NCBI GenBank assembly: GCA_045545295.1
Contig: JAZQAO010000030.1
Span: forward strand, 606-64,605
Direction: 5' to 3'
Length of the DNA: 64,000 nucleotides
Source: Clostridia bacterium
Lineage (GTDB): Bacteria > Bacillota > Clostridia > UMGS1883
Positions 1-64,000 of this stretch are shown in pieces. Under the pieces are notes generated by a model, which was given only the letters and a program-made list of their open reading frames with translations, had not been told where the DNA came from and made no database searches. How positions within the stretch are numbered: the first letter of the stretch is position 1; every line of letters starts with the position of its first letter. The translations under genes and the position numbers were made by a program.

Positions 1-1457
1 CATATAATTTTAACATCGCCATTATGGTTAACAGTTATAACCTTTATTATTTTTTTCATCATTACATTGGAAAATTCACCTGCAAGAGCTTCTTTAATAT
101 GTGAATATAATTTATCAGCGGTCAATGGTTCTTCTTCAATATGGTTATTGATAATAAGAAGCTTATTGCGACACATGTCAAGTTCTTTATCAATCTCCTC
201 TGTTCGGTTTTTAAGAGTCGAAATATCAATAATTTCATTTATGTACATCTCCATAAACTTTTTCTTTTTTACTTCAAGCTTTGATATTTCCTTTTCAACT
301 TCATCTGTGTTTACAGTCTTTTTCACCTGTGTATGCTTTGCAGCCTCATAATTCTTTACAAATTTCTCCTTATCATTTATAACTTCATACAAATGCTCTG
401 TAATCGCAGTTAACAATTCTTCTTCTTTGATTTTCGTTAGGTTGGGACAAAAATCTTTATTGTTGTTATTTCTTCCTGCACACTTCCACTCAATAACCGT
501 TCTATCTTTAAGCTTTCTTATTTTTCTGGTAAAAGAATATCCACAGTGTTCACATTTAATAAGTGTGCTGAAAGGATATTGCGAGCTTACACGTCCGTTT
601 GGGTTTTTATTCTTGTACACTTCCCTGTTTTTTTGAAGCATAATTTGTGCCTTTTCAAAAGTTTCATTGTCAACAATCGCCAGCTCAGGTTTGTGAAAAG
701 TGTATTCACTTACATCTTCAAGTTTTTTCCACTCTCCGGTAAGATAATTCGTCACCTCTGTCTTTTTGGAAATAAGAATACCCTTATAAAGCTCATTTTC
801 AAGCATCCTTCTGACAGTTTTTGGTATCCAGCAGTCTGCGTTTTTATATGTAGGGACTCTTTCTCTGGTAAGTGCTATTGCAATACGCCTTGAACCCATC
901 CCCTGATTTACATACATATCAAAAACCCGTCTAATCACAGCAGCTTGCTTTTCATTGATTACCATATTAAATTTGTCTATTCTGTCATACCCGTATACCT
1001 GATTTGGAACTTTACCGTTTTTTGCGTTGATTTTCTTTCCAAATTTTACTCTGCTTGATAAATTAGCACTTTCTTCTTGCGCTAAAGCAGAAAACATTGT
1101 AAGAACAAATTCACTTCCACCTAAAATAGTTTGATTTGTAGAAAGAAAAAGAACATCTACATTAATCGCTTTCAATTCTCGTATGGAAATCAAGAAATCT
1201 ACAGTGTTTCTTGCAAATCTCGATACATCTTTTACCGCAACTAAGTCAAACAAGCCTAATTTAGCATCCTCCATAAGTCTTAAAAATTCTTTACGATTAT
1301 TCATCTGTTTCCCGCTGATTCCTTCGTCAGAATACATTTTAACCAATGTGTGATTGTTTCTGATTGCAAATTGTTCAAAGAACTCTTGCTGATTTGCCAG
1401 TGATTCTAATTGTTCATCTTTATTAGTAGATACTCTGCAGTATGCTACTAATCTCAT
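1..1457 (-). CDS. Large serine recombinase (resolvase-type catalytic domain, recombinase domain and zinc ribbon); the C-terminal end runs off the window
   Basis: Missing from the ORF track because it is open at the window edge. My reverse-complement translation from ATG 1457 reads MRLVAYCRVSTNKDEQLESLANQQEFFEQFAIRNNHTLVKMYSDEGISGK... It has the catalytic-Ser motif YCRVST, then DVSRFARN, later CEHCGYSFTRK...WKCAGR (Cys ribbon) and a coiled-coil-like tail. A GAAGGAGG RBS sits at 1465-1472. The plus-strand track ORFs 67-893 are its shadows. Confidence 0.85.
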   Translation of the reverse strand, partial: MRLVAYCRVSTNKDEQLESLANQQEFFEQFAIRNNHTLVKMYSDEGISGKQMNNRKEFLRLMEDAKLGLFDLVAVKDVSRFARNTVDFLISIRELKAINVDVLFLSTNQTILGGSEFVLTMFSALAQEESANLSSRVKFGKKINAKNGKVPNQVYGYDRIDKFNMVINEKQAAVIRRVFDMYVNQGMGSRRIAIALTRERVPTYKNADCWIPKTVRRMLENELYKGILISKKTEVTNYLTGEWKKLEDVSEYTFHKPELAIVDNETFEKAQIMLQKNREVYKNKNPNGRVSSQYPFSTLIKCEHCGYSFTRKIRKLKDRTVIEWKCAGRNNNNKDFCPNLTKIKEEELLTAITEHLYEVINDKEKFVKNYEAAKHTQVKKTVNTDEVEKEISKLEVKKKKFMEMYINEIIDISTLKNRTEEIDKELDMCRNKLLIINNHIEEEPLTADKLYSHIKEALAGEFSNVMMKKIIKVITVNHNGDVKII

Positions 1458-1525
1458 TTAATAACCTCCTTCAAAATACAAATACCATAGTTGTTGACTG
1501 GTGTCAAACTATGAAGATATGAATA

Positions 1526-1645
1526 TTATTTAGAGTTACTATAACTTAAAATCATTAACTCAAGTAATTTTTTCTCTATATCAGCATTTTTTAATTGTTT
1601 ATTGTTAGCAATATGTATGACATTTATAGTTTTCTTTTTTTTCAT
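1526..1645 (-). CDS. Hypothetical 39-aa ORF upstream of the recombinase
   Basis: Hand translation: MKKKKTINVIHIANNKQLKNADIEKKLLELMILSYSNSK-stop. A GAGGGA-like RBS lies about 10 nt upstream. Too short for the track and has no recognisable family. Confidence 0.2.
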   Translation of the reverse strand: MKKKKTINVIHIANNKQLKNADIEKKLLELMILSYSNSK

Positions 1646-1795
1646 TTAACAACCGTCCCTCACAAACAAATTTATAGCTATATATATTATTCTTTACACT
1701 TTATCTCTATACACAAATCAATTATCATATAATATTTTTTTATCTTCTCCAATAGTAACATCAGAGCTATGGAAATCTAATTTTAAAAAATGCAT

Positions 1796-1887
1796 AAAAA
1801 AGAAGCGTGCCGCTTCACCCATGTCGCGCACCTGTAAATGTCGAACATAGCTTCACGCGAATAAAATTACGCAAATTCCTATAAGGT
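1796..1887 (-). repeat. Terminator-adjacent repeat, copy 1 (core type A)
   Basis: The plus strand reads AAAAAAGAAGCGTGCCGCTTCACCCATGTCGCGCACCTGTAAATGTCGAACATAGCTTCACGCGAATAAAATTACGCAAATTCCTATAAGGT. On the minus strand this gives the conserved 5' end, then the GAAGCGGCACGCTTC hairpin plus T6. Confidence 0.9.
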
Positions 1888-1978
1888 AAAAAAGAAGCGT
1901 GCTGCTCCACCCATGTCGCGCACCTGCAAATGTCGAACATAGCTTCACGCGAATAAAAAACGCAATTTCCTATAAATT
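1888..1978 (-). repeat. Terminator-adjacent repeat, copy 2 (core type A, slightly degenerate hairpin GGAGCAGCACGCTTC)
   Basis: Direct head-to-tail continuation of copy 1 and nearly identical over its full length. Confidence 0.9.
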
Positions 1979-2072
1979 AAAAAAAGAAGCGTGCCGCTCC
2001 ACCCATGTCTCACCCTCGCAGGAGTGCATACACAGTTCCCCGAGTCATAATTTGACGCAATTCCTATACGAT
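1979..2072 (-). repeat. Terminator-adjacent repeat, copy 3 (core type B)
   Basis: Same termini as copies 1-2, but the core matches the copies at 35267, 50389 and 63918 (CACCCTCGCAGGAGTGCA...CATAATTTGACGCAA). Confidence 0.9.
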
Positions 2073-2113
2073 AAAAAGAGGAGGGGCGTTACGGAAAAAT
2101 TTCCGTAACGCCC
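2071..2113 (-). terminator. Intrinsic terminator of the 2148-5240 gene
   Basis: Perfect 14-bp stem GGGCGTTACGGAAA / TTTCCGTAACGCCC (2084-2097 / 2100-2113) with a 2-nt loop. On the minus strand it is followed by CTCCTCTTTTT, 35 nt after the stop codon. Confidence 0.8.
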
Positions 2114-2147
2114 ACTATTTATATAAACTCATGGCAAAGTTTATACC

Positions 2148-5100
2148 TTAATAATTTAAGTTGGTAATAACGTATACCATCTTCACACTTCCGTTCTGAC
2201 GGAGGATGAAATACTTTGTATTCTTGTCATAGTTTACAAAATTTGCAATTCCGACATTTCCGTCAGGTGATACACCCGGTGTCATTTCAAAATCTGCACC
2301 GCCTGCAAGGTCGTGCTTTGTGATTTTCTTAAGCTCTTTATCCAGGCAGTCATATCTGAAGTACACTGTTGACTTATTTGTAGAATGTACCCAATAGCTG
2401 TCTGATGCATTATCTGAAAGCTGTGCATAAGACTGCTCCATAGGTGCATAATCGGGATTTGCCTTGGTAAAGATACCAAGTCTTTCACCGCTCATGGCAC
2501 AGAGATGTCCAAGTGTCATAACCACGCTTGAAGCCATTCTGTTATTTTTCTCTGTAGCGGTATTATTTGTATACACATCTATGAAGTTGTAGTCGGGATT
2601 ATCGTCACGCTGAGGTGAGTAGAAAAGCTTTATACTGCCCACTTCACCGTTATAGTCACGGCCGATTTGTAAAACGTCACCCTTTTTAAGGTTTCCGTCG
2701 GAGCCGGGATAACGGTATTTTACGGCATTTTTTACAACCTCTTCATCGTATACACGGAATGTAAAGTAGCCTGATGTACCAAAGTAGCCTGTAATGCGGA
2801 TTTTTGTTTCACCGTAAGCATCTGTAACGTATGACCAGTCATCAAGGAAGAAAAGGTTCCAGCTGATTGGAACGGTTTCCGTAATAACTGCCGCACCTGC
2901 TTCCCAAGTAATGTTGGTGTCATAAACCTTTATACCGGGGTTACCGATAAGTCCGTTAACGTAGTCACCGTAGGGAATAACCTGAACCTGTTCGGGATCT
3001 GTTACCTGCAGGTTTCTGCTGTTTCTGCCTACAAGGAAAATCTTGGTATCTTCTGTAATACAAACACCACCGTAAATTGCTCTTGACTCTGTGGTTGCAT
3101 AAGCAGGACCTGAGTATCCGTCGCCACGGTAATAGTCAAGGCTGAATTCACCGGGTTTACATTTAAAGGAATAATTTGACTTGTTTGCGTCAATCTTAGA
3201 AGCTTCCCTGTCGTCTATAACACCGTCACCGTTGGGGTCAATAACAAGGAAGTCGTTATCAGCACTGTTGTCTGTTTCAATGGATGTAAGGATACCCTTG
3301 CTGTTAATTGTTACATATACAAGCTGCGGAACTAAATTTCCGTTAACAAATAAATCTTCGTTTGTCCAGAGGTCGCTTGCAGGTCTTCCCTTTTCCCTGT
3401 TGATAGTAAGCTTATCCTTTGCAGTTACTGCAACTGTATCGTTTGTTTCAAGGTGCATAAGAAGCTCAATATCACCGCTGTGAATACCTGTGCCGTTACT
3501 CATTCTCATAAGATAAGCGTACTGCTTTTTGCCGAAGCTCTGATTCATCATAACAACCTTGCCTTCAAAGTTAAAGCAGATGTCATAGAATGTTCCGCCT
3601 ACGGGGGCAGGATAAAGCTCAGGCAGATTTTTTATAAATTCAGCATAGTTTGCTGAAAGGGCAAATTCTTTATCTTCACCGAAGATTGTATAAACACCTT
3701 CATTATTTTCAACAGAGTCAATCTGAACGTTTCTTACGTCTGTTGAAAGGATAAATCTTACCATTTCACCGCCTTTACTCTTGAAAACTGAAAGAACATG
3801 GTCTTTCATAACTGCGGCAGGCTCGATTATATTGCCGTCTGCATCCTGGAATACTACAGTATCGTAATCCTTGTAAATAATGGAGCTGAAGTCGGGAACA
3901 ACGTATTTGGATGCAATATTTGCCCCGGGCACGTGGCTACCAACAACGATGTCCATATATTCTTCTACCAATACAACTTCATAATCACCGTCTTTGTCGG
4001 CATCAATAAGCTTAAGATTGCCCTCAAATATTTTCATTGTGTCCTTTGTGAAGGTTTCATCGAAAATACCGTTATACAAAAGGTTTGCATAGGGGTCAAT
4101 CTTGAAGTTTCTTATTTTTCCGTTAATTTTTGCTACCACGCAGGATTTTGTGAAGTTATTGCTGTCTTTCTCAAGCTCGTGCGCATCAAGAATAACGATA
4201 TCATTATATCTTTCGTCTGCATAAGCATAGAGAATTGTGCTCACACCGCCCTCTTCACGGTAGTAATAAGTGATGTTCTGACCGATTAAGTCCTTTATCT
4301 TGTCGGAAGCACCGAAAAGCTCTCTTCCTGCGATAATAACCTTTTCACTTGTTACGGTTGACTTCTTATTAATGGCAGTTCTGCCGTTATCTGTCATAAT
4401 ACCTTTTTCAGAATAAATGTTGTGGTAAACATTCATCAGAAGACGGTTTTCATTTTTAGCATAATATGCACTGTTTTCCGAAACGGAAAGCATATCACAA
4501 ACCTCTGTCTCTGCGGCAAGGCACAGAAGCACTGCCGCAAGGTCAAAACTCAAGGGTAAGTTGTAGTCCCCCGGAGCATTTTTCATAAGCTTGATATTCA
4601 TACCAATCTTAATGTAGCCACCAGGGTAACCGCCCTGTACGTTTGCAAGGTCTGTGTAACCAAGTGCACTGAGAACTGTCTTAAGTGCCTGTATATATGT
4701 GATAGGACTTTCGGGAGAAAATTTATCACTGCCAACACCATTCATAAGGCCGTGACTGTATACGAAATTAACTGCATTGTAATATTCGTAAGATGTAGCT
4801 ACGTCACTAAATGGAAGTGCTGCAGAGGGAGAACCCTCACCCCCAAGCAAGTCCATCATCATTGCGGCAAATTCGCCACGTGTTACCGCATCACGGTAGT
4901 ATCTTTCGCTGAATCTGTAAAGACCAAGGTCTGTAAGAAAGCCTGCATTTGAAAGATATCCTTCGGACTGAATACCGTCGTCAACATCAGGAACATCTTC
5001 AAATTCAAAGTCTTTAATTGCAGCATCGTTTTCTTTATCTGTATTATCTTCTATAATTTCCGGTTCTTTTTCTTCCTGCTCGCTGTCAGCTATACCGTCG

Positions 5101-5240
5101 CCATCTAAGTCAGAGAATGCATCATCAGACACAACAGCATCGTCAATTACAGGCTCATCCGCCATTACGGGGAAAGCCACCACGGAAAACAGCATTATGA
5201 AAAACAAGAACCAGGATGTTATTTGTTTTCCCATACGCAT
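2148..5240 (-). CDS. Giant secreted cell-surface protein with N-proximal SLH-like repeats; catalytic function unassigned
   Basis: 1030-aa track ORF. Signal peptide MRMGKQITSWFLFFIMLFSVVAFPVMA, then an acidic D/E linker. SLH-like segments are RDAVTRGEFAAMMMDLLG and FSDVATSYEYYNAVNFVYSHGLMNGVGSDKFSPESPITYIQALKTVL. The GGAGGA RBS lies inside the last codons of the upstream gene. Confidence 0.8.
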   Translation of the reverse strand: MRMGKQITSWFLFFIMLFSVVAFPVMADEPVIDDAVVSDDAFSDLDGDGIADSEQEEKEPEIIEDNTDKENDAAIKDFEFEDVPDVDDGIQSEGYLSNAGFLTDLGLYRFSERYYRDAVTRGEFAAMMMDLLGGEGSPSAALPFSDVATSYEYYNAVNFVYSHGLMNGVGSDKFSPESPITYIQALKTVLSALGYTDLANVQGGYPGGYIKIGMNIKLMKNAPGDYNLPLSFDLAAVLLCLAAETEVCDMLSVSENSAYYAKNENRLLMNVYHNIYSEKGIMTDNGRTAINKKSTVTSEKVIIAGRELFGASDKIKDLIGQNITYYYREEGGVSTILYAYADERYNDIVILDAHELEKDSNNFTKSCVVAKINGKIRNFKIDPYANLLYNGIFDETFTKDTMKIFEGNLKLIDADKDGDYEVVLVEEYMDIVVGSHVPGANIASKYVVPDFSSIIYKDYDTVVFQDADGNIIEPAAVMKDHVLSVFKSKGGEMVRFILSTDVRNVQIDSVENNEGVYTIFGEDKEFALSANYAEFIKNLPELYPAPVGGTFYDICFNFEGKVVMMNQSFGKKQYAYLMRMSNGTGIHSGDIELLMHLETNDTVAVTAKDKLTINREKGRPASDLWTNEDLFVNGNLVPQLVYVTINSKGILTSIETDNSADNDFLVIDPNGDGVIDDREASKIDANKSNYSFKCKPGEFSLDYYRGDGYSGPAYATTESRAIYGGVCITEDTKIFLVGRNSRNLQVTDPEQVQVIPYGDYVNGLIGNPGIKVYDTNITWEAGAAVITETVPISWNLFFLDDWSYVTDAYGETKIRITGYFGTSGYFTFRVYDEEVVKNAVKYRYPGSDGNLKKGDVLQIGRDYNGEVGSIKLFYSPQRDDNPDYNFIDVYTNNTATEKNNRMASSVVMTLGHLCAMSGERLGIFTKANPDYAPMEQSYAQLSDNASDSYWVHSTNKSTVYFRYDCLDKELKKITKHDLAGGADFEMTPGVSPDGNVGIANFVNYDKNTKYFILRQNGSVKMVYVITNLNY

Positions 5241-5243
5241 ATT

Positions 5244-7043
5244 TTATCCTCCGTATTTCTGTAATAAGCTAAAGATAAGTTTTGCAGCCTGTGCACGTGT
5301 AAGAGTTTCTGCAGGTCTGAATGAGCCGTCTTCAAAACCTGAAATTACGCCTGAGCCATAGAGCTTTGCAACGCTTTCCTTTGCGTAATCTGAAATAAGT
5401 GCATTATCAACAGGTGATGAGGGGCCTTTAAGCTGAATTCCCTTGTTATCACAAAGACGTGCAAGCATTACTGCCGCATCCTGACGGCTTACGGAATTTG
5501 CAGGGGCGAAAACGCCATCGCCAATACCGTTTACAATACCTGATGCTACTGCAGTATTGATAACGCTGTAAGACCAGCGGTCAGATGCCACATCGCTAAA
5601 AGCTGCGTTACCGCTGCCTGTAAGGGTAAATGCTTCAACAAGCATTTTCACAAACTGTTCACGTGTAACAGAATCATCGGGACGGAATGAGCCGTCTTCA
5701 AAACCGTTAATTACTTTCTTTTCGGAAAGTGCATTTACAGCTTCACTTGCCCAGTGGTTAGCCGGAACATCTGAATATTTTGTCTTTGCATCTTCCACAG
5801 GTTCATCCTTTTCGGTGGGTGATTCAACTGTGCCGATAGGCTTTGTTGAGCCTTCAACAGGGCGTGAGCTACTTCCACCGAAGGAACCGCCTCCGCCACC
5901 ACCGGAGCCACCGCCTGATGGTTTATTTGCTTCTGCTTCAAGTACCGAAATGCGGTCTGCAAGCGAAGTAAGAACGTCTGCAGGCTTCTTGAAGTCATGT
6001 CCTACGAAAGCCTTGTTTACTTCGTAAGAAGTGTATTTTTCACAATAAAGTTCGTAGTCTGTTGTGTCAAGACCGAGGATTGTTGCGTACTTTGCAATAA
6101 CGGGAGCTATGGTTGTTGAATCCTTACTGTTAAGCATAGAGAGACCTACGGACTGCTCTACAACTCTGTCAATATCGGAAAAGCACTCGGGAGCATCTTC
6201 CTTGAAAATGCCTGCTGCAATTTTCTGTGCCTCACTCTTTTTAAGAGTATAGTCGTTATTTGCTGATGAAAAATCGTAATTCATAAGGTATCCGTAGTCA
6301 CGGATTAAGTAAGCTACATCGGTAGCTTCCGGTGAAGCAGGAAATTTCTGAAGTGCTTCCACTCTGCCCAGAACAACGATTATATCGTTCTTTTCGTTGA
6401 AAAGGTTACCTGTAACAGGGTCTGCCTCAAAGTCGTTGTCACGGATTGCGGCAAACATAGCCTCTACCTGGTCATCAAGGTAGTAGCTGTCTTCCTTGGT
6501 TGTGCCAAGGAGGAGCTTTTTATCTACAAGAAGCTGTCCAAGGCTGTCCCCTGTGAAATCCTCAAACTGACGGAGGGTTACTTCCTGAAAATGCTCGCTT
6601 GATTCAAAGTAGAAAAGCTTTGACGCCTGAACAGGAATTTTACCTGTACCGGATACCTTTACAATTATATAATTGCCTGTATTAACACCTGCGTTAAGAG
6701 GCCACTGTCCGCTGAAGTTTCCGTTTTTATCAGCTCTTAATTCTTCAAGACGGAAAACCTTTGTTTCTTCGGGAGTTGCAAGGGGTTCAAGCTCTGAGGG
6801 GTCCTTTGCCGCACGAAGCTCTGCAGTAAGACCGTCTGCCATTTTGGGGTTATATGCAACCACCATAAGCTGCTGACCGTACTTCGCAGGCGTAACACCT
6901 GACACGGTAAGGGTTGCCCCCTCTGCATCGTACTGTATGTCAATTGCAAGCTCGGTAAAGTCGGAGTTCCATGCAGAAGCACTGAAAGCGACTGAGCCTA
7001 TTGACATAGCCAGCACTAAAAATAGTATAAGTAATTTTTTCAT
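5244..7043 (-). CDS. Secreted S-layer-homology protein (three C-terminal SLH repeats)
   Basis: C-terminal SLH repeats: YSDVPANHWASEAVNALSEKKVINGF..., FSDVASDRWSYSVINTAVASGIVNGI... and ISDYAKESVAKLYGSGVISGF... A Gly-rich linker GGGSGGGGGGSFGG precedes them. I moved the start to ATG 7043 (MKKLLILFLVLAMS..., AAAGGAGA RBS) instead of the track start 7082, which would overlap the upstream gene. Confidence 0.85.
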   Translation of the reverse strand: MKKLLILFLVLAMSIGSVAFSASAWNSDFTELAIDIQYDAEGATLTVSGVTPAKYGQQLMVVAYNPKMADGLTAELRAAKDPSELEPLATPEETKVFRLEELRADKNGNFSGQWPLNAGVNTGNYIIVKVSGTGKIPVQASKLFYFESSEHFQEVTLRQFEDFTGDSLGQLLVDKKLLLGTTKEDSYYLDDQVEAMFAAIRDNDFEADPVTGNLFNEKNDIIVVLGRVEALQKFPASPEATDVAYLIRDYGYLMNYDFSSANNDYTLKKSEAQKIAAGIFKEDAPECFSDIDRVVEQSVGLSMLNSKDSTTIAPVIAKYATILGLDTTDYELYCEKYTSYEVNKAFVGHDFKKPADVLTSLADRISVLEAEANKPSGGGSGGGGGGSFGGSSSRPVEGSTKPIGTVESPTEKDEPVEDAKTKYSDVPANHWASEAVNALSEKKVINGFEDGSFRPDDSVTREQFVKMLVEAFTLTGSGNAAFSDVASDRWSYSVINTAVASGIVNGIGDGVFAPANSVSRQDAAVMLARLCDNKGIQLKGPSSPVDNALISDYAKESVAKLYGSGVISGFEDGSFRPAETLTRAQAAKLIFSLLQKYGG

Positions 7044-7059
7044 GTTGCTTTCTCCTTTA

Positions 7060-9972
7060 TTATTTGTTAGGGACGGAAACATCTACAGAGTATACTATTG
7101 CATCTGTGCCTGCGGCACGGACACGGAAGTCACTGCGAAGGACTTCCATGTTTCCAAGACAGATATCCTTAAACTTGATTGTCTTTGTAAGGCGTCTGCC
7201 TGTACCTTTACGGTTTATGATAAATTCATGCTCTGTAAATTCGTTAATGTCCCCGGGAGCATTTTCATTCCATGTATAGTAACACAATTTAAGGGGCATT
7301 TTTGAGTCGTCCTTGTATGTGATTGTTATTGTTGCAGGGGTGTTATCCGCCTCAACAACAGTTTTCTTAACATCTACATACATCTGACGGCCTGCAGGGA
7401 TTTTAATTTCCTTAACACTGCCGTCTTCGTTAAAGGTTGGCTCGATATAGTGGTCAAAATCACCCTTGTAGCTAAATGATTCACAGCTTTCGGAAAGGTC
7501 AAATCTTCCACCCTCGGTTGGGTTACCTGTAATATCACTTACGTCCATCCATCCCCACTGTGCCACCTTGAAGTCAGGTGTCCATCCGCCGAATACAACA
7601 ATACTTGAATCGGGGCTGAACTGGGGGTGCACGTGACCGTTGTTAAGACCGTTATGGGGGAAACGTGCAAGGAAGTAGTTTTTACCTGTATGGGTTTCTG
7701 TCAGGTTAAAGTCACTTTCCTTATAGCTGTTATAGCTTGTATCGCCTATAATCCAGTTGCCGTACCAGTCCATGGAGCTGTGACAGATAGCCGCGTTCTG
7801 GAAGTAATAGTTCTTTGAATGGCTGTAATCTGCCGGAACGTGCCACAAGTCAGAACCATCGGGACGCATAAGAGCCATAACACCTCTTGTCTCACGTAAT
7901 ACAGAGCCGGAAATAACAAAGGGATAGCTTGCCGTACCGAACCACTCACCGTCGTGAGTCCATGATTCGTGGTTAGAGCCTGTGGCAACAAAGCCTGTTC
8001 CCACATTGTCCTTTTCAGGCTGCATATACCAGCGCTGGTCAAATACGTTAAAGTATTCATCCGTATCTGTGTTAAGCATCCAGTTTCTGTCGAACTGATA
8101 TGTGTTGGCACCTGTGAATGCATTCACATTATTATGCTCGTGAGCAAAGAACACGTAATTTTTATACTTTGGATTGGGATTAATACAGAAATGGTTGAAG
8201 GTGGGGTCGCCTGCAGGCATTTTGAAGCTGTGGCTATAGTCCCATTCCCCTGTTTTAAGATTAAGAAGATTAATGTATCTTCCGCCCTCAATTCTGGGAC
8301 GAACTGATTCGGGAACTTTGGTGTCCTCAAGCTCACAGCTCATCCATGTTTCGTCATTGTTGACCTGCATCAGCTGATAGTAGCCTGTATAACCGGGGAC
8401 ACCGTCACATACTACAACATCCTCGTAAGTATCAAGGTTAACCTTGCGAATCTGATTATCCTTTGCATACCACAGATTGTTTAGGGGAGTTATTACAAAG
8501 TTTCTTCTCTTACCGCATTTTGCAATCCAGCGGCACATTTCTGTTTCAATATTATACTCCCACAGGTTAAGGTCAGCGGTGTTAAAGTAAACACGCTTGT
8601 TATCCATAGCAACACACTGCTGTGTAAAGTAAGGAATAGTTGACTCTTTACCGAAAAGGTTTACTGTGTGATAAGTTCTGCCAGTGTATTTATCCACCAC
8701 AGTTGTGCTGGGAAGCTTAAAGGGTGTCTGCTGCATCCAGCGGTTAAGACCGGGATGATTTACCGTAACTATTGTCTGATATGTGTAGATACCCTTTTCA
8801 AATCCCTGTGTAAAGGCATTGTAACCTGTTTTACGGTTATTTTCGGGAAATGCATTTATTGCAAGAAGTACAAGTGCATCCACATTAGCCGTTCTTTCAG
8901 GCTGAATCATCATATTTTCGGGAACTATCCAGCCTTCACGCTCTGCTATTTTGTGAGCATTATTCCAGAGGTCGCTGTCCTCTATACCCATAAGCTTAAG
9001 GTACCACACAATTAATTCTCTCTGTGTAAATTCCGCCTTAAGGTCAAGACCGGAATCCGCATCTATAACGCCCTTTTCCTGTGCAAGACCTGCATAGCAG
9101 GCATATTCAGTGTCTACGTTCTGTGTAGCAGGCTTAAGGTTACGGCTTACCGCCTCGTCCTTAAGACCGTAGCATTCCATCATTAATTTAAGTGCTTCTT
9201 GTCTTGTGAGGACTTTGTCAAGACCTGCCACAAACTTTTCGCCTGTGCCGAAGCCTTGAAATAAGCCAAGCTTATTAAGTGCCAGTGCAGAAGACATATT
9301 GAATGTACCAAGGTGTGCTTTGGGATCGGTGTTTTTACTGATATTGAGAACTTCTACCTTTGCAAAGGCATTCCACGCACTGGTGTAAATTCTGATATCT
9401 GCACCACCGGGAAGCTGTCCTGTAAAGTTTGCATCCTCAATAAGCATTGAAACTCTCCACCACTTACCGTTTGGGTATTCAAGAGTACCGCCACTACCGT
9501 CGCCCTGCTTTAAAACTGCAAGTCGTACAGGGGTGTCTTGTCCCTGGGGCATATACTCAACATTGAAATATCCGCCGCCGCCATAATCGTAGTAGTCCAC
9601 ATTTACAACAAATACACTGTCGGACGCATCGGCAAAGCCTTTGTCAAATTTCATTGTAAGAACGTTTGAGGCTTTATACTGTCTGCCCTGCATTCCCACA
9701 AAATTTACAAGCTTGTTGTAATTGACATCGTTTTCGTCATTTACATCAGACGGAACATAACTCATTTTCCTTGACTCTACATTCTCTTTAAGCATTATAT
9801 ACGCACTAGTGTCAGTTATGATGTTATTTTCCGTTATTTCGTACTGATTTGACGCAAAGCTGTCATTAACATCCGCCTTTGCTACCATAGGCTGTGAAAT
9901 AAATGATATTCCGACTGTCATACACAGCGCAAACATCCCGATTATGAGCACAAGAAAATTATTTTTTTTCAC
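7060..9972 (-). CDS. Secreted 970-aa multidomain protein: N-terminal beta-sandwich, SLH-like linker repeats, C-terminal PL22 (oligogalacturonate lyase)-like beta-propeller
   Basis: Signal peptide MKKNNFLVLIIGMFALCMTVGISFISQPMVAKA. SLH-like segments LTRQEALKLMMECYGL and FTQRELIVWYLKLMGI. The C-terminal part has VDKYTGRTYHTVNLFGKESTIPYFTQQCVAMDNKRVYF and HVHPQFSPDSSIVVFGG, as in Ogl-type lyases and as in the paralog at 38210-39433. Confidence 0.6.
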   Translation of the reverse strand: MKKNNFLVLIIGMFALCMTVGISFISQPMVAKADVNDSFASNQYEITENNIITDTSAYIMLKENVESRKMSYVPSDVNDENDVNYNKLVNFVGMQGRQYKASNVLTMKFDKGFADASDSVFVVNVDYYDYGGGGYFNVEYMPQGQDTPVRLAVLKQGDGSGGTLEYPNGKWWRVSMLIEDANFTGQLPGGADIRIYTSAWNAFAKVEVLNISKNTDPKAHLGTFNMSSALALNKLGLFQGFGTGEKFVAGLDKVLTRQEALKLMMECYGLKDEAVSRNLKPATQNVDTEYACYAGLAQEKGVIDADSGLDLKAEFTQRELIVWYLKLMGIEDSDLWNNAHKIAEREGWIVPENMMIQPERTANVDALVLLAINAFPENNRKTGYNAFTQGFEKGIYTYQTIVTVNHPGLNRWMQQTPFKLPSTTVVDKYTGRTYHTVNLFGKESTIPYFTQQCVAMDNKRVYFNTADLNLWEYNIETEMCRWIAKCGKRRNFVITPLNNLWYAKDNQIRKVNLDTYEDVVVCDGVPGYTGYYQLMQVNNDETWMSCELEDTKVPESVRPRIEGGRYINLLNLKTGEWDYSHSFKMPAGDPTFNHFCINPNPKYKNYVFFAHEHNNVNAFTGANTYQFDRNWMLNTDTDEYFNVFDQRWYMQPEKDNVGTGFVATGSNHESWTHDGEWFGTASYPFVISGSVLRETRGVMALMRPDGSDLWHVPADYSHSKNYYFQNAAICHSSMDWYGNWIIGDTSYNSYKESDFNLTETHTGKNYFLARFPHNGLNNGHVHPQFSPDSSIVVFGGWTPDFKVAQWGWMDVSDITGNPTEGGRFDLSESCESFSYKGDFDHYIEPTFNEDGSVKEIKIPAGRQMYVDVKKTVVEADNTPATITITYKDDSKMPLKLCYYTWNENAPGDINEFTEHEFIINRKGTGRRLTKTIKFKDICLGNMEVLRSDFRVRAAGTDAIVYSVDVSVPNK

Positions 9973-9986
9973 GGTGCTCCCTCCTT

Positions 9987-11696
9987 TTAGTTTGCAGTTA
10001 CACGAAGTGAAGAAATGTAAAGGTCATTGTCTGCTGTTACAGAATATTCGTTATCTGAAACAGTATCCTGACTGAATCTTATCTTTCTCCATGTGTTTGC
10101 AGGAATTGTGGCTGTCTGCCCGTCGCTTAAAACAACTGTTGTGTCCTCTTCAGCGTAGCAGCAAAGCTCAATTTTTCCTGCCTGACCTCTTATTTCTGTA
10201 TCCTTTACGGTAAAGGTCAGTGTGTTATCTATATCTGAAAGTGCAACAGAAAGTCTGCCGCCCTTTTCACAAAGTGCCTTTTCTCCGTCAACAGAGAAGC
10301 CCTTTGCATTACAATCAAGACCTGAAATAATTGTTGCAGCCTCTGTTTCTGTGGGATTTTCAATTACAAGGCTTGCACCTGAAAGTTTCTTATAGTTTTC
10401 ATAAGTTTCATCAAGGGGCATAAGAGTTACCTTATACACCTTAAGGTAGTCGTTTTCGTAAAGATATTCCTTTTCAAGACCTGCAGGATTTCTGTTTTCC
10501 TGCCATTCAGCGTTCCATCCGCGTGAATTCCACAGTGCCATCATTGAACCATTTGCAGAAGCATCCGCACCTGTGCCTGATGTTGGAATTCCGCTAAGCT
10601 GGGTATATGCCTTGAAAGTGCCTTTTACTGTTTTCCACGCATTGTCGTTTTCAAGATTAACAGCTGTACTTGCAGAATCGTAAAGCTCGTTAGCGTCGTT
10701 ACCATCTTTCATATAGTACTGCATCTGAAGCTTTGCAATACCGTTTTCTTCTTCGTAACGGTCGAAATATGTGATTTCGTATGCATACCATGCGTTATCG
10801 CCTTCTACGGGATTTTTGAGCTTAAAGCCCATACGTGAAAGTGCACGTGTGTAGTTGGGGTCGTTACCTGATGTTGCACGATAAACAACAGTTGTGCTGA
10901 GGCAGTTAAGACCTCCTACGTTGTCCTGTTTAAATGTATAATAGGTAGTATCGCCAACGCTTGCCTTGGGGGCGTAAGTAACGTTACCATCCTTTGATGT
11001 TATGCCGATGGGGTCGTCGTCTGTTCTTGGTTTTGAGTTTGTTATTAAAGTATTGGGCATATATGTTGATGCCGCCATTATATCACTGGCAGAAGATTCA
11101 GCACCAACGCTGTCAAGGGCCTTTACCTCAAAATTGAAGTTTGCCCCGGGTGCAAGATTTTCTGCATTATATTCAAGTCCGCTGACTGGGGTTTCTGTTA
11201 CAAGCAAACCGTCGTCATAAATATTATATTTTAAGTCATCCTGACTGTCATAGTCGTCGTCGGGTGCAGACCATGTCATATTTGCAGTGGTGATATCCCC
11301 TGTTGCAACACCTGCTACGGGTGAAGCGGGTTCAAAGTTTTTCATGGACTGCATATCTGTAAGATTGTTCCATAAATAGTGGCGAAGTTCTGTATTACCA
11401 CCACGTGTACCTGTAAGTGACACTGAAAGAGTCTTGGGAGTGCCGGTAAGAGTACTTACATCGTCACATTTTGTCCAGTTTATTTCAATAACTTCGTTTG
11501 TAACTACGTTTACCAAAGCAGCTACCAGAACGGCACCTTCGCCTTCGGGTGCGCTTGTCAGTTCGTATGTAACAGTAGTACCTGCGTCAGATGTAACATT
11601 GACATTACCGTACTGAACTTTTGCAGAAACAGACAGTACTGCCATGCACATACATAAAACCGCAGCTATTAATGCTACACGGATTACATTTTTCAT
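9987..11696 (-). CDS. Secreted protein with an FN3-like module; function unknown
   Basis: Signal peptide MKNVIRVALIAAVLCMCMAVLSVSA. FN3-like stretch: MTWSAPDDDYDSQDDLKYNIYDDGLLVTETPVSGLEYNAENLAPGANFNFEVKALDSVG. AAAGGAGAG RBS. Confidence 0.7.
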   Translation of the reverse strand: MKNVIRVALIAAVLCMCMAVLSVSAKVQYGNVNVTSDAGTTVTYELTSAPEGEGAVLVAALVNVVTNEVIEINWTKCDDVSTLTGTPKTLSVSLTGTRGGNTELRHYLWNNLTDMQSMKNFEPASPVAGVATGDITTANMTWSAPDDDYDSQDDLKYNIYDDGLLVTETPVSGLEYNAENLAPGANFNFEVKALDSVGAESSASDIMAASTYMPNTLITNSKPRTDDDPIGITSKDGNVTYAPKASVGDTTYYTFKQDNVGGLNCLSTTVVYRATSGNDPNYTRALSRMGFKLKNPVEGDNAWYAYEITYFDRYEEENGIAKLQMQYYMKDGNDANELYDSASTAVNLENDNAWKTVKGTFKAYTQLSGIPTSGTGADASANGSMMALWNSRGWNAEWQENRNPAGLEKEYLYENDYLKVYKVTLMPLDETYENYKKLSGASLVIENPTETEAATIISGLDCNAKGFSVDGEKALCEKGGRLSVALSDIDNTLTFTVKDTEIRGQAGKIELCCYAEEDTTVVLSDGQTATIPANTWRKIRFSQDTVSDNEYSVTADNDLYISSLRVTAN

Positions 11697-11752
11697 ACTT
11701 TATCTCTCCTTTTGTAAGCTGCTTTTTTAAAACAACCAATTTTAAAGCGGTG

Positions 11753-11783
11753 CACAACCGAAGAAGCATTTTCTTCGGTTGTG
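11753..11783 (-). terminator. Intergenic hairpin inside the gene cluster (possible attenuator or weak terminator)
   Basis: CACAACCGAAGAA / TTCTTCGGTTGTG, a 13-bp stem with a 5-nt loop. It lies between the stop at 11800 and the next start at 11696. The trailing tract on the minus strand is only CTTTAAAATT, so it is a weak terminator at best. Confidence 0.45.
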
Positions 11784-11799
11784 TACCATAATTTTAAGT

Positions 11800-14349
11800 T
11801 TATCTTGCTACGCTGTAAGCAATAGGTGCAAATTCTTCGCTGATGAAGAACATTTTTACGTTGTTTCCAACGTTATCTTCGGTAAAGTCAAAAGCACCTG
11901 TTTCATTTACACCATTTGTATACTTGTAAATTTTCACACTTTCAAGCATCGACATTGTGTCATCTGTGTATTTTGCAACAATGAGCTTACCTGAAACATC
12001 GTTTCCGAGGCTGATGCCGGGAATGTTTGTATCAAGTGCACGGAGTGCTACGGGAGCACCTGTAATTGTCCATGAGCCTGTAACAGTATTTGAGTTATAT
12101 GTAATAGTTGCCTCAAGAGTATGTGTACCCATATCGTTAAATGCAACCGGCACTCTTCCGTCAACTTCTGTAAGTGCCACGCCGTCAAGCTTCCACTGGA
12201 TGCTTACACCTGTGGGAATTTTTTCAGAGTTATTTGTATTTCCGAAAACATAAGCACTTCCCGGGAAGAAACCTGTATCTACCATATCATTATAAAGAGT
12301 TTCACCATTTGCAAAAGCATATTTGGTTGTGAAGTTCTTATTAATTCTGCGAAGTGCACCATCAAGAACTGCCTTTGTGTTTTTAGTTGTAGTTTCAGCA
12401 ACAGTTACATTATCAATAAGAATCGCACCGTTTTCTGGGAGTTCAAAAGTAAGGTAACGGAAAGGATTCGCCCAGTAAACGCCGTTACCTGTTACAATAC
12501 CACAGTTAAGAGGAGCATCATTTACCTTTGTTCCATTAAGATACACATCATATACAAAGCCAACAGTGCTGAGGTCAATTTCGACACGGTTCCATTCATT
12601 TGCTTCTACACCGAAATCTGCAAGGTTATATGTTTCGGCAAGATTAGGATTGTTACCCTGTGTTACATCATTTGAACGTTCCTTAAGAGCAAAAGTACCT
12701 GCTTCAAAATCAAAAGAAACAGCAGCTGTGGTATCTGCACCTGAAAATGCAATTGTTGCCTTTGTACCTTCCGCAAGTTTAAAATCAGCACTCATCTGCA
12801 TACGCATATTTTCCTGACCGCCGCCACCCTGAGTAAGGGCTACAGTTTTACTTGCATTGCTTGCATTGACAAATTTTGCAACCTTGTTTGCAACTTCTGA
12901 ATCTGATTCAATAGCAGTTGTCCATGTAACACCTGCGGGAACCGGATCACCGGTTTTACCAAACACCTTGAATTCCATTTCAGTGTAGGGAGTGTTATTC
13001 ATAACCTGGGGAGCTTCCCAGTCACCATCAAATCCAAATGCCACTTTAGATGCATTTCTTGATCTTACATTCATTCCCGCAGGAACAACAGTGTAAGAAT
13101 ATGTATATGTCTTGGGAGTTGTGTCTCCTTCACCTGTAGGTGTGATTGTTGCAACAAGCTTACCTGTGTTGAATGTAGTCTGATTCTGTGCGAGAGATAC
13201 ACTTTCACCAAGTGCTACACCATTTTCATCTGCCCAGCTTACAATACCGCCGTATGTAGGAAGTGCAACTGTCTTAGCTGAAAGAGCTACATTATCTGTA
13301 AGAGGGAACTTTTCTTCAAGGTCATCAATTACGTAGTCAAGCTGTTCCTCTGCAGAAAGTGTAGGAATAAGTTCATCCACGCTACGGCTTGTGCTTATAC
13401 AGAAATTATCAATGTTCAAAATACCTGATGCCAGATTTGAATCACTTCTCTTAACCTCAACAAGGTCAATCTTGTTCATATCATATGCTACGAAATCGTT
13501 AACACCGGAAGCTCTCTGACCTTTTACAGTAAATGGTCCAAGTTCAGCATTGTCACCGAAAGTTACCCAGAACTGCTTGTTTACCATATCAATTTTTGCA
13601 TGGTAGTGTACAAACTCTGTTCCTGTGTAAGTACCGAAGTTTTTTCCGATTTCGTAAGAGTAAGGTCTTGCTGTTCCCAGACGAAAACGAGTGAGGATAA
13701 AAGTAGTTGTAGCAGCAGAACCGTCGCTTACCTTTGTACCTGCAAGACGAAGCTGAATCATTGTGTCTTTATCCGGATCAGCTTTAACATCAAAGTCAAC
13801 ATAGATCATATCGCCCTGCACGTCCATAGCCTTTCTCTTAAGAGCACTGCTTGATTCAAAGTCAAATGCAGCATACTGATTGCCGTCAGCATCTTTGCCG
13901 ATAGATGTTGCTACAGCATCACCGTATGACTGCCAGGGTTTTGAACTTCCTACGCTGATGAAATCTTCAACAGTTGCATAAGCAAAGCTGTCCTGATACA
14001 TTACATCTGTTGTTCTTGCTTTAACTGTGAAGTTGAAAGCTTTCTCCTCTGTACCTGCAGTTGCAGTAAGAGTTACGTTGGCATCTTTCGCAATAGGTCT
14101 TGTAACAGTACCGTCATTTGCTAAAACATCAGGATTACTGCTTGACCATGTAACGCCATCGATTTCGGGAAGTGTCAGGTTACTTACAATGCTTGAGGGA
14201 ATCTGATTCACACCGTCTGACACTGCCAGCTTTTCAGCAGTAAGTGCCGAAAGCACTGATTCTTCTGCCATTACACCAAAGGTACAAACAGAAAAAACAA
14301 GAGCTATAACGCATACCACTGACAAGATTTTTGCCAAAGGTTTTTTCAT
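11800..14349 (-). CDS. Giant secreted protein, paralog of 19143-22583 (shared Ig-like N-module); function unknown
   Basis: Start moved to ATG 14349 (MKKPLAKILSVVCVIALVFSV..., AAAGGAG RBS). The N-module MAEESVLSALTAEKLAVSDGVNQIPSSIVSNLTLPEIDGVTWSSSNPDVLANDGTVTRPIAKDANVTLTA is close to the N-terminus of the 19143-22583 protein. Confidence 0.75.
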   Translation of the reverse strand: MKKPLAKILSVVCVIALVFSVCTFGVMAEESVLSALTAEKLAVSDGVNQIPSSIVSNLTLPEIDGVTWSSSNPDVLANDGTVTRPIAKDANVTLTATAGTEEKAFNFTVKARTTDVMYQDSFAYATVEDFISVGSSKPWQSYGDAVATSIGKDADGNQYAAFDFESSSALKRKAMDVQGDMIYVDFDVKADPDKDTMIQLRLAGTKVSDGSAATTTFILTRFRLGTARPYSYEIGKNFGTYTGTEFVHYHAKIDMVNKQFWVTFGDNAELGPFTVKGQRASGVNDFVAYDMNKIDLVEVKRSDSNLASGILNIDNFCISTSRSVDELIPTLSAEEQLDYVIDDLEEKFPLTDNVALSAKTVALPTYGGIVSWADENGVALGESVSLAQNQTTFNTGKLVATITPTGEGDTTPKTYTYSYTVVPAGMNVRSRNASKVAFGFDGDWEAPQVMNNTPYTEMEFKVFGKTGDPVPAGVTWTTAIESDSEVANKVAKFVNASNASKTVALTQGGGGQENMRMQMSADFKLAEGTKATIAFSGADTTAAVSFDFEAGTFALKERSNDVTQGNNPNLAETYNLADFGVEANEWNRVEIDLSTVGFVYDVYLNGTKVNDAPLNCGIVTGNGVYWANPFRYLTFELPENGAILIDNVTVAETTTKNTKAVLDGALRRINKNFTTKYAFANGETLYNDMVDTGFFPGSAYVFGNTNNSEKIPTGVSIQWKLDGVALTEVDGRVPVAFNDMGTHTLEATITYNSNTVTGSWTITGAPVALRALDTNIPGISLGNDVSGKLIVAKYTDDTMSMLESVKIYKYTNGVNETGAFDFTEDNVGNNVKMFFISEEFAPIAYSVAR

Positions 14350-14394
14350 TTTAATTACTCCTTTCAAAATTATAATAAATTAATGTAATTAATT

Positions 14395-14967
14395 TTACTC
14401 GGGTTTCTTTTCAAGCTTTAAGGGGTAATCTCCAAGCTTGTTTACCTTGAAGCCGTTCTTTTTGTACTCTTCGTAATCGAATGCTTCAAGCTCATCAATT
14501 GAAAGCTTATGGAACTCGTAGAAGTTATGCCACCACTCATAATCTGTGCCAAGTTCTGCAGAAAGGTATGCATCTGCAATGTCACAACCCATTGCGGGAG
14601 CTACATAGAATGCACCCATTGCAAGAACGTTTACACCGTTGCCTGTGATTGCACGTCGAGCTGCAGGCACACTTTCAACAACGCCTGCGTGTACGTGGGG
14701 GCACTTGCTTGCAGCAATGTGTATACCCATACCTGTACCGCAGAAGAGAAGTGCTCTTTCAAATTCCCCTTCAGAAATCATTGCACCTGCACGAAGTCCT
14801 ACTCTGTGGAACATAAGGTCTGTGTCATCAGGATCGGAATCTGTCTTTACACCGATATCCGTGATTGTCCAGCCCTTTGCACGAAGATGCTCACAAACCG
14901 CCTCTTTAAGAGGGAAGCCTGCAAAGTCAGCACCTACAAGAATTTGTTTGTCTTTGATTGTTTTCAT
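14395..14967 (-). CDS. RpiB/LacA/LacB-family sugar isomerase
   Basis: ILVGADFAGFPLKEAVCEHLRAKGWTITDIG and CGTGMGIHIAASKCPHVHAGVVESVPAARRAITGNGVNVLAMGA match family hallmarks. AGGAGGA RBS. Confidence 0.75.
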   Translation of the reverse strand: MKTIKDKQILVGADFAGFPLKEAVCEHLRAKGWTITDIGVKTDSDPDDTDLMFHRVGLRAGAMISEGEFERALLFCGTGMGIHIAASKCPHVHAGVVESVPAARRAITGNGVNVLAMGAFYVAPAMGCDIADAYLSAELGTDYEWWHNFYEFHKLSIDELEAFDYEEYKKNGFKVNKLGDYPLKLEKKPE

Positions 14968-15003
14968 AAAATTTTCCTCCTATATAAATATATATTGAAT
15001 TAA

Positions 15004-15732
15004 TTAATTTTCCGACATAAAAATCATTTCCGCAAGCTTGAATGCGAAAAGCCAGTGCATATCGTGCGTGGGATGATTGATTCTGTTTGAAAGAAGTCTT
15101 GTGGTGTTAACCTCACACGCATCAAGTCTTTCCCAGATTTTGTAGCAGTCGCACACGGGGATGTTTTCTTCTGCGCAAACTTCCCTTGCAATTGCAAGAT
15201 ACTTTTGAAGGGACCCCTTTGCCATACGGACAATATCTGTAAGAACCTTCTTTGTATATTCGTCCTTTTCCTCGGGACTTACTTCCTCGGGAATAAGGTT
15301 AGGTGTCATAAAGATAATTTCACTGCCACATTCCTTAAGCTTTTTGAAAATGCCTTTAAGGGCATTACGGTAACCTTCATGACCTCTCTCCCCTGCACAG
15401 CAGTCGTTAAGACCGAAGCACACAATTGTAAGGTCGGGATTAAATGCACATACGTCACGTTCAACACGTCCGAGGGCAACTTCTGTATTGCCGCCGCTTA
15501 TACCACCGTAAATCATATTGATTGGTACCATTGGGTAAAGCATCTGAATTATACTGCGAAGCTTTGTATGGTAACCCTCCTCAATCCTTACTTCGGGAAG
15601 AATGCTCTCTTCCCCTGTTTTATAAAGCTCAAAGCATCCTTGTGTTACACTGTCACCAAAAAATGCGATTGTAACCGGGGGGTTAGCATTAAGGTCTCTC
15701 TGTTTTGCTATGATTTTTTCTACAATTTTCAT
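15004..15732 (-). CDS. SGNH/GDSL hydrolase (probable carbohydrate acetylesterase)
   Basis: Block I FFGDSVTQG, block III GLNDC. No signal peptide. AGGAGA RBS. Confidence 0.7.
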   Translation of the reverse strand: MKIVEKIIAKQRDLNANPPVTIAFFGDSVTQGCFELYKTGEESILPEVRIEEGYHTKLRSIIQMLYPMVPINMIYGGISGGNTEVALGRVERDVCAFNPDLTIVCFGLNDCCAGERGHEGYRNALKGIFKKLKECGSEIIFMTPNLIPEEVSPEEKDEYTKKVLTDIVRMAKGSLQKYLAIAREVCAEENIPVCDCYKIWERLDACEVNTTRLLSNRINHPTHDMHWLFAFKLAEMIFMSEN

Positions 15733-15748
15733 TTTAATGATTCTCCTG

Positions 15749-18010
15749 TCAGATAAGATTTATTTCTGTTTTACCATTTTTATGTGCAGCCTTGTATTCA
15801 CCTTTCGGTGTTTTAAGAATACCTTCTGCAGTAAGGCTGTCACCGCAGCAGGGATTTACCGCAATCTTTTCAAAGCCGGGGGTTTCGGGATAAATACCCA
15901 GGATGTAGCGCCAGAATATATACGCCGGTGTTGCTGACCAGCCGTGGCAAAGACTGCCTGCACGGTCAAAGTCCTTATCACCGAGGATTGTTTCCCAAAA
16001 TGTGGTTGCACCATCGTAAAGCATATAGCCCCACTTGTCACTGATTTCAGCAAGAACAAGACTTGCATATTTTTCTGCGTCCTGCATAAGTGCATCGTAC
16101 TTATAAACAGAATGGCTTAAACTACACTCGACAAGTTCATCGCTGATAATGCTTTCACGAATAATGTCCTGATATTCTTCAGGAACACACCCTCCGCAAA
16201 GTGCCCACGCCTGAGTAAGCTGTGCAAAATGATTCTGTTCAATTTCCGTAGTGCTGTCGTGATACATTCTTTCCGCATTTTGGGGGATTTTATTCTCTGC
16301 ATCGCCGATAAAGGTGATGTAAGCCTTTTTACCCTCACGGTAGAATTCTTTATGGAAGCTACCGATAATTGTGTCAATTAATTTCTGCGCCCAAGCTGCT
16401 TCTTCCTTGTTATCTGTCCACAGACAAAGGCTAAGATACTTGCGAAGCGTAAGAACATAGAACGCATTAAGAGGAGCATCAAAGCGTAACCTTCCGAAAA
16501 GGTCCCAAAGTGTCATACCCTCTGTCCATTCGTAAAGATTCCAGCTTTCAGCGTCGGAGGGTGTTATAACAAGTTTTTTGTCCGCATCTATTTTAAAGAA
16601 TTCAATTATCCTCTTTGCGACGGGAAGCATTTCCTTTCCGAAATCCCTATCTCCGCTGAAAAGCACATATTCGGAAACAGAGTTTATCCAAGCAAGGGAG
16701 AATGTGGGAATTGTTTTATGGAACACTGACGGTGCCGTAAGTTCAAGAAGTCCCGACTCTTTCTGTGAATCTGCAAGAAGCCGTAGTGATTCACGGGGCA
16801 TATCCGTTTCACCGAATGCGTAGTAGCCTGCAAGCATCTGATTACGGCTGTCCATTCCGTAAAGTGCCTGTTCACGCCAGGGACAATCCTCATAATGCTC
16901 GTGCATACAGAGCATCAGGGTACGCTGGCTTGCTTCGTAAATTTTATTGTAAAGACTGTCATTAAGTGTAAGCTCATTATAATTAAGAGGATATTCCACT
17001 CTGTGAAGAGCAATTGTATGTACCTTTTTTATTCCGCTGTGGGAAAATACTTCAAGGTATCTGCCGGCAAGACGTCGGATATAGAAAGCAATCTGCTGTC
17101 TGCCTTCTCTGCACACGGTACGGAACGCAAAATTTCTGCCACCTACCGACGAACGGACACGCATATCCTTAAGATGCTCACCATAGGCAATGTCAAGAAT
17201 TGCACCGTCCTCCGCCTCAATATCAAGAACGATATGACCTGCCATTTCTTCCCCCATGTCAACAATCCAGTAAAGGTTGTCTTTTTTGGGGATAAGGGCA
17301 CCGTCTTCCCTGTCGAACACATCTTTTTCAAGACGCATTGCAAGGAATGCATTCTGCATTTTTTCTGCAACGGTGTCACCATCTGAAAGTCTGAATTCAC
17401 CCTGAGTGATAATCTCCCCCTCGCACACGTCCTTAAGAACTGTTTTTTTAAGGGGGCGTGAAGTATATTTTACACGGCTGTCGTCAAGGGTAACTGCATT
17501 TTTCCATGTTTCACTGACAAGCCTTTCTCTAAAGAAGTCGTCCTTTCTTAAATCAAAGCCGAAGTTATATGAAAGCTGATTTGTAACGTTTTCAAACTCA
17601 CCGCTTGTAAATTCAGTATCGTCGGAGCATTTTACATTTTCGTCACTTTTAAGAACACACTTTCCGTTTTCTGTTACTGTGAAAATCACCATGGGAAGTC
17701 CCGAATAGTGGCTCAGCGAATGAACACCGTTTGAAAATGCAAGGATTGAAACAAGGTTTTTGCCCTCTTTTACAAGATGGGAAACATCAATACAGTCATA
17801 CACCTTTTTATCGGGATAATCCCCGTACTGACCAAATCCTGCAAATTTGCCGTTTATGTAAAGCTCATACTGCGTGTCTGCCGAAATGTAAAAAAGCACC
17901 TCTTTTCCATCCGCTTCAAACTCTGTCTGGAATTTAACGTAGCGGTTAGGCTGTTTTTCACTGTCAATCCAAATTGCCTTGGCATTGTTATTTCTGAATA
18001 TATCTGACAT
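15749..18010 (-). CDS. GH78-like alpha-L-rhamnosidase (six-hairpin glycosidase), cytoplasmic
   Basis: The N-terminal region AIWIDSEK...YELYINGKFAGFGQYGDYPDKKVYDCIDVSHLVKEGKNLVSILAF is typical of bacterial rhamnosidase N-domains. EDCPWREQALYGMDSRNQ and CHGWSATPAYIFWRYILGIYP resemble the catalytic domain. No signal peptide. Confidence 0.6.
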   Translation of the reverse strand: MSDIFRNNNAKAIWIDSEKQPNRYVKFQTEFEADGKEVLFYISADTQYELYINGKFAGFGQYGDYPDKKVYDCIDVSHLVKEGKNLVSILAFSNGVHSLSHYSGLPMVIFTVTENGKCVLKSDENVKCSDDTEFTSGEFENVTNQLSYNFGFDLRKDDFFRERLVSETWKNAVTLDDSRVKYTSRPLKKTVLKDVCEGEIITQGEFRLSDGDTVAEKMQNAFLAMRLEKDVFDREDGALIPKKDNLYWIVDMGEEMAGHIVLDIEAEDGAILDIAYGEHLKDMRVRSSVGGRNFAFRTVCREGRQQIAFYIRRLAGRYLEVFSHSGIKKVHTIALHRVEYPLNYNELTLNDSLYNKIYEASQRTLMLCMHEHYEDCPWREQALYGMDSRNQMLAGYYAFGETDMPRESLRLLADSQKESGLLELTAPSVFHKTIPTFSLAWINSVSEYVLFSGDRDFGKEMLPVAKRIIEFFKIDADKKLVITPSDAESWNLYEWTEGMTLWDLFGRLRFDAPLNAFYVLTLRKYLSLCLWTDNKEEAAWAQKLIDTIIGSFHKEFYREGKKAYITFIGDAENKIPQNAERMYHDSTTEIEQNHFAQLTQAWALCGGCVPEEYQDIIRESIISDELVECSLSHSVYKYDALMQDAEKYASLVLAEISDKWGYMLYDGATTFWETILGDKDFDRAGSLCHGWSATPAYIFWRYILGIYPETPGFEKIAVNPCCGDSLTAEGILKTPKGEYKAAHKNGKTEINLI

Positions 18011-18021
18011 AACTATTCTCC

Positions 18022-19068
18022 TTATTTAACATATTCAGGTTTTATTTTCTTACCTGTATTTGAAGACTCTACAATAGCCGCACAAGCAATAACAGTGTTA
18101 CAGCCCTCAATGGCACCGATTTTTATTTCCTCAATACCAAGGCAGGCATTTACGAAATGCTCAACCTCTGCAGGTACGTTGTGGTTATTTATCTGAACGG
18201 GAAGCTTTATTTCAATTTCGTGAGCACGAATACCGCAGAATTTTTCCTGACCTTCGTACTTTTTCTTAAAAAGTGAAAGTGTGGGAGATGTATTATCCAC
18301 GATAATTGTACCTTCCGTTCCGTAAAGGCAGGTCCTCATTGTATAGCTACGGGTACATCCGCCTGATACGAAAACCTTACCTATAACATCGTTTTCAAAT
18401 TTCATTGTTGCAATAGTTGTATCAGCGTAGGGCCATTTGTCGTTTATTTTTCTGTTGGCACAAGCATCTACTTCAATGGGATTTCCTGCAAACCAACGAA
18501 GAAGATCCACTGCGTGACACCCGCCACCTATTACTACGTTTCTGTCGGGGTCACTTTCACGCCATCCTATTCCTGCGTTTGAATATTTGTGAGCATACTC
18601 CGACTCCACAAAAACCAAATCACCGATTTCACCACTGTCAACAAGCTGTTTAGCAAGAATAAATGAAGGAGTAAATCTGCAAATCTGACCCACCATAAGT
18701 CTTTTTCCTGTTTCTTTTGCAACGGCAATCATTTCACGGCAATCATCAGCCTTAAGCGCCATAGGTTTTTCACAAAGAACGTCTTTTCCTGCACGCATTG
18801 ATGCAATTGCAATTTCCTTATGTGCCTGATCTGATGTAATGACACATACTGCATCTATCCCTTCGTGCTTAAGCATTTCTCTATAATCCGTATAAACGAT
18901 ACTGTCGTCAAGGTGGTAAAACTCCGCTCTTTCGCGAACTTTTTCTTCCGATATATCACACACCGCCTTGAGCTCTGCATAATGGTTATTTATGATATTA
19001 TGTACATATACATTACCTATTCCGGTTGATGTAAGTCCTACTACAGCCATTCCCAGTTTTTTTGTCAT
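18022..19068 (-). CDS. Gfo/Idh/MocA-family NAD(P)-dependent oxidoreductase
   Basis: Rossmann N-terminus MTKKLGMAVVGLTSTGIGNVY, plus DAVCVITSDQAHKEIAIASMRAGKDVLCEKPMAL. Start moved to ATG 19068 (AAGGAGA RBS). Confidence 0.8.
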   Translation of the reverse strand: MTKKLGMAVVGLTSTGIGNVYVHNIINNHYAELKAVCDISEEKVRERAEFYHLDDSIVYTDYREMLKHEGIDAVCVITSDQAHKEIAIASMRAGKDVLCEKPMALKADDCREMIAVAKETGKRLMVGQICRFTPSFILAKQLVDSGEIGDLVFVESEYAHKYSNAGIGWRESDPDRNVVIGGGCHAVDLLRWFAGNPIEVDACANRKINDKWPYADTTIATMKFENDVIGKVFVSGGCTRSYTMRTCLYGTEGTIIVDNTSPTLSLFKKKYEGQEKFCGIRAHEIEIKLPVQINNHNVPAEVEHFVNACLGIEEIKIGAIEGCNTVIACAAIVESSNTGKKIKPEYVK

Positions 19069-19142
19069 TTTACTTCTCCTTGTATATATCATTTCTTTTT
19101 CTGTATTCCAGAATTGAAGTCAATTATGCTGTCCTGCCTTTA

Positions 19143-22100
19143 TTAGTTAAGTGAAACAAATTTTGTTGATGCCTTGTGTGTTTTTCCGTTTAACGTGTAG
19201 TCAAAGGTAACGTAGAACTTCTTCGCACCCTCGGGAAGATTAAATGTGAAGGTTTCTCCGTCAGCACCGTTACCACTTACTTCGGTAAATGTAAACTCCG
19301 GAACTGTGCCTGTAGCATCATCATAGAGAAGTGCTTCAGCTTCTGTATAATAGAGATTTCCCGCATTAGCACTGCCGCCTGAAACGGTTACCGTAACGGT
19401 ATCCCCTTCAATTACAGGATCACTTACCTTTATAAGTGAAGCACCGCCATTTACCACAGAATCGGCAAAACTGTAGATTTCGGGAACTCTTTCCACCCAG
19501 TAACCTGCCTGATGACCGTGTGACATATTGGGCTTTATGACAATATTCATTTTGTCACCCATAAGTTCTGCAGACTTTGAAAATCCGTCGATTGCAAAGT
19601 TACCGTCAAGGTCACCGTTAATCCAGAGTGTGGGCATATCATTATTTGCTTTTGCAATAAAGTTTGAAGGATCCCAGTCAATCATTTCGTCATCAAGCAC
19701 GGTTTTGCCCATATATGAATCCATTTCATAAAGGTATCCGCATCCGTAAACCGGAACTGCAAACTGAAAACGTGTGTCAACGCCGATTGCAGTGCTTGTT
19801 ATAATGCCGCCCCACGAAATACCTGTGATACCGATTTTGTCAGAAATAATACGTTCATCCTGCATAAGAAGATTGTGTGCAAGAATAACCTCTGTCACGC
19901 ACTGATACATCCATAAATCCTTAGACGCATCAACGGCTTTTCTTGAGCCGTAGTATTCATTTTCCGCACCTGCCCATGCATGGGGAGTTCTGCCCGGAGT
20001 AGGAAGCTTGCCGTTCATATCCATTGCGATTGCCGCATAGCCACGGTCGTTCCAGATTTTAACCCATTCATCAAAGGCTGTTCCTCCACCACCGTGTACA
20101 AGTACAACTGCAGGAACGGGATTTGATGCACTTGCACCTTCGGGAACACCGAAATATGCAAAATGCTTTGTGGGATTTCCGAGATAGTCCTCACCGTCAA
20201 AGAAGATTGCATCTATATTCGGGTCATATGTTGATTCAAATTCGCTGTAGCCAAGGTCACTTGCAAGTGCATAGTTTACTTCTTTGCTGAAAAGAGCTTC
20301 GTCAAACACGATTTCCTTATTCATATCCTGATTTTCCGTAAGTGCCATAAGCTTGTTTTCGTAAAGAAGGAACGCCTTTGCATTGTAACCTGTGCAATCC
20401 CCCTTAAGGGCAATTTCTGCATTTACTATACTGTAGCCGTATGTCCCCTCCGACACATCTGCAGATGTTATTTCAACAAGCTTACCATTTGTATCGTAAA
20501 GAGCAAGGAACATCTTTGCATCACCCATAGATGCATCTCTGTTTTTATTAACGCGGAGAGTTGCCTTTACGGAAGTGGTTGTTTTTCCGATGTTACGGAT
20601 TGTTTCACCCTTCTGATTTGTTATTGTAAATTTCTGTACTGTGAAGTCGCTGTTTTCGTCAAACACCTCTGCCTCGTCAAATGCACGAACAGAAACATTG
20701 TCTACAAGCACAGTTCCTTCCCCGTCAAGTCCTACGTCAAATCCGCGCATAGGCATTGAGTAGTCGGGGTTAATATAGTTATCGGCAATTTCCATGGGAC
20801 TTTCCGTTACAGCTACTCCGTTTACATACATCATTGTCTGACGCTTTGCGGCATTGAAATCAATGTCTATATGCACCCATTCATCGGAAGAATAGTTCAT
20901 TTCGGCATCTTCACGGAGAATGTAGCGTTTATCTGTGCCGTGACCATAGCCCACATTACCTAAAATTGCTTCTTTTTTTGCATAGTCAAGACCGATATAG
21001 TTAAAACCGAGTACACCCATCTGACGGATATAAACCTTACTGTTTTCTGCACCGGGAGCGTACTTAATGTCAAGACTTAAAATATATCTTTCTGTCCATT
21101 TATGGTTACCCTGTGTGTTATAAAGTCTCCATGCATAGACCTTATTTGCATCTGCGGTGCCCTGACGGACAAACTGACCTGCCAGGCTTCCTGTTTCGCT
21201 GTCACGGACAACAGTTCCTTTATCTGTTGTATACTGTGGTGCCCAGGAAAGGGTTGCACCCTCTGTATAGCTTTCAAAATCTTCTTCAAGTGCACCGTTT
21301 CTTATACTGTGTGTTCCGCGAGGTGCTACCGTCAAGGGGAATTTAACTGTGTCGGTTACATCGCCTGATGTAATTGTTGCGGTAAGCACACCTGCAGAGG
21401 GCATTGCCCCTTGAGTAACAACGGCAGTTTTACCGTCTGCACTGATTGTAATTGCAGGATTTTCCGATGTCCATACCACGTCAGCCACGCTACCGTAGTC
21501 ACCGAGATTTAAATTTTGTGTAATACCGCCTGCTGTCTCAGTTGTCAACACAGATTCCTTAATCTGATTTTTTACATACTGAACTTTTTCAGCATTTTCC
21601 AAAGAAGAAATCAAATCGTCCACCTCAACTTCTGTGCTTACGCTGAAGTTATCCACTGCAATAACACCACTTGATGAACTGGTAAAACTAACTACTCCTA
21701 TGCTCGTAAATTTATCTACATTCAGGGCATCAATAGTTGAACCGCTGTCTCTCTGCACGGCAAAGGTCCATGGACCCGTAGTTTCTCCACCGTCAAATGT
21801 AACATAATACTTCTGGTTTAAAAGGTCGATTTTTGCCTTGAAATTTACAAACTTTGTTCCGTCATATGTACCATAAGCTACTTTATTGTTTTCATAAGCT
21901 CCTGCTCGTGCTGTTCCCTTATAGAAATAGCCCATTCTGATGTTATACGAAATCGTTTTTCCATTTTTATCTGTACCGTCAACACGTACTGCCATATACT
22001 GAATATTATCGGCATCAGGCTTGACGTCAACACTCAGATAAAGAACATCGCCCGTTGCCGCTGTCAGTATTTGTCTTTTTGTAGCATTATTAGAAACAAA

Positions 22101-22583
22101 ATCAAAGCTTGCATATTTGTTTCCGCTATTATCTGTATTCAGAGAACTTGTTGTATCCGTTCCGCCGGTGATATTCCAGCGTGTTCCTGAGCTTGTGCTT
22201 GGAAAAAGAGCTGTGCGGTCAGCATATGCAAAGCTGTCCTGATGAAGGATATTCACAGTTCTCGCTTTAACTGTGTAGTTAAATGTCTTTTCCTCTGTAG
22301 CTGTCTTTGCGGTAAGTGTAACATCTGCATCCTCAATCATCGGTCTTGTAACAGTACCGTCGTTTCCGAGAACGGCTGTGTTACTGCTTTCCCACGTAAC
22401 ACCCTCAATAGCGGGAAGTGTAAGGCTCTCTACGATACTTGCGGGAATCTGATTAACACCGCCCGATACTGCAAGCTTTTCCGCAGTTATGTCCGAAAGC
22501 ACCGATTCCTCTGCCATTACACCGAAAGTGCACAGGGACAGAATCATTGAAAAAATACATACTATTGAAATAAACTTTTTCAT
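19143..22583 (-). CDS. Giant secreted protein: shared Ig-like N-module, unassigned beta-rich middle, C-terminal alpha/beta-hydrolase (esterase) domain
   Basis: Signal peptide MKKFISIVCIFSMILSLCTFGVMA. C-terminal PAVVLVHGGGGTAFDEWVKIWNDRGYAAIAMD plus the nucleophile elbow GITGISWGG. The ATG lies 1 nt after the upstream stop codon. Confidence 0.75.
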   Translation of the reverse strand: MKKFISIVCIFSMILSLCTFGVMAEESVLSDITAEKLAVSGGVNQIPASIVESLTLPAIEGVTWESSNTAVLGNDGTVTRPMIEDADVTLTAKTATEEKTFNYTVKARTVNILHQDSFAYADRTALFPSTSSGTRWNITGGTDTTSSLNTDNSGNKYASFDFVSNNATKRQILTAATGDVLYLSVDVKPDADNIQYMAVRVDGTDKNGKTISYNIRMGYFYKGTARAGAYENNKVAYGTYDGTKFVNFKAKIDLLNQKYYVTFDGGETTGPWTFAVQRDSGSTIDALNVDKFTSIGVVSFTSSSSGVIAVDNFSVSTEVEVDDLISSLENAEKVQYVKNQIKESVLTTETAGGITQNLNLGDYGSVADVVWTSENPAITISADGKTAVVTQGAMPSAGVLTATITSGDVTDTVKFPLTVAPRGTHSIRNGALEEDFESYTEGATLSWAPQYTTDKGTVVRDSETGSLAGQFVRQGTADANKVYAWRLYNTQGNHKWTERYILSLDIKYAPGAENSKVYIRQMGVLGFNYIGLDYAKKEAILGNVGYGHGTDKRYILREDAEMNYSSDEWVHIDIDFNAAKRQTMMYVNGVAVTESPMEIADNYINPDYSMPMRGFDVGLDGEGTVLVDNVSVRAFDEAEVFDENSDFTVQKFTITNQKGETIRNIGKTTTSVKATLRVNKNRDASMGDAKMFLALYDTNGKLVEITSADVSEGTYGYSIVNAEIALKGDCTGYNAKAFLLYENKLMALTENQDMNKEIVFDEALFSKEVNYALASDLGYSEFESTYDPNIDAIFFDGEDYLGNPTKHFAYFGVPEGASASNPVPAVVLVHGGGGTAFDEWVKIWNDRGYAAIAMDMNGKLPTPGRTPHAWAGAENEYYGSRKAVDASKDLWMYQCVTEVILAHNLLMQDERIISDKIGITGISWGGIITSTAIGVDTRFQFAVPVYGCGYLYEMDSYMGKTVLDDEMIDWDPSNFIAKANNDMPTLWINGDLDGNFAIDGFSKSAELMGDKMNIVIKPNMSHGHQAGYWVERVPEIYSFADSVVNGGASLIKVSDPVIEGDTVTVTVSGGSANAGNLYYTEAEALLYDDATGTVPEFTFTEVSGNGADGETFTFNLPEGAKKFYVTFDYTLNGKTHKASTKFVSLN

Positions 22584-22584
22584 T

Positions 22585-24684
22585 TTAGTTTTCCTCCATC
22601 ATATCTATTACCTCAACACAAGTGCTGAGTACAATTCCCACGCCGTGGTCATCATTTGTGATTGTTCCAAGATTTATATAATATTCCTCATCCATACTGC
22701 ATCCTGAGCCCATACATACACCAAATACGTTACACTCATCGTCAACGCAGTTTCGAAGGAGTGAGTTCCACGCTTTTTCCACTGTTTCCTGTGCATCTTT
22801 ATCAATCCAGCCCATTCTTATCCCACGGGCAAGTCCTGATATAAACATTGCACTGCCGCTTGTTTCAGCGTAGCTTGCGTGGTTATTTACCACCTGATGC
22901 CATAGGCCCGTTTCTTTATTCCAATGCCTGAGAACGCCTTTGGCAAACTTTTTATAAACATCTAAAATTTCGTCATAACCGTGGTATTCCTTGGGCATCA
23001 TAAGAAGCACCTCGGAAAGTGCAAGAAGTACCCATCCGTTACCTCTGCCCCAGGGAATGCGGTTGGGAGTTTCTTTTTCCACAAAATAAATGTGTGAGAA
23101 AAGCTCCTCGTCCTCCATCCACAGCCTTTTTACAAAGCCACGCACCTGTGTGAGAATGTCGTCAAAATAACGTACGTCTCCCATCATTGCACCAAGACGC
23201 ACCAAAAACGGCATACACATAAAGGTGTCGTCTGTCCACATTGTCTTGATGCGGTAGAAAGTGCCATCGGGGAAACGTGGTACATTATGGCTTATTCTTT
23301 CCGCCAGAAGCTGAAGCAAGTATTTTGCATCACTGTCTCCCGACATCATACAGTAATCTGCAAGGTTGATGCCGATAGTTCCTATGGAATCAAGGTTATC
23401 AAGACGCCCTGCAGGTGTCATAAAACGTGACCATGAGCCATTGCGTACACGCTCGTACTTTCCGTAATCTATACATTTTGAGAATATTCTCATCCACTCG
23501 GAGAAATAGGGGAATATCTCTTTTTCTCTGCCGAGTTTGTCAGCCGCACTCTTTATTCCCCTAAGACCAAGCATCTGGGGATAGCACCATTGACCGAAAA
23601 ATGCACTTGTTACCGACTGAACAAGAGTAGTATCTTTTCTGTAAAAATGCCAGTACACAGGGCCGTGTATGCTACTGTAGGGTGAATCAAACTGCAGATT
23701 GCATTCCGGTCCGTAGGGTTGGAATTTTCCGTCGGTACCAAGACCGAAAGGACCAATCCACATCCACTGCAGGTCGGGGCAGTCGGCACCGATTACAAAA
23801 GGCAGACTGTTCTCACCATTTGTAATTGCTTTAAACCCCCATACCATTCCGTCTTTTCTTGAACGGATTAAAAGCTCTGTTTCTTTTTCGTAGTTTGCGG
23901 TAAATTCACCGCTGTTTTCACAGTAAACCTCTTTCCCGTTTTCAAAAACGGTTATGGGTGCTGTGTGTGTTAAATTAATTTCACCCTTTACGTATGTATA
24001 GCTGTATGCAACACTTCCTCTGTCGCAGAAAGTGTTAAAGTTAAAATCTTTTTCATTGCTCTGGAGAGGCTTTTCGGGATATTTCCACTCAATATTTTCT
24101 GCATCTGGGCAAGGCTCACCCTTTTTATAAAGCCTTGAAATCTTAATGCCGCGCTGACCGTTAAAGCCGTCCATATCCATATAAAGCCAGCTGCAGTACT
24201 CGTAGTTATCGGGATTCTTGCGGACACCGGGAATAAGGGGAATAACCTTTCCCCCGAAGAGGTCTTTTTTTGCATAAACCTTTAAAAGAAGGCTGTTCTG
24301 CCCTTTCCTGAAAGTTACCTCCGCATCAAAGGAGCCTTCGTCTCTTCCGTTAAAGGACGGAGCTTCTTTGATAGCAGTTTTTTTACAGTTAAACCAAAGC
24401 TCCGAATCGCTTCCGCAGTTACGGATGTTAATAAGCATTTCCCTTTCAAATTCACCGTCAAGGAAACCACCGAAATACGCATAATCCCCCTCTTCATAGT
24501 CGGGGTACAGCTTTGTAAGGTCAGCGTCGGGCCAGTCAACATCCTCCCAGGGACGCTTTGTGTAAGGATTATATACAATTTCCGTCTGAGGTCTTTTTTC
24601 AAGAACAGCTTCAAAAAGCTTCTCAAGAAATTCGTGGTTTGATTGGCATTTTTCTAAAATTGAGTGTTCGCAATAAATTCCCAT
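22585..24684 (-). CDS. GH105 unsaturated rhamnogalacturonyl hydrolase domain with a ~330-aa N-terminal extension of unknown function
   Basis: The C-terminal half contains WTDDTFMCMPFLVRLG and IPWGRGNGWVLLALSEVL...ETSGSAMFISGLARGIRMGWI (YteR/YesR-like). No signal peptide. Confidence 0.7.
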   Translation of the reverse strand: MGIYCEHSILEKCQSNHEFLEKLFEAVLEKRPQTEIVYNPYTKRPWEDVDWPDADLTKLYPDYEEGDYAYFGGFLDGEFEREMLINIRNCGSDSELWFNCKKTAIKEAPSFNGRDEGSFDAEVTFRKGQNSLLLKVYAKKDLFGGKVIPLIPGVRKNPDNYEYCSWLYMDMDGFNGQRGIKISRLYKKGEPCPDAENIEWKYPEKPLQSNEKDFNFNTFCDRGSVAYSYTYVKGEINLTHTAPITVFENGKEVYCENSGEFTANYEKETELLIRSRKDGMVWGFKAITNGENSLPFVIGADCPDLQWMWIGPFGLGTDGKFQPYGPECNLQFDSPYSSIHGPVYWHFYRKDTTLVQSVTSAFFGQWCYPQMLGLRGIKSAADKLGREKEIFPYFSEWMRIFSKCIDYGKYERVRNGSWSRFMTPAGRLDNLDSIGTIGINLADYCMMSGDSDAKYLLQLLAERISHNVPRFPDGTFYRIKTMWTDDTFMCMPFLVRLGAMMGDVRYFDDILTQVRGFVKRLWMEDEELFSHIYFVEKETPNRIPWGRGNGWVLLALSEVLLMMPKEYHGYDEILDVYKKFAKGVLRHWNKETGLWHQVVNNHASYAETSGSAMFISGLARGIRMGWIDKDAQETVEKAWNSLLRNCVDDECNVFGVCMGSGCSMDEEYYINLGTITNDDHGVGIVLSTCVEVIDMMEEN

Positions 24685-24707
24685 AACTAGTCCTCTCTAA
24701 AACTTTG

Positions 24708-27650
24708 TCACTCTGTTACATTTTCACAAAGAGGTACAAGCTTTCCGTCATTGTCAAGCAGAAATACGCTGCAATAGTCTGCACCTGAGAAATCCTTGTC
24801 AAGTGAAACGGAAATATTTCCGCTTACGATATCAATAGTCTTTTTCTCTATAACAGTAAGTTTGCCGTCCTTATAGCCTGCACAGATTACAGATGCATCG
24901 TCATAATCTGCACCAAGGTTACTTACTGCCACGGAAACTGTTCCGTAAATATTGCGGGAAACCTCTCTGATTTCAATACCCTCTCTGGGAACAGTAAAGA
25001 CAACAAAGTCCTTTTTGTCGCCCGATACGGTAATTTTTCCGTTTGATGCCGTCACAACGGCATCACCGCTATTTTCCTCCATAACGATATTTTCCGCAGT
25101 TACACCGGGAATATCGAAGGTTACGGAGCCGTTTTCTAGAAGGTCTACGTTATAGTAAACCGTATCATTAAGGGGTACTGAATACACCGATGCCTGACCG
25201 TTGAAGCGGTCTGCATCCTCAAACTTTCTGTATGCTACTGCTTTAATTGTCGTACCCTGTGCAGTCTTGTTTCTTGTGAAAAGATAGGGGTACGCCTTTG
25301 CCGTTGCAGGCATATAGAATGAGTAGTTTGAATTAGCAAGTCGCACGTCATTTCTTCCATCGCCTATTGGCAAAAATCCGCTTGCGAATGCGATGTCACT
25401 TGTTCCGTCCTCATAGCACATAAAGTCAATAAGTCTGTTGGGAACAGTATTCTGGTCAAGCCAGCTGTTTTTATTGAACTGATGATGCGGTGCGGGAAGG
25501 TCGAATGTATTGTATTCAAGACCTGTATCAAGACGATAAAGCTGTCTTGGCTCTGAAAAGTCAAAGGTTACTGTCTTTGAAGTATCTGCAGTTGCACTGT
25601 CACGTGCGGTGAATACTGCAGGATTTGCCTCAAACGCGATTGTACCGGGCATAAGCCTCTTTACACCGCCACCGAGGTTACCCTTCATAAGATACTGATA
25701 ACCGTAATATGCAAGGTAGTTTATTTTCTGTTCAAGCTTATGGTCAAACTCCGTAAGAACGGTACCGTCATCCATAATTGTGATAATCTGCTTGTATGTA
25801 ATTACCGTGTCACCGGGGTTGTAGTTGGGAAGATTTGTTTCGGAATAGCCTTCCTTATAACCTCTCTGAAGTTCCTCCGCAAGAAGTGTGGGGTCTGTAA
25901 TTTCATAAGTATCCACAATCTCAATCTTGTCTGCCTTAACAGACTGTGAAGTCGCAAGGTCAAGAACTTTTGTTGTACCGTCCGGAAGATATGCAGTAAC
26001 CGTCTGCACGGAATTTCTTACCGACGGGAACTGCTGGTCATTGCTTTTTCCTGTAAAGGTAAGGGTTTCGTCCGTTGCTACTCCGTTTTCAATACGGGTA
26101 AGGGTTGTGCCTGAAATATCTCTTGAAAATACCCACAGATTGCTTCCCGTACCGTGCTCTGTTGCCATAACTCTGATTCTGTTTTTATCCAAAACATTTG
26201 TAAGCAACCATTCTTTGCCTGCGGAATCCTTCCACAAGCTGCCTACATCGGCAACTGTTTTTCCGTGGTTGTTTACAGTAAGTCTTACAGCCGACGCCGC
26301 GTGATTACCGCCCATAAACACACCGTTTACGTTAAGGGGTGCTGATTCGTCGGAAACATAGCTTGTACGTCCCTGACCCTGCTCCCACAAATATGTAACA
26401 TTACCGCCTTTGTTTGTAAGGTATGCATCGTAATATTCAATATGCTGATTTGAAGATGTATAAACACCGAATGTCTGTGTAAGTGTGTTTTCTTCGTTAT
26501 ATTTTGATGTAACGGCAATCTGTTTCTTACTTCCATCCACCTGTGCGGTAAGTGCACCGCCATCGTTAACTGTGAATTCATCAACGATAAGGTCACTCTT
26601 ATTCGCTGTTACCGTGAAATCGTCAAATGAATATGCACCTGTTTCACCGTTACGGAGGATATTAAACTGCATTCTGTCAAGACCAAATGCCGCTGTCTTG
26701 TCCTTCATAAGCTCAACAGTATTCTGCTTTGTACCATTCTGATATACGGTAAGCTCTTTACCCTTAAAATCGTATTCAAGAGAAAATCTCACAGAGCTTC
26801 CGAACGCTACATCGGGAGTATAGAAATAATCGTTATTTGCCATCTGATTACGGGTGCGGAGTACTCCTGTATTAAGCTGTGATGCACCACCGAACAAACG
26901 AAGGAAATTCATTCCGTTTGAGGTAGTAATCGGAGCACCGCCTTCATCAATTCCGTAAATCTCGAACTGATAATATGCATCACCCGATGAACTGCTGACT
27001 GTAAATTCCTTTGGTGTAACGGTGAAAGAAACAGTAACCTTATCACTTTCAGGCATTCTTGCAAAATCATATCTTGCAAAAGGCGTCATAGTTGCTGAAT
27101 ACGCTGATTTTGCAAAATCAAGAGAATAGCCGTCTATGTGACTTGCTACGGAAGCGGAAAGGTAGTTTTTCTCTGCCGCTGTTACGGTACTCTTTCCCCA
27201 AGGGGTGCCGATAGTGCTTATATCTTTTCCGACTGCATCGGGTCTTCCGAAGCCTTCGGACTCAAAAACATATACCGAAAGAGGAAGAACTGTGAATGTT
27301 ATGTTCTTATTTGCTGTTTCACCATTTTTTGAAACCTCCGCTGTAAGAGTGATTTCAGCATTTTCACTCTGTGGTCTTGTAACAAGACCTGCATTACCCG
27401 AGATTTTAACAACGGAGCTGTCTGAGGATGTCAGTTCCAGAGTAGCGCCCGCTTCCTCCATCTGCGCCATCACACGGGAGAAATCAAGGTCCTCTGTAAC
27501 AGCGTAGCCTGACTGTGTCGTCATAAGGTCAAGGTTTATACCCTCTGCCAATTCTCCTGCAGTTTCCGCCCCCATGGCAAAAGACGGACAAACTGCCATA
27601 ATCATTATTAAGCTGATAATAAAAGAGAGGAATTTTTTAGACTTTTTCAT
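24708..27650 (-). CDS. Giant secreted protein with an Ig-like N-module; catalytic function unknown
   Basis: MKKSKKFLSFIISLIMIMAVCPSFAMGA signal peptide (start moved to ATG 27650). The N-module LELTSSDSSVVKISGNAGLVTRPQSENAEITLTAEVSKNGETANKNITFTVLP is of the same type as in 11800- and 19143-. I recognise no motif in the remaining ~850 aa. Confidence 0.7.
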   Translation of the reverse strand: MKKSKKFLSFIISLIMIMAVCPSFAMGAETAGELAEGINLDLMTTQSGYAVTEDLDFSRVMAQMEEAGATLELTSSDSSVVKISGNAGLVTRPQSENAEITLTAEVSKNGETANKNITFTVLPLSVYVFESEGFGRPDAVGKDISTIGTPWGKSTVTAAEKNYLSASVASHIDGYSLDFAKSAYSATMTPFARYDFARMPESDKVTVSFTVTPKEFTVSSSSGDAYYQFEIYGIDEGGAPITTSNGMNFLRLFGGASQLNTGVLRTRNQMANNDYFYTPDVAFGSSVRFSLEYDFKGKELTVYQNGTKQNTVELMKDKTAAFGLDRMQFNILRNGETGAYSFDDFTVTANKSDLIVDEFTVNDGGALTAQVDGSKKQIAVTSKYNEENTLTQTFGVYTSSNQHIEYYDAYLTNKGGNVTYLWEQGQGRTSYVSDESAPLNVNGVFMGGNHAASAVRLTVNNHGKTVADVGSLWKDSAGKEWLLTNVLDKNRIRVMATEHGTGSNLWVFSRDISGTTLTRIENGVATDETLTFTGKSNDQQFPSVRNSVQTVTAYLPDGTTKVLDLATSQSVKADKIEIVDTYEITDPTLLAEELQRGYKEGYSETNLPNYNPGDTVITYKQIITIMDDGTVLTEFDHKLEQKINYLAYYGYQYLMKGNLGGGVKRLMPGTIAFEANPAVFTARDSATADTSKTVTFDFSEPRQLYRLDTGLEYNTFDLPAPHHQFNKNSWLDQNTVPNRLIDFMCYEDGTSDIAFASGFLPIGDGRNDVRLANSNYSFYMPATAKAYPYLFTRNKTAQGTTIKAVAYRKFEDADRFNGQASVYSVPLNDTVYYNVDLLENGSVTFDIPGVTAENIVMEENSGDAVVTASNGKITVSGDKKDFVVFTVPREGIEIREVSRNIYGTVSVAVSNLGADYDDASVICAGYKDGKLTVIEKKTIDIVSGNISVSLDKDFSGADYCSVFLLDNDGKLVPLCENVTE

Positions 27651-27706
27651 AACATTCACGTTCCTTTTTAACAAATAAGTTTTTGCGTCTTTAATACGCC
27701 TGCATT

Positions 27707-28555
27707 TTATTTTATACCGATTCTTGCCTTAATATCTTCAAGCATCTTTCTTGCGTGAATAATATCCTGTACCTGTTCATCACCTGTGATTTCACGCTCG
27801 ATTGTAAGGGGACCTGTGTAACCAAGCTCATAAAGGCCTTTCACAACACCATAGAAATCAACCTTTCCGTCGCCCATTCTTGTTTCCTTACCAAGCTCTG
27901 TTCCGCATGTAGGATAAAGTCCGTCCTTACAGTGTGTGTCACGAACATATTTACCGAACACGTCAAGGGCGTCAACGGGATTTGCCTTACCGTAAAGGAT
28001 AAGATTTGCAGTGTCAAGATTAATGCCGACGTTATCCATACCGATAGCCTCAATTGCACGAAGAAGTGTTACGGGTGTTTCCTGACCTGTTTCAAAAAGG
28101 AAATACTGACCCCTGTCCTTCATAACACGGCAAAGCTCACGCAGACAGCCTACAACCCCTGCAAAGTTGGGGTCTGACATATTTTCGGGAATAAAGCCGA
28201 CGTGTGTAATCATATTTTCAACACCGATAAGCTCGGTAAATCTACTTGCCTTTTTAAGGAATTCAAGTCTTGCACCACGGTACGCAGGGGGAACAAGACC
28301 AAGGGTATCGGGGCCGAAACGGAAGTTCCACTCACTGCTTGGTCCGCTGCCCCAGCCTGCCCATACACTTGAAATTATGATACCTGTTTTATCAATACAT
28401 TCTTTTACATATGCCGCCTGCTCATCCGTAATATGTGCCTCATCCCATACGGAAAGCTGGCATGTTGTAAGTCCCATTCCAATAACTTTATTAAACGCCT
28501 CTATAAGGTCTTCATATTCTCCGCCAAAGGTAACCCTTACGCCTATTTCCATCAT
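27707..28555 (-). CDS. Sugar phosphate isomerase/epimerase (xylose isomerase-like TIM barrel)
   Basis: ITHVGFIPE, FLFETGQETPVTLLRAIEAIGMDNVGINLDTANLILYGKANPVDAL. Confidence 0.75.
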   Translation of the reverse strand: MMEIGVRVTFGGEYEDLIEAFNKVIGMGLTTCQLSVWDEAHITDEQAAYVKECIDKTGIIISSVWAGWGSGPSSEWNFRFGPDTLGLVPPAYRGARLEFLKKASRFTELIGVENMITHVGFIPENMSDPNFAGVVGCLRELCRVMKDRGQYFLFETGQETPVTLLRAIEAIGMDNVGINLDTANLILYGKANPVDALDVFGKYVRDTHCKDGLYPTCGTELGKETRMGDGKVDFYGVVKGLYELGYTGPLTIEREITGDEQVQDIIHARKMLEDIKARIGIK

Positions 28556-28570
28556 TGCTTTTTCCTCCGT

Positions 28571-29398
28571 TTATCTTTCAATTTCAGTTTTCAAGAATTT
28601 TATACAGCCATCCATTTCCTCCCACGTAATGGGGGAATTGACTTCTGCCGTTAAAAGACCGCTATAGCCGTCTTTTTTCAGTTTTCCTATAAGCTCAGAA
28701 AGAGGAACCTCACCCTTGCCAAGCTCCACCCCACGAAACCGGGGGATATTTTCCCTTACAAAATCACCGAAGGGGTCTTTTTTCCAATCCTTACAATGAA
28801 CGTGAACAAGTCTGTCCTTAAGCTTGCTGTACGCCTCAAGCACATCCTCCCCTACACAGTAGAAGTTACCTGTGTCAAGTACATATCCAAGTCCTTCAAC
28901 GTTATCAAGGATGTATCTTATATCTGATATTTTTGAATCAGGTCTTCTGTGAAGTGACTGATTTTCAAGAGCAACACATATTCCTGCACCTTTTGCATAA
29001 TTTACAACCTCGGAAAATCCCTCTATAAGATATTCACGTATTGCCTCAAACTCACAAGGGTTTTCCGCCTCACCTGTCTGTGGTGCAAGCATCATCATGG
29101 GGATAGAGTGTTTGTGCATCAGATCAATCTGTTCTTTTGTACGCATTATGTATTTTTTGCGCTCTGCGGGATTCTTGTCCGCAATATTTTCAAAGGATAT
29201 AAGACACCCTGCATCCACCCCTGAATTTCTTGCAGATTCAAGATAGTATGTAAGGGGGTAGTTTTTTAAGCAACTTGCAAAAATATCGCAGTAGTCTGCA
29301 CCAAACTTTTTAAAGTGGCGGAAAGATTCTTCATCTGTGGAGAATCTTCCCTCACGTGTATGCTGCAAAGCGTAATATCCAAAAAATGATATTTTCAT
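28571..29398 (-). CDS. Sugar phosphate isomerase/epimerase (xylose isomerase-like TIM barrel), second paralog
   Basis: VALENQSLH, YVLDTGNFYCVGEDVLEAY, VHVHCKDW. First gene of the minus-strand cluster. Confidence 0.7.
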   Translation of the reverse strand: MKISFFGYYALQHTREGRFSTDEESFRHFKKFGADYCDIFASCLKNYPLTYYLESARNSGVDAGCLISFENIADKNPAERKKYIMRTKEQIDLMHKHSIPMMMLAPQTGEAENPCEFEAIREYLIEGFSEVVNYAKGAGICVALENQSLHRRPDSKISDIRYILDNVEGLGYVLDTGNFYCVGEDVLEAYSKLKDRLVHVHCKDWKKDPFGDFVRENIPRFRGVELGKGEVPLSELIGKLKKDGYSGLLTAEVNSPITWEEMDGCIKFLKTEIER

Positions 29399-29628
29399 TT
29401 CTATTCATTCCTTTAAAGCCAAAATAGCATAAGAAGTGTATGCCACCCCTTATACTGCTTATATTTTACCTTAACACGCCATATAAAACAAGTAAAAATC
29501 AAACGAAAAATATGGACTTTTGAGTAAATCTATGTTTTTTCATTTTCAGCTTTTTCCTTTGTTTCCGCATTTTACACTATTTTTTATAATATGTTTTTCT
29601 ACAAATTGTAGTTTTTAATGCAAAAACA

Positions 29629-30492
29629 TCATTTTTTCACTAAATCCACATTATTTACACATACAAAATTTTCATTGCTGCTTATATATTCGCACAGTTC
29701 TCTGAAAAGGCCTGCATCCCAGTACCATATACTCTTGCCGTAGCCTGCATCATCCTTTTCATAAATGTGATGAAACATAATAATAACAGACGAATTGTCA
29801 GGCATTTTTTTAAGTAATTTCTTCACCTGCTTCATTGTGGTATAGCTTGTTATAACAACAGACGGAAACCAGGAGTAGTCAAAGGATTTTATGAAGTTAC
29901 GCTTATTCATCAGACAGAATAGCTCTGATGAACCCGATTTTTCCATAAGTCGGTTCATAAATTCTATAAATTTACCATCCTTGTCAGGTGTATACGCACT
30001 TCTTATGTAGGATATAGTTTTATCCTTAACAAGGCTGTCAATCGTATGTACATTATCCATTGTAATGCCTGAGCCGGGACTTGCAAAACCGATATTCTCC
30101 ACGTCAAGACCCATATTCTTAAAATCCTCAATATTATTAAGGATATCCTCTATGGTGTTTTCGTGGTTTCTTCCGTGGCAGGCAATTTCAATGCCGTTTT
30201 GCTGAAGCTCAACAAGGTTTTCGACAGACATATACCTATGCCCTTCTTCACATTCTGCCTCAGGCTTTATATATTGACTTATAATATTTGCCACGCCCGT
30301 AAGATTGTATTTTTTAAGGGTGGGATATACCACTCTGTAAAAATCCCTGCCTCCATCGTCAAACGAGAGTATGATTTTTCTCACAAAATCAATCCTTTTA
30401 ATTTTTTTATTTTGGTTGTTGACATCGTTTACATTCTGTGCTACTTTAATTATAAAACATCTATTTTTATATTTCAATTCATAAACTGACAT
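29629..30492 (-). CDS. Polysaccharide deacetylase (CE4-like)
   Basis: ILSFDDGGRDFYRVVYPTLKKYNL (DDG motif) and IACHGRNHEN. The track ORF (to 30861) would overlap the divergent araC gene, so I place the start at ATG 30492 (MSVYELKY...). RBS support is weak, so the start is uncertain. Confidence 0.6.
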   Translation of the reverse strand: MSVYELKYKNRCFIIKVAQNVNDVNNQNKKIKRIDFVRKIILSFDDGGRDFYRVVYPTLKKYNLTGVANIISQYIKPEAECEEGHRYMSVENLVELQQNGIEIACHGRNHENTIEDILNNIEDFKNMGLDVENIGFASPGSGITMDNVHTIDSLVKDKTISYIRSAYTPDKDGKFIEFMNRLMEKSGSSELFCLMNKRNFIKSFDYSWFPSVVITSYTTMKQVKKLLKKMPDNSSVIIMFHHIYEKDDAGYGKSIWYWDAGLFRELCEYISSNENFVCVNNVDLVKK

Positions 30493-30525
30493 TATTTTTA
30501 TACTTTTAGACACTATGGTGATGAT

Positions 30526-31353
30526 ATGTTGAAACAAATTTATCGGCAATTCAATATAGAATGGTTGGGGAATGTCCTCAGACAGAATTTCGACAGCACT
30601 TTTTTCTATGCCGGAGAACGCCACGATTTTATCGAAATGCTTTATCTTGAAAAAGGTGAGCTTGAGGTTGTAGAGGATGGAAATGTATATATTCTTCATA
30701 CAGGAGATATTATTTTTCACGCACCTCTGGAATTTCACAAACAGCGCTCCGTAGGACAAAGTCCGATAACTTTTCGCAATGTCTCCTGTGTAATAAAAGG
30801 CAATGCACCAAAAATTCTTTTTGACGGGGTATTCCGGCTTGACTCTGAAGAAAGAGCTCAATTTTTACGTTTTTTTGAAAAAGCATATAAATTTGACAAA
30901 GTGGAAATTTCGCCCGGTTTTCTTGGACATCTTGCTGCGGAAGAACTGACAGCCTTTATCCTGAATTTGTGCACCAAACAAACAATGAACAACCATTTTT
31001 CCAGTCTTAACGGAGCTGTTATGTTTAACAAGTTAGTTAACACAATGAAAGAAAATCTTTCACAGAATATATCCGTTTCAGAGGTTGCAAGCCTTCATAA
31101 CATCAGTGTTAGTTATGTAAAAAACTTATTTTATAAATATGCCGATATGTCTCCAAAAAAATATTATTCTCAGCTAAGACTTATTGAATCAATAAAACTG
31201 CTTGAAAACGGACTTACCCCTGCCGAAATTGCAGAAACAATGAATTTTTCTTCCGTAAGCCACTTTTCTGTTTTCTTTAAGGAAAATATGGGAATTTCAC
31301 CCAGTAAATACAGAAAAGAAATCCACGACAAAGAAAGGACAGAAGTTTTATGA
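30526..31353 (+). CDS. AraC-family transcriptional regulator (cupin sensor plus HTH)
   Basis: The N-terminal cupin-like region HDFIEMLYLEKGELEVVEDGNVYILHTGDIIFHAPLEFH. The C-terminal part is VSEVASLHNISVSYVKNLFYKY...TPAEIAETMNFSSVSHFSVFFKENMGISPSKYR. Confidence 0.85.
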   Translation: MLKQIYRQFNIEWLGNVLRQNFDSTFFYAGERHDFIEMLYLEKGELEVVEDGNVYILHTGDIIFHAPLEFHKQRSVGQSPITFRNVSCVIKGNAPKILFDGVFRLDSEERAQFLRFFEKAYKFDKVEISPGFLGHLAAEELTAFILNLCTKQTMNNHFSSLNGAVMFNKLVNTMKENLSQNISVSEVASLHNISVSYVKNLFYKYADMSPKKYYSQLRLIESIKLLENGLTPAEIAETMNFSSVSHFSVFFKENMGISPSKYRKEIHDKERTEVL

Positions 31354-34300
31354 AACATACCATACTTTTTGACAACTGCGAAAATCATTGGGACAACGCC
31401 CTGCCTTTCGGTAACGGCACTATGGGATGTATGACCTTTTACGAAAAGGACAAGCTTTTTATGCCTTATACTCACTATGAGGTTTACTATAACATCAGCG
31501 AAGAAGTTCTCCCTCGTGACATTGAAAAAAATCTTCCTGAGATTGTTAACCCGGGAAGCAAGCACGAAACCTACATAAAGCGCGCAGATAACAATATCCC
31601 GCAGGAAGGTGAGCCCTTCTGTTATTACCGCACCGACCGTGACAAAACGAAGAAAGACCTGCCCTACGGCACTAAAGACTGGGGATGGTCAAGCCCGCAG
31701 ACAGGTGAGCTTGTGTTTAATTTTTCTGAAAGCCTTAAGGGTGCAGAAAGTAAGCTTTGCCTTAATCTTGAGGATGCAAAGGGCAACCTTACACTTACAA
31801 AGGACAAAAAGACAATTTCTGTTGAAACTCTTGTTTCCCGCAAGGACTGCATTGTAAATTGCATCACGCAGACAGAGGAAAACCTTCTCCGCTCTGTAGA
31901 TATAGTATTTCGCAACTATCGTGACATAAAAACTCCCGATGTAAAATATAAACAGGTTGACGACCGCACCGTTCTTTACACTGCAAAAAGAAAATTCTCC
32001 GACAGTTACACCTTTATATTTTCGGGAATTGTACGCTTTATCGGTGCAACTGTTACTATGGCGAAAGATACTGACAGCAGTGTATCTGTTAAGATAGATA
32101 AAAACGAAAAAGAATTTATTGTTCTTACGGGAATTGCCACCGATTGGAGATTTGATGATACAGAAAAATCTGCCATAGAAAATATGGACGGATATGAAAA
32201 AGAGCTTGACGAAATGCTTATATGCCACAAGGAATACTGGACAGAATTCTTTAACCGTTCTTCCATTACCCTTCCCGACAAATTCCTTGAAAAGGTATAT
32301 TTTATCAATCAGTACGCCCTTGACTGTTGCAGCGGAAAAGACGGTGTTATGAAGCATCAGGCTTGCGGACTTAACGGCTTGTGGCAGATACGTTTTCCCG
32401 GTATATGGAACAGTATGTGGTACTGGGATGTCAATATTCAGGCAGCATTTGCAGGTGTATTTTCAAGCAACCGCCTTGACCTTGGAAAGGTATTTTCAGA
32501 CGGGTTGCGGTCCTATATGGGTGTGAGCCGTCATTGGGCAAAAGAAGTATATAATCTTAAGGGTTGTGCAAGCGACTATCCTTTCAGCCATTACTACTGT
32601 TGCTGGATGTGGTGTGCACAGTACCTTTGGTATCAGTACGAATACAGTCTTGATAAGGATTATCTTAAGAATGAGGCTTACCCCCTTTTCCTTGAGCTTT
32701 GTGAATTTACGGCAGGTATATTTGAATACGACAAGGAAAAAGACAGATACTTTGTATATCCCGACATTTCTCCCGAGCAGGGTCCTCTTGCGCATAACAC
32801 AACAATAACCGTTGCCTGTGCAAAATATCTTATGCAGTTCACCCTTAAAGCGGCAGAAATTCTGGGCGACAATGCACCAATTCTTTCAAAGTGCAGGGAG
32901 ATTCTCCCCAAAATGCCCGGCTACACATTCAGTAAACCCGGTAAATACGGAGTGCACTTTAACGATTCAGAAGACGCCCCTGATAATCTCTGGCTTCGTC
33001 ATCCAAGTATGCTTATGCCCGTTTTCCCTATTGGTGAATTTGACCTTTCAAGCAGTAAGGAAATGCAGGATATAATTTCAAACACTGTAGAATACCTTAC
33101 AGACAATTGTGAAATAGGTATTTTCGGCGGAAGCTGGCTTGCAGCAGCGGCAGCACGAATCGGACGGGGACAAGCAGCAATCAGACTTCTTTATGAAAGA
33201 GGCATTGACCATATGCTTCGCTCTAACGGTCTTACTGCAGAAGAAACCGATCGTTTTGTAAATTACTGCATTCTTGGCAGAAACCCGTTATACCTTCCCT
33301 GCATGATGGAGTTTTCCGGCGAAATGCTTGCGGCAGTGAATGAAATGCTTATGCAGTCACAAAACGGAATTATCCGTATATTCCCAGCAATCCCCGACGG
33401 AGATAAGGAGTATTTCCGTACAATCCGTGACGGTTATTCAATCCACGACTTTGAAGGTTATTACAACGAATACCCTGCATGGAACGACGTTAGTTTCGAT
33501 AAGCTTCTTGCAAAAGGTGCATTCGAAGTAAGTGCATTCCTTAAAGGCGGAAAGCTTTCCTACGCTAAAATTCTCAGCAAAAAAGGCGGAAAGCTCTCGG
33601 TTACATCCGGTTTCTTCACGCCTGACGTCATTGTATTTGAGGATGGAGTAAAAATAAACTTTTTCTTAGAAAACGGTATATATTCACTTGACACTCTTCC
33701 CGGAAAAACCTATGTGTTTGCTACTGAATATCCTGCAGAGAATGTTGCAGAAAGCAGCAATCCCGACAGCGGTATTTCAAACCACTTCACCTATACAAAG
33801 CGTACCCTTTCAATTGGTGAAAACAGCGAAACTCTCTATCAGAAGAAGCTTGACTATTTCCTCCGTGACTGGTATGTTGCCAATAACAGAATGGAAAATA
33901 ACACCATATATAAAATTAATATTACCGACAAAGAGCCCGATAAAGATGAATATATGGATAACATTCCCATGCAGTATATGACAAACAACTGCGGGCTTAT
34001 TATGAACGGTGCTAAATTCAGACATATTGGTTCAGAGGAATTTGATTACTTCAGAGGCTACGGCTTCAAGGATGCATCTGACATAAAGATTATAAACAGA
34101 ACAGGACCTGACCTTGTCCGCCGTGACTTTGCCGAAAGTGACAAAGAGGCTGAATTTTTAATTGAAGCACCACGCGGTCAGTACGAAATTCTTTTGATTT
34201 CAGGGGATAGCGAAGAAGAATGCATCACTATCGCAGAGGTTACAAACAGCCGCAGAATCGGTGGCAAAGTCATCCCCAAAGGCACATATCAGTGTGATAT

Positions 34301-34412
34301 TATCCCATTAATACACGAGGATGACGGAATTATACGTATAAGGCTTTCAACCCTGCCGGGTTATAAATGGAAGCTTAATGCAATTATGCTAAATGTAATA
34401 AAGGGGTACTGA
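31350..34412 (+). CDS. GH95-like glycoside hydrolase (alpha-L-fucosidase/galactosidase family), cytoplasmic, 1020 aa
   Basis: The N-terminus HWDNALPFGNGTMGCMTFYEKDKLF resembles the GH95/GH65N-type motif. GLNGLWQIRFPGIWNSMWYWDVNIQAAFAG is catalytic-domain-like. ATGA start/stop overlap with the upstream araC gene. Confidence 0.55.
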   Translation: MKHTILFDNCENHWDNALPFGNGTMGCMTFYEKDKLFMPYTHYEVYYNISEEVLPRDIEKNLPEIVNPGSKHETYIKRADNNIPQEGEPFCYYRTDRDKTKKDLPYGTKDWGWSSPQTGELVFNFSESLKGAESKLCLNLEDAKGNLTLTKDKKTISVETLVSRKDCIVNCITQTEENLLRSVDIVFRNYRDIKTPDVKYKQVDDRTVLYTAKRKFSDSYTFIFSGIVRFIGATVTMAKDTDSSVSVKIDKNEKEFIVLTGIATDWRFDDTEKSAIENMDGYEKELDEMLICHKEYWTEFFNRSSITLPDKFLEKVYFINQYALDCCSGKDGVMKHQACGLNGLWQIRFPGIWNSMWYWDVNIQAAFAGVFSSNRLDLGKVFSDGLRSYMGVSRHWAKEVYNLKGCASDYPFSHYYCCWMWCAQYLWYQYEYSLDKDYLKNEAYPLFLELCEFTAGIFEYDKEKDRYFVYPDISPEQGPLAHNTTITVACAKYLMQFTLKAAEILGDNAPILSKCREILPKMPGYTFSKPGKYGVHFNDSEDAPDNLWLRHPSMLMPVFPIGEFDLSSSKEMQDIISNTVEYLTDNCEIGIFGGSWLAAAAARIGRGQAAIRLLYERGIDHMLRSNGLTAEETDRFVNYCILGRNPLYLPCMMEFSGEMLAAVNEMLMQSQNGIIRIFPAIPDGDKEYFRTIRDGYSIHDFEGYYNEYPAWNDVSFDKLLAKGAFEVSAFLKGGKLSYAKILSKKGGKLSVTSGFFTPDVIVFEDGVKINFFLENGIYSLDTLPGKTYVFATEYPAENVAESSNPDSGISNHFTYTKRTLSIGENSETLYQKKLDYFLRDWYVANNRMENNTIYKINITDKEPDKDEYMDNIPMQYMTNNCGLIMNGAKFRHIGSEEFDYFRGYGFKDASDIKIINRTGPDLVRRDFAESDKEAEFLIEAPRGQYEILLISGDSEEECITIAEVTNSRRIGGKVIPKGTYQCDIIPLIHEDDGIIRIRLSTLPGYKWKLNAIMLNVIKGY

Positions 34413-34414
34413 TT

Positions 34415-35218
34415 ATGTATCAACATAATATTAACGTAGCTTTATGCAAAAATACAAACAGAATAAGACTTGACCTTTTGTACTTCGGTCATTCCGTTAT
34501 TGACAGTGAATGGACAGGAAGAATTGTACTGCCGTCATTTTCACGGCTTTACTGTGTTACAAGAGGAACGGCATACATTACAATGAATGGTGTCCGCACG
34601 GAGCTTTTACACGGAAAGTGGTATCTTCTTCCTGCAGGAAGCACATTTGACTATGAATGTGTTGACGAAATGGAACAGCTGAGTTTCCATCTTAAGCTTT
34701 GCGACTTTGCCGAAAGTGACTTGCTTTCAGGCTGTAAGGAGCTTATATGCCTTGACTTTCCGCCTGTGGATTACGAATATTTTAAGAATTGCGCAAAGAG
34801 CAACAATATTCTTGACGGAATGAAACTGCGGAATATCGTTTATGAAATGCTGATAGATGTTATTGAAAAGAACAATATTAACATATACAGGGAAAACTAC
34901 TCCCCCTGTCTTTACGCTGCTCTTAATTATATAAAACAGCATCTTGGTATGAATCTTACAATTACTGAAATTGCGGAAAACACTTTTGTTTCAAAAAGTA
35001 CAATTACAAAGCATTTTCGAAACGAGCTTGGCATATCTGTCAACGAATATATAACAAGCAGAATTATGTCCGAGGCGGAGGTTATGCTTATTACCACTAA
35101 CAAATCAATTCTTGACATAAGTGAAAAATTCGGTTTTTCAGACCAGTTCTATTTTTCAAGAAGATTCAAGGAAATTTTCGGTGTTTCTCCAAGAAGCTAC
35201 AGAAATATGACAATTTGA
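34415..35218 (+). CDS. AraC-family transcriptional regulator (second copy)
   Basis: ITEIAENTFVSKSTITKHFRNELGISVNEYITSRIMSEAEVMLITTNKSILDISEKFGFSDQFYFSRRFKEIFGVSPRSYR. It starts 2 nt after the GH95-like stop. Confidence 0.85.
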   Translation: MYQHNINVALCKNTNRIRLDLLYFGHSVIDSEWTGRIVLPSFSRLYCVTRGTAYITMNGVRTELLHGKWYLLPAGSTFDYECVDEMEQLSFHLKLCDFAESDLLSGCKELICLDFPPVDYEYFKNCAKSNNILDGMKLRNIVYEMLIDVIEKNNINIYRENYSPCLYAALNYIKQHLGMNLTITEIAENTFVSKSTITKHFRNELGISVNEYITSRIMSEAEVMLITTNKSILDISEKFGFSDQFYFSRRFKEIFGVSPRSYRNMTI

Positions 35219-35232
35219 TATATTCAAAAAAA

Positions 35233-35266
35233 CACAGTGTGAAAAAAATTTCACACTGTGTTTTTT
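35233..35266 (+). terminator. Intrinsic terminator of the araC-GH95like-araC operon
   Basis: CACAGTGTGAAA / TTTCACACTGTG 12-bp stem followed by T6. Confidence 0.85.
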
Positions 35267-35360
35267 ACCGTATAGGAATTTGCATCAAATTATGACGCAG
35301 GAAACTATGTTTACACTCCTGTAAGGGGGCGACACGGGTGAAGCGGCACGCTTCCTTTTT
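35267..35360 (+). repeat. Terminator-adjacent repeat, copy 4 (core type B, somewhat degenerate)
   Basis: ACCGTATAGGAATTTGCATCAAATTATGACGCAGGAAACTATGTTTACACTCCTGTAAGGGGGCGACACGGGTGAAGCGGCACGCTTCCTTTTT. It begins immediately after the T6 of the preceding terminator. Confidence 0.9.
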
Positions 35361-36081
35361 ATTTATTGTACTTTTCTGCAAATTCTATAAGCGGTGTAAA
35401 GTCTTCAAGTCCGTGGGGGTGATGACCGCAGTTTTCTTTTCCGACAACTGTAATATTTCCGCCGTTTTCACGGTAGTATTTTTCGAGGATTGCCCCGTTT
35501 TCGTCATAGGGAACAACATCGTCACTGTCACCGTATACCATCATAACGGGTATGTTATTTTCAAGAAGAAGGTGCATTTTGTCAATGGGATGCTCTCTGT
35601 AACAAATAAGCACGGGAAGGTCCATACCCATTGCATCTTTAAATTCTTCCCACATGCTGTCTGTTCCCTTACCAAGACCTGCAGGACAGGAAAGGTAATT
35701 CATAACAGGGGCATCAAGATAAAGTGCTGAAACCTTTTCGGGGTATTTTGCCGCAAACTTGCTTCCGATAAGACCGCCGCAGCTCATTCCCACGGGAATA
35801 CACTTTTCATAAAGCCCGTATTCCTTTGAAAGAAAATCCGCAAAGCGTTTCTTTACATCAATATCCTCTTCTTTGCACCAGCGGGTGATATTTTTTATAT
35901 AAGCAAGGTGCCAACCGCGACGTACCATTTCTGCCTCGTAATCTACAAATGCGTGAAAATACTCTGTCTTAAAAAGCCAGTTTCTATTTTCATTGGGGGT
36001 ATCGGGAAAAACAAGGATAGCTTCTCTCCCCTCAAACATAAAATCAATTCTTCTGAAACTATTCCATAATGATTCTGTCAT
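35359..36081 (-). CDS. Alpha/beta-hydrolase esterase
   Basis: Nucleophile elbow GMSCGG, AKYPEKVSALYLDAPVMN and C-terminal GHHPHGLED. The likely start is ATG 36081 (MTESLWNSFRRIDF..., GGGGAG RBS) rather than the track TTG at 36165. The stop codon lies in the T-tract of repeat copy 4. Confidence 0.7.
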   Translation of the reverse strand: MTESLWNSFRRIDFMFEGREAILVFPDTPNENRNWLFKTEYFHAFVDYEAEMVRRGWHLAYIKNITRWCKEEDIDVKKRFADFLSKEYGLYEKCIPVGMSCGGLIGSKFAAKYPEKVSALYLDAPVMNYLSCPAGLGKGTDSMWEEFKDAMGMDLPVLICYREHPIDKMHLLLENNIPVMMVYGDSDDVVPYDENGAILEKYYRENGGNITVVGKENCGHHPHGLEDFTPLIEFAEKYNK

Positions 36082-36376
36082 ATCAAAGACACTCCCCAAC
36101 TTAATATTTATGAAAGCATTGTTCATTTCAGAAAAGATTATAGCATTGTTAAACACATTTGTCAACGATACAAAGCATTCCTTTCACAGTTCAGTTTTAG
36201 AGCAACAATATATTTTCCCTATACATTACCAAACGACCGCTTATCAAAGCCTGCAGCAATTTTCTCACTGCGTTTTCCTGCACGGACAATACGTTATGTG
36301 TTATCCGCTATCCGCTGAATAATCTCGAAAAATTCTTTCTGAATTTCAAAAGTACAAATGAATGAGATTCTTTTTT

Positions 36377-36472
36377 ATCGTATAGGCAATTGCGTTTTTT
36401 ATCGCGAGCAATATTTGTGGGTTTTAAGTTAAGTTTGGACGCGACGTGGGTGAAGCGGCACGCTTCTTTTTT
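36377..36472 (+). repeat. Terminator-adjacent repeat, copy 5 (unique core)
   Basis: ATCGTATAGGCAATTGCGTTTTTTATCGCGAGCAATATTTGTGGGTTTTAAGTTAAGTTTGGACGCGACGTGGGTGAAGCGGCACGCTTCTTTTTT. The family termini are conserved but the core is unrelated in sequence. It is preceded by T6 (36371-36376). Confidence 0.85.
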
Positions 36473-36480
36473 ATTTTACC

Positions 36481-36993
36481 CTAACTGCTGACAAAGAGTC
36501 CTAATAAATCTGAACAATCAGAATATTGTGTCATTTTGTAGTCCCCCACGTCTACTACAGCTTTGGGCATATTTGTTTTCTGCCAGAGTTGAGGGTCAAA
36601 GCTGTCCTGTTTGTATCTGGATGTAAATATTTTTGCACTGCCTTCACTGCCAAAAAGAACAACCTTCTTGTTATAAGTTGCAACACCTTCAACAGTAACA
36701 GGGCGTGATACTCCCGTGTACACATCAAGAGAAATCCTGAAGAAGAAATTAAGGTCAACAGTGTAATAACCTCTGTTAAACGGCATTTTTTCAACATCGC
36801 TGAACACCCATATTACTTCTGATTTGCGGCATTTCACATCTACTGCACGGTCAAGTATTTCCTGACCTGTTTCTGTTAAGTACACGCGCATACATTCAAT
36901 ACATTCCTTACTGCGGCAGGAATCGTAGATTTTATCTGTCTGTATACAAACCTTTTCCTTACAACCAAAGGAACCGGTAAGCTTTTCTTCCAT
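36481..36993 (-). CDS. Hypothetical Cys-rich 170-aa protein
   Basis: Strong AAGGAGG RBS before ATG 36993 (MEEKLTGSFGCKEKVCIQTDKIYDSCRSKECIECMRVYL...). The Cys pattern is C-x4-C-x10-C-x4-C-x2-C. No signal peptide and no family I can name. Confidence 0.7.
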   Translation of the reverse strand: MEEKLTGSFGCKEKVCIQTDKIYDSCRSKECIECMRVYLTETGQEILDRAVDVKCRKSEVIWVFSDVEKMPFNRGYYTVDLNFFFRISLDVYTGVSRPVTVEGVATYNKKVVLFGSEGSAKIFTSRYKQDSFDPQLWQKTNMPKAVVDVGDYKMTQYSDCSDLLGLFVSS

Positions 36994-37081
36994 AAAAAAT
37001 CCTCCTTTATACAATATAAGCGGCTTTGTGCCTACTACATTGTATGAAGGAGGTTTGGTTTTGGACACAATTTAATAAAGT

Positions 37082-38197
37082 TTATCCCCAGTAAGAATTC
37101 CAATCAGGATTCTTAAGTCGCATAAGTGCTTCCATAAAGTAATAGTCACCCCAGATATTGCACTCATCCACGCCGTTATTATGCGGTATTGAATAAACTG
37201 CGTGCTTGAGAATTCCGTTGCTGTTCAAAACGTCTTCAGTAAGGCAGTTTTCGGTAAGCGCACAAAGCATTTCTTCCGCTTTTTCCACAAATTCCTTGGG
37301 AATATCTGCGTTTCTTGCCATCTCTAAAATCCCGCAGGCAACAATCGGTGCACTTGAAGTATCTTTCTGCGTTTCTTTATCCGTAAAAATCAAATCCCAC
37401 GCAGGAATACTGTCCTCGGGTAGTCTGTCAAGAAACACCTTTGTCACTTTACAGAATTTATCAATAAGACTTTCGTCTTTCGTATATTTATACGCTATTG
37501 CAAGTCCGTACACGCCCCACGCCTGACCCCTTGCCCATATAGAATCATCGGAATATCCCTGATGGGTTACACCGTAGAGAGGCTGACCGTTTTGGGTATC
37601 AAAATAGAAGGTGTGATGTGTTGTATAGTCATCACGCAGAATTACGCTCATTGTAGTTTTAAGGTGTGCCATTGCAATGCGGTGGTAATTTTCTTCCCCT
37701 GTTACTTCATACGCCCAGAAAAGAAGGGGAATATTAAGCATACAGTCAATAATAAGGCGGTAGCTTTCCTTTGCGCCAAGTTCACCCCACGCCTGAATAA
37801 ACTGACCAACTTCCTGAAAACGTCCGCAAAGATGGTCTGCTGCCATTAAAGCCGCTTTCTTTCCCGTTTCATTTCTCAGAAGCTTGTATGCCGCAACGCA
37901 GGATGGTGAATACAAAAATCCCATATCATGATGGTCAACTTCCACTTTCTTTATAATTCTGTCAAGGAAATCGTACACATCCCAGAGTGCTTCTTCCTTA
38001 TATTTTTCATCGCCTGTAAGTTCATAGGCAAGCCACAGCATACCTGTCCAGAAGCCGTTTGTCCAACCGTTGTTGGGCTTTCTTGGGTAAATGTTATTTA
38101 CACTTGCCGCATCGGGATATGCGTGGGAAAGGGTTTTAAGTCCTTCATCAACAATTTTAAGGGAGTATTCTAATGCTTTTTCTCTGTATGTATTCAT
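37082..38197 (-). CDS. GH88 unsaturated glucuronyl/galacturonyl hydrolase
   Basis: NNGWTNGFWTGMLWLAYELTGDEKY, ARGQAWGVYGLAIAYKYT and an (alpha/alpha)6-type sequence. No signal peptide. Confidence 0.8.
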   Translation of the reverse strand: MNTYREKALEYSLKIVDEGLKTLSHAYPDAASVNNIYPRKPNNGWTNGFWTGMLWLAYELTGDEKYKEEALWDVYDFLDRIIKKVEVDHHDMGFLYSPSCVAAYKLLRNETGKKAALMAADHLCGRFQEVGQFIQAWGELGAKESYRLIIDCMLNIPLLFWAYEVTGEENYHRIAMAHLKTTMSVILRDDYTTHHTFYFDTQNGQPLYGVTHQGYSDDSIWARGQAWGVYGLAIAYKYTKDESLIDKFCKVTKVFLDRLPEDSIPAWDLIFTDKETQKDTSSAPIVACGILEMARNADIPKEFVEKAEEMLCALTENCLTEDVLNSNGILKHAVYSIPHNNGVDECNIWGDYYFMEALMRLKNPDWNSYWG

Positions 38198-38209
38198 ATT
38201 ATCACCTTA

Positions 38210-39433
38210 TCAAAATTCACGTTCTTCAATTATTTTCTTTATTTTCTGAGGATCTTTTTCTTCAAGGAATTTATATTCTTTTCCTGAAGGTTTTTTACCG
38301 TTCTTTTTGCAAAGCTTTTTAAGAGGCTCCACAGGAGTGATTGCAAGTGTTACCTCTCCGTCATCTGTTGTAACTGTTGAAATTATGTACTTATCATCAG
38401 TTGTAAATGAGGGATGCGGGTCAAGATGATACACTCCTCCTCTGTCAACAATAGGGTACTTAAGTCCGGAGAATATATCAATTTCCTTGTTTTCTTCCCT
38501 GTCGTAGAAAAGGATTTTACAGGGAGCATCCTTCCAGAGGTAAGGAGTGTGGTCACCGCACCAATACTTTCTGTCATAGGTTGTATGACTATGGCAAATC
38601 GGTCTTTGCCATACGTGTGTCGCCGTTCTTGTTTCAAGGTCACATTCATACGAACCGAAGGAATAATCTGACCAGCAAAGCGTGCCGTCCTTTGCCCAGA
38701 AATCATGAGCCGGTGCAAAACCGCTGTAATAATACCAAGCATCAGGGTAAAGTGCCTCAAACCATGTTCCCCATGTGTCAACAAGCCACATTCTGTTTTT
38801 TATGCCCATATACTCTCCGCTTTTACTGTCACGCCACCAGTCCTGGTCGAGAAGGAAAAGATTCGGGTCTTTGGGCGAAAACTGTGCATGATTGTAACAT
38901 CTTCCCGATGTATCAAGAATTGTTACCTTTCCCGTTTCCAAATCTCCGTAACCGATATACCATGTTTCGGCAATCTGCATATCAAGAGCTACCTTTTTTT
39001 TATCGCAGGAAACACTGGCGTGTGTGAACATTCTTTCCACATATCTGTGATTTACGAATTCCGGGGAAAGAGAGAACATTTTCGTAATCTCACCATCTAC
39101 GGTAATTCTGTACACAGATGAATCTTCTGCAAAAATCACATCATGAGTACCGGGAAAAATCGAATATTGACTACCCCTTGCCGTTCCTGCCCCGGGAAAG
39201 CTTCTTATGAAAGGATTATCCGGATCCATTGAAATTACTGCCAGATGTACGAAGTTTGCAGGAGGATTAAGACACCTTATCCACAAATATTTTCCGTCTT
39301 CGGTAAGTGAACATTCAGAAAAATAAAAGTGCTGATGTACACGTGCAACCTTATGTGTGAGAATATAGCTTTTAACCCCGCTTTCAGGGTCAGCAAATTC
39401 AGAAAAATACGGGTGTTTGTCAAGATTAAGCAT
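38210..39433 (-). CDS. PL22-like oligogalacturonate lyase, cytoplasmic
   Basis: Start moved to ATG 39433 (AAAGGAGGAATTGAT RBS): MLNLDKHPYFSEFADPESGVKSYILTHKVARVHQHFYFSECSLTEDGKYLWI... The C-terminal HLDPHPSFTTDDKYIIST resembles Ogl-family propeller proteins. Confidence 0.65.
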   Translation of the reverse strand: MLNLDKHPYFSEFADPESGVKSYILTHKVARVHQHFYFSECSLTEDGKYLWIRCLNPPANFVHLAVISMDPDNPFIRSFPGAGTARGSQYSIFPGTHDVIFAEDSSVYRITVDGEITKMFSLSPEFVNHRYVERMFTHASVSCDKKKVALDMQIAETWYIGYGDLETGKVTILDTSGRCYNHAQFSPKDPNLFLLDQDWWRDSKSGEYMGIKNRMWLVDTWGTWFEALYPDAWYYYSGFAPAHDFWAKDGTLCWSDYSFGSYECDLETRTATHVWQRPICHSHTTYDRKYWCGDHTPYLWKDAPCKILFYDREENKEIDIFSGLKYPIVDRGGVYHLDPHPSFTTDDKYIISTVTTDDGEVTLAITPVEPLKKLCKKNGKKPSGKEYKFLEEKDPQKIKKIIEEREF

Positions 39434-39548
39434 ATCAATTCCTCCTTTACCCTGTATTATAAAACAGAGTAAAATATATTTCAATATACTTTCAGGTAAA
39501 AAATATATGTTTTTGGACATTTTGCTTTGTAAACTTTCCTCATTATAG

Positions 39549-39577
39549 TGGACAAAATCTTTTTCGCGTAGTATAAT
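39549..39577 (+). promoter_or_regulatory. Candidate sigma-A promoter for the 39619-42480 gene
   Basis: TGGACA (39549-39554), a 17-nt spacer, then TATAAT (39572-39577), about 40 nt upstream of the start codon. Confidence 0.45.
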
Positions 39578-39618
39578 GAAATATATTGGTGAATTATATG
39601 CAAACAAGGAGAATGAAA

Positions 39619-42480
39619 ATGAAAAAATTTATCTTTTCATTCATTTTAATATTGTTATTCCTCTTATCCGTTTCCGCACACGCCGAAGGGGATATTTTCA
39701 GTTACTCCTTTCTTTCTTCCGATGATGAGAAATTCTGGTCAGGTTGTTTTTTTGACCGGTCAGTTTCTTTTGACGACGGCTATTGTGCGTTTATAAATAA
39801 TCCCTTCGGAGAAGTTAAGGATGGTCTTGTGACACACGTAATTGACTACTCGGGTAAGATTTATCTGGAATCCGGTAAGACTTACAAATTAAGCGGTTAT
39901 GTAATGAATCCGCTTAGCGAAAACAACCATAAGACGCACACGGAAGCAAGGCTTGAAAACAGTGCAAACACAATCATTGTAACTGTTTCCGGTGCAAATA
40001 CCGAATGGCAATATTTTTCCACAACTTTTTACGCCGGAAAAACGGGAGAATTCAATCTTTCGCTGCACTTCATGCAGGGTAACGAGGACTTCGGTTTTTT
40101 CATTGACGAGCTATCTCTGAAAGAAGAAAAACACACTCTGTCAAAAATCGGAGTACGCGGCACTGATGAGATTATGATTCCCATAAACACTGTTTCAAAA
40201 ACAAAATTCACCCCATATCTCATTTCTTCAGAAGGCGAAGAAATTTCTATTTTATCAGATGACAGCGTAACATCGTCCTGCAGAGCAGCAGTCGGTATAG
40301 AATATAGCGCAAGGGATTTTATTCTTACTGTGACACCATCTGCAGTTTCGGACTCTACGTTGACTATTGACTTTGCCCTCGAAAACTATTCTGACCTGTC
40401 ACCTACATCTTACACAGTTTCTATTACTGACAATATGATTGATGACTCTTCTTTTGACCTTGAAAATCCTCACTGGACAAGCTCGGCAAAAATCAGTGTC
40501 ATTAAAGACGAAAACGGAGGATATATCAGTATACCTACAAACGATTACGGTGATTACGGTTATTATACTACACTTACCTATAATGACTCCCAACTTCTGA
40601 TAGGCGGAGAGTTGTACGTTCTACGGGCAAAAGTAAGATCTGACTCCAATGTCACAGAGCGTGATATTTATGCAAAAAACACTGCCGTTCTCGAAGGCTC
40701 TGACCTTTTCTTTGAAATCAAAGATGTTCCCGGTGATAAGTGGAAAGAGGTTTTTGCTGCATTCGTTCCCGAAACAAGCGGTATTTACGATATCAGCATA
40801 AATCTGTATTCATTGTACGATGCCAATATATTGGTGGATGATGTGACCCTCTCGGCAGAATCGCTAAGACCTGAATATATAACCCTCCACGCTCCGGGTA
40901 ACATTGCTGTGCCGGACATTATGACAGCATATCCTGTTACGGCATACCTTCGTGACCAGCTTGGAAATATTATTGACGGTGACATAAGCATTTCACTGCA
41001 AAACGGCAACGGCTCGCTGCAGTTTGACTCTGCAGGCGGTTTTCTGTCTATATTTCCTGATACGCTGCAGGGCGAATATTTTCTTAAGGCAGTATCTGTA
41101 AGTAATCCGTCTATAAAAGCCGAGCTTTCGTTTACGGTAAGCTTTGACTATATAGGCGACGGAGCTTTTGAAAAAACTGCTCCTAACGAATGGTGGACTG
41201 TTGCATCACCTTTTGACTGTTCTTTCTATCTTCGTAACGACGGTTATTCAAGACGCTCGCTGGTAAACTCAGACGGACCATATTTTATACTGCTGAATAA
41301 TTCATACGTTCATCTTATAAAGGATACTCCCTATGTATTCAGCAGTGAATTCTCCTCTGCAAAGGATTGTACTGTTACACTGTTTATTGAGGATCTTGAT
41401 TCGATAGTTCATCCCCTTGCACAGTTCCGCGTTGCAGCCGGAACAACTCTGGGCGAAAAACTCAGCCCCGAGCTGTTTTTAGCAGAAGAAAGTGTTGTAG
41501 GCAGAATTTTCCTTTATATACAGGCTGATAATGCTGATTCATTTTCAATATATGCAGATAACCTTTCTCTGAAAAAAGCATCTATTCTGTCTGCAAATCT
41601 TCACGCTGTGGGAAATTTCCGCGTTAACGGAACTGCCGAAGCCCGCTTTTCACTTTACAACAGCGTAACCCAGGACGGAGATATCTCCTCGTCAGTTGTT
41701 AACTGGTATATTTCTTCTGCTGAAAACGGACCGTATTCTATGCTGGAGAAATTTGATACAAATATTTATTTTGACACAACCTTTTACAATAAATACGTTT
41801 ATTTTGAGGTTATTCCCGTTTGTCCGGTTACCGGTTTTTCAGGTGAAACGGCAAGATCAGCAGTTTATCATATTACTGCCGAGGAGATTGACGATTCTTC
41901 CGCAAAAGACTTTCTTCGGTTTCCCAAGCTTTCGCCTTATGGCGGTGAAACGGTATTTGAGGATATAAAAGGGCACTGGGCAGAGACATTCATTAATGAG
42001 CTTAAATATAACGAAATCATAGCCGGAAGAACAAACACACGTTTTTCACCAAAAGAATATATGACCCGTGCAGAATTTGCAAAACTTATAGCTAATGCTT
42101 TTTCCGCCGAAAGTGTCACCGATATTTCTCAGTTCAGTGACATATCTAAATCCGACTGGTTTTACAAAGAGGTGTGCGCACTCTCTCAACTAGGTATAAT
42201 AAACGGTATATCCCACGACAAATTCGCACCCAAAAAGAACATTACGCGTCAGGAAGCTATTGTAATTATTATGCGCATATATGAAAATTTCTTTAATATA
42301 ACTGCGAGAAAAGAGCTTCCCTTCAATGATGTCAATGATATATCCTCCTATGCTGAAGAATATGTCCAAGCGGCTTATGAGCTTGGAATTGTAGAAGGTA
42401 ATCACGAAGGAAATCTTATGCCTAAAAATAAAATTACCCGTGCAGAAGCAGTAGCACTTGTATACAGATTGATTAAATAA
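39619..42480 (+). CDS. Giant secreted surface protein with beta-sandwich (CBM-like) repeats and three C-terminal SLH repeats
   Basis: MKKFIFSFILILLFLLSVSAHA signal peptide. The in-frame ATGs at 39613 and 39619 both follow an AAGGAGA RBS. C-terminal SLH repeats: FEDIKGHWAETFINELKYNEIIAG..., FSDISKSDWFYKEVCALSQLGIINGI... and FNDVNDISSYAEEYVQAAYELGIVEG... Confidence 0.8.
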   Translation: MKKFIFSFILILLFLLSVSAHAEGDIFSYSFLSSDDEKFWSGCFFDRSVSFDDGYCAFINNPFGEVKDGLVTHVIDYSGKIYLESGKTYKLSGYVMNPLSENNHKTHTEARLENSANTIIVTVSGANTEWQYFSTTFYAGKTGEFNLSLHFMQGNEDFGFFIDELSLKEEKHTLSKIGVRGTDEIMIPINTVSKTKFTPYLISSEGEEISILSDDSVTSSCRAAVGIEYSARDFILTVTPSAVSDSTLTIDFALENYSDLSPTSYTVSITDNMIDDSSFDLENPHWTSSAKISVIKDENGGYISIPTNDYGDYGYYTTLTYNDSQLLIGGELYVLRAKVRSDSNVTERDIYAKNTAVLEGSDLFFEIKDVPGDKWKEVFAAFVPETSGIYDISINLYSLYDANILVDDVTLSAESLRPEYITLHAPGNIAVPDIMTAYPVTAYLRDQLGNIIDGDISISLQNGNGSLQFDSAGGFLSIFPDTLQGEYFLKAVSVSNPSIKAELSFTVSFDYIGDGAFEKTAPNEWWTVASPFDCSFYLRNDGYSRRSLVNSDGPYFILLNNSYVHLIKDTPYVFSSEFSSAKDCTVTLFIEDLDSIVHPLAQFRVAAGTTLGEKLSPELFLAEESVVGRIFLYIQADNADSFSIYADNLSLKKASILSANLHAVGNFRVNGTAEARFSLYNSVTQDGDISSSVVNWYISSAENGPYSMLEKFDTNIYFDTTFYNKYVYFEVIPVCPVTGFSGETARSAVYHITAEEIDDSSAKDFLRFPKLSPYGGETVFEDIKGHWAETFINELKYNEIIAGRTNTRFSPKEYMTRAEFAKLIANAFSAESVTDISQFSDISKSDWFYKEVCALSQLGIINGISHDKFAPKKNITRQEAIVIIMRIYENFFNITARKELPFNDVNDISSYAEEYVQAAYELGIVEGNHEGNLMPKNKITRAEAVALVYRLIK

Positions 42481-42481
42481 A

Positions 42482-42518
42482 ATGGGATGTAAAGAAATCG
42501 AATTTCTTTACACCCCAT
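42482..42518. terminator. Bidirectional intrinsic terminator between convergent genes
   Basis: A 17-bp stem with one mismatch, ATGGGATGTAAAGAAAT / ATTTCTTTACACCCCAT, with a 3-nt loop. It is flanked by A/T-rich runs on both sides. Confidence 0.75.
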
Positions 42519-42519
42519 T

Positions 42520-43425
42520 TCATTTTTCAAAATAATACTTAATTGACTCGTAGTTTTCTTCCATAATATCAAGATAGGTTTTTCCCAGTCTGAGTTCCTC
42601 TTGTGTTACCGAGTGGCACGAGTGAAGAAGTCTCTTCTCTGCTCCTGTGTTCTCACAAACAGCATCCGGGAGTTTTCCGTTTGAAGTTTCGGTGTAAAAA
42701 ATAACTTTTACATTTTCATTTTCAACCGTTTCCATAAGTTTTGTTACAGAAGCTGCACTGGGTTCACTTTCTTCTGAACATCCAGGAAATGCTGCAAAGT
42801 ATTGTAAAGAATAGTCCTTTGTAAAATATTCAAACGGAAATCTGTCGGCAAATACCAGCGTTTTTTCCGAGTTTGCTGTCAGGTCGTTAAATTTTTTGTC
42901 AAGGTCGTCCATTCGCTTTATATATTCATCGGCATTCTTTTGGTAGTAGTTGCTGTTTTCATTGTCAATTTCAGAAAGATGATTCGCGATTGATTTTACA
43001 ATTTTTTTTGAATTTTTTATAGACGTCCAGATATGCTGATCATATTCAAAAAAGCTGTGCCCTTCGTGGAAATGCTCTGTAAGTGTAACCTCATCCATAG
43101 CAGAAAACACTTTGTCCCCGGAAAGATTCTCCGTCACTCCCTCTGCCCAGGGCTCCGCATCTTTTCCAAGCATAACAAAAAATTCACTTTCCTGTACAGA
43201 AATTACATCCTGAACTGTTGGCTCGTACGAATGAGCATCCGCGCCGCACGGTAAAAGCAAATCTACATCCGCCTTATCTCCGGCTACTGCACGTACGAAG
43301 TCATACAATGGGAAAATAGTGGCAACAATCTGTATTTTATTATTTGTAACAACCTTCTGCTCTTTACATCCGAAAAAGGATGTAACCAAAATCATCGCCA
43401 TAACCACAGTTAAAAGTTTTTTCAT
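42520..43425 (-). CDS. Metal (Zn/Mn) ABC-transporter substrate-binding lipoprotein, ZnuA/TroA family
   Basis: Lipobox TSFFGC. IVATIFPLYDFVRAVAGDKADVDLLLPCGADAHSYEPTVQDV. His-rich patch HFHEGHSFFEYDQH. Confidence 0.8.
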   Translation of the reverse strand: MKKLLTVVMAMILVTSFFGCKEQKVVTNNKIQIVATIFPLYDFVRAVAGDKADVDLLLPCGADAHSYEPTVQDVISVQESEFFVMLGKDAEPWAEGVTENLSGDKVFSAMDEVTLTEHFHEGHSFFEYDQHIWTSIKNSKKIVKSIANHLSEIDNENSNYYQKNADEYIKRMDDLDKKFNDLTANSEKTLVFADRFPFEYFTKDYSLQYFAAFPGCSEESEPSAASVTKLMETVENENVKVIFYTETSNGKLPDAVCENTGAEKRLLHSCHSVTQEELRLGKTYLDIMEENYESIKYYFEK

Positions 43426-43441
43426 AGATATACCCCGAATT

Positions 43442-43456
43442 TGATAATCATTCTCA
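43442..43456. promoter_or_regulatory. Fur-family (Zur/Fur-type) operator box
   Basis: TGATAATCATTCTCA against the 7-1-7 consensus TGATAATNATTATCA (one mismatch). It lies 17 nt upstream of the binding-protein start, in the divergent intergenic region. Confidence 0.5.
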
Positions 43457-43504
43457 TATTTGCAGAAATTATTGTACTATCTCAATCTAATTTTGTCAAG
43501 AATA

Positions 43505-43533
43505 TTGACTAAAATAGGTAAAAGAATTATAAT
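43505..43533 (+). promoter_or_regulatory. Candidate sigma-A promoter of the COG0523 operon
   Basis: TTGACT, a 17-nt spacer, then TATAAT, 36 nt upstream of ATG 43570. Confidence 0.5.
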
Positions 43534-43569
43534 GTTATAAGTAGATTTTTTTGAAAGGAAGTCTTTTAA

Positions 43570-44691
43570 ATGACCAAAATAGACATATTTTCAGGTTTTC
43601 TTGGTGCAGGAAAAACCACTCTTATTAAAAAGCTTATCAAAGAGGCTTATTGCGGAGAAAAGCTTGTTCTTATAGAAAATGAATTCGGTGAAATCGGCAT
43701 TGACGGAGGCTTTATGCAGGATGCCGGTATTGAAGTTACCGAAATGAATTCCGGTTGTATATGCTGCAGTCTTGTGGGAGATTTTTCTGAAGCTCTCGGA
43801 AAAGTTATTGCAGAGTATAATCCCGATAGAATTCTTATTGAGCCTTCCGGTGTAGGCAAGCTCAGCGATGTTATTAAAGCAGTAAAGGGTGTTACGGGAG
43901 AAAACGTTCATCTTAACAACTTTTGTGCAGTTGCTGATGCAAAAAAATGCAAAATGTACATGAAAAACTTCGGGGAATTTTTCAATGACCAGATAGAAAA
44001 TGCTTCTACTGTTATACTCAGCCATACAGACTCCCTTTCAGAAGAAAAGCTTGCAGAATGCGTAGCTCTTCTCAGAGAGCACAATCAAAATGCTCAGATT
44101 ATTACAACCCCCTGGGACGAGCTTCATGGGGATGCTATTCTTTCGGTTATGGAAAAGAACAGCACTCTTGAAAAAGAGCTCAGGCATCTTGAAGACGAGG
44201 AAGCTTGTCCTCACTGCGGACATCACCACCTTCACGAGCATCATCACGACGATGAGTGCCACTGTCACGACCACGACCACCACCACGACGATGAGTGCCA
44301 CTGTCACGATCACGACCACCATCACGACGATGAGTGCCACTGTCACGATCACGACCACCATCACGACGATGAGTGCCACTGTCACGATCACGACCACCAC
44401 GGGCACCATCACGCAGATGAGGTGTTCACAAGCTGGGGGCTTGAGACAATACGTTCATACTCAGAATCTGTTCTTGCAGAAATTCTTTTTAAACTTGAAA
44501 ACGAAGAAATTTACGGTGCAGTTCTGCGTGCAAAGGGTATTGTAAAAGGCAAAGATGGCTGGATTCATTTTGATTACGTTCCCGGCGAATCGGATATCCG
44601 TTCCGGAAGTGCAGGAACAATCGGTCGTATCTGCGTTATCGGTGCAAAAATCAATGAGAATGCTTTGAAAGAGCTCTTTGAAATGAGGTGA
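43570..44691 (+). CDS. COG0523 (CobW/ZigA/YeiR-type) G3E metallochaperone GTPase with a His/Cys-rich repeat insert
   Basis: Walker A GFLGAGKTTL, metal motif GCICCS, and four HHDDECHCHDHDH units before the C-terminal domain. Confidence 0.85.
   Translation: MTKIDIFSGFLGAGKTTLIKKLIKEAYCGEKLVLIENEFGEIGIDGGFMQDAGIEVTEMNSGCICCSLVGDFSEALGKVIAEYNPDRILIEPSGVGKLSDVIKAVKGVTGENVHLNNFCAVADAKKCKMYMKNFGEFFNDQIENASTVILSHTDSLSEEKLAECVALLREHNQNAQIITTPWDELHGDAILSVMEKNSTLEKELRHLEDEEACPHCGHHHLHEHHHDDECHCHDHDHHHDDECHCHDHDHHHDDECHCHDHDHHHDDECHCHDHDHHGHHHADEVFTSWGLETIRSYSESVLAEILFKLENEEIYGAVLRAKGIVKGKDGWIHFDYVPGESDIRSGSAGTIGRICVIGAKINENALKELFEMR
44242..44397 (+). repeat. 4 x 39-bp in-frame tandem repeat encoding HHDDECHCHDHDH
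   Basis: The units start at 44242, 44281, 44320 and 44359. Units 3 and 4 are identical. Units 1 and 2 each differ by one synonymous nucleotide. Confidence 0.95.
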
Positions 44692-45644
44692 CAGTTTTGG
44701 CAAGAGAAATACCTGTATATTTATTTCTTGGATTTCTTGAATCCGGAAAAACAAAATTCATTCAGGACACATTATGTGATGTAAGATTCAACAACGGAGA
44801 AAAGACTCTTCTTATCGTTTGCGAGGAGGGTATTGAGGAGTATGAGCCTTCTCTGTTTTCGGGTGATAATGTCAATGTAAAAACTTTTGATTCTCCCGAT
44901 GAACTCACTTCCTCTGCCCTTTTATCTATGCAGAAGGAATCCGGTGCCGAGCGCGTAATTATTGAATACAACGGTATGTGGCCCATAGATACTCTCCTGG
45001 GTGCATTTCCGAAAAGTTTTACGCTTGTTCAGTGTATGATGTTTGCCGATGCAACTACTTTTATAAACTACAACAATAATATGCGCAATCAGACAGTTGA
45101 CAAATTAAGAATTTGCGAGCTCGTTGTTTTCAACAGAATGCAAAAAAGCATCGATAAAATGGAGCTTCATAAAATAGTCAGCGGTGTAAGTCGTCGTGCA
45201 GACATCGCATACGAATACACCGACGGCAGTGTCGAATATGATGACATAGAAGATCCGCTTCCTTTTGATATAGATGCCCCCGTTATCAAAATTGAGGATA
45301 CTGATTATGCACTCTGGTACCGTGACCTTATAGAAGAAGCTGACAAATACCACGGTAAAACAGTAAAATTCCGCGGAATTGCCGCTTATGACAATCGTAT
45401 GCCCGACACAATGTTTGTTGCCGGCAGACACGTTATGACTTGCTGCATAGATGACGTTGAATATATGCCCATTGTGTGCATCACAGAAAAGAAACACTCA
45501 GTAAAAAGTCGCGACTGGCTAATGGTAACAGGCACTGTTAAAAACGAATACTGTAAATTATATAAAGGGAAAGGTCCTGTAATTTACATCGAAAGTCTTG
45601 CCGTTACATCTGCTCCGGAAAAAGAGCTTGCAACTTTTTATTGA
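44688..45644 (+). CDS. G3E-like P-loop N-domain fused to a Cys-containing C-terminal domain (DUF1980/TIGR03943-like, tentative)
   Basis: GTGA start/stop overlap with the upstream gene. P-loop GFLESGKTKF, but no CxCC motif. The C-terminus has MFVAGRHVMTCCIDDVEYMPIVCI. Confidence 0.6.
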   Translation: MTVLAREIPVYLFLGFLESGKTKFIQDTLCDVRFNNGEKTLLIVCEEGIEEYEPSLFSGDNVNVKTFDSPDELTSSALLSMQKESGAERVIIEYNGMWPIDTLLGAFPKSFTLVQCMMFADATTFINYNNNMRNQTVDKLRICELVVFNRMQKSIDKMELHKIVSGVSRRADIAYEYTDGSVEYDDIEDPLPFDIDAPVIKIEDTDYALWYRDLIEEADKYHGKTVKFRGIAAYDNRMPDTMFVAGRHVMTCCIDDVEYMPIVCITEKKHSVKSRDWLMVTGTVKNEYCKLYKGKGPVIYIESLAVTSAPEKELATFY

Positions 45645-45657
45645 TATTTAACAACCA

Positions 45658-45701
45658 AACACCACCTTGTGAATACAATATTTATGAGGTGGTGTTTTTT
45701 T
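45658..45701 (+). terminator. Intrinsic terminator after the COG0523 operon
   Basis: AAACACCACCT / AGGTGGTGTTT stem with a ~19-nt loop, then a T-run to 45701. The right arm doubles as a GAGGTGG RBS for the next gene. Confidence 0.65.
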
Positions 45702-46349
45702 ATGAAATGTAATAATTCATGGAACTGTCCTGCTGGCAGCTTTCCCTATACGATAAGAAAAGGAGATACGCTCTACTCTCTTGCAAAACGATTTGAAACA
45801 ACGGTAGAACGGCTCGCAGATATAAACAACATTAAAAATCCCGATTTGATTTATGCAGACGATACTATCTGCATTCCGCTTCCGTTTCAGTATTATCCGG
45901 CTTGCAGAACTACAAACTACTATATAGTACGGGAAAATGACAGTGCAGCAAAAATCGCAAAATATTTCGGTGTCAGTACAATGCAGATTCTTTACTCCAA
46001 TATCGGGATAGATATAAATAATCTCTATGATGGGATGATTCTCTGTATTCCTCTTGCTCCGCCCGTTTTATGTGTGCATATAGAAAAGAATTCTCTGCAT
46101 CTTTGTTATTTCAGCGGAGATAAACTTTCCTTCCCTTGTGTAAGTCCTTTAACAAGTCTCAGCGGAACAGTTACACAAAAAGAGCTTGACGATTCAAGGG
46201 GAGGATTTAAGAGACTAAATATTCTGCCTAATGTTGCTATCACAAACGCAAGCGGAAAAAGAGGTGACGGCGACATAGTCCTTACTGACCGTGATATGGA
46301 CAGAGTCTTTAATCTTGTCTCCGTTGGAACGGAGGTGTGCATTGACTGA
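45702..46349 (+). CDS. LysM-domain protein with a degenerate YkuD-like C-terminus
   Basis: LysM repeats YTIRKGDTLYSLAKRFETTVERLADINNI and YIVRENDSAAKIAKYFGVSTMQILYSN. The C-terminus aligns by eye to the downstream L,D-transpeptidase but lacks the HG...C catalytic residues. The start is ambiguous (45669, 45684 or 45702). Confidence 0.65.
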   Translation: MKCNNSWNCPAGSFPYTIRKGDTLYSLAKRFETTVERLADINNIKNPDLIYADDTICIPLPFQYYPACRTTNYYIVRENDSAAKIAKYFGVSTMQILYSNIGIDINNLYDGMILCIPLAPPVLCVHIEKNSLHLCYFSGDKLSFPCVSPLTSLSGTVTQKELDDSRGGFKRLNILPNVAITNASGKRGDGDIVLTDRDMDRVFNLVSVGTEVCID

Positions 46350-47194
46350 TGGCGTGCGATGAATTTTATGTAATAAAAAATGGTGACACGCTGTTTTCGA
46401 TTGCGGCAACTTTCAACACAACTCCCGCAAATCTTCTTCGGCTTAACGAAGGGCTGGATGCTGAGAATCTGATTCCCGGCACAAGGATATGCGTTATTTC
46501 CGGAACTTTTCAGCCGGTTACCTGTCCGTTGGGATCTCTTCCCTACAATGTAAACGAAGGAGATACCCTACGAAAAATAGCAGAAAATTTCGGTACTGAT
46601 GTACCTGCACTTATTGATGCCAATCCCGAAATAAATCCCTTCAACCTTATTCCGGGACAAAGAATATGCATTGCACAAAAATTTAAGGAACCGCCGGAGT
46701 GCGATTCCCGAAATTTTTACGTTATACGTCGCGGTGACACATTAAGAGAAATTGCCGCATCATTTGGTATTTCTGTACAAAGCATAATTTCTGCAAACCA
46801 GGGTCTTGACCCAGCAAGACTCTCAGTCGGCCAGATAATATGTATTCCTACTGCCCCATCGCCTGTTGAAATCATTGTAAATGTCTCTGCAAAAAGGCTT
46901 ACCGTGTATAAAAACGGACTACTGTTTCTAGAATTCATCGTCGCGACAGGGAAGCCTTCAACGCCGACTCCTCTGGGAATTTTTGAGATAGCAAACAAAG
47001 AAATCGACCCGGGCGGCCCTTACGGAACACGGTGGCTTGGTCTTTCAAAAAAAGGCTACGGCATACACGGAACCAATGACCCGTCATCCATCGGTACTGC
47101 TGCATCCAACGGTTGTATAAGAATGTACAACGAAGATATTGAAACGCTGTTCTCAATAACCTCCGTCGGAACTCCTGTCAGGATTCTGCCGTGA
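46349..47194 (+). CDS. L,D-transpeptidase (YkuD domain) with three LysM repeats
   Basis: Three LysM repeats (YVIKNGDTLFSIAATF, YNVNEGDTLRKIAENF, YVIRRGDTLREIAASF) and the catalytic motif GIHGTNDPSSIGTAASNGCIRM. TGATG overlap with the upstream gene. Confidence 0.85.
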   Translation: MACDEFYVIKNGDTLFSIAATFNTTPANLLRLNEGLDAENLIPGTRICVISGTFQPVTCPLGSLPYNVNEGDTLRKIAENFGTDVPALIDANPEINPFNLIPGQRICIAQKFKEPPECDSRNFYVIRRGDTLREIAASFGISVQSIISANQGLDPARLSVGQIICIPTAPSPVEIIVNVSAKRLTVYKNGLLFLEFIVATGKPSTPTPLGIFEIANKEIDPGGPYGTRWLGLSKKGYGIHGTNDPSSIGTAASNGCIRMYNEDIETLFSITSVGTPVRILP

Positions 47195-48152
47195 TATCTA
47201 TATTTTCCACAGTTTCGTCCTCCACTACTGTTATGACGACACCCTTACTCTTAAAATAAGCTATATTGCATCTTTTATTTCCTACAATTTTAGATATAAG
47301 ACTTTTCTTCGCACGTATTGTCGCACATTTACTTTCACCGATAGTTTCTTCTACACGGCTAAGGATATCCCTGCTTATAATAAGCTCTCCAAGAGAAGGG
47401 TGATATGCTCCTGCCACAAAATTTTCACGCAGGTCTTCGCTTTCAGCAAGACCTATACGCAGTATTTTTATATCATTTTCATTAAAATAACGGTAAAGGT
47501 CTGCACAGATCTTTACTGCATCTTCTACTGACTGCGGAATATATTCGCCTTTTTTATAAAGCTCCTCAAGCAAAGTACCTTTAAGTACAACGGTCGGATA
47601 AATCCTGGTTTCTCTTGCTCCGAGTTCTTTAAACCGTCTTGCGGTATACAGACATTTTTCGTGAGAGTCGCCCGGTAGTCCGGTCATCATCTGAAGTCCG
47701 AGGCACAGTCCGTTTTTAATTATTATCTCCGACGCTTTTTCCACATCCTTTGCACTATGTCCACGACCGGAAAGGCGCAGTACAGTTTCATCCATAGACT
47801 GCGCTCCGAGCTCAATATTTTTTACACCGTAGTTTTTAAGTCTTCTCACGATTTCATCTGTTATGTAGTCCGGTCTTGTGGAGAGGCGTATTGATTTGAT
47901 TTTACCATCATCTATGTATTTTTTTGCCACAGAAAGATATTCGTTCTGCTTTTTTTCATCGATCCCGGTAAAACTTCCGCCAAAAAATGCAATTTCATCT
48001 GCAAATCCGCCCATCGTCTGAAGATGTTCTTCAATTATTCTTATGGTTTCATCTTTTTCGGGGGCTTTTTTCTGTCCGCTGATTGTTCTCTGATTACAGA
48101 AAGCGCAGTCATTCGGGCATCCCTCATGAGGAATAAATATTGGTATAATCAT
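47178..48152 (-). CDS. Radical SAM protein (ELP3/COG1243-like, no acetyltransferase domain)
   Basis: IFIPHEGCPNDCAFCNQRTISG (CxxxCxxC cluster motif). AAGGAGA RBS. Confidence 0.75.
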   Translation of the reverse strand: MIIPIFIPHEGCPNDCAFCNQRTISGQKKAPEKDETIRIIEEHLQTMGGFADEIAFFGGSFTGIDEKKQNEYLSVAKKYIDDGKIKSIRLSTRPDYITDEIVRRLKNYGVKNIELGAQSMDETVLRLSGRGHSAKDVEKASEIIIKNGLCLGLQMMTGLPGDSHEKCLYTARRFKELGARETRIYPTVVLKGTLLEELYKKGEYIPQSVEDAVKICADLYRYFNENDIKILRIGLAESEDLRENFVAGAYHPSLGELIISRDILSRVEETIGESKCATIRAKKSLISKIVGNKRCNIAYFKSKGVVITVVEDETVENIDITAES

Positions 48153-48177
48153 ACTGTCTCCTTATTCATTATTTACA

Positions 48178-48210
48178 AAGGGGTGTAAAAAACCAGTTTT
48201 TACACCCCTT
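48178..48210. terminator. Hairpin downstream of the 48217-49467 gene
   Basis: AAGGGGTGTAAAAA / TTTTTACACCCCTT 14-bp stem. The T-tract is poor on the minus strand and better on the plus strand. Confidence 0.45.
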
Positions 48211-48216
48211 GTTTTC

Positions 48217-49467
48217 TTATTTACTTTCTTCTGCCGGATCTAATCCGTCAATATAGTCATCTTCTTCAATAAATTCTTCTCTGTCTGTAAATGCACTTCC
48301 GATAAAGATGACAAGCACACCCAGCGCCAGCACACATACACCACAGATAAGGGAATTTTTATTAAAGCTCTGCACTATTGCGTCTATAACGCAGTTTATA
48401 AACTTGCTTGACACATTAAACATTGGCTTGTATAAAAAGCCTGCTGTTCCCGATAAAGCACCTGCGATAATAAACGCAGCTCCGATTATTTTGTGAGAAT
48501 ATCCGCCGCAAAGAATTATTACAAGAATAATCAAAAGAAGTAATGCAACTACCATACCAATCAGCATAGGAAGCGACAGTATCGCTGATGCAATTGTAGT
48601 AATTTTTACAGTGGGCTGATTATTGAGTGATTCCGCACTGAGTTCCTGTACTGCCTTACTCTTTAATACGCTTGTTGCAATATCATCGCACTGCTGTCTG
48701 TATAACTTACGTCCGGTAAGGAAATCTATCTTGGATGAATTCTGCGCCACTACGTCGGAAATTTCTTTACGCGTCAGGGGTGAATACTCGTTTCCGTACA
48801 GATAGTATCCAATAACCTCTGATGCAACTGACGCCACAAATTCAGGGTAAGTAGATTTTTTAACTTCAGCCTCTATTGTAGAATATGTAGTTCTGACAGT
48901 GCCCTTTGTGTTATCTCTTATAATATCTGCAAGACCTGCTTCGGGAGAGCTTTCAACCAAAATGAGGTTCCCTCTGAGATCTGCACTGAGATTTCCTATC
49001 GTAAACATTTCCGGTCTGGAATCATTTATTGCATTCTCAACTGCGTATTCCGATGTGTTGAGTCTTACAATAAGAGCCGCAACTGTAACGATTGTAATAA
49101 CCACAAGCAAAAGTGCAAGAAGACTCATCATAATAACATTAAGAATTTTCTTAACCATTTTCTTACGTTTTTTTGCCTTTTTGCTTTTCTTACCCTTCTT
49201 TTTCTGTTTTGCTTTTTCTCGTTTTTTCTGTTCCTTTTCCTTATCGTAGTTAGGTATCTCTATGGGTTTGGGAGCAAATTCTTCCATAATTTCTCTCTCA
49301 ACCGCTTCAATATCCATTTGTTCTTCAATTACTTTATCTGCTTCTGCAGTTTCTTCTATATCTTCAACTTTTTCATCATCGTTGATTTCTTCTGCAGGCT
49401 TAGTTTCCTGAGTGACTTTGTCTTCGGATTCTTCCGCTATATTTATATTTTCATTTTCCGTATTCAT
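48217..49467 (-). CDS. Membrane protein of unknown function (acidic N-tail, Lys-rich segment, ~4 TM helices)
   Basis: AAAGGAGA RBS. N-terminal E/D-rich region, then KKREKAKQKKKGKKSKKAKKRKK. TM segments ILNVIMMSLLALLLVVITIVTVAALIV and three more near the C-terminus. Confidence 0.75.
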   Translation of the reverse strand: MNTENENINIAEESEDKVTQETKPAEEINDDEKVEDIEETAEADKVIEEQMDIEAVEREIMEEFAPKPIEIPNYDKEKEQKKREKAKQKKKGKKSKKAKKRKKMVKKILNVIMMSLLALLLVVITIVTVAALIVRLNTSEYAVENAINDSRPEMFTIGNLSADLRGNLILVESSPEAGLADIIRDNTKGTVRTTYSTIEAEVKKSTYPEFVASVASEVIGYYLYGNEYSPLTRKEISDVVAQNSSKIDFLTGRKLYRQQCDDIATSVLKSKAVQELSAESLNNQPTVKITTIASAILSLPMLIGMVVALLLLIILVIILCGGYSHKIIGAAFIIAGALSGTAGFLYKPMFNVSSKFINCVIDAIVQSFNKNSLICGVCVLALGVLVIFIGSAFTDREEFIEEDDYIDGLDPAEESK

Positions 49468-49599
49468 ATATATAGTCTCCTTTCGCCATCATATCTACTA
49501 TATATAATACCAATTATATCAAAATAAGTCAAGAAAAATATGTTTTTTGACATTTATTTACAATCGTTTTATTATTATGTGAAAAAATAAATATTTTTT

Positions 49600-49613
49600 C
49601 GAACAAATGTTTG
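49600..49613. promoter_or_regulatory. SOS box (LexA operator)
   Basis: CGAACAAATGTTTG against the Firmicute consensus CGAACnnnnGTTCG (one mismatch). It overlaps the -35 of the lexA promoter. Confidence 0.65.
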
Positions 49614-49639
49614 ATTTTCTGATTCTAGTATGATATAAT
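49611..49639 (+). promoter_or_regulatory. lexA promoter
   Basis: TTGATT, a 17-nt spacer, then TATAAT, 30 nt upstream of ATG 49670. Confidence 0.55.
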
Positions 49640-49669
49640 AAGCATAAATCAATTTCAGGAGGATTAATT

Positions 49670-50284
49670 ATGGCAGCTAACATTGATAAGCAGCAACAGA
49701 TTCTCAGCTTTATAGAAAAGCAGGTTTCAGAAAAGGGCTACCCTCCCACGGTGAGGGAAATTTGCGAGGCGGTTGGACTCAGTTCTCCATCTACCGTACA
49801 CGGATATCTCAAACGACTTGAAAAGAACGGTTATATAATTAAAGATGACGGCAGTTCCCGCGGCATCAGACTTGCAAATGTCCCTACAAACATTTCTTCA
49901 ATGGAAAAAGAATATCTGGAAGTACCGGTTATAGGCAGAGTCAGTGCAGGGCTTCCGATTCTTGCTGAAGAAAATCTTGAGCGCACATTCCCTCTCCCGA
50001 TGGATTTTGCAAAAAAGAACGAGATTTATATGCTCCGTGTGCGGGGTGAAAGTATGATTAATGCCGGTATTCTTGACGGCGACTATGTAATTGTTGAAAA
50101 ATGTGATGTTGCACGAAACGGAGAAATGGTAGTAGCTTTGGTAGAAGACAGTGCAACCGTAAAAACCTTCTATAAGGAAAACGGTCATTTCCGTCTTCAG
50201 CCTGAAAATGACTTTATGGAACCGATAATTGTTGACAGTGTTTCTATTCTCGGAAAAGTTGTCGGTGTATACCGTCTGTTTTAA
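49670..50284 (+). CDS. lexA: LexA repressor
   Basis: Winged-helix N-terminus GYPPTVREICEAVGLSSPSTVHGYLKRLEKNGYI. Cleavage region VPVIGRVSAGLPI. S24 peptidase motifs RVRGESMINAGI and VALVEDSATVKTF. Confidence 0.95.
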   Translation: MAANIDKQQQILSFIEKQVSEKGYPPTVREICEAVGLSSPSTVHGYLKRLEKNGYIIKDDGSSRGIRLANVPTNISSMEKEYLEVPVIGRVSAGLPILAEENLERTFPLPMDFAKKNEIYMLRVRGESMINAGILDGDYVIVEKCDVARNGEMVVALVEDSATVKTFYKENGHFRLQPENDFMEPIIVDSVSILGKVVGVYRLF

Positions 50285-50351
50285 GTGTAGGCTCGCTTTA
50301 CTCGACAAAGAAGTAATATCAAGTGTTAAGTTCATTTATTACGCATTAAAA

Positions 50352-50388
50352 CTGCCATACGTAAGTCCTTTACGTATGGCAGTTTTTT
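50352..50388 (+). terminator. lexA intrinsic terminator
   Basis: CTGCCATACGTA / TACGTATGGCAG 12-bp stem followed by T6. Confidence 0.85.
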
Positions 50389-50482
50389 ACCGTATAGGAA
50401 TTTGCGTCAAATTATGACGCAGGAAACTTTGTTTGCACTCCTGCGAGGGTACGACATGGGTGAAGCGGCACGCTTCTTTTTT
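50389..50482 (+). repeat. Terminator-adjacent repeat, copy 6 (core type B, best preserved)
   Basis: ACCGTATAGGAATTTGCGTCAAATTATGACGCAGGAAACTTTGTTTGCACTCCTGCGAGGGTACGACATGGGTGAAGCGGCACGCTTCTTTTTT. It begins immediately after the lexA terminator T6. Confidence 0.9.
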
Positions 50483-50657
50483 AATTTCCGGATATCAGTT
50501 CTTCAAGAGCATACCCTACATTTTTTAAAGCACGGTTAGTTTTTTTATACGCTTTCTTTGCTTTATTCATATTAGGCGGTTCCATCATCATACACACTGA
50601 TCCGCAAATCAGCGAACCTGCGACAAATCCCTTTAAAAAGCCCATCATTTTTCCCAC
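50481..50657 (-). CDS. Hypothetical 58-aa small membrane protein
   Basis: Hand translation after a GGAGGA RBS: (V)GKMMGFLKGFVAGSLICGSVCMMMEPPNMNKAKKAYKKTNRALKNVGYALEELISGN. Too short for the track. The stop codon lies in the T-tract of repeat copy 6. Confidence 0.4.
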   Translation of the reverse strand: MGKMMGFLKGFVAGSLICGSVCMMMEPPNMNKAKKAYKKTNRALKNVGYALEELISGN

Positions 50658-50758
50658 TAAAGATTCCTCCTTCAGATTTGATTTGTATTTAGCATTTGTA
50701 TTTCAATGCGTTAATATACAAAATTTAAAAGGTATTTTTTAGCAAACGGAAATTTTTA

Positions 50759-50787
50759 TTGAAATACACGTCCTTTTGTAGTATAAT
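50759..50787 (+). promoter_or_regulatory. Candidate sigma-A promoter of the HD-domain gene
   Basis: TTGAAA, a 17-nt spacer, then TATAAT, 30 nt upstream of ATG 50818. Confidence 0.45.
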
Positions 50788-50817
50788 AGATTAGATATTT
50801 TGAAAGGGAGTTTTTTT

Positions 50818-51390
50818 ATGACAGTTAAAGAGCGCTATGATTTACTCAAATCAAAAGTAGTAAAACGGAAAGAGGAGTTTTCACGCCTTATGGATTTTGT
50901 TGAAAACGAAACCGCTTATCTTTCTTCTCCTGCAAGCACACGCTACCATTTATGCAAGGAGGAAGGACTTTTGGAGCATAGTGTGAACGTTGCTGAAAAT
51001 ATGCTCAAATTAAGAAATGCACTTGCTCCCGACATCGACGAAGAAAGCTGCGTTATAACTGCTCTTATACACGACCTGGGAAAGGCAGGTATGCCCGGAA
51101 ATCCGATGTACATCCCCAATGAGCCTACCCCCAGACAAAAACAGTACGGTTACGGGCCGTCTGTTCCATACAGCATAAACAACTCGCTTGTTTATATGAG
51201 TGTTCCTCTGCGCAGTCTTTATCTTGCCTCTCCTTACATCCGTCTTTCAGAAAGTGAAACCCAGGCAATTATGTACCACGACGGACAATATGTAGATGAC
51301 AACAAATCAGTTGCCACAAAAGAAACTCCACTTCTTTTACTTTTACAGTATGCAGATACCTGGAGTACCTTTGTAACAGAAAAAAACTGA
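50818..51390 (+). CDS. HD-domain phosphohydrolase
   Basis: LLEHSVNVAENML...ITALIHDLGK (H...HD motif). AAAGGGAG RBS. Start moved to ATG 50818. Confidence 0.65.
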   Translation: MTVKERYDLLKSKVVKRKEEFSRLMDFVENETAYLSSPASTRYHLCKEEGLLEHSVNVAENMLKLRNALAPDIDEESCVITALIHDLGKAGMPGNPMYIPNEPTPRQKQYGYGPSVPYSINNSLVYMSVPLRSLYLASPYIRLSESETQAIMYHDGQYVDDNKSVATKETPLLLLLQYADTWSTFVTEKN

Positions 51391-51406
51391 AAGGAAGTAT
51401 ACACAA

Positions 51407-53242
51407 ATGATAGAACCACAGAATATAAGAAATATTGCCATTATTGCACACGTTGACCACGGCAAGACAACACTTGTTGATGCTCTTCTCAAGCAAAGCG
51501 GTGTTTTCCGTGAAAATGCACAAATTGAAGAGCGCGTAATGGATTCTAACGATATAGAAAAAGAACGTGGAATTACAATTCTTGCAAAAAACACAAGCCT
51601 TATGTACAACGATGTTAAAATCAATATAATCGACACACCCGGTCACGCTGACTTCGGCGGCGAAGTTGAGCGCGGTCTTAAAATGGCCGACGGTGTTCTC
51701 CTGCTTGTAGATGCGTTTGAAGGTTGTATGCCTCAGACACGTTTTGTTCTTAAAAAGGCACTCGAACTTAATCTTTCAATTATTATGGTAGTTAACAAGG
51801 CTGACCGCCCCAACGCGCGCCCTTATGAAGTTACTGATGAACTTCTTGAATTGTTTATCGACCTTGATGCAACAGACGACCAGCTTGATTCTCCCGTAGT
51901 CTATGTATCAGGCAGGGACGGTTGGGCAAGTCTTTCTCCCGATAATCATCCTGCAGACCTTAAAGTGCTTTTTGACCTTATCGTGTCGCACATTCCTTCG
52001 CCCGAAGATACTCGTGACGGTGAATTTCAGATGCTTGTTTCAAACATTGACTACGATACCTTTACCGGCAGAATTGCAGTGGGCAGAATAAACAGAGGTT
52101 ATGCAAAGACCAATATGCCCATTACCATAAGCCGCGAGGGTATGAACCCGTATAATGCCCGTATATCCAAGCTGTTCTCCTATAAAGACCTTGAAAAGCA
52201 GGTTATAGACGAGGCTTCCGCTGGTGAAATAGTTGCCATAAGCGGTGTTGAAAAAATCAACATCGGTGATACAATCTGTGCAAACGGTGTTGTAGAACCG
52301 CTTCCCTTCACACCTGTGGATGAGCCTGTTCTTTCTATGACATTCAGTGTAAACAACAGTCCTTTTGCAGGTCAGGACGGAGATTACGTTACAAGCAGGC
52401 ACCTTCGAGACCGACTTATAAAAGAGCTTGAAAGTAATATAGCTCTCAGAGTGACAGAAACAGATTCTCCCGACAGTTTCATTGTTTCAGGCAGAGGAGA
52501 GCTTCATCTTTCAGTGCTTATTGAAAATATGCGCCGAGAGGGGTACGAATTTCAGGTAAGTAAGCCCAAAACCATCAACAAAGAAATTGACGGAGTTATG
52601 TGCGAGCCGGTTGAAATATTGACTGTTGACGTTCCTGACGAATACACCGGTGTCGTTATGGAAGGAATCGGTACACGTAAGGGTACTCTTACAAATATGG
52701 CTCCCGGTGCCACCGGATATACCAAGCTTGAGTTCAGAATCCCTTCAAGAGGGCTTATCGGATACCGTGGAGAGCTTCTTACTGCAACTAAGGGCACAGG
52801 TATTATAAATAGTGTGTTTGACTGCTACGAGCCCGTAATTCCCGGTGAATTCACCACCAGATCAAGAGGTAGTCTTGTAGCTTATGAGGCAGGTGAATCC
52901 GTAGCTTACGGACTCTTTAACTCGCAGGACAGAGGTCTTATGTTTATAGGACCCGGTGAGAAGGTTTATCAGGGTATGGTTGTAGGTGAATGCAGCAGAC
53001 TTGAGGATATTGTTGTTAATGTGTGTAAACGTAAGCAGGCAACAAATATGCGTGCTGCAGGAAGTGATGAGGCACTCCGTCTCACCCCTCCTAAAATCCT
53101 CAGTCTCGAAGAAAGTCTTGATTTTCTTGCAGATGATGAGCTTCTGGAGGTTACTCCCAATTTTCTTCGTATCAGAAAAAGAATCCTTGATACAGATTTA
53201 AGAGCAAAAGAAGCTAACAGAATAAAAAAACAGCAACAATAA
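51407..53242 (+). CDS. typA: Translational GTPase TypA/BipA
   Basis: IRNIAIIAHVDHGKTTLVDALL, IIDTPGHADFGGEVER, VVNKADRP and the overall EF-G-like length. Confidence 0.95.
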   Translation: MIEPQNIRNIAIIAHVDHGKTTLVDALLKQSGVFRENAQIEERVMDSNDIEKERGITILAKNTSLMYNDVKINIIDTPGHADFGGEVERGLKMADGVLLLVDAFEGCMPQTRFVLKKALELNLSIIMVVNKADRPNARPYEVTDELLELFIDLDATDDQLDSPVVYVSGRDGWASLSPDNHPADLKVLFDLIVSHIPSPEDTRDGEFQMLVSNIDYDTFTGRIAVGRINRGYAKTNMPITISREGMNPYNARISKLFSYKDLEKQVIDEASAGEIVAISGVEKINIGDTICANGVVEPLPFTPVDEPVLSMTFSVNNSPFAGQDGDYVTSRHLRDRLIKELESNIALRVTETDSPDSFIVSGRGELHLSVLIENMRREGYEFQVSKPKTINKEIDGVMCEPVEILTVDVPDEYTGVVMEGIGTRKGTLTNMAPGATGYTKLEFRIPSRGLIGYRGELLTATKGTGIINSVFDCYEPVIPGEFTTRSRGSLVAYEAGESVAYGLFNSQDRGLMFIGPGEKVYQGMVVGECSRLEDIVVNVCKRKQATNMRAAGSDEALRLTPPKILSLEESLDFLADDELLEVTPNFLRIRKRILDTDLRAKEANRIKKQQQ

Positions 53243-53324
53243 ATTACAGTTAAGTTACATTTATTGACTTTTGCTTAATTTTGGTTTATGCTATTATCAG
53301 AATTTAAGTTTTGGAGGTATTTCT

Positions 53325-53579
53325 ATGAGAAAATTTGAAATTCACGATCTTGATGTTGCAGCTTTCGTAAAAGAGCTCGGCAATTGCACAGGTCAGGTAT
53401 GGATGACAACAGATGACGGTGACAGAATAAATCTTATGTCTTCATTCTGCAGAGTAGTAGGTCTTATGAGCATTGTTCAGGGCGGAAGTCTCAGCCATGC
53501 AACAATCGAATGTGAAAATCCCGATGATGAAAGTCGTCTTTTCAGACTTAATCTTTACGGTAAAGTAGACAACAAATAA
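53325..53579 (+). CDS. Conserved-looking hypothetical 84-aa protein
   Basis: GGAGG RBS. MRKFEIHDLDVAAFVKELGNCTGQVWMTTDDGDRINLMSSF... No family recognised. Confidence 0.55.
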   Translation: MRKFEIHDLDVAAFVKELGNCTGQVWMTTDDGDRINLMSSFCRVVGLMSIVQGGSLSHATIECENPDDESRLFRLNLYGKVDNK

Positions 53580-53596
53580 TAATTATAGACATAACA

Positions 53597-53640
53597 GCCC
53601 CCTTTTGCTCATAAGTTAGAGTGAAAAGGGGGCCTTTATT
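53597..53640 (+). terminator. Hairpin plus T-rich tract between the 53325 ORF and spoIIID
   Basis: GCCCCCTTTT / AAAAGGGGGC 10-bp stem (53597-53606 / 53624-53633) with a 17-nt loop, followed by CTTTATTTT. Confidence 0.55.
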
Positions 53641-53928
53641 TTGAAAGATTATATCGAGAGGCGTGCTATAATGCTTGCCGAATACATATTGGAGCACAAC
53701 GCAACTGTACGCGATACCGCAAAGGTATTCGGTTATTCTAAATCCGGCGTACACAAGGACGTTACTGCAAGACTTGAGGAATTTGACCCACTTCTTGCAG
53801 CGGATGTAAAAAAAGTCCTTGACCATAACAAAGCTGAGCGTCATATCCGAGGTGGAATGGCAACAAAGCTGAAGTATGAAAAACAGAAATTATCTGTTAA
53901 TAATAAACACAGCAAGAACACATACTAA
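53641..53928 (+). CDS. spoIIID: Sporulation transcriptional regulator SpoIIID
   Basis: TTG start. (M)KDYIERRAIMLAEYILEHNATVRDTAKVFGYSKSGVHKDVTARLEEFDPLLAADVKKVLDHNKAERHIRGGMATKLKY is collinear with B. subtilis SpoIIID from the first residue. Confidence 0.9.
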   Translation: MKDYIERRAIMLAEYILEHNATVRDTAKVFGYSKSGVHKDVTARLEEFDPLLAADVKKVLDHNKAERHIRGGMATKLKYEKQKLSVNNKHSKNTY

Positions 53929-54543
53929 AATCAAAAATACTCCTGCCAGAACTACCGGAATGTTATTTTTTGCTTTATAGCCCAATTCTCTGTACTCAAT
54001 AATGTTTGCACGTCTGAGAATATTTACAAAAGGCTTATATATTATAAGTGTAAGTGCAGCATTAAGAATATATTTAATGGAGTTAAAAGGAAGTATTGCA
54101 GGTATTAAGAGCTTTACTACGGCTTCTCTTGGAATTTTCATATATAACGGAGTCAATAAATAATTAAGCACCAGCATAGTCGCAACACTGCATACTACTC
54201 CCATCGCCAATGCTATGCCTGCACCTTTAACAGAGCGCATTTTTGAATATATTGCAGATGCAGTGCAGGCAAACGCACACGCCGCCGCAATATTCATAAG
54301 ACAGCCTATTATGTTAGTATCACTGACTGTAAGCATCTCAACAAGCGATACAATAAGGGAAATTAAAAATGCTGCAAACGGGCCGTATACAAACCCACCT
54401 ATTACTATTATAACGTCTTTTGCATCATAGCTTAAAAACGGAAATGCAGCAAACATTGGCGGCATAGTTTTGCACAGAAGCATTACCACATAAGTAAGTG
54501 CCGCAAACATTCCCAAAGCAGTTATTTTTTTTGTCTTATTCAT
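53890..54543 (-). CDS. ribU: ECF-transporter S component, riboflavin-type (RibU-like)
   Basis: Six-TM small protein MNKTKKITALGMFAALTYVVMLL... It sits directly downstream of an FMN riboswitch. GGGAGA RBS. Confidence 0.7.
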   Translation of the reverse strand: MNKTKKITALGMFAALTYVVMLLCKTMPPMFAAFPFLSYDAKDVIIVIGGFVYGPFAAFLISLIVSLVEMLTVSDTNIIGCLMNIAAACAFACTASAIYSKMRSVKGAGIALAMGVVCSVATMLVLNYLLTPLYMKIPREAVVKLLIPAILPFNSIKYILNAALTLIIYKPFVNILRRANIIEYRELGYKAKNNIPVVLAGVFLILVCVLAVFIINR

Positions 54544-54583
54544 TATAATTCTCCCGTCTTAAATTCACTCGATTTCCTATATC

Positions 54584-54745
54584 AAAAGAGCAGACCCGTG
54601 CGGGGTCTGCTCTTTACAATTACTAAAAAACATCTTCTCTCATCCGGACTATACCGTCGGTCACGGAATTGCACCGTGTCATGCATAATGCTTGCGGACT
54701 TTACCGCCGGCAGGGAATTTCACCCACCCCCGAAGAACTGTATTT
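54584..54745 (-). promoter_or_regulatory. FMN riboswitch (RFN element) with terminator expression platform
   Basis: The minus strand reads CAGTTCTTCGGGGGTGGGTGAAATTCCCTGCCGGCGGTAAAGTCCGCAAGC...ACGGTGCAATTCCGTGACCGACGGTATAGTCCGGATGAGAGAAGATG. This matches the conserved RFN core. It is followed by the terminator AAAGAGCAGACCCCGCACGGGTCTGCTCTTTT. Confidence 0.9.
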
Positions 54746-54750
54746 AAATT

Positions 54751-55869
54751 TTATTCAGCAGCATTCTGCTGTGTTTCCATAGCCTTCTGTTGTGCTTCCA
54801 TAGCTTCCTTAAGGTCTTTTTTTAGAACTTCGAGCCATTCCTTTACATACTTGTCGATGTCACTGTCTTTCTTTGACACCTTAAGCGATTCTATCTTCTT
54901 TTCTACGATTTCGTTTACTTTTTCATCTGTCTTCTGCTGTTTGAAAGTTGTGAAATTCTGGTCGGCAGTATCAATTTCATACTTTTTGATAATGTGATAA
55001 CCGTAGTCCGTCTTAACAGCTTCCTTTGTATATTCTCCTACTTTAAGGTTCTTTGATGCTTCTTCAAATTCGGGAACCATCTGACCGCTTGTAAATGTGT
55101 AGAACTTACCGGGCTCCATACCGGGATCCTCGTCGTACTTTTCAATAAGTTCATTAAAATCTTCGCCTGCTGCAATTTTCTTAAGAACTTCATCCACAAT
55201 TGCTTTTGCTTCAGCATCACTTCTTGCAGGAATTACGCTTCCGTCCTCGCCTGTCTGCTCCTGTGTAGAAACAAGAATGTGACGGACAGTCATATAGTTT
55301 TGTGCAAATTCTTTTGTTAATTCGTCTGTACTAATATATGCTTTTTCACCTTCTGCTGTTAACTTTTCATAAAGTCTTGAGTAGGTTTCAGCTCTGTTAA
55401 GATAAGTCATAATTGCTTTATCTGTTGTGCGGCAATCCTTAAGAAATTCAATATAACCTTCTTTTCCGCCGTAATTGGCAACAACATCTTCCTTGCTCTT
55501 TTCAGTAACGTCACTGAGATTGTCAAGATCAACATCGTATTCCTCTGCAAGGATGGATGCTGAAACAAGCTGTGTAAGCTGCTTCATTGCACTGTCCTTC
55601 AGATATGCTTCAACAGTTGTTCCTTCTTCGTCAATGGGCTGTGAAAGCCATTGATCACCGTAATACTGTGCATACTGAGACATTTCGTTGAAAAGCATTC
55701 TGTAAATAAAGTTGAAATCAGCCTGAGTTATATCAACGTTTTCTACAGTTGCAATAACACTTCCGTCAAGCGCCTCATCGTTTTCTGTTTTGACATTTGA
55801 TGAGCAGCCGCTTAAAACAAGCATCGCTACTAAAACAAGCGAGATAATTAAAGATAATGTTCTTTTCAT
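54751..55869 (-). CDS. Parvulin-type peptidyl-prolyl isomerase lipoprotein (PrsA-like)
   Basis: Lipobox LVLSGCSS. Parvulin domain RHILVSTQE...GQMVPEFEEASKNLKVGEYTKEAVKTDYGYHIIKKYE. Start moved to ATG 55869. Confidence 0.8.
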   Translation of the reverse strand: MKRTLSLIISLVLVAMLVLSGCSSNVKTENDEALDGSVIATVENVDITQADFNFIYRMLFNEMSQYAQYYGDQWLSQPIDEEGTTVEAYLKDSAMKQLTQLVSASILAEEYDVDLDNLSDVTEKSKEDVVANYGGKEGYIEFLKDCRTTDKAIMTYLNRAETYSRLYEKLTAEGEKAYISTDELTKEFAQNYMTVRHILVSTQEQTGEDGSVIPARSDAEAKAIVDEVLKKIAAGEDFNELIEKYDEDPGMEPGKFYTFTSGQMVPEFEEASKNLKVGEYTKEAVKTDYGYHIIKKYEIDTADQNFTTFKQQKTDEKVNEIVEKKIESLKVSKKDSDIDKYVKEWLEVLKKDLKEAMEAQQKAMETQQNAAE

Positions 55870-55908
55870 TTTGTTACTTCCTCTCATTTTTAATTATTAC
55901 ATAAATTA

Positions 55909-57003
55909 TTAAGACACCATTGATTCAATCAGATCTGTTAAGGTTTTCTTTATTCCCTCTTCATTCAGTCTGACACTGAGCTTTTCGCTTTGTTCTCCAA
56001 CAATTTCCACAAGCTTCTTTTCCGAGAGTTTCTGCACCATATCAGAAAGCTCGTCCTTTTCGGGGATGCTTTCATACCTTTTTATGATGGCATAACCGAA
56101 ATTTCCTTTTACAGGGCTTTTTGTATACTCGCCGGGTTTAAGTTTTTTTGTTGCATCCTCAATATCCGGAACCATTTCTCCGTCGGTAAACACATAAAAG
56201 CCATCCGGATCCATTCCTGTATCCATATTATGTTCATAGCTGAGTTCTACGAAATCCTCGCCATTGTCAAGCTTTTCAATTATTTCAGCGGAAAGTGCCG
56301 TAAGCTCATCTTCCGATTTTGCAGCAGTGAGATTGCCTTCTCTGTCAAAAGTCGGAGACGAATTCAGAAGTATAAGCTTTATTTTAAAATACTTTTCTTT
56401 GAAAGTTTTTTCCGCTATATGCTCATCGACATATGCTGCTGAACCTTCTTCCGTAGCTTTTGCCACATACTCATCTGTAATGTATGACCATTCCTCAATC
56501 TTCATCAGACTTTCTTCACTTACTTTCATTTCAGAAAGATATGCCTTGAAAGCCTCTTCTCCACCCAGTTGCATCACCATATTCTCTCTCATAGCTTCGA
56601 CGTGCTTTGATGACTCTTCACCGGGCTGTATTCCGCACTCTTTTGCAAGCTTCTGCACTGCTATATACTGAGATAAAAATGAAACTGTTGATTTCTTTAT
56701 ATATTCTTCCACAGTAACTCCGTTACCCAGGTCCTGCGCCAGAATCTTTTCCGTAGTCTGACCGGGAGTAATCATATTCCCTATCTGCCCAAGCATATTG
56801 TAAGCAATGTAATTAAACAAATCCTTTTTAATATTCACTCCGCCGATTCTCGCACAGATTCCACTATCATTCACAGCAAACCTTCCGTCGGTATTTTCTA
56901 TGACTGCTGTGGTTACGGTCGTGCTCAATCTGTCTGCCGCACCGGCAAAAACAGTCGTAGTCAATAAAAGCACCGTAAGAACCAATGCAAATACTTTTTT
57001 CAT
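55909..57003 (-). CDS. Parvulin-type peptidyl-prolyl isomerase, secreted (second PrsA/SurA-like paralog)
   Basis: Signal peptide MKKVFALVLTVLLLTTTVFAGA. Parvulin-like GEMVPDIEDATKKLKPGEYTKSPVKGNFGYAIIKRYE. Confidence 0.75.
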   Translation of the reverse strand: MKKVFALVLTVLLLTTTVFAGAADRLSTTVTTAVIENTDGRFAVNDSGICARIGGVNIKKDLFNYIAYNMLGQIGNMITPGQTTEKILAQDLGNGVTVEEYIKKSTVSFLSQYIAVQKLAKECGIQPGEESSKHVEAMRENMVMQLGGEEAFKAYLSEMKVSEESLMKIEEWSYITDEYVAKATEEGSAAYVDEHIAEKTFKEKYFKIKLILLNSSPTFDREGNLTAAKSEDELTALSAEIIEKLDNGEDFVELSYEHNMDTGMDPDGFYVFTDGEMVPDIEDATKKLKPGEYTKSPVKGNFGYAIIKRYESIPEKDELSDMVQKLSEKKLVEIVGEQSEKLSVRLNEEGIKKTLTDLIESMVS

Positions 57004-57049
57004 TCTGCAAATCAACTCCCTTATCTAAAGCAATCCTAATTATTATATA

Positions 57050-60000
57050 TCATTCCTCTTCATTTTGCAAGCAGTTTAACACATTATTTATACTTTCGAT
57101 AAGTTTTTCTCCTTTTAGATTCTTTTCTCTTAACAATATATAAGGATTTTCACCTGCACCAAAGAGAATTTTTCCTTTATTCTGAGATGCGAGAATTGAA
57201 ATCTTATCAAGCAGCTCAGGGGTAATTCTTTGTATTTTAAATACAATACCTGCTTCTGCATGAGAAATCTCCTTGATACCTGCATTTATTGCACTGACAC
57301 GCATCATCTGTATTTCAAGCAGATTATAGGTTTCCTGCGGAATTTCACCGTATCTGTCCTCAAAGCTTCCTTCAACGCCGTAGCGGTCACCAAGGTTTTC
57401 TATTCCGGCAATCTGCTTATATGCTTCAATTCTGAGATTTGAAGTCGGAATATAGCTATCGGGGATAAATGCATTAACTTCGATATCGATGACAGTTTCT
57501 GTTTTTTCCTCTCTTGGTGGCTTACCCATAGCATCGTTTACGGCATCTTCAAGAATAGCACAGTACATATCATAGCCTACACTTGCCATAAATCCGTGCT
57601 GTTCAGGGCCAAGCACATTGCCGGCACCGCGGATTTCAAGGTCACGCATGGCAATCCTGAAGCCTGAACCAAACTCCGTAAATTCACGGATTGCACGAAG
57701 TCGCTTTTCGGCAACCTCGTCAAGAATTTTGTTTTTCTTATAGGTAAGATATGCGTATGCAAGTCTGTTTGTCCTTCCGACTCTTCCCCTGAGCTGATAA
57801 AGCTGGCTGAGTCCGAGCGTATCTGCATTTTCAATAATTATGGTATTAACATTGGGAATGTCAAGCCCTGTTTCTATAATAGTCGTGCAAACGAGCACAT
57901 CGAGTTCCTTATTCTCTACTTGCATCATAACATCGTCAAGATCCGTTTCATTCATCTTGCCGTGAGCAACCCCGACTCTGAGGTCGGGAACAAGTCTTCT
58001 CAGTCTTTCTGCTGCGGCATAGATGCTTTCTACTCTGTTATGCAGATAATATACCTGCCCTCCACGGGCTACTTCCCTCTCGATGGCATTTTTTACAACT
58101 GCATCATTATACTCAAGCACGTATGTCTGAACTGGATATCGGTCACTCGGCGGTGCTGACAGCACACTCATATCACGAATTCCTATCATCGCCATGTGAA
58201 GCGTTCTTGGAATTGGTGTTGCACTGAGGGTAAGCACGTCAACATTGCTTTTCATTTCCTTGATTTTTTCTTTATGGGTTACACCAAAGCGTTGTTCCTC
58301 ATCAACAATAAGAAAACCCAGCTTTTTAAACACTACATTTTTTGAAAGCAGTTTATGAGTGCCGACAACAATATCACACTCCCCTGTCTGAAGCATCTTA
58401 AGAGTTTTTTTTGTTTGTGTCGGTGTTGAAAATCTTGAAAGCATCCCTACAGTTATGGGATAGTCTTTCATTCTTTCAACAAAATTATGGTAGTGCTGTG
58501 ATGCCAGAATAGTAGTCGGTACAAGATACGCAACCTGGTATCCGTCAAGAACAGCTTTAAATGCTGCACGCATTGCAACTTCTGTTTTTCCGTAACCGAC
58601 ATCGCCGCAAAGAAGTCTGTCCATAGGACGGCTGCTTTCCATATCCTTTTTTATTTCTGCAGTGCTGCGAAGCTGATCCTCCGTCTCCTCATACGGAAAA
58701 GCACTTTCAAAATCGTGCTGCCATGGTGAATCCGGAGAAAAGCTAACCCCCTCAGAGTTTGCCCTTTCGGCATAAAGCTGCACCAGTTTTTGTGCCATTT
58801 CCTCTACTGACTGCCTTACTTTTCTCTTGGCATTTGCCCATTCGGGAGAGCCAAGTCTGTTAAGTCTTACAACCTTGTTTTCTCCGCCTGTATATTTACT
58901 TACAGCGTCAAGCTGACCTACCGGAAGGTAGATATAGTCTTCCCCGCGGTACTCAATTTTTATATAATCTTTCGTTACACCGCTTACTGTCATACGGGTG
59001 ATACCAAGGTATTTTCCTATACCGTGAACGCGATGTACGACATAATCTCCTACATCAAGCTGATCTGCCGTGCGGATTTTGACGGCATTTTCATCTTTTC
59101 TTGTTCTTCTTTTTTTCTTTTCTGCTGCAAAAATTTCACTGTCACTTACAACAGCAATCCCCTCTAATGGATACTCAAATCCTCTTGTAATGCTACCCGG
59201 CATTACGGTTACATATTTTAAAGAAAGCTCCGCAGGATTTTCATCATAAGATGCACGAATATCCCGGTCACACAGCATTTCTGTAATTTTTTTTGCACGG
59301 GAAGTACTGCCCCCGAGTATAACTGTTTTTACGCTTTCTTCCTTCCATCGCATAATATCGGAAACAAGAAATTCAATATTTCCGCTGTAGCTTGAAATTC
59401 CCTTTCCTGTTATTTTCAATTCTTTCTTTATTGTAATATCTTCAATTCCTGCAGAGATCGCACAAATTGCAAAGGTCTGTCTTTTTTCAATGCTTTTAAC
59501 AATATCTGCATAGTTATTCACGCACTCCGACACATCTGTTTTTGTACATTTATCCGCAAGAGTCCTGATATTTTCTGCAATTTCCCACTCTACTGCCTTT
59601 GCAGACTCACTCACTCTCTGCATTTCATCCATGAAAATAATATAGTCATCACCGAGATAAGAAAGCATAGTATCTCTTGCGCTGTCGATATTTACAGGTA
59701 TAATACTTGCAGAGTCGATTTTCTCAATACTCATCTGACTGTCACAATCAAAATACCTTAAAGAATCAATGTCGTCTCCGAAAAGCTCCATTCTCACCGG
59801 ATAAAGAGCATCGGGAGAATAAATATCAACTATACCTCCTCGGATTGCAAACTGCCCTCTTAAATTTACTGTATCAACACGTGCATAGCCCATTTTGACA
59901 AGCTTTTCCGCAAGAGAGTCCGCTTCGGTTACTCCGCCGTAGTTAAATTCCAGTTGCATAGAATTAAAGTCATTTTTAGCCGCAACAAAGTGGAGCAGAG

Positions 60001-60361
60001 ATTCAATAGATACCACTGCATCTGCTCCTTTGGAAAGTTCACCCAATGCCGCTGCCCTTTTGTTGTCAATTTCGTGGTTTGATGCCTCCACTTCATAAAG
60101 CACAGTTTCCTTAGGCGGAATATACACACACTCGTTGTCTGTAAAAAAGCTGAGATCTCCTGCAAGACGCCTTGCCTGTATGTCGTTATAGGTAACAACG
60201 AACACCTTTTTTCCAAGCTTTCTTGCGATAGAATCAATTATATGCGCCTTCTGTGCGTCTGCACATCCGCTTATGCTTATGGGAAAGTTACCCTTCACGG
60301 CTTCACTGACTACTGTATTAAATTCTTTTGAGCTGTCAAGCAATCGGTTAATTGCATTCAT
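57050..60361 (-). CDS. mfd: Transcription-repair coupling factor Mfd
   Basis: 1103 aa. RNAP-interacting domain VGDYVVHRVHGIGKYLGI. Helicase motifs LLCGDVGYGKTEVAMRAAF, LIVDEEQRFG and TLSATPIPRTL, then the TRG region. Confidence 0.95.
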   Translation of the reverse strand: MNAINRLLDSSKEFNTVVSEAVKGNFPISISGCADAQKAHIIDSIARKLGKKVFVVTYNDIQARRLAGDLSFFTDNECVYIPPKETVLYEVEASNHEIDNKRAAALGELSKGADAVVSIESLLHFVAAKNDFNSMQLEFNYGGVTEADSLAEKLVKMGYARVDTVNLRGQFAIRGGIVDIYSPDALYPVRMELFGDDIDSLRYFDCDSQMSIEKIDSASIIPVNIDSARDTMLSYLGDDYIIFMDEMQRVSESAKAVEWEIAENIRTLADKCTKTDVSECVNNYADIVKSIEKRQTFAICAISAGIEDITIKKELKITGKGISSYSGNIEFLVSDIMRWKEESVKTVILGGSTSRAKKITEMLCDRDIRASYDENPAELSLKYVTVMPGSITRGFEYPLEGIAVVSDSEIFAAEKKKRRTRKDENAVKIRTADQLDVGDYVVHRVHGIGKYLGITRMTVSGVTKDYIKIEYRGEDYIYLPVGQLDAVSKYTGGENKVVRLNRLGSPEWANAKRKVRQSVEEMAQKLVQLYAERANSEGVSFSPDSPWQHDFESAFPYEETEDQLRSTAEIKKDMESSRPMDRLLCGDVGYGKTEVAMRAAFKAVLDGYQVAYLVPTTILASQHYHNFVERMKDYPITVGMLSRFSTPTQTKKTLKMLQTGECDIVVGTHKLLSKNVVFKKLGFLIVDEEQRFGVTHKEKIKEMKSNVDVLTLSATPIPRTLHMAMIGIRDMSVLSAPPSDRYPVQTYVLEYNDAVVKNAIEREVARGGQVYYLHNRVESIYAAAERLRRLVPDLRVGVAHGKMNETDLDDVMMQVENKELDVLVCTTIIETGLDIPNVNTIIIENADTLGLSQLYQLRGRVGRTNRLAYAYLTYKKNKILDEVAEKRLRAIREFTEFGSGFRIAMRDLEIRGAGNVLGPEQHGFMASVGYDMYCAILEDAVNDAMGKPPREEKTETVIDIEVNAFIPDSYIPTSNLRIEAYKQIAGIENLGDRYGVEGSFEDRYGEIPQETYNLLEIQMMRVSAINAGIKEISHAEAGIVFKIQRITPELLDKISILASQNKGKILFGAGENPYILLREKNLKGEKLIESINNVLNCLQNEEE

Positions 60362-60365
60362 ATAA

Positions 60366-60929
60366 TCACAACACCCTGTTATTAAATCTACTCATTGCAT
60401 CGTCTAATCCGTTCTTAATAATTACAGAAATTATATCTTCTATATTTTTTATTGCCCTTGTTACGCTTACGCCATCCTCGTCACTGAAGTGACCGAGAAC
60501 ATGATTGGAAAGGTCGTGTTCGGGAGCACCGACTCCAAAGCGAACTCTCGGAAACTTATCTGAATTAAGAAGATAGATAATACTTTTCATTCCGTTATGT
60601 CCACCGGCACTTCCTGACGGTCTTATTCTTACCTTTCCGGGCTCAAGCGTTATATCGTCGTATATTACTATTATATTCTCTGTGGGGATTTTATAAAACT
60701 CGGCACACTCTCTTACACTTTCACCGCTGAGGTTCATGTAAGTCTGAGGCTTAAGAAGTATACATTTTTCGTTTCCGATAAAGCCTTCCCCGAAAATTCC
60801 CTTGAATTTAATTTTGCTGATTTTTGCGTTAATCTGCCCTGCAAGATAATCTATCGCAACAAACCCGACATTATGCCTTGTTTTTTCATATTCACGCCCC
60901 GGGTTACCCAATCCGACAATAAGGTACAT
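60366..60929 (-). CDS. pth: Peptidyl-tRNA hydrolase
   Basis: MYLIVGLGNPGREYEKTRHNVGF and GSAGGHNGMKSII. Confidence 0.95.
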   Translation of the reverse strand: MYLIVGLGNPGREYEKTRHNVGFVAIDYLAGQINAKISKIKFKGIFGEGFIGNEKCILLKPQTYMNLSGESVRECAEFYKIPTENIIVIYDDITLEPGKVRIRPSGSAGGHNGMKSIIYLLNSDKFPRVRFGVGAPEHDLSNHVLGHFSDEDGVSVTRAIKNIEDIISVIIKNGLDDAMSRFNNRVL

Positions 60930-61007
60930 AACAAATCTCCTTTTATTTAACGTTCACAATGCCGCCACCGGAAATACCGGGGGCGGCATCATTTGTGTTT
61001 TATGTAA

Positions 61008-61967
61008 TTATACAAACAAAGGACTTACTGAAACATCCTCATAAATACGCTCGATTGCCTCTGCAAACATAGGAGCTACGCTGAGAATCTTTGTCTTAGC
61101 CATAATCTTGTCTTCAGGAAGAGCAATTGTGTTAAGACAAACAAGTTCCTTGATGGGGCTTGCTTCGAGTCTTTCGATAGCAGGACCGCTGAGTACAGGA
61201 TGAGTACAGCAAGCGTAGACTTCCTTTGCTCCGCCCTTTTCAACAAGAGCGTGAGCTGCCTGACAGATAGTACCTGCTGTATCAATCATATCGTCAACAA
61301 GGATAACCTTCTTACCCTGTACGTCACCTATAATGTTCATAACCTCACTTACGTTAGGTCTGGGACGGCGCTTGTCAATGATTGCGATCGGCACATTGAG
61401 CTTCTGAGCAAAGCTTCTTGCACGTGTAACGCTACCAAAGTCGGGAGATACAACAACGATATCTTCAAGCTCATCTTTGAATTTTTCCATAAAATACGGA
61501 GCAAGGATGGGTCCGCCGAGAAGATGGTCAACCGGAATATCAAAAAATCCCTGAATCTGTGCTGCGTGAAGATCCATAGTAAGGACTCTGTCAGCACCTG
61601 CTTCTGTAAGAAGATTTGCAACAAGCTTTGCACTGATCGGATCTCTTGCCTTTGCTTTTCTGTCCTGACGTGCATATCCGAAATAAGGAATAACTGCAGT
61701 AATTCTGCCTGCGGATGCTCTCTTGAATGCATCAATCATAATGAGCATTTCCATAAGATTGTCATTTACGGGAGAGCTTGTTGACTGTACAACGAAAACA
61801 TCACTTCCGCGGACTGTTTCGCCTATGTTAACAAAAATTTCTCCGTCAGAGAAAAGACCAACATTAGCTTCACCCAGTTCAAGGTTGAGCTGCTTTGCAA
61901 TTTCCTCTGCAAGCTTTGGATTTGAATTTGCTGTGAATAACTTGATGTTCTTACCGTGGGATATCAT
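61008..61967 (-). CDS. prs: Ribose-phosphate pyrophosphokinase
   Basis: Start moved to ATG 61967 (GGAGGAATTGAA RBS): [25 protein letters not shown]... PRPP loop [14 protein letters not shown], plus [10 protein letters not shown]. Confidence 0.95.
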
Positions 61968-62105
61968 TTCAATTCCTCCGTGATTTAATATAATTTTATC
62001 ATAAATCCCCGTCTTTATACAAATAAAGAAGTTGGGGCATATTATGTATAGACCAAATGAGATACTCGGACCCAACCAAGCCGAATCCGAGTATCCTGCT
62101 GTATA

Positions 62106-62387
62106 TTATTCTTCTGTCAGTTCCGGATCTGCAGAAAGGAATTCTTCATATTTTGCAAGAATTGCATTCTGAAGCTCTTCGCGCATTTCTGATGTTATGG
62201 GATGCACGATGTCGCGGTATGTACCGTCAGCAGACTTTCTGCTGGGCATAGCTGCAAAGAGTTTTTCCTTTCCTTCAATCACTTTAATGTCATGCACTAC
62301 AAAAACATTGTCAAAGGTAACTGAGACTACTGCCTTCATCTTTCCTTCCTGAGAAACTTTTCTCACTTTAATGTCTGTAATCTGCAT
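62106..62387 (-). CDS. spoVG: SpoVG
   Basis: Start moved to ATG 62387 (GGAGGGAAAAAGT RBS): [51 protein letters not shown]. Confidence 0.95.
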
Positions 62388-62536
62388 ACTTTTTCCCTCC
62401 AAAATGAATATTTTTTTAACTTTTTTTCATTTTTCTATTGATTTTTCTCTACATTATGTATAATATCAAATAATGAACTGTATTTCAACAAAAAAATAAA
62501 AAAATTTATTAAATTTCCCAGATTTTATAAAGGCGA

Positions 62537-63919
62537 GTGATTTTTTTGAGCAATATTACCATTAAAAGCGGTATGAAAATACATCTTATCGGCATTGGTG
62601 GTATCAGTATGTCAGGGATTGCACAGATGCTGGTTAATGACGGATGTATAATTTCCGGTTCTGACCGTTCACCTTCTCCGCTTACTGAAAAACTTGCAGA
62701 GCTAGGTGTCACAATATATATTGGTCACAGTGCAGACAACATCAAAGACAGTGAACTTGTGGTTTACAGTGCCGCAATCGGAGAAGACAATCCGGAAAGA
62801 TTACGTGCGAGAGAGCTTGGTATAAAAGAAATAGACAGAGCAGAAATGCTGGGCATTATAATGAAAGAATACGATTGCCCCATTGCCATAAGCGGTACCC
62901 ACGGAAAAACTACTACAACAGGTATGCTTTCTCATATATTTGTCGAATGTGGCAAAAATCCTACAATTACCGTAGGTGGCGAGCTTGATATTATTCACGG
63001 TAATGTTCATATCGGTGACAAAAACTATTTCATTGCTGAGGCTTGCGAATATCATCAGAGTTTTCTTCGTTTCTTCCCTAAAGTTTCTGTAATTACCAAT
63101 ATCGAGGCAGACCATCTTGACTATTTCAAGGATCTTGACCACATTATAGAAACCTTCAGAGGGCTTGCACTTCTCACGCCTGAGGATGGTGCCATTATTA
63201 TAAACGGAGAGGATGCAAATATCAGAAAAGCTATTGAAGGTATCAACCGCAAGGTTGTGACGTTCGGCATTCACGGTGATTTTGACTATACAATTGATAA
63301 TCTCAATCATAACGGATACAACCATTATACCTTTACAGTTTGCAAAAAAGGTAACCCGGTTGGTGAAATCAGGCTGTCCGTTCCGGGAATTCACAATGTG
63401 TACGATGCACTTGCAGCATTTGCAGCAGCGGAACACCTTGGTGTTCCGGCAGAGGATATATGCGACTCCCTCCACCACTTCGGCGGAACTCATCGCCGTT
63501 TTGAAACCCGCGGAATTATGGGTGGAATCGTAGTTGTCGACGATTACTCTCATCACCCGACGGAAATAAAGGCAACACTTGCAACTGCCAAAGATATGAA
63601 ATACAACAACGTATGGTGCGTATTTCAGCCCCACACCTACACAAGAACAAAAACTCTTTTCGACGATTTTGTGAAGGTGCTTACTGAAAGCGGTGTTAAC
63701 ATTGTCATAACAGACATTTATGCCGCAAGAGAAATAGATACCGGCATTGTGTCTGCACAGCAGCTTGCAAATTCTATTCCCAATGCGGTATATAAAAAGA
63801 CATTTAACGATGCAGCTGATTTTATAAAAGCACAGGCAAAAAAAGGTGATCTTGTTATAACAATGGGCGCCGGTGACGTGTATAAAATCGGAGATATTTT
63901 ACTTTCGTACAATGAATAA
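62537..63919 (+). CDS. murC: UDP-N-acetylmuramate--L-alanine ligase MurC
   Basis: KIHLIGIGGISMSGIAQML, ISGTHGKTTTTGML and DDYSHHPTEI. The start is uncertain (GTG 62537, TTG 62546 or ATG 62573). Confidence 0.9.
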   Translation: MIFLSNITIKSGMKIHLIGIGGISMSGIAQMLVNDGCIISGSDRSPSPLTEKLAELGVTIYIGHSADNIKDSELVVYSAAIGEDNPERLRARELGIKEIDRAEMLGIIMKEYDCPIAISGTHGKTTTTGMLSHIFVECGKNPTITVGGELDIIHGNVHIGDKNYFIAEACEYHQSFLRFFPKVSVITNIEADHLDYFKDLDHIIETFRGLALLTPEDGAIIINGEDANIRKAIEGINRKVVTFGIHGDFDYTIDNLNHNGYNHYTFTVCKKGNPVGEIRLSVPGIHNVYDALAAFAAAEHLGVPAEDICDSLHHFGGTHRRFETRGIMGGIVVVDDYSHHPTEIKATLATAKDMKYNNVWCVFQPHTYTRTKTLFDDFVKVLTESGVNIVITDIYAAREIDTGIVSAQQLANSIPNAVYKKTFNDAADFIKAQAKKGDLVITMGAGDVYKIGDILLSYNE

Positions 63920-64000
63920 AAAAGAAGCGTGCCGCTTCACCCATGTCGCACCCTCGCAGGAGTGCAAACAAAGTTTCCTGCGTCATAATTTGACACAAAT
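63918..64000 (-). repeat. Terminator-adjacent repeat, copy 7 (core type B), truncated by the window end
   Basis: AAAAAAGAAGCGTGCCGCTTCACCCATGTCGCACCCTCGCAGGAGTGCAAACAAAGTTTCCTGCGTCATAATTTGACACAAAT. Its A-run overlaps the murC TAA stop codon. Confidence 0.9.

Follow-up and report, generated by a model that had tools for sequence, protein, structure and literature searches.

A small non-coding repeat family of gut and rumen Clostridia, probably a non-autonomous mobile element of terminator T-runs

The lexA gene of this Clostridia contig is followed, directly behind its terminator, by a short repeat that recurs elsewhere in the same DNA, which raises the question of what the repeat is and how it came to lie there. 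In the window (the whole 64-kb stretch of DNA that was analysed) the first-pass annotation had listed seven copies, and their positions were reproduced by both a scan for the 3' 19-mer GGGTGAAGCGGCACGCTTC (seven matches against a chance expectation of 0.02, with up to three mismatches allowed) and a profile HMM built from 54 copies, which matched these seven alone (E 1e-14 to 1e-23). The copy density is thus 7 per 64 kb, or ~1 per 9 kb. The 5' end CGTATAGGAATTTGCG, previously described as common to all copies, was found by a motif scan of the window in five of them with 0–3 mismatches; the copy at 1979-2072, the sixth complete one, carries a 1-nt deletion within it, and the copy at 63918 is cut by the window end. 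The division into type B, type A and an odd-core class was borne out by pairwise identities of 83–97% within type B, 91% within type A and ~66–77% between types. The 'odd' copy at 36377 belongs to type C, the most frequent type in other genomes.

The element proper is CNGTATAGGAAWTTGCG...GCGA-NNN-GGGTGAAGCGGCACGCTTC, ~87 bp long with a family range of about 85–90 bp. As had been noted at the outset, it contains no ORF and has no terminal inverted repeats, the first 35 nt aligning locally with the reverse complement of the last 35 nt at shuffle level in types C, AB and B; scanning for sigma-70 promoters gave none inside the elements. The focal copy (type B, 87 nt, CCGTATAGG...GGGTGAAGCGGCACGCTTC, positions 50390..50476, plus strand, located by motif scans and the profile HMM) is inserted beside the hairpin of the lexA intrinsic terminator (CTGCCATACGTAA-GTCCT-TTACGTATGGCAG, 50353..50382, plus strand), which was read from the sequence and has an upstream fold of ~−24 kcal/mol. 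The heptamer TTTTTTA separates that hairpin from the element (50383..50389, plus strand) and recurs (50477..50483, plus strand) immediately after the 3' hairpin of the element, GAAGCG-GCA-CGCTTC (50462-50476, plus strand), as the two copies of a target-site duplication (TSD). The TTA at 50481-50483 in the downstream copy is the stop codon of a convergent 58-aa ORF (50481..50657, minus strand), and at the empty lexA sites of relatives the stop codon of the adjoining gene likewise lies inside the T-run, as hairpin-T5A.

The type B element at 35268..35354 (plus strand; motif scan and profile HMM) is preceded by TTTTTTA (35261..35267, plus strand), which abuts the bidirectional terminator of an AraC-family gene, and followed by CTTTTTA (35355..35361, plus strand), with one mismatch, whose TTA at 35359-35361 is the stop of a convergent alpha/beta-hydrolase gene. 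The type C element at 36379..36466 (plus strand; motif scan and profile HMM) lies between two copies of TTTTTTAT (36371..36378 and 36467..36474, plus strand), has no real terminator hairpin before it and points against both adjacent genes. On the minus strand, a head-to-tail array of three copies (1796..2077) lies downstream of the terminator of an SLH-protein gene (2084-2113); single T5-7A tracts precede the first member, separate the members and follow the last, and the cores lie approximately at 2071-1986 (type B), 1977-1894 (type A) and 1886-1802 (type A). The type B copy cut by the window end (63917..64000, minus strand, core 64000-63924) has its downstream TSD copy at 63923-63917 (minus strand), and TTA 63917-63919 is the stop codon of a convergent Mur-ligase gene. 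The first-pass statements that a T5-6 tract precedes every copy with a visible flank, and that the upstream LexA, AraC and SLH genes share the orientation of the element, both held. The reverse strand was also considered as the functional strand; this was dropped, since the hairpins abut convergent stop codons because the TSD contains the TAA stop of the neighbour.

Across the family the target is a T-rich heptamer with the consensus TTTTTTR, its T-run always on the sense strand of the element, and ~7 bp of it are duplicated, one copy per flank. Either flank is rich in T to begin with, so that unrelated pairs have 7 nt or more in common in ~16% of cases; flank repeats of that length were present in 35% of true pairs versus 16% of permuted ones, and the observed count was not reached in any of 2000 permutations. 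Irregular targets are found repeated on the two flanks of the same copy, among them TTTGTTA (L054), TTTCTAA (L064), TTTTTGT (L063), TTTTTTGC (L061 and L079), TTTTTAAT (L022), TTATTT (L021 and L081) and TTACTTTTTTAT (L091); about half of the irregular-flank copies are without a clean duplication and may be old or rearranged. The TSD is most often 7 bp long, with a spread of 6–9 bp and one case of 12, and such variable length is unusual for a classical transposase. At L064 a downstream copy with a perfect TTTCTAA TSD stands right after the hairpin of an older copy, a tandem that appears from its sequence to reflect sequential insertion.

These duplications change how the 3' end is to be understood. 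The annotation had described a textbook, invariant terminator built into each copy. The hairpin does come from the element and is strongly conserved, yet it is not invariant, and with a 6-bp stem, a 3-nt loop and a ΔG of −5.8 to about −7 kcal/mol it is too weak for a textbook example; the T6 that follows is the duplicated target. A terminator consensus scan matched at 35340-35354, 36452-36466 and 50462-50476, so hairpin plus T-run has the layout of an intrinsic terminator, a GC-rich stem-loop with a U-tract after it, albeit with a weak stem and a T-run derived from the target; its termination activity is putative.

The sites chosen are mostly terminators of host genes. A hairpin of ΔG ≤ −10 kcal/mol ending no more than 3 nt from the T-run was present at 38 of 55 non-tandem copies, compared with 14 of 275 controls (5%), and a looser count, made by hand from the listed copies, gave 46 of 55 with a hairpin within 7 nt. 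The T-run is accordingly the U-tract of a host intrinsic terminator in about 70–85% of cases. Occupancy of T6R sites in the window was 2/3 for hairpin-linked sites, ~1/17 for other intergenic sites and 0/70 for coding sites. Selection against polar insertions, rather than targeting, could lie behind this preference, partly or wholly.

Orthologous loci show that the sites can be empty. The lexA site has no element in any of the relatives read there, which have 91–93% identical LexA proteins; they carry a different hairpin in the same place, with 33–57 nt between the two genes. The LexA protein of the window has no exact match on record. In a second filled/empty pair, L090 reads hairpin-T7-GT where L063 reads hairpin-T6GT-element-T5GT, with flanks that are 80–86% identical. 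Both comparisons set a filled site of one species against an empty site of another (80–93% identity), not strains of one species against each other. L046 and L081 (88% identity) have insertions at one orthologous gene end that differ in position and orientation, and these appear to be independent events. At L100, found by a hydrolase-homologue search with 79% protein identity and only distant synteny, the AraC/hydrolase spacer is without the element. The lexA neighbourhoods of relatives contain one distinct canonical insertion in 311 kb, much of which represents redundant strains, versus seven in the 64-kb window. Other copies, those common to related species (L040/L086 and L032/L050), are older. 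The hosts of the family are uncultured Clostridia of the gut and rumen (Oscillospiraceae and relatives).

The 3' end has a wider distribution than the element. The same 19-mer terminates different bodies in Melainabacteria and in one GC-rich Eubacteriales MAG, where no T-run duplication is visible. The helix 5' of GGGTG varies between families and still pairs (TCGCG/CGCGA, TCGCA/TGCGA, GCGCCGC/GCGGCGC and ACCC/GGGT), from which we infer that the 3' end is a folded module made of a variable helix, a 3–5 nt linker, GGGTG and the hairpin AAGCG-GCA-CGCTT. A metagenome scan that excluded canonical bodies gave 14 matches, which were Melainabacteria units, one mini-derivative and, in GC-rich genomes, chance matches in coding sequence. 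That Clostridia and Melainabacteria have an identical 19-mer suggests that gut phyla exchanged the mobilising system.

Searches for known relatives and for a partner were negative throughout. In agreement with the initial view that this is no named Rfam family, type B gave no element match at the gathering threshold and only spurious low scores at E ≤ 10, and types C and A gave no match at E ≤ 1. The sole Rfam match in the window at the gathering threshold was an FMN riboswitch elsewhere. There was no blastn match in plasmid and phage collections, no match to the hairpin sequence in a full-text literature search, and one chance match for each of the 3' and 5' motifs in viral contigs. A transposase with the same termini, the partner that the first pass had proposed to look for, was not present in the loci around copies; this ~1.1 Mb of DNA yielded neither a mobilising gene nor an autonomous copy nor an IS with matching ends. 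Beside 19-mers in odd contexts there was no reverse transcriptase, and inspection of ORFs revealed no transposase-like gene, Y1 included. Across all loci, 5' ends that lack a 3' end were short 3'-truncated fragments (L017 and L049) or chance matches. Copies at L077, L064, L065 and L029/L113 were considered as 5'-truncated products of target-primed reverse transcription (TPRT) and are more plausibly explained by microhomology or internal deletion.

Taken together, the TSDs, the empty orthologous sites that the first pass had proposed to look for, found at lexA and at L090 versus L063, the independent insertions and the spread across species favour one of the three explanations originally offered, and we consider it probable that these repeats are a family of small, non-coding, non-autonomous mobile elements that insert in one orientation into terminator T-runs with a TSD of ~7 bp. 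Since no mobilising gene was present in the DNA read, mobilisation in trans is inferred: a protein encoded elsewhere would move the element, recognising its 5' end CNGTATAGGAAWTTGCG and the folded 3' module, and would make cuts in the two target strands ~7 nt apart. Once the element is in place, its weak hairpin and the duplicated T-run would resemble a second terminator and would also restore the preferred target of hairpin plus T-run, which would explain why copies of different subfamilies form head-to-tail arrays. A site behind a terminator that already exists would be nearly neutral for the host, and this would let the copy number reach 7 per 64 kb. For the transposition intermediate we lean slightly towards DNA over RNA.

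An RNA intermediate is the core of the strongest alternative, a SINE-like retroposon, which is unlikely but deserves to be set out in full. A read-through RNA ending at its own hairpin and T-run would be inserted by target-primed reverse transcription, its 3' U-tail pairing with the A-run at a nick in a T6R target while the 3' hairpin module is recognised by a reverse transcriptase that copies the RNA into the target, a route that would yield a T-rich TSD and a fixed orientation. Several features fit: the absence of terminal inverted repeats, a homopolymer target complementary to the expected RNA tail with strictly fixed orientation, TSD lengths from 6 to 12 bp, and one or two additional T between CGCTTC and the TSD in ~11 of 60 copies. 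Variant hairpins GGAGCG/CGCTTT pair solely through G-U/G-T on the sense strand, and the between-family covariation of the helix before GGGTG suggests a folded single strand. The element starts ~7 nt past the host hairpin, and terminated transcripts are expected to end ~7 nt after a terminator hairpin. Only the 3' module is common across phyla, bodies and 5' ends being different, and LINE/SINE partners likewise have only a 3' tail in common; eukaryotic SINEs, used here purely as an analogy, also lack terminal inverted repeats and combine a homopolymer-rich target, a TSD, fixed orientation and a 3' tail that recurs across unrelated families. For the present family, by contrast with LINE-mobilised SINEs, the searches brought up neither an autonomous partner nor a reverse transcriptase, the promoter scan was negative, and no sign of an RNA intermediate emerged. 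Without a promoter and behind a terminator, the RNA would be rare, and its defined 5' end is left without explanation. Where copies are incomplete, they show internal deletions or amount to 5' fragments that lack the 3' part (L017, L049 and L117), instead of the 5' truncations typical of TPRT, and TSD lengths keep rather uniformly to the mode of 7 bp. We know of no TPRT of a non-intron RNA in bacteria. A precedent for terminator-targeting bacterial retroelements does exist in the class C group II introns (PMC7306698). The full proposition, that the family is a bacterial SINE-like retroposon whose terminator-ended RNA primes with its own U-tail for a reverse transcriptase reading the cross-phylum 19-nt hairpin, is if anything more doubtful still.

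It is very unlikely that the family derives from a single-strand HUH/Y1 system, either as an IS200/IS605-type PATE or as a REP/REPIN moved by RAYT, with the 3' hairpin and its 5' GGGT(G) tag as the putative transposase binding site. Neither IS200/IS605 nor REP/RAYT systems are known to duplicate their target on insertion: PATEs insert 3' of a short target and carry similar sub-terminal hairpins at both ends, and REPs are not known to have a TSD. In contrast, co-varying repeats flank the present element, and its 5' end is without a matching hairpin, the 5' hairpin being dissimilar to the 3' one where it is present at all. The lack of terminal inverted repeats, orientation-specific insertion next to a short T-rich motif, and REP-like placement after genes and between convergent genes would suit such an origin. 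Copies lie in both orientations although the sign of the GC skew is the same in 15 of 16 4-kb bins, which argues against strict lagging-strand targeting, and ORF inspection found no Y1 transposase gene beside any copy. REPs resemble this element in having a short GC-rich hairpin whose 5' tag is conserved and unpaired, and in their extragenic position downstream of genes (PMC3733652), but they are 20–40 nt long, have a GTAG or CGTC tag and often form inverted pairs (PMC3733652). Here, the tag is neither of these; GGGTG precedes a hairpin that ends an 87-nt unit flanked by a TSD, and copies stand alone or head-to-tail, with one inverted pair as the exception, two opposite-orientation copies that flank one bidirectional host terminator (L051).

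Very unlikely, too, is a host-serving RNA module, in the form of a multicopy sRNA or a 3'-UTR or back-up terminator cassette kept for its function with spread as a secondary matter, which was the second of the original explanations. The match of hairpin and T-run to the terminator consensus, the position of copies behind the weak points in transcription units and between genes that converge, the presence of the GGA motifs AUAGGAAU and GCAGGAAAC, and the proposal that pneumococcal SPRITE elements are co-opted terminators (PMC3049150) are all in keeping with such a role. However, orthologous sites in close relatives are empty and occupancy is patchy, no promoter was found, and one window copy is directed against both neighbouring genes. 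Sense-strand folding was no better than that of shuffles (z −1.4 to +0.9), RNAalifold on a mixed-type alignment recovered the terminal hairpin alone, and pair counting in 36 type C copies gave nothing informative on covariation within the subfamily, because the helices hardly vary. Moreover, the weak hairpin (about −6 to −7 kcal/mol) usually adjoins a far stronger host terminator upstream. The third original idea, an uptake or recombination signal, leaves the TSDs and the 87-bp body without explanation. Least probable of all is enzyme-free copy-choice, in which replication stalled at a hairpin and T-run would switch template through T-run microhomology and copy the intervening DNA: donor and target are alike (hairpin then T6R), the flank repeats are of microhomology size and somewhat variable, and tandem copy number differs at one orthologous Melainabacteria locus (L105, L108 and L111), but the conserved 19-mer and 5' end across phyla are left unexplained, ordinary inter-terminator segments have not spread likewise, and irregular heptamers occur on both flanks where template switching should leave donor sequence on one.

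The mobile element proposed here resembles known small interspersed repeats, SPRITE and bcr1, and its site choice that of class C group II introns. SPRITE of S. pneumoniae, compared by description and not by sequence, is likewise a ~100-bp AT-rich interspersed Firmicute repeat with a stem followed by a U-rich tract, lies near gene 3' ends with strong enrichment between convergent genes, and has no matching IS end or known partner (PMC3049150). The duplex of SPRITE measures 18 bp, its termini are AAAA/TTTT and its only hosts are S. pneumoniae and S. mitis; neither a TSD nor empty sites could be demonstrated for it (PMC3049150). Our element, in contrast, has a 6-bp stem, a T-run that is duplicated target, a defined T6R site after a hairpin and a cross-phylum 3' hairpin. 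The bcr1/group A repeats of Bacillus cereus are also small non-coding, mobile-like Firmicute repeats that are patchy among strains and have short T-rich direct repeats, in bcr1 the 5-bp TTTAT (PMC3184786; PMC6542083). bcr1 differs in being ~155 bp long, transcribed, folded as a double-hairpin 'cruciform' with compensatory changes and tied to the TTTAT motif rather than to terminators, as opposed to ~87 bp, a 7-bp T6R TSD and a location behind terminators. MITEs (as defined in PMC3184786) are similarly small, ORF-less and of high copy number, with TSDs, conserved ends, variable cores and filled and empty sites, but the terminal inverted repeats that define them are absent here, and neither the ~1.1 Mb read nor the motif scans yielded an IS with the same ends. 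Class C introns insert, like this element, directly downstream of Rho-independent terminators in one orientation, reading structure more than sequence, a way of 'hiding' that keeps damage to the host small (PMC7306698). However, they are ribozymes of 0.6–2 kb with six domains, an RT ORF, GUGYG...AY ends and no target duplication, whereas the present element has 87 nt, the ends CNGUAUAGG...CGCUUC, a TSD and no Rfam match, group II intron models included.

To our knowledge, no bacterial transposition mechanism has been described that combines the absence of terminal inverted repeats, an asymmetric homopolymer TSD of ~7 bp and strict orientation behind hairpins. The partner enzyme would therefore reveal either an unusual transposase that reads terminator structure or a new bacterial retrotransposition pathway; if the SINE-like reading were true, bacteria would have a target-primed route for the retrotransposition of a non-intron RNA. 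At ~1 copy per 9 kb the family adds terminator-like hairpins behind many genes, its tandem arrays break metagenome assemblies, and the element is a source of strain-level markers for the poorly known Oscillospiraceae of gut and rumen.

The non-coding repeat of ∼87 bp beside lexA (50390–50476, plus strand), here called the T-tract element, is real and lies beyond chance. Its conserved 3′ end, the 19-mer GGGTGAAGCGGCACGCTTC, which includes the hairpin GAAGCG-GCA-CGCTTC, matches the window seven times with up to three mismatches versus 0.02 matches expected. The 5′ motif was found again at the expected distance from the 19-mer, and a profile HMM with 54 copies as input returned exactly the same seven copies and no other match. 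The first-pass annotation was thus borne out for the copies at 1979, 35267, 50389 and 63918 (type B), 1796 and 1888 (type A) and 36377 (type C), the types being subfamilies distinguished by their cores. Identity is 83–97% among type B copies, 91% between the two of type A and ∼66–77% across types. The neighbours named earlier, LexA, an AraC-family regulator and an SLH-domain protein, were confirmed, and the convergent neighbours of window copies additionally include a Mur ligase and an alpha/beta hydrolase. The window has a GC content of 0.37–0.44, and its GC skew (1–64000) has a negative sign in 15 of the 16 4-kb bins, which means that no replication origin or terminus lies inside. It also contains an FMN riboswitch (RF00050) at 54628–54741 (minus strand; 103 bits, with the gathering score at 66), located 5′ of the gene 53890–54543 on the same strand; orthologues of this gene in relatives match Pfam ECF_trnsprt and, weakly, ECF-ribofla_trS.

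For target-site duplication (TSD), the core was defined as GTATAGG...CGCTTC and the sequence 5′ of it was compared with the sequence 3′ of it. Non-T bases are repeated on both sides of single copies as TTTGTTA (L054), TTTCTAA (L064) and TTTTTGT (L063), L-numbers denoting genomic loci fetched from other assemblies. Further two-sided irregular flanks are TTTTTTGC (L061, L079), TTTTTAAT (L022), TTATTT (L021, L081) and TTATAT (L007), and L091 is flanked by a single 12-mer duplication taking in some of the host stem. At least 7 nt are common to 35% of true flank pairs versus 16% of permuted pairs, a background raised by the T-richness of both flanks, and the observed count was reached in 0 of 2,000 permutations. 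The commonest TSD length, 7 bp, is seen in 17 of 60 copies; because of the T-rich background, and because about half of the irregular-flank copies have no clean repeat, the length is best taken as approximately 6–9 bp, once 12. A run of T6, neither longer nor shorter, precedes the core in 31 of 61 copies; the distance from T-run to core start is usually 3 nt. The T-run after the 3′ hairpin is duplicated target, so that the element proper comprises ∼85–90 bp, C-N-GTATAGG...CGCTTC, inserted in TTTTTTR (T6R); it has no terminal inverted repeats (TIRs). The 'own invariant terminator' claimed for the repeat stands only in part: the hairpin belongs to the element, but the T-run is duplicated target, and the 19-mer is highly conserved yet not invariant, with one or two changes in copies recovered independently of the search pattern. 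The hairpin (6 bp, 3-nt loop, −5.8 to −7 kcal/mol) is far weaker than the host terminators 5′ of the element (about −15 to −30). Joined to the duplicated T-run, it is picked up as a putative terminator by a consensus scan.

The earlier suggestion of a mobile element proved right in substance, given the TSDs, filled versus empty sites and independent insertions. At the empty site L090, T7-GT comes after a host hairpin, whereas at the filled site L063, with flanks 80–86% identical to L090, T6GT, the element and T5GT come in succession after this same hairpin. Relatives with a LexA 91–93% identical have the order lexA, terminator, convergent 58-aa ORF with no element; the genes are merely 33–57 nt apart, and the T5A after each hairpin includes the TAA stop of the small ORF. 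In the window the same arrangement is interrupted by the element, with TTTTTTA at 50383–50389 and 50477–50483, the downstream one providing the stop codon of the 58-aa ORF. Many copies abut the stop codon of a convergent gene because, as at lexA, the duplicated target contains that stop. L046 and L081 (88% identical) carry insertions at one orthologous gene end in different positions and opposite orientations, and at L051 a single bidirectional terminator has a copy on either side, each sense strand reading away from the hairpin. Older copies are common to related species (L040/L086 and L032/L050). Relatives' lexA neighbourhoods, much of them redundant strains, hold one distinct canonical insertion in 311 kb versus seven in the 64-kb window.

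Most relatives (among L117–L127 and L138–L148) have a PAP2-family phosphatase gene (173–177 aa) between the 58-aa ORF and an HD-domain gene, which the window (50481–50800) and the L128–L136 group lack. L117:3640–3800 and L003:32–190 (both minus strand) share a further repeat or RNA-like element, ∼160 nt long and containing three or four hairpins. Its hairpins show compensatory changes between the two species (for example, GTTAAGGGGTTTCCCCTTAAC versus GTTAAGGGGGCTACCCCCTTGAC and GGCACGGTGAGTGCC versus CCGCGGTGAGCGG), it terminates at a terminator and it has no Rfam match at E ≤ 1. The L117 copy sits in the interval from lexA to the small ORF, adjoining a 3′-truncated 5′ fragment of the T-tract element.

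Hairpins with a folding energy of −10 kcal/mol or below that end within 3 nt of the T-run lie directly 5′ of 38 of 55 non-tandem copies (46 of 55, counted by hand, with up to 7 nt allowed), compared with 14 of 275 random control positions; about one-sixth of copies, 36377 among them, lie behind a T-run without a hairpin. Occupancy of T6R sites in the window is 2 of 3 where hairpin-linked and intergenic, ∼1 of 17 at other intergenic sites and 0 of 70 in coding sequence. This preference may reflect targeting or else selection against polar insertions, and the data fit either. A copy's terminal hairpin and the duplicated T-run behind it appear to serve as a target in their turn: in L064 the downstream copy, with its perfect TTTCTAA duplication, is placed directly behind an older copy's hairpin, and subfamilies are mixed within arrays (B-A-A in the window; L049; L076).

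A 19-mer scan of one genome per species gave at least 94 loci. Among the matches listed, most are from MAGs of gut or rumen origin, labelled 'Clostridia bacterium' or Oscillospiraceae, in many species bins, some of which supply a dozen loci each, and the commonest body is type C, that of the window's 'odd' 36377 copy. Synteny at ∼74% identity between window 57.6–63.9 kb and L032, a locus of an uncultured Oscillospiraceae bacterium, places the source organism in the Oscillospiraceae group. In Melainabacteria/Gastranaerophilales the same 19-mer terminates different units of 63–64 nt, often in tandem. The orthologous loci L105:6873–7100, L108:6490–6750, L111:12240–12330 and L072:5000–5090 share the upstream terminator and the convergent gene, and carry one to four tandem units of 62–64 nt, each ending in the 19-mer, with VNTR-like number variation and the final hairpin adjoining the neighbour's stop codon. 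In the GC-rich Eubacteriales MAG JAZRVE, the 19-mer closes, without a T-run, a repeat region of about 300–460 nt packed with GC-rich hairpins (L009, L012, L013, L019, L041, L055, L062, L074, L078; 70–87% identity between contigs), near which Rfam detected only a tRNA (L013). A ∼28-nt mini-derivative, ACCGTGTAT or CTGTTCAT followed by the 19-mer with T-runs on both sides, lies on the opposite strand in a gene's 5′ leader at L029:1650–1700 and L113:30–80, the same locus conserved in two sources. Matches within ORFs of GC-rich Proteobacteria, Acidobacteria and others (L026, L052, L068, L104, L106, L107, L112), translated as ...GEAARF..., were rejected as chance and are a caveat for every pattern-based census of the element.

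The helix directly 5′ of NNN-GGGTG differs in sequence between families while keeping its complementarity: types C and A have TCGCG/CGCGA, type AB has TCGCA/TGCGA, the GC-rich lineage has GCGCCGC/GCGGCGC and Melainabacteria have ACCC/GGGT. Variants of the hairpin, GGAGCG/CGCTTT for example, keep pairing solely through G-T/G-U on the sense strand. These two features together suggest that the 3′ module is recognised as a folded single strand. Sense-strand folding is no better than that of shuffled sequence (z −1.4 to +0.9), and pair counts are neutral because candidate helices barely vary within the commonest subfamily. In line with the first-pass annotation, which recognised no Rfam family, the repeats have no Rfam match at curated thresholds; under permissive settings type B had only spurious low-score matches, and types C and A had none at E ≤ 1. 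The element was not found in the phage and plasmid collections searched or in the literature collection searched in full text, and a promoter scan detected no sigma-70-like promoter inside it.

The sequences show orientation-specific insertion into T6R with a ∼7-bp duplication by an element with no TIR, ORF or promoter, which would be mobilised in trans by an enzyme recognising two different ends. Fetched DNA contained no long element with these ends, copies in odd contexts had no transposase-like neighbour, and neither a metagenome scan designed to leave out canonical bodies nor a scan of viral contigs revealed a partner enzyme. A SINE-like route, in which a U-tail anneals to the target A-run and is reverse transcribed, would account for the homopolymer target, fixed orientation, slightly variable TSD and sharing of the 3′ module alone between families; we consider it rather unlikely, since no RT partner or promoter was found and incomplete copies are internally deleted or 3′-truncated, never 5′-truncated. 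The TSD is what a classical DDE transposase would leave, but the absence of TIRs speaks against one. IS200/IS605, RAYT, IS91 or tyrosine/serine recombinases would suit the asymmetry as well as the hairpin, yet would not explain a true duplication, and irregular heptamers flank copies on both sides. A strictly lagging-strand mechanism is at odds with copies in both directions under a skew of nearly uniform sign. Overall, we place a DNA route ahead of an RNA route by a small edge.

The element is not assigned to any named family, since it lacks the TIRs that define MITEs, differs from REPs in tag, size and pairing, and fails as a group II intron on the ribozyme tests; its kind is already known. 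The nearest in kind are small interspersed repeats known from Firmicutes. One is SPRITE of pneumococci, which looks like a terminator, is concentrated between convergent genes, has no known partner and has a TSD that was never established (PMC3049150); the other is bcr1 of the Bacillus cereus group, with 5-bp T-rich direct repeats (PMC3184786, PMC6542083). In site choice it is nearest to class C group II introns, which insert behind Rho-independent terminators guided more by structure than by sequence (PMC7306698).
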